This document shows positions 1 through 15,297 of a stretch of 15,297 bases of DNA, piece by piece. Under the pieces are notes generated by a model. That model saw only the letters and a list, made by a program, of their open reading frames with translations, was not told where the DNA came from and searched no databases. Position 1 is the first letter of the stretch. Each line of letters begins with the position of its first letter. The DNA is from Naegleria gruberi (lineage: Eukaryota): assembly GCA_000004985.1 (NCBI GenBank), contig GG738964.1, one strand, 5' to 3'. Both the position numbers and the translations under genes were made by a program.

Positions 1-875
1 CCTAAAAAAATAGATTTTAATAAAAATATTTCAATATATTCAATATCTTCTAAAAATAATTGTAAAGTATTATCTTTCATTATTGATAATATTTTACATA
101 AATTAATTGAACAATTTGGATTTAAATTACATAAATATCTTAACATTATTTTATAATATTTTGTTGAATTAAAATAATTAATTGCAATAAATTTATAAAC
201 ATTTTCAGAAATATTTTCATTGTTAGAAAAATAAATAATCAAATTTTTTAAAAAATAATCATAATCAATACATTCATTTATAAATTCATTACTATATATA
301 ATATTATTACTATATATATCTTTATAATCATCAATACTATCTATATATTCATATACTCTATTAGGATTATTTAATATATTATGAATAAAAAATTTTATAG
401 ATTCTTTATTTGTAAAATTAATTTGATATTTTAATAATTGATAATTAAAATTATTAATAAATTTAGTTTCTTTTTTAATTTTATTTTCTATTTTTTTAAA
501 TCTTTTTATAAATTTATTATTTTCATAATAATAAAAATATTTATCAACAATTAATGTAAATGTTAAATGTTCAACATTAAATAATTCATTTAATTTATTA
601 TAATGTTCTAATAGAAATGATTTATACTTATTTAACCAAAATATACTATTTATATTATTATTATTATTTTCATCATGATGACATAATTTAATATATTCAT
701 GATTACTTTTACTTTCATAATTAGTATTATTATTAATATCATTATTTATATATATATTAATAACATGATTCCAATCAGAAGAAACACATCGGAATGAACA
801 TATGTCATTTAATGATATAAATGATGCAATAACAGTTAATGAATCAATAGACAGTACATGTGATATTTGTGTCAT
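1..875 (-). CDS. F-box-like domain protein, partial (N-terminal 291 codons; 3' end lies beyond the left window edge)
   Basis: I checked every minus-strand codon in this frame from the ATG (plus 'cat' 873-875) to position 3 and found no stop. An in-frame TAA lies immediately upstream (plus 'tta' 879-881). The N-terminus 'LSIDSLTVIASFISLNDICSFRCVSSDWNHVI' fits the F-box consensus L..D.L..I.S.L...D.....R.VS..W. The rest is Asn/Tyr/Ile-rich with no domain I can name. It is missing from the ORF track because there is no in-window stop. Confidence 0.55.
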   Translation of the reverse strand, partial: MTQISHVLSIDSLTVIASFISLNDICSFRCVSSDWNHVINIYINNDINNNTNYESKSNHEYIKLCHHDENNNNNINSIFWLNKYKSFLLEHYNKLNELFNVEHLTFTLIVDKYFYYYENNKFIKRFKKIENKIKKETKFINNFNYQLLKYQINFTNKESIKFFIHNILNNPNRVYEYIDSIDDYKDIYSNNIIYSNEFINECIDYDYFLKNLIIYFSNNENISENVYKFIAINYFNSTKYYKIMLRYLCNLNPNCSINLCKILSIMKDNTLQLFLEDIEYIEIFLLKSIFL

Positions 876-942
876 TTTTTAATAATAATAATTAGCATGC
901 CTTTCATGATTCATTATCAATCATAATCAATTTAATTAAAAA
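876..942. promoter_or_regulatory. 67-bp divergent intergenic region between the head-to-head F-box-like gene and the Cys-rich ORF; presumptive shared promoter
   Basis: The region is very AT-rich. ATGs at 875 (minus) and 943 (plus) face away from each other. It contains 'atcaatcataatcaat'. Confidence 0.35.
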
Positions 943-1242
943 ATGTCAGCACATGGTAATAGTGGAAATCGTGTAAAAAATTTAAAAGGAACCACTGGAT
1001 GTTCACATTATAGAGGATTAGAAGAAAATTTAAATAGTGATACTAAATGTGCAGTTAATGGATGTGATGGAAATGCAACAAGAGCATGTCATGTTATTTA
1101 TTCTAATCAAAATGAAAATACAGGTACAAGATATATTGTCTACATGTGTCCTAGTTGTAATGGTAAAAATGATCAAATATTTGATATTAGATTAAATGCA
1201 AAAATGTATGAATTAAATAATTGTACATGTGGTCATTATTAA
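943..1242 (+). CDS. small Cys/His-rich protein (99 aa; 8 Cys, 3 His; CxxxxC, CPSC and CTCGH motifs), function unknown; possible zinc-binding protein
   Basis: This 100-codon open frame sits in a genome where random frames close quickly. Its G+C is clearly higher than in the flanking intergenic DNA, and its codon choice (ggt, tgt, aat, caa) is Dictyostelium-like. Cysteines sit at residues 20, 36, 41, 49, 69, 72, 94 and 96. I recognise no family. Confidence 0.5.
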   Translation: MSAHGNSGNRVKNLKGTTGCSHYRGLEENLNSDTKCAVNGCDGNATRACHVIYSNQNENTGTRYIVYMCPSCNGKNDQIFDIRLNAKMYELNNCTCGHY

Positions 1243-1399
1243 AAATTATTAATTAATTATATTCATCATTATTTAGACTATTAATTTACAATACTGAGTC
1301 TGTACTGAAATTGAAACAAATTTTTATATATCATGTTAATAATATTATATTAATAAGAATGGTAATTAATGAATCTAATGTATATAGTATCTATTAGAT

Positions 1400-1407
1400 T
1401 TTGGCGC
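1400..1407 (+). promoter_or_regulatory. E2F-consensus octamer TTTGGCGC (TTTSSCGC), ~107 bp upstream of the kinesin ATG
   Basis: This is an exact match to the E2F consensus. It lies in a small GC island (1399-1434, 'ttttggcgctaatttgttaccgctctcaagcg') within otherwise ~90% AT intergenic DNA. GCGC is otherwise essentially absent from the determined sequence. Confidence 0.3.
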
Positions 1408-1458
1408 TAATTTGTTACCGCTCTCAAGCGTTAATAATTATCATTTAAAAAAAAAGCC

Positions 1459-1494
1459 TTAATACATTTTTATTAACAGTGTATTAATAACACT
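1459..1494. repeat. Inverted repeat TTAATACA-N13-TGTATTAA (1459-1466 / 1480-1487), overlapping a near-palindrome AGTGT-ATTAATA-ACACT (1478-1494), 20-55 bp upstream of the kinesin ATG
   Basis: The reverse-complement arms were read directly from the sequence. The element lies in the core promoter or 5'UTR position of the kinesin gene. Confidence 0.3.
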
Positions 1495-1513
1495 ATTTTG
1501 ATACTGCTGAAGG

Positions 1514-2304
1514 ATGGAGAATATCAATCCTCAACTCGACAAGACAAATTTAAAATACTACAATAATCAAATTAATATGTTTCAACAACCTCAATCTTTT
1601 TCCTCAATGAAAAAGAATCCAAATACTAATAATATGAATACTACTAATAACATGACTAATAATCCTCAACAAATTAATTACATGCAACAACAACAACAAT
1701 ACATGATGATGATGGATCCAAATGCCATGAATCAAACTGTAACATCACCTACTCTTCTTCAACAACAACAGCAATATATGAATATGATTGCTGCTACAAT
1801 GATGAATCAACAACAATTACCATCAAATAATTATTCAAAGCCTCCTAATACTATTAATAATATGAATTATCAATTACAACAACAACAACAACCCTCCAGT
1901 AACATTTCAATTAGTAATTTGCCTCAATCTAATATGATTGGTAGTAATAATAATGTTACTACTACTAGTACAACTAAATCTGTATCATTCAATCCTTCAT
2001 CCACTAATTTATCATCCTCAACAGCCTCTTCTAATATGACTAATACTCATTCTACTTCACAATTATCTGCTCAAAATATTAATACTATTAATACTAAAAC
2101 TAAAACCCTTCTTAATAATCCTAATACTAGTATTATTGGTAATAATCCAACAATAAGTAATAATACTGTTAGTAACACAACTGCTAATAATGCCACCTCT
2201 ACTGCTGCTACTTCAGCTAGCAATAATAATAATTCATTAGTATCATCTACTAGTACTAATACTAATACTAATACTACCACTACTACCAGCAACAATAATA
2301 CAAC
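1514..2304 (+). repeat. Coding low-complexity (prion-like) Q/N/S/T-rich region forming a ~265-aa N-terminal extension of the kinesin
   Basis: Translation contains runs such as QQQQQ, NNNNS, TNTNTNTTTTTSNNNT and MMMM. The underlying codons are mostly caa, aat and act repeats. The antisense ORF 2071-2295 is a shadow of this region. Confidence 0.8.
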
Positions 2305-3336
2305 TCGAGTTAAAGTAGTTGTTAGAGTTAGACCACAAGTATCAGAAGATATAAGTAATAGTCAAATATTTGGAGAATATCCACCATGTGTAGCAACAGT
2401 TAAAAATACAGTTATATTAAAAAGAGAATGTTATGATGATAGAGAATTTACATTTGATAAAGTGTTAGAACCAACATGTTCTCAAGATGAAATGTATAAA
2501 CAAGTTGGTAAAAACATTGTTAATGATGTATTAAAAGGATATAATGGAACTGTATTGGCATATGGTCAAACAGGATCAGGTAAAACATTTACTATATTTG
2601 GAAGTTCAACAGATCCAAAAAGGATTATTAAACCTAATGAAAATATAATTGATAAATATAGTGGAGTTATTCCTAGATGTATAAATCAAATATTTGAACA
2701 TGTACAAGAATATTCAAATAATACAGAATTTAGAGTTTTTGTTTCATTTATGCAAATATATATGGAAAATATAATGGATTTACTTGATGCAAGTAAAACA
2801 AATTTACCAATTAGAGAAGATCCAAAAAATGGAGTATTTGTAGAACAATTAACACAAGTACAAGTTAATGAACCTTATGAAGTAATGCAATTAATTAAGG
2901 AAGGATCTAAAAATAGACAAGTAAATTCTACAAATATGAATAAGTTATCTTCACGTTCACATGTAATATTAATGATTACAGTTGAACAAAAATCATCAAG
3001 TGATAAAAGTGTTAAAAGAGGAGTGTTACATATTGTTGATTTGGCAGGAAGTGAAAGAGTTTTTAAATCTGGAAGTGAAGGTCAACGATTGGAAGAAGCT
3101 AAAAAAATTAATAAGAGTTTAAGTGCTTTGGGTAATTGTGTTGCTGCCCTGACAGAGGAAAATGTTTATCATGTACCATTTCGTGATTCCAAATTAACAC
3201 GTTTATTAACAGATTCATTAGGTGGTAATGCTAAAACATGTCTTGTTGCAACTATTGGACCATCTATGTGGAATTATGATGAATCTTATTCTACTTTACA
3301 TTTTGCTAATAGAGCAATGAATGTTAAAAATCAGCA
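1514..3336 (+). CDS. kinesin heavy-chain-like motor protein, 5' part (N-terminal low-complexity extension plus a complete motor domain; the remainder is lost in the N run)
   Basis: The ATG at 1514 follows an in-frame TGA at 1508-1510. The motor starts at 'RVKVVVRVRP' (~2305). The P-loop 'GQTGSGKT' is at 2564-2587. Switch I is 'NMNKLSSRSH', switch II is 'LHIVDLAGSER', followed by 'EAKKINKSLSALGNCVAAL' and 'HVPFRDSKLTRLLTDSLGGNAKT'. The motor ends at 'LHFANRAMNVKNQ' just before the N run. The 'INKSLSALG' and 'SSRSH' strings most resemble kinesin-1 (KHC) cores. I do not assign a kif number. Confidence 0.9.
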
Positions 3337-6300
3337 NNNNNNNNNNNNNNNNNNNNNNNNNNNNNNNNNNNNNNNNNNNNNNNNNNNNNNNNNNNNNNNN
3401 NNNNNNNNNNNNNNNNNNNNNNNNNNNNNNNNNNNNNNNNNNNNNNNNNNNNNNNNNNNNNNNNNNNNNNNNNNNNNNNNNNNNNNNNNNNNNNNNNNNN
3501 NNNNNNNNNNNNNNNNNNNNNNNNNNNNNNNNNNNNNNNNNNNNNNNNNNNNNNNNNNNNNNNNNNNNNNNNNNNNNNNNNNNNNNNNNNNNNNNNNNNN
3601 NNNNNNNNNNNNNNNNNNNNNNNNNNNNNNNNNNNNNNNNNNNNNNNNNNNNNNNNNNNNNNNNNNNNNNNNNNNNNNNNNNNNNNNNNNNNNNNNNNNN
3701 NNNNNNNNNNNNNNNNNNNNNNNNNNNNNNNNNNNNNNNNNNNNNNNNNNNNNNNNNNNNNNNNNNNNNNNNNNNNNNNNNNNNNNNNNNNNNNNNNNNN
3801 NNNNNNNNNNNNNNNNNNNNNNNNNNNNNNNNNNNNNNNNNNNNNNNNNNNNNNNNNNNNNNNNNNNNNNNNNNNNNNNNNNNNNNNNNNNNNNNNNNNN
3901 NNNNNNNNNNNNNNNNNNNNNNNNNNNNNNNNNNNNNNNNNNNNNNNNNNNNNNNNNNNNNNNNNNNNNNNNNNNNNNNNNNNNNNNNNNNNNNNNNNNN
4001 NNNNNNNNNNNNNNNNNNNNNNNNNNNNNNNNNNNNNNNNNNNNNNNNNNNNNNNNNNNNNNNNNNNNNNNNNNNNNNNNNNNNNNNNNNNNNNNNNNNN
4101 NNNNNNNNNNNNNNNNNNNNNNNNNNNNNNNNNNNNNNNNNNNNNNNNNNNNNNNNNNNNNNNNNNNNNNNNNNNNNNNNNNNNNNNNNNNNNNNNNNNN
4201 NNNNNNNNNNNNNNNNNNNNNNNNNNNNNNNNNNNNNNNNNNNNNNNNNNNNNNNNNNNNNNNNNNNNNNNNNNNNNNNNNNNNNNNNNNNNNNNNNNNN
4301 NNNNNNNNNNNNNNNNNNNNNNNNNNNNNNNNNNNNNNNNNNNNNNNNNNNNNNNNNNNNNNNNNNNNNNNNNNNNNNNNNNNNNNNNNNNNNNNNNNNN
4401 NNNNNNNNNNNNNNNNNNNNNNNNNNNNNNNNNNNNNNNNNNNNNNNNNNNNNNNNNNNNNNNNNNNNNNNNNNNNNNNNNNNNNNNNNNNNNNNNNNNN
4501 NNNNNNNNNNNNNNNNNNNNNNNNNNNNNNNNNNNNNNNNNNNNNNNNNNNNNNNNNNNNNNNNNNNNNNNNNNNNNNNNNNNNNNNNNNNNNNNNNNNN
4601 NNNNNNNNNNNNNNNNNNNNNNNNNNNNNNNNNNNNNNNNNNNNNNNNNNNNNNNNNNNNNNNNNNNNNNNNNNNNNNNNNNNNNNNNNNNNNNNNNNNN
4701 NNNNNNNNNNNNNNNNNNNNNNNNNNNNNNNNNNNNNNNNNNNNNNNNNNNNNNNNNNNNNNNNNNNNNNNNNNNNNNNNNNNNNNNNNNNNNNNNNNNN
4801 NNNNNNNNNNNNNNNNNNNNNNNNNNNNNNNNNNNNNNNNNNNNNNNNNNNNNNNNNNNNNNNNNNNNNNNNNNNNNNNNNNNNNNNNNNNNNNNNNNNN
4901 NNNNNNNNNNNNNNNNNNNNNNNNNNNNNNNNNNNNNNNNNNNNNNNNNNNNNNNNNNNNNNNNNNNNNNNNNNNNNNNNNNNNNNNNNNNNNNNNNNNN
5001 NNNNNNNNNNNNNNNNNNNNNNNNNNNNNNNNNNNNNNNNNNNNNNNNNNNNNNNNNNNNNNNNNNNNNNNNNNNNNNNNNNNNNNNNNNNNNNNNNNNN
5101 NNNNNNNNNNNNNNNNNNNNNNNNNNNNNNNNNNNNNNNNNNNNNNNNNNNNNNNNNNNNNNNNNNNNNNNNNNNNNNNNNNNNNNNNNNNNNNNNNNNN
5201 NNNNNNNNNNNNNNNNNNNNNNNNNNNNNNNNNNNNNNNNNNNNNNNNNNNNNNNNNNNNNNNNNNNNNNNNNNNNNNNNNNNNNNNNNNNNNNNNNNNN
5301 NNNNNNNNNNNNNNNNNNNNNNNNNNNNNNNNNNNNNNNNNNNNNNNNNNNNNNNNNNNNNNNNNNNNNNNNNNNNNNNNNNNNNNNNNNNNNNNNNNNN
5401 NNNNNNNNNNNNNNNNNNNNNNNNNNNNNNNNNNNNNNNNNNNNNNNNNNNNNNNNNNNNNNNNNNNNNNNNNNNNNNNNNNNNNNNNNNNNNNNNNNNN
5501 NNNNNNNNNNNNNNNNNNNNNNNNNNNNNNNNNNNNNNNNNNNNNNNNNNNNNNNNNNNNNNNNNNNNNNNNNNNNNNNNNNNNNNNNNNNNNNNNNNNN
5601 NNNNNNNNNNNNNNNNNNNNNNNNNNNNNNNNNNNNNNNNNNNNNNNNNNNNNNNNNNNNNNNNNNNNNNNNNNNNNNNNNNNNNNNNNNNNNNNNNNNN
5701 NNNNNNNNNNNNNNNNNNNNNNNNNNNNNNNNNNNNNNNNNNNNNNNNNNNNNNNNNNNNNNNNNNNNNNNNNNNNNNNNNNNNNNNNNNNNNNNNNNNN
5801 NNNNNNNNNNNNNNNNNNNNNNNNNNNNNNNNNNNNNNNNNNNNNNNNNNNNNNNNNNNNNNNNNNNNNNNNNNNNNNNNNNNNNNNNNNNNNNNNNNNN
5901 NNNNNNNNNNNNNNNNNNNNNNNNNNNNNNNNNNNNNNNNNNNNNNNNNNNNNNNNNNNNNNNNNNNNNNNNNNNNNNNNNNNNNNNNNNNNNNNNNNNN
6001 NNNNNNNNNNNNNNNNNNNNNNNNNNNNNNNNNNNNNNNNNNNNNNNNNNNNNNNNNNNNNNNNNNNNNNNNNNNNNNNNNNNNNNNNNNNNNNNNNNNN
6101 NNNNNNNNNNNNNNNNNNNNNNNNNNNNNNNNNNNNNNNNNNNNNNNNNNNNNNNNNNNNNNNNNNNNNNNNNNNNNNNNNNNNNNNNNNNNNNNNNNNN
6201 NNNNNNNNNNNNNNNNNNNNNNNNNNNNNNNNNNNNNNNNNNNNNNNNNNNNNNNNNNNNNNNNNNNNNNNNNNNNNNNNNNNNNNNNNNNNNNNNNNNN

Positions 6301-7218
6301 NNNNNNNNNNNNNNNNNNNNNNNNNNNNNNNNNNNNNNNNNNNNNNNNNNNNNNNNNNNNNNNNNNNNNNNNNNNNNNNNNNNNNNNNNNNNNNNNNNNN
6401 NNNNNNNNNNNNNNNNNNNNNNNNNNNNNNNNNNNNNNNNNNNNNNNNNNNNNNNNNNNNNNNNNNNNNNNNNNNNNNNNNNNNNNNNNNNNNNNNNNNN
6501 NNNNNNNNNNNNNNNNNNNNNNNNNNNNNNNNNNNNNNNNNNNNNNNNNNNNNNNNNNNNNNNNNNNNNNNNNNNNNNNNNNNNNNNNNNNNNNNNNNNN
6601 NNNNNNNNNNNNNNNNNNNNNNNNNNNNNNNNNNNNNNNNNNNNNNNNNNNNNNNNNNNNNNNNNNNNNNNNNNNNNNNNNNNNNNNNNNNNNNNNNNNN
6701 NNNNNNNNNNNNNNNNNNNNNNNNNNNNNNNNNNNNNNNNNNNNNNNNNNNNNNNNNNNNNNNNNNNNNNNNNNNNNNNNNNNNNNNNNNNNNNNNNNNN
6801 NNNNNNNNNNNNNNNNNNNNNNNNNNNNNNNNNNNNNNNNNNNNNNNNNNNNNNNNNNNNNNNNNNNNNNNNNNNNNNNNNNNNNNNNNNNNNNNNNNNN
6901 NNNNNNNNNNNNNNNNNNNNNNNNNNNNNNNNNNNNNNNNNNNNNNNNNNNNNNNNNNNNNNNNNNNNNNNNNNNNNNNNNNNNNNNNNNNNNNNNNNNN
7001 NNNNNNNNNNNNNNNNNNNNNNNNNNNNNNNNNNNNNNNNNNNNNNNNNNNNNNNNNNNNNNNNNNNNNNNNNNNNNNNNNNNNNNNNNNNNNNNNNNNN
7101 NNNNNNNNNNNNNNNNNNNNNNNNNNNNNNNNNNNNNNNNNNNNNNNNNNNNNNNNNNNNNNNNNNNNNNNNNNNNNNNNNNNNNNNNNNNNNNNNNNNN
7201 NNNNNNNNNNNNNNNNNN
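3337..7218. other. Undetermined sequence (3,882 N): assembly gap or mask. It hides the kinesin stalk and tail, an intergenic region and the 5' part of the ABCA gene
   Basis: This is a run of n. Kinesin coding sequence enters it in frame 2. ABCA coding sequence exits it in frame 1. Confidence 0.95.
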
Positions 7219-7305
7219 GGTGGTATGAAAAGAAGATTATCTATTTGTATTGCTTGTATTGGTTCTCCTAAATTAATTTTATTAGATGAACCTACTACTG
7301 GTTTG
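7219..7305 (+). CDS. ABC transporter, ABCA subfamily: penultimate visible exon fragment (ABC signature and Walker B region), 5' part in the N run
   Basis: Frame-1 translation is '[29 protein letters not shown]'. This matches the LSGGxKRRLSxAxAL signature and the ILLDEPTxG Walker B of ABC nucleotide-binding domains. The exon ends at a GTATGT donor (7306). Confidence 0.8.
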
Positions 7306-7408
7306 GTATGTTTTTAAATTTATTTAATATTTAATTTATTTATTTTATAATTTTAATATTTTAATTTTAATATAATTTAATATTTAATATAATTTAATAT
7401 TTTAATAG
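7306..7408 (+). other. Intron (103 nt, GTATGT...TTTAATAG) of the ABCA gene
   Basis: It has the canonical Dictyostelium donor gtatgt and acceptor ag and is >90% AT with (AATTTAATATTT)-like repeats. Splicing joins 'LDEPTTGL' to 'DPFSRKKAWNL', which restores the conserved ABCA motif LDEPTxGxDPxSRRxxW. The 103-nt length shifts frame 1 to frame 2 exactly as needed. Confidence 0.8.
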
Positions 7409-8044
7409 GATCCATTTTCACGTAAAAAAGCATGGAATTTAATTCATAAAATGAAGAAAGGTAGAGCAATGATATTAACAACACATGCTATGGATGAAGC
7501 AGATTATTTAAGTGATCGTATTGCAATTATGGCACATGGTCAATTAAAATGTATTGGTGATTCATTATCTATTAAATCTCAATATGGAAGTGGATATAAT
7601 TTACTTGTAGTTGCTAATAATGGTTATGAAAAACAAGTTGTAAAAACAATTAATCAATATTTAACAAATGTTAAAATTGTTTCACAAAGTGCTGGTAATT
7701 TCATTTTCAATGTTCCTAAAGAACAAGTTAATGAATTAGGTCAATTAATTTCTTATTTGGAAAAATTAACAAGTGAAAATACTTTAAATAATAATGGAAC
7801 ATCTATTAATGGTAATACTAATATGATTAAAGATTGGGGTATTTCACAAACAACATTGGAAGAAGTTTATCTAAAAGTTACACAAAACTCTGAATTTTCA
7901 TACAAGAATGATGATAATGCTATTAGTATGGGTAATATGAGTGAAATTGCTGAAGAACAAGAATTAATTGAACACAACAACACTGTACCAAATGTTGTTT
8001 CACTCAATGATGTTAGTGAAATGACAAATAATGCAGAAGAATAA
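7409..8044 (+). CDS. ABC transporter, ABCA subfamily: terminal exon (H-loop and C-terminal regulatory region), stop TAA 8042-8044
   Basis: 'DPFSRKKAWNLIHKMKKGRAMILTTHAMDEADYLSDRIAIMAHGQLKCIGDSLSIKSQYGSGY' closely parallels the ABCA1-type NBD region '[25 protein letters not shown].LFLK...G.GY'. 'DWGISQTTLEEVYLKV' matches the ABCA 'GISETTLEEIFLKV' motif. The ORF track's 7451 start is only an internal Met. Confidence 0.85.
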   Translation, partial: DPFSRKKAWNLIHKMKKGRAMILTTHAMDEADYLSDRIAIMAHGQLKCIGDSLSIKSQYGSGYNLLVVANNGYEKQVVKTINQYLTNVKIVSQSAGNFIFNVPKEQVNELGQLISYLEKLTSENTLNNNGTSINGNTNMIKDWGISQTTLEEVYLKVTQNSEFSYKNDDNAISMGNMSEIAEEQELIEHNNTVPNVVSLNDVSEMTNNAEE

Positions 8045-8064
8045 TACATATAAATTAAATAATT

Positions 8065-8070
8065 AATAAA
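8065..8070 (+). terminator. AATAAA polyadenylation-signal-like hexamer 21 bp after the ABCA stop
   Basis: The sequence 'aattaataaatattt' was read directly. It lies in the 110-bp convergent 3' intergenic region between the ABCA gene (+) and the 8155-8501 gene (-). Confidence 0.3.
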
Positions 8071-8154
8071 TATTTATCAAACTTTTCATTTGATTACTGG
8101 AGGTTGGAATTAGTTTTCTAGTCCAATTAATCTTAATTCATATTGAGAATCTTA

Positions 8155-8501
8155 TTAAAATTCAAATCCAATTGGTAATAAAGTATCCTTATCATATTGA
8201 ATGAAAACATCACCTGATAAACCATCTAATTGTCTATCTAATGAAATTCTACCTGCTTCTAAAATTGCTGTTGTAATTAATGTTGCAATATGTGTTGGTA
8301 AATTTTTAATCTTATTGTCATTATTTTCATTGTTATTTTCATTATTTTCATAATTTCTAATAAAATCAACTGATGGTAATTGTAATTTTAATAAATCCAA
8401 ATCATTAATAAAATTATTTTGATATAAATAAACACATTCAATAAAAGAAGCTAAACTTTGATAACCATAACCATTTTGACCTGCAAATACACCTAATACA
8501 T
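8155..8501 (-). CDS. hypothetical protein, C-terminal 115 codons (5' part in the N run); function unknown
   Basis: The minus-strand frame stays open from the N run down to the TAA (plus 'tta' 8155-8157). It translates as '...VLGVFAGQNGYGYQSLASFIECVYLYQNNFINDLDLLKLQLPSVDFIRNYENNENNNENNDNKIKNLPTHIATLITTAILEAGRISLDRQLDGLSGDVFIQYDKDTLLPIGFEF*'. The ORF track's start at 8400 is a TTG called as an alternative start. The same frame continues upstream through 8401-8499 without a stop, so the track's ORFs 8155-8400 and the tail of 8438-12076 are one gene fragment mis-split. Confidence 0.55.
8318..8357 (-). repeat. Imperfect 9-nt tandem repeat (plus TCATTRTTT; minus GAAAATAAT) encoding NENNENNNENN within the 8155-8501 gene
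   Basis: The sequence reads 'tcattattttcattgttattttcattattttcataatttc'. Confidence 0.6.
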
Positions 8502-11500
8502 NNNNNNNNNNNNNNNNNNNNNNNNNNNNNNNNNNNNNNNNNNNNNNNNNNNNNNNNNNNNNNNNNNNNNNNNNNNNNNNNNNNNNNNNNNNNNNNNNNN
8601 NNNNNNNNNNNNNNNNNNNNNNNNNNNNNNNNNNNNNNNNNNNNNNNNNNNNNNNNNNNNNNNNNNNNNNNNNNNNNNNNNNNNNNNNNNNNNNNNNNNN
8701 NNNNNNNNNNNNNNNNNNNNNNNNNNNNNNNNNNNNNNNNNNNNNNNNNNNNNNNNNNNNNNNNNNNNNNNNNNNNNNNNNNNNNNNNNNNNNNNNNNNN
8801 NNNNNNNNNNNNNNNNNNNNNNNNNNNNNNNNNNNNNNNNNNNNNNNNNNNNNNNNNNNNNNNNNNNNNNNNNNNNNNNNNNNNNNNNNNNNNNNNNNNN
8901 NNNNNNNNNNNNNNNNNNNNNNNNNNNNNNNNNNNNNNNNNNNNNNNNNNNNNNNNNNNNNNNNNNNNNNNNNNNNNNNNNNNNNNNNNNNNNNNNNNNN
9001 NNNNNNNNNNNNNNNNNNNNNNNNNNNNNNNNNNNNNNNNNNNNNNNNNNNNNNNNNNNNNNNNNNNNNNNNNNNNNNNNNNNNNNNNNNNNNNNNNNNN
9101 NNNNNNNNNNNNNNNNNNNNNNNNNNNNNNNNNNNNNNNNNNNNNNNNNNNNNNNNNNNNNNNNNNNNNNNNNNNNNNNNNNNNNNNNNNNNNNNNNNNN
9201 NNNNNNNNNNNNNNNNNNNNNNNNNNNNNNNNNNNNNNNNNNNNNNNNNNNNNNNNNNNNNNNNNNNNNNNNNNNNNNNNNNNNNNNNNNNNNNNNNNNN
9301 NNNNNNNNNNNNNNNNNNNNNNNNNNNNNNNNNNNNNNNNNNNNNNNNNNNNNNNNNNNNNNNNNNNNNNNNNNNNNNNNNNNNNNNNNNNNNNNNNNNN
9401 NNNNNNNNNNNNNNNNNNNNNNNNNNNNNNNNNNNNNNNNNNNNNNNNNNNNNNNNNNNNNNNNNNNNNNNNNNNNNNNNNNNNNNNNNNNNNNNNNNNN
9501 NNNNNNNNNNNNNNNNNNNNNNNNNNNNNNNNNNNNNNNNNNNNNNNNNNNNNNNNNNNNNNNNNNNNNNNNNNNNNNNNNNNNNNNNNNNNNNNNNNNN
9601 NNNNNNNNNNNNNNNNNNNNNNNNNNNNNNNNNNNNNNNNNNNNNNNNNNNNNNNNNNNNNNNNNNNNNNNNNNNNNNNNNNNNNNNNNNNNNNNNNNNN
9701 NNNNNNNNNNNNNNNNNNNNNNNNNNNNNNNNNNNNNNNNNNNNNNNNNNNNNNNNNNNNNNNNNNNNNNNNNNNNNNNNNNNNNNNNNNNNNNNNNNNN
9801 NNNNNNNNNNNNNNNNNNNNNNNNNNNNNNNNNNNNNNNNNNNNNNNNNNNNNNNNNNNNNNNNNNNNNNNNNNNNNNNNNNNNNNNNNNNNNNNNNNNN
9901 NNNNNNNNNNNNNNNNNNNNNNNNNNNNNNNNNNNNNNNNNNNNNNNNNNNNNNNNNNNNNNNNNNNNNNNNNNNNNNNNNNNNNNNNNNNNNNNNNNNN
10001 NNNNNNNNNNNNNNNNNNNNNNNNNNNNNNNNNNNNNNNNNNNNNNNNNNNNNNNNNNNNNNNNNNNNNNNNNNNNNNNNNNNNNNNNNNNNNNNNNNNN
10101 NNNNNNNNNNNNNNNNNNNNNNNNNNNNNNNNNNNNNNNNNNNNNNNNNNNNNNNNNNNNNNNNNNNNNNNNNNNNNNNNNNNNNNNNNNNNNNNNNNNN
10201 NNNNNNNNNNNNNNNNNNNNNNNNNNNNNNNNNNNNNNNNNNNNNNNNNNNNNNNNNNNNNNNNNNNNNNNNNNNNNNNNNNNNNNNNNNNNNNNNNNNN
10301 NNNNNNNNNNNNNNNNNNNNNNNNNNNNNNNNNNNNNNNNNNNNNNNNNNNNNNNNNNNNNNNNNNNNNNNNNNNNNNNNNNNNNNNNNNNNNNNNNNNN
10401 NNNNNNNNNNNNNNNNNNNNNNNNNNNNNNNNNNNNNNNNNNNNNNNNNNNNNNNNNNNNNNNNNNNNNNNNNNNNNNNNNNNNNNNNNNNNNNNNNNNN
10501 NNNNNNNNNNNNNNNNNNNNNNNNNNNNNNNNNNNNNNNNNNNNNNNNNNNNNNNNNNNNNNNNNNNNNNNNNNNNNNNNNNNNNNNNNNNNNNNNNNNN
10601 NNNNNNNNNNNNNNNNNNNNNNNNNNNNNNNNNNNNNNNNNNNNNNNNNNNNNNNNNNNNNNNNNNNNNNNNNNNNNNNNNNNNNNNNNNNNNNNNNNNN
10701 NNNNNNNNNNNNNNNNNNNNNNNNNNNNNNNNNNNNNNNNNNNNNNNNNNNNNNNNNNNNNNNNNNNNNNNNNNNNNNNNNNNNNNNNNNNNNNNNNNNN
10801 NNNNNNNNNNNNNNNNNNNNNNNNNNNNNNNNNNNNNNNNNNNNNNNNNNNNNNNNNNNNNNNNNNNNNNNNNNNNNNNNNNNNNNNNNNNNNNNNNNNN
10901 NNNNNNNNNNNNNNNNNNNNNNNNNNNNNNNNNNNNNNNNNNNNNNNNNNNNNNNNNNNNNNNNNNNNNNNNNNNNNNNNNNNNNNNNNNNNNNNNNNNN
11001 NNNNNNNNNNNNNNNNNNNNNNNNNNNNNNNNNNNNNNNNNNNNNNNNNNNNNNNNNNNNNNNNNNNNNNNNNNNNNNNNNNNNNNNNNNNNNNNNNNNN
11101 NNNNNNNNNNNNNNNNNNNNNNNNNNNNNNNNNNNNNNNNNNNNNNNNNNNNNNNNNNNNNNNNNNNNNNNNNNNNNNNNNNNNNNNNNNNNNNNNNNNN
11201 NNNNNNNNNNNNNNNNNNNNNNNNNNNNNNNNNNNNNNNNNNNNNNNNNNNNNNNNNNNNNNNNNNNNNNNNNNNNNNNNNNNNNNNNNNNNNNNNNNNN
11301 NNNNNNNNNNNNNNNNNNNNNNNNNNNNNNNNNNNNNNNNNNNNNNNNNNNNNNNNNNNNNNNNNNNNNNNNNNNNNNNNNNNNNNNNNNNNNNNNNNNN
11401 NNNNNNNNNNNNNNNNNNNNNNNNNNNNNNNNNNNNNNNNNNNNNNNNNNNNNNNNNNNNNNNNNNNNNNNNNNNNNNNNNNNNNNNNNNNNNNNNNNNN

Positions 11501-12028
11501 NNNNNNNNNNNNNNNNNNNNNNNNNNNNNNNNNNNNNNNNNNNNNNNNNNNNNNNNNNNNNNNNNNNNNNNNNNNNNNNNNNNNNNNNNNNNNNNNNNNN
11601 NNNNNNNNNNNNNNNNNNNNNNNNNNNNNNNNNNNNNNNNNNNNNNNNNNNNNNNNNNNNNNNNNNNNNNNNNNNNNNNNNNNNNNNNNNNNNNNNNNNN
11701 NNNNNNNNNNNNNNNNNNNNNNNNNNNNNNNNNNNNNNNNNNNNNNNNNNNNNNNNNNNNNNNNNNNNNNNNNNNNNNNNNNNNNNNNNNNNNNNNNNNN
11801 NNNNNNNNNNNNNNNNNNNNNNNNNNNNNNNNNNNNNNNNNNNNNNNNNNNNNNNNNNNNNNNNNNNNNNNNNNNNNNNNNNNNNNNNNNNNNNNNNNNN
11901 NNNNNNNNNNNNNNNNNNNNNNNNNNNNNNNNNNNNNNNNNNNNNNNNNNNNNNNNNNNNNNNNNNNNNNNNNNNNNNNNNNNNNNNNNNNNNNNNNNNN
12001 NNNNNNNNNNNNNNNNNNNNNNNNNNNN
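8502..12028. other. Undetermined sequence (3,527 N): assembly gap or mask. It hides the 5' part of the minus-strand gene and the distal mcm6 upstream region
   Basis: This is a run of n. The ORF track's 1,212-aa minus ORF through it is an artefact. Confidence 0.95.
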
Positions 12029-12033
12029 AATTC

Positions 12034-12055
12034 TTGGCGCCAAATATTTTCGCGC
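12034..12055. promoter_or_regulatory. Tandem E2F sites ~210-230 bp upstream of the mcm6 ATG: palindromic TTGGCGCCAA (12034-12043) and TTTCGCGC (12048-12055, + strand)
   Basis: Both are exact matches to the E2F consensus TTTSSCGC. The palindrome carries TTTGGCGC on the minus strand at 12037-12044. The second site is identical to the classic adenovirus E2 / DHFR-type site. These are the only GC-rich octamers in an otherwise AT-rich leader. MCM genes are canonical E2F targets. Confidence 0.5.
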
Positions 12056-12265
12056 CGAAACTTGAAAAAAAATCAATTAAAAAAAAATTGTCAAAAACAT
12101 TATCTCACACAACAATTTTTTGTGTTGTCATCACATCATCCAACAATTAATTTATATTATTTATAACTATCATCATCTACAAGTAATATAATAGTAGTAA
12201 CAACAACAACAAAACAACAATATAATAGTAATAACAATAATAATAATAACAATATAATAACAACC

Positions 12266-12771
12266 ATGAATGAAGGTAATGGAGGAGATAATGAAACAAG
12301 TACTATGAATCATGATGAATTTGGAGATGGTGGTGGAGAACAACAAGTGAATCAACAAATTAAACAATGGTTTCATGAATTTTTAAGACACTCACTAAAT
12401 CAAACAAATTTAAATATGTTTGTTCATGAATCAGGTAAAGAACCATTAGGTGAAAGATTACAAATACAATTTGCAGATATTCATACAAAAAGTGAAAGTG
12501 ATGGATCATCTATACCATCAGCTAGAAGTGTAATGGTTGATTTTACAAATGTAATGAATTATGATATGGATATTGCAATGTCAATTCGTCAAGAATTTTA
12601 TAGATTTGAACCTTTTTTAACACAATCTTTAAATATTGTTTATAAAGAATGGATACATTCAAATATTACAAGAAAAATGATTGATATTCATCAAATAGAT
12701 CAATCTTCTTCACCACATGAAAATAATTCTACAATTCAATTGAAATTTGTTAATTTACCTGATATGTTACA
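12266..12771 (+). CDS. mcm6: DNA replication licensing factor MCM6, exon 1 (168 codons plus 2 nt)
   Basis: The ATG at 12266 is the first ATG after an in-frame TAA (12164-12166). It follows an A/C-rich leader typical of Dictyostelium 5'UTRs. The exon ends '...NLPDMLQ' at a GTATGT donor (12772). The ORF track's tail 'YVLFFYFYFF...' is intron read-through. Confidence 0.8.
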
Positions 12772-12912
12772 GTATGTTTTATTTTTTTATTTTTATTTTT
12801 TTATATTTATTTATATTTACATTTATATTTATATTTATATTTATTTACATTTATGAAATATATTATAACAATTTTATTTTTTTAAAAATATATATTAAAT
12901 AATATTAAATAG
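12772..12912 (+). other. mcm6: Intron (141 nt, GTATGT...AAATAG) of mcm6, containing a (TATTTA)n microsatellite
   Basis: Splicing ca|gtatgt...aaatag|a reconstitutes a CAA (Q) codon. The frame then gives 'IRQLRSAHIGQLISLSGVVTRSSEVRPELVEG', matching the conserved MCM6 N-terminal region. The intron is ~95% AT. Confidence 0.8.
12800..12854. repeat. (TATTTA)n / (ATTTAC) microsatellite inside the mcm6 intron
   Basis: The sequence reads 'ttatatttatttatatttacatttatatttatatttatatttatttacatttatg'. Confidence 0.7.
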
Positions 12913-15297
12913 AATTCGTCAATTAAGAAGTGCACATATTGGACAATTAATAAGTTTAAGTGGAGTAGTGACAAGATCATCAGAAGTTAGACCAGAATTA
13001 GTTGAAGGTATATTTCATTGTGTAGAATGTGGTACAGTTTCAGATCCAATACCACAACAATTTAAATATACAGAACCAACATCATGTATTAATAAGACAT
13101 GTACCAATACAAAAAGATGGAGATTAGATATGCATAATTCTAGATTTGTAGATTGGCAAAAACTTAAAGTACAAGAAAATACACATGAAATACCATCTGG
13201 TTCAATGCCTAGAACATTAGATATTATATTGAGAAATGATTGTGTTGAATCTGCTAAAGCAGGTGATCGTTGTTTATTTACAGGTACTTTATTAGCTGTA
13301 CCTGATGTTGGTAAAATGTTTGGAGGTGCTCAAAGTCAACTCATTAATGCTAATTCTAAAAAGAAGGGTGATATTGAAAAACAAGGTGTTAAGGGTATTA
13401 AGGAATTAGGTGTACGAGAATTAACTTATCGATTATTATTTTTAGCTACCTCTGTTGAAACTATTGATCATACAAATAATAATAATACAAATAATACAAA
13501 TAATAACAAGTCAATGGCATCACAAATGATTAATAGTAGTGCTTTATCTAATAGTAATAATAATAATAATGGAAGTGTAGATTTTGAATCGAGTGAAGAA
13601 TTTATGAAGAAATGTACAGCTGAAGAACATGAAAAGATTCTAAAAATGTCCAAAGATGAAGATATCTATGAAAATCTAGCAAGTTCACTATGTCCTAGTA
13701 TATTTGGACATAAAAATATTAAGAAGGGAATATTATTAATGTTATTTGGTGGAGTACATAAAGAAACAGAGGAAAAGATTCAAATTCGTGGTGATATTAA
13801 TATATGTATAGTAGGTGATCCTTCAACAGCTAAATCTCAATTTTTAAAATTTGTATCTCACTTGATACCACGTGCAGTTTATACAAGTGGTAAAGCATCA
13901 AGTGCAGCTGGTTTAACTGCGTCGGTTGTTAAGGATTCAGAGAGAGGTGAATTTACAATTGAAGCAGGTGCATTAATGTTAGCTGATAATGGTGTTTGTT
14001 GTATTGATGAATTTGATAAGATGGATGTTAAGGATCAAGTTGCAATTCATGAAGCTATGGAACAACAAACTATTTCTATAGCAAAGGCTGGTATTAGAGC
14101 AACTTTAAATGCACGTGCTTCTATTCTAGCTGCTGCTAATCCAATTGGTGGTCGTTATAATCCTAGAAAAACATTGAAAGCTAATTTAGGTATTACACCT
14201 GCTATCATGTCTCGTTTTGATTTATTCTTTGTTGTACAAGATGAATGTGATGCTGAAATTGATAAAAAAATAGCTGAACATATTGTATCTGTACATCAAA
14301 ATAAGGGTCAATTGACTTGTATTAGTAATATTAATATTAATATGAATAATAATATGAATAGTAATATGAATAATATGAATCAAATGAATAATCAAATGAA
14401 TCAAATGAATAATGGAATGACACAAATTGGATCTAATATTGCACAATATTCTTCAGAAGATATAAAATTATATTTACGTTATTGTAGAAATTGTATACAT
14501 CCAATATTAACAACACAAGCACGTGAAGAATTAACAAAACAATATATTAAATTGAGACAGAATGATAAAGTTGGTAGTAATTCATATCGTATCACTGTAA
14601 GACAATTAGAATCACTTATTAGATTATCAGAAGCATTAGCTAGACTTCATTGTGAAAGTAGAGTTGAAATTAATCATGTTCGTAGAGCTATTGAACTTTT
14701 AAAAACATCAATTACAAAAGTAGCACAATCAGATATTATTCTAAGTAATAGTGATGGTATTGATGGTATGATGATGATGAATGAAACTATAAATGGAGAA
14801 TTAAAATCCAATATTCAAAAACAAAGAGAAAAGAATCAACAAGAATCAACAAGAGACTTGTTAAGAAATTTAAAAAATCAAAGAAGAAAGATTGAAACAG
14901 CACTTAATTTAGCATTAGATAGTCAAAATGAACAAGAATTATTATTGAAACAAATTGAAGAACAATCACAATCAATTAAATATATTTCTGAATATGAACA
15001 AGATCCAGATGAAAGAGATACACAAGAAGAACGTTTATTAGAATTAGAAAAGAAGAAATCTCAAATTAAGAAACGTTTAGAAGAAGCACGTCAACGTGTT
15101 GATTTATTAAGTGATCAATTAGAAAGAGAAATTGAAAAATCTCAACAATTAGAAGATGCAACTATTAATAGTAATAATATGATGGATGACAATGATGATA
15201 TGATAGATGATAATAATAATTCATTACTAGAAAGACAATATAATCATCATAGTACATTGAATGAAATGTCATCATCATCATCAAATATTATGACCTC
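12913..15297 (+). CDS. mcm6: DNA replication licensing factor MCM6, exon 2 (runs off the right window edge with no stop)
   Basis: It has a C4 zinc finger 'CVECG...CINKTC'. 'NSRFVDWQKLKVQENTHEIPSGSMPRTLDIILRNDCVESAKAGDRCLFTGTLLAVPDV' is MCM6-specific in my memory of the human sequence. Walker A is 'GDPSTAKSQFLK' (~13813-13848) and Walker B is 'CCIDEFDKMD'. 'SRFDLFF' and the C-terminal 'YRITVRQLESLIRLSEALARLHC' are also present. It is missing from the ORF track because there is no in-window stop. Confidence 0.85.
14321..14419 (+). repeat. mcm6: Coding 9-12-nt periodic repeat (AAT ATG AAT / CAA ATG AAT) producing an Asn/Met-rich insert 'NININMNNNMNSNMNNMNQMNNQMNQMNNGM' in MCM6
   Basis: This was read from the sequence. 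It lies after the arginine-finger 'SRFDLFF' region and before the conserved C-terminal helical region. The antisense ORF 14222-14446 is its shadow. Confidence 0.7.

What the first reader, a model, noticed from the sequence alone, without database searches (positions are those of the whole stretch)
12034..12055. Two perfect E2F octamers immediately upstream of mcm6
TTGGCGCCAA is palindromic, with TTTGGCGC on the minus strand at 12037-12044. TTTCGCGC lies 4 bp downstream at 12048-12055. The pair sits ~210 bp 5' of the mcm6 ATG. MCM genes are the textbook E2F/RB targets in animals and plants. Dictyostelium has an RB orthologue (rblA) and E2F, and S-phase genes there carry such motifs. Seeing the canonical adenovirus-E2-type site in an amoebozoan promoter is a clean example of deep conservation of the G1/S cis-code. 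The sites abut the N run, so further sites or a divergent partner gene may be hidden. The supplied ORF track misreads this element as the start of a 1,212-aa minus ORF.
Basis: partly seen in the sequence, partly recalled or inferred. Interest (0 to 1): 0.5.

Follow-up and report, generated by a model that had tools for sequence, protein, structure and literature searches.

The report
E2F sites upstream of Naegleria mcm6
Two textbook E2F-type binding motifs really do sit about 210 bp in front of the replication gene mcm6, and relatives carry them too. The organism is the amoeboflagellate Naegleria gruberi, not Dictyostelium, so this cell-cycle promoter code is also found in a very distant branch of eukaryotes.

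Summary
TTGGCGCCAA (12034-12043), TTTGGCGC on the minus strand (12037-12044) and TTTCGCGC (12048-12055) lie 211 nt upstream of an ATG at 12266. That ATG opens a two-exon gene which is clearly MCM6. TTTSSCGC is expected 0.02-0.1 times in the 7.9 kb of readable sequence and occurs three times.

The organism is wrong. The window is a complete 15,297-nt scaffold of Naegleria gruberi (Heterolobosea), and the N runs are most simply read as assembly gaps. Dictyostelium and rblA are therefore not relevant.

The E2F reading itself is strengthened:
- All five heterolobosean mcm6 loci I could fetch carry an E2F-like palindromic site 37-233 nt upstream of the ATG.
- In N. lovaniensis (23 kb) and Willaertia magna (23 kb) this is the only exact octamer in the locus.
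- Willaertia has the same two-site layout as N. gruberi.
- N. gruberi has E2F, DP, an E2F7/8-like protein and RB. The DNA-recognition helices of its E2F and DP are essentially identical to human E2F4 and DP2.

The third octamer in the window (1400-1407) lies upstream of a kinesin gene, and its Willaertia orthologue has one too.

Verdict: a conserved E2F-type promoter element, a new member of a known kind. Binding and cell-cycle or RB dependence remain untested.

The parts
12034..12043 (.). Site A: the palindrome TTGGCGCCAA. It holds an exact TTTGGCGC on the minus strand (12037-12044) and a 7/8 match, CTTGGCGC, on the plus strand (12033-12040).
   Evidence: The same TTGGCGCCAA palindrome lies 5' of Willaertia magna mcm6 (L003 9945-9954).
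12048..12055 (+). Site B: an exact TTTCGCGC (the adenovirus-E2-type E2F octamer). A 7/8 match, TTCGGCGC, overlaps it on the minus strand at 12052-12059. The full element reads TTTTCGCGCCGAAA (12047-12060).
   Evidence: N. lovaniensis has TTTTCGCGCCAAC at -153 and W. magna has TTTAGCGCGCAAA at -37.
12061..12066 (+). CTTGAA, the only copy in the window. It resembles a CHR-like element (CLE) but starts 5 nt, not 4 nt, after the TTCGCGC heptamer. Probably not part of the element.
   Evidence: with the definition in PMC5716687. It is not conserved in the orthologous promoters.
12266..12771 (+). mcm6 exon 1 (ATG at 12266).
   Evidence: Identical to the annotated N. gruberi protein P0100.
12772..12912 (+). 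mcm6 intron, 141 nt, GT..AG. The orthologues tested (L001-L004) align as two blocks split at the same point in the protein, consistent with an intron at the same position.
12913..15297 (+). mcm6 exon 2, which runs off the end of the scaffold. It encodes the MCM OB, AAA+ and lid domains.
8502..12028 (.). Run of 3,527 N (assembly gap) that hides everything further upstream of the sites.
   Evidence: The window is a whole scaffold.
8438..12076 (-). Artefactual 1,212-aa ORF: 16 real codons over the E2F sites, then X's from the gap and a short real tail at its C-terminal end.
1400..1407 (+). Third exact octamer, TTTGGCGC, 107 nt upstream of the kinesin ATG at 1514. It lies between the 3' end of an upstream co-oriented ORF and the kinesin gene.
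   Evidence: The W. magna kinesin orthologue has the only octamer of its 11.7-kb locus 178 nt upstream of its ATG.
1514..3336 (+). 5' part of a kinesin gene: an N/Q-rich N-terminal extension followed by the motor domain. It is cut off by the first gap.

Best explanation
The 28-bp G+C island at 12033-12060 is a pair of E2F-family binding sites in the proximal promoter of the Naegleria gruberi mcm6 gene.

Most likely mechanism:
- An E2F-DP winged-helix heterodimer binds each pseudo-palindromic site through its RRxYD recognition helices. Site A is cTTGGCGCCAAA and site B is TTTTCGCGCCGAAA.
- Bound E2F-DP activates mcm6 when cells commit to DNA replication.
- The RB-family pocket protein binds the C-terminal tail of E2F and holds the same sites repressed when cells leave the cycle, for example during amoeba-to-flagellate differentiation or encystment.

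Shown here:
- The sites exist and are not chance.
- They sit in a co-linear 5' region of mcm6.
- They are conserved across Naegleria and Willaertia.
- N. gruberi has the cognate proteins with conserved DNA-contact helices.

Inferred, not shown:
- Actual binding.
- Which E2F family member acts.
- RB dependence.
- Cell-cycle-phased expression of mcm6 in Naegleria.
For: 1. Exact consensus, not chance. The window has 3 TTTSSCGC against 0.016-0.10 expected, and P(>=2 in the 237-nt 5' stretch) is 1e-7 to 5e-6. These cores are the only G/C runs of 5 or more in 7.9 kb. They keep 4 CpGs in a CpG-depleted sequence, O/E 0.31.

2. The gene is MCM6.

3. Phylogenetic footprint:
- W. magna L003: TTTTTTGGCGCCAATT-6 nt-TTTTAGCGCGCAAA at -57 and -37. 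Same two-site layout, and the only exact octamer in 22.9 kb (expected in the 188-nt 5' region 0.0025).
- N. lovaniensis L002: TTTTCGCGCCAAC at -153. The only exact octamer in 23.3 kb (expected 0.03 in 620 nt).
- L001 (about 97% identical to N. fowleri MCM6): GCGCCAAT at -135. This is the only TTSGCGC in 11.5 kb (p about 0.012-0.023).
- L004: ATTCCCGCCAAAAAAA at -41.
- The variation seen (GGCGC, CGCGC, CCCGC) stays within the S-S degeneracy of the E2F consensus.

4. Pooled over 88 kb of heterolobosean DNA, 6 of 8 exact octamers fall in the 3.1% that is the 5' region of mcm6 or the kinesin (binomial 2e-8).

5. The upstream neighbour is co-oriented in L001 (mitofilin) and L003 (kinase), so there the sites can only belong to mcm6.

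6. Trans-factors. NgruE2F, NgruDP, NgruDEL and NgruRB sequences are in the source data of Medina et al. 2016 (PMC4862756).
- NgruE2F aligns to the E2F4 chain of entry 1CF7 (which I recall is the E2F4-DP2-DNA complex) at E = 7e-25, and [24 protein letters not shown] is identical.
- NgruDP aligns to DP2 at E = 1e-28, and KNIRRRVYDALNVLMA is identical.
- NgruE2F ends in DDFMFEMESGEGVSDLFL. I recall this resembles the pocket-protein-binding motif of animal E2Fs.

7. GCGSSAAA/TTTSSCGC as the E2F family consensus, with G preferred before the CG core, is taken from PMC4862756 and PMC5716687.
Against: - There are no binding or expression data for Naegleria. I found no paper reporting E2F cis-sites there.
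- The transcription start site is unknown, so 'proximal promoter' rests on distance to the ATG alone.
- In the N. fowleri-like locus L001 only a 7-mer survives, and in L004 both strands have one mismatch, so exact octamers are not universal.
- Spacing between the two sites differs: about 15 bp centre to centre in N. gruberi and about 20 bp in Willaertia.
- The sequence upstream is hidden by a gap, and the sites lie at a contig edge next to that gap.
- I could not scan other replication genes of this genome, so enrichment across the regulon is untested.
Confidence: 0.8

Rival explanations
1. The sites are bound mainly by the atypical, DP-independent E2F7/8-like protein of Naegleria (NgruDEL). 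It would act as a repressor, rather than the sites being used by an activating E2F-DP/RB module.
For: N. gruberi encodes a DEL/E2F7-8-type protein with two DNA-binding domains. NgruE2F's DNA-binding domain also matches the E2F8 chain 4yo2, which illustrates the shared fold. The L004 variant TTCCCGCCAAAA resembles the E2F7/8-preferred sequence, as I recall it.
Against: Nothing distinguishes the family members at the sequence level. In animals and plants typical and atypical E2Fs share sites, so this refines the main explanation rather than replacing it.
Confidence: 0.1
2. The G+C island is the target of an unrelated Naegleria factor that recognises GGCGCC/CGCGCC, and the match to E2F is coincidental.
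For: No binding data exist. In a 25% G+C genome any conserved GC-rich word stands out.
Against: - The T-run and A-run flanks and the S-S variability seen in the five species match the E2F consensus specifically.
- The E2F and DP recognition helices are conserved.
- The target gene is a classic E2F target.
Confidence: 0.06
3. The sites serve, or also serve, a divergent gene hidden in the 3.5-kb gap, so this would be a bidirectional promoter.
For: The sites abut the gap. In N. lovaniensis the nearest upstream calls are small minus-strand ORFs.
Against: In the N. fowleri-like locus and in W. magna the upstream gene is co-oriented and ends 188-215 nt before the mcm6 ATG, yet the sites are still present.
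Confidence: 0.1
4. The motifs are chance occurrences or a sequencing or assembly artefact at a contig edge.
For: They lie 5 nt from the gap, at the edge of a contig.
Against: Expectations are 1e-7 to 5e-6, and equivalent sites occur in four other independently assembled loci.
Confidence: 0.01

Closest known systems
E2F sites of animal and plant replication-gene promoters (adenovirus E2, DHFR, MCM, CDC6, ORC1; consensus TTTSSCGC)
   Same: The octamers are exact, and the pseudo-palindromic form (TTTSGCGCSAAA-like) is shared. Both show tandem or overlapping inverted sites within a few hundred bp of the start of a replication gene. The cognate E2F-DP has identical recognition helices.
   Different: The lineage is Heterolobosea (Discoba). 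The genome is AT-rich and CpG-depleted, and the sites are the only G/C runs in it. Binding, the transcription start site and cell-cycle expression are all unknown.
Dictyostelium RblA/E2F regulon (Strasser et al. 2012, PMC3386910)
   Same: In D. discoideum mcm2-7 and seven mitotic kinesins are co-repressed by RB. Here the same motif marks mcm6 and a kinesin gene in one window.
   Different: The organism and supergroup differ. That paper reports expression, not promoter motifs. None of those data apply to Naegleria.
E2F/CLE and CDE/CHR tandem elements bound by DREAM (Mueller et al., PMC5716687, PMC4176359)
   Same: An E2F site is followed by CTTGAA, which those papers list as a common CLE and as the CCNA2 CHR.
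   Different: The spacer is 5 nt after the TTSSCGC heptamer, not the defining 4 nt. The hexamer is absent at that position in the four orthologous promoters. Whether Naegleria has LIN54/MuvB was not checked.

Membership tests
E2F-family binding site (cis-element) | Sequence matches TTTSSCGC / GCGSSAAA | tested here: met
   Two exact matches at 12037-12044 (-) and 12048-12055 (+), each with a 7/8 partner on the opposite strand.
E2F-family binding site (cis-element) | Occurrence above background | tested here: met
   Expected 0.016-0.10 per window and 0.0005-0.003 in the 5' stretch; observed 3 and 2.
E2F-family binding site (cis-element) | Located in the proximal 5' region of a cell-cycle or replication gene | tested here: met
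   The sites lie 211-233 nt upstream of the ATG of MCM6. The transcription start site is unknown.
E2F-family binding site (cis-element) | Conserved in orthologous promoters | tested here: met
   E2F-like sites lie 37-153 nt upstream of mcm6 in N. lovaniensis, an N. fowleri-like contig, a further ENA contig and W. magna. There are exact octamers in two of the four, and each is the only one in about 23 kb.
E2F-family binding site (cis-element) | The genome encodes E2F and DP with intact DNA-contact residues (RRxYD helix) | tested here: met
   Sequences come from the Medina 2016 source data. They align to chains A and B of 1CF7 at E = 7e-25 and 1e-28, with identical recognition helices.
E2F-family binding site (cis-element) | Physical binding by E2F-DP (EMSA, ChIP or DAP-seq) | not testable with these tools
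   No data were found.
RB/E2F-controlled G1/S gene | Cell-cycle-phased, RB-dependent expression of the gene | not testable with these tools
   N. gruberi has an RB homologue. NgruE2F ends in a sequence I recall as resembling the pocket-binding motif. No expression data were examined.
RB/E2F-controlled G1/S gene | Motif enriched across the replication regulon of the same genome | not tested
   Only mcm6 and kinesin loci could be fetched. Pooled over these, 6 of 8 octamers in 88 kb lie in the 5' regions of those two genes.
E2F/CLE tandem (DREAM site) | CHR-like hexamer starting exactly 4 nt after the E2F site | tested here: not met
   CTTGAA starts 5 nt after TTCGCGC (12055 to 12061), and it is not conserved in the orthologues.
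Dictyostelium RblA target promoter | The sequence is from a dictyostelid | tested here: not met
   100% match to the N. gruberi protein on a 15,297-nt contig. Dictyostelid MCM6 proteins are only 48-49% identical.

The most novel reading that the evidence does not exclude
The regulatory link itself, E2F sites driving MCM genes, is conserved in Discoba and not just the E2F/DP/RB proteins. It would then date back to around the last eukaryotic common ancestor.

In Naegleria the same motif also marks a kinesin gene. In amoebae that build microtubules only for mitosis, that kinesin would be a spindle motor. This suggests a single E2F programme covering both S-phase and M-phase genes, as the RblA expression data suggest for Dictyostelium.

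The sites are also the main CpG-bearing non-coding words in a CpG-depleted genome. As I recall, Naegleria has a Tet-like dioxygenase, so the sites could additionally be methylation-sensitive.
Probability: 0.5. Interest if true: 0.55.

Novelty: new member of a known kind. Interest (0 to 1): 0.4.

Why it matters
Promoter elements of Naegleria and other Heterolobosea are almost uncharacterised. Kinetoplastids, the best-studied discobans, have lost gene-specific promoters of this kind (my own recollection).

A conserved E2F site pair at mcm6, and a further one at a kinesin gene, would give three things:
- A concrete cis-regulatory handle on cell-cycle transcription in this lineage, which includes the pathogen N. 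fowleri.
- A third or fourth supergroup in which the E2F-to-replication-gene wiring is seen, which supports an ancestral, LECA-level G1/S circuit (compare Medina et al. 2016).
- A simple genome-wide prediction, TTTSSCGC within about 250 bp of the ATG, for defining the Naegleria cell-cycle regulon.

It is not surprising, because the E2F and DP DNA-binding domains are nearly identical to the human ones.

Tried and rejected
- **Dictyostelium framing.** I dropped it once one search identified N. gruberi.
- **First homologue search.** Using the N-terminal 355 aa returned only short fragments and no species clue apart from P0089/L001.
- **Exact-protein look-ups.** Two window ORFs and the second kinesin copy P0221 were not on record.
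- **Metagenome scan.** A scan with the exon-1 alignment found no relatives.
- **CDE/CHR or E2F/CLE (DREAM) tandem.** CTTGAA is unique in the window, but it is off by one in spacing and not conserved, so I rejected it as part of the element.
- **NFI-like half-sites.** I considered reading TTGGC/GCCAA this way and dismissed it. There is no 5-nt spacer, and as I recall NFI is restricted to metazoans.
- **Kinesin family.** This is unresolved. The best PDB motor domains are kinesin-1 (282 bits) against kinesin-2 (263) and KIF4 (243). The closest named non-Naegleria relative is an armadillo-repeat kinesin of Andalucia.
- **RNA genes.** tRNA and Rfam scans of the window found nothing.
- **Simulation.** A Monte-Carlo run timed out and was replaced by analytic Markov expectations.

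Full report
**What is in the sequence.** Positions 12029-12060 read AATTCTTGGCGCCAAATATTTTCGCGCCGAAA. TTGGCGCCAA (12034-12043) is a perfect palindrome. It contains an exact TTTGGCGC on the minus strand (12037-12044) and a 7/8 CTTGGCGC on the plus strand. Three bases further on lies an exact TTTCGCGC (12048-12055), overlapped by a 7/8 TTCGGCGC on the minus strand. The run of N's at 8502-12028 ends five bases before the first site. The '1,212-aa' minus-strand ORF is 16 real codons followed by X's from the N run, with a short real tail at its C-terminal end.

**Chance.** The window has only 7,888 readable bases at 25% G+C. TTTSSCGC on both strands is expected 0.03 times by dinucleotide shuffling and 0.016-0.10 times under order 0-2 Markov models. 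Three copies are present. The probability of two or more in the 237-nt upstream stretch is 1e-7 to 5e-6. The three motif cores are the only runs of five or more G/C bases in the readable window. CpG is strongly depleted (38 observed, 122 expected, O/E 0.31, against GpC O/E 0.96). Even so, four CpGs sit in this 20-bp element and one more in the third octamer, out of eight in about 1.8 kb of putative non-coding DNA.

**The gene.** An ATG at 12266 opens exon 1 (to 12771). A 141-nt GT..AG intron follows, and exon 2 runs off the end of the window. The product's six best PDB hits are all MCM6 (559-648 bits, against 386 or less for any other MCM). Pfam finds MCM_N, MCM_OB, MCM and MCM_lid. My model is identical to the database protein P0100, including the start codon.

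**The organism.** A search with the N-terminal third gave no close relative. Strasser et al. 2012 show mcm2-7 and seven mitotic kinesins de-repressed in rblA- cells, with mcm6 up 3.7- and 11.4-fold. A search with the full-length model then returned a 100% match, 'predicted protein, partial [Naegleria gruberi]', on a contig of 15,297 nt, which is exactly the window length. Next came N. fowleri and N. lovaniensis (76%) and Willaertia magna (65%). Dictyostelid MCM6 proteins are 48-49% identical, no closer than fungal ones. The window is thus a whole small scaffold of the N. gruberi assembly, and its N runs are most simply read as assembly gaps.

**Phylogenetic footprint.** I fetched four orthologous mcm6 loci:
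- L001, an ENA contig whose MCM6 is about 97% identical to N. fowleri.
- L002, N. lovaniensis.
- L003, W. magna.
- L004, an unidentified relative.

Every one has an E2F-like pseudo-palindromic site shortly upstream of the ATG:

| Locus | Sequence | Position relative to ATG |
|---|---|---|
| L003 | TTTTTTGGCGCCAATT-aacgat-TTTTAGCGCGCAAA | -57 and -37 |
| L002 | TTTTCGCGCCAAC | -153 |
| L001 | GAGCGCCAATT | -135 |
| L004 | ATTCCCGCCAAAAAAA | -41 |

L003 has the same palindrome-plus-second-site layout as N. gruberi. In L002 (23.3 kb) and L003 (22.9 kb) the exact octamer upstream of mcm6 is the only one in the locus, where 0.03 and 0.0025 are expected in the respective 5' regions. In L001 the only TTSGCGC heptamer in 11.5 kb lies in the 215-nt mcm6 5' region (p about 0.012-0.023). 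The sequence variation between species (GGCGC, CGCGC, CCCGC) stays within the S-S degeneracy of the E2F consensus. In L001 and L003 the upstream gene is co-oriented and ends 188-215 nt before the ATG. There the sites can only be assigned to mcm6, which argues against a hidden divergent partner being the real target.

**The trans-acting factors.** The source data of Medina et al. 2016 (PMC4862756) contain N. gruberi E2F, DP, a DEL (E2F7/8-type) protein and RB. NgruE2F's DNA-binding domain aligns with human E2F4 in entry 1CF7 (which I recall is the E2F4-DP2-DNA crystal structure) at E = 7e-25, and the recognition helix [24 protein letters not shown] is identical. Its dimerisation region matches E2F4 and E2F5. 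NgruDP aligns with DP2 of 1CF7 at E = 1e-28, and KNIRRRVYDALNVLMA is identical. NgruE2F ends in DDFMFEMESGEGVSDLFL, which I recall resembles the pocket-protein-binding motif of animal E2Fs. The same paper gives GCGSSAAA as the E2F family consensus, with a strict preference for G before the CG core. Both window sites satisfy this.

**Mechanism.** The best-supported reading is that E2F-DP heterodimers bind the two pseudo-palindromic sites. They would activate mcm6 at commitment to S phase, and RB bound to the E2F tail would repress the gene when cells leave the cycle. The presence, non-randomness and conservation of the sites, and the existence of a matching factor, are shown. Binding, the family member involved (typical E2F or the DEL-type repressor), RB dependence and periodic expression are inferred.

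**A possible DREAM-type tandem.** Site B is followed by CTTGAA, the only copy in the window. Mueller et al. list this sequence as a common CHR-like element and as the CCNA2 CHR. However, it starts 5 nt rather than the defining 4 nt after the TTSSCGC heptamer, and it has no counterpart in the other four promoters. I do not count it as part of the element.

**Beyond mcm6.** The third octamer in the window (TTTGGCGC, 1400-1407) lies 107 nt upstream of the ATG of a kinesin gene. The W. magna orthologue (L005) has the only exact octamer of its 11.7-kb locus, TTTCCCGC, 178 nt upstream of the likely ATG (expected 0.005). Pooling all seven loci (88 kb), six of the eight exact octamers fall in the 3.1% of sequence that is the 5' region of mcm6 or this kinesin (binomial 2e-8). 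This hints at a wider E2F-marked cell-cycle gene set, but I could not reach other replication genes of these genomes.

**Novelty and score.** A full-text search for Naegleria plus E2F found 16 papers, none evidently describing E2F cis-elements in Naegleria. The finding is a new member of a known kind. It is an expected but apparently undocumented instance of the E2F-to-MCM link, in Discoba. It is useful as a handle on Naegleria cell-cycle transcription and as support for an ancestral G1/S circuit. It is not surprising, given the near-identical DNA-binding domains. Interest 0.4.

Noticed in passing
window 1400-1407 (kinesin ATG at 1514); L005 4428-4435: A third exact E2F octamer lies 107 nt upstream of a kinesin gene. 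The Willaertia magna orthologue carries the only octamer of its 11.7-kb locus 178 nt upstream of its ATG. The kinesin may therefore be a cell-cycle (mitotic) gene under the same control.
   Followed up: yes
window 1514-3336 and 7219-8044: The public N. gruberi 'kinesin' model (P0220, 793 aa) joins the kinesin motor directly to the C-terminal part of what looks like an ABC-type ATPase ([31 protein letters not shown]...) across the 3.9-kb assembly gap. It is almost certainly a chimeric gene model.
   Followed up: partly
P0221 (another N. gruberi contig, 4,759 nt): A second N. gruberi kinesin is 97% identical to the one in the window. This suggests the scaffold is an alternative haplotype or a recent duplicate. 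Its DNA could not be retrieved.
   Followed up: partly
whole window: CpG is strongly depleted (O/E 0.31) while GpC is normal (O/E 0.96). Seven of the 8 CpGs in putative non-coding sequence lie in the two E2F-bearing promoters: 4 in the mcm6 site pair, 1 in the kinesin octamer, and 2 more nearby at 1419 and 1429.
   Followed up: partly
window 12061-12066: The only CTTGAA in the window (a CHR/CLE-type hexamer) lies 5 nt after site B. The spacing is off by one relative to mammalian E2F/CLE tandems, and it is not conserved in the orthologues.
   Followed up: yes
L001 3170-3205 and L002 9862-9895: The N. fowleri-like and N. lovaniensis mcm6 promoters share a block, ATCGGTTT(C/A)AAA..TTTAAAACAAAAAATTG. 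The E2F-like site lies upstream of this block in one species and downstream of it in the other, which looks like site turnover.
   Followed up: no
window 943-1242: A 99-aa Cys-rich ORF (CxxC-type spacing) has no Pfam match, and about 940 bp of 11% G+C sequence lies upstream of it.
   Followed up: no
L001, L002, L004 versus the window: In the other Naegleria-like loci mcm6 is followed by RPL4. Mitofilin lies upstream in L001 and L002: it is the immediate neighbour in L001, and several genes lie between it and mcm6 in L002. In the N. gruberi scaffold the readable upstream neighbours differ (an ABC-like fragment and a small ORF), so synteny is not conserved or the scaffold is mis-joined.
   Followed up: no
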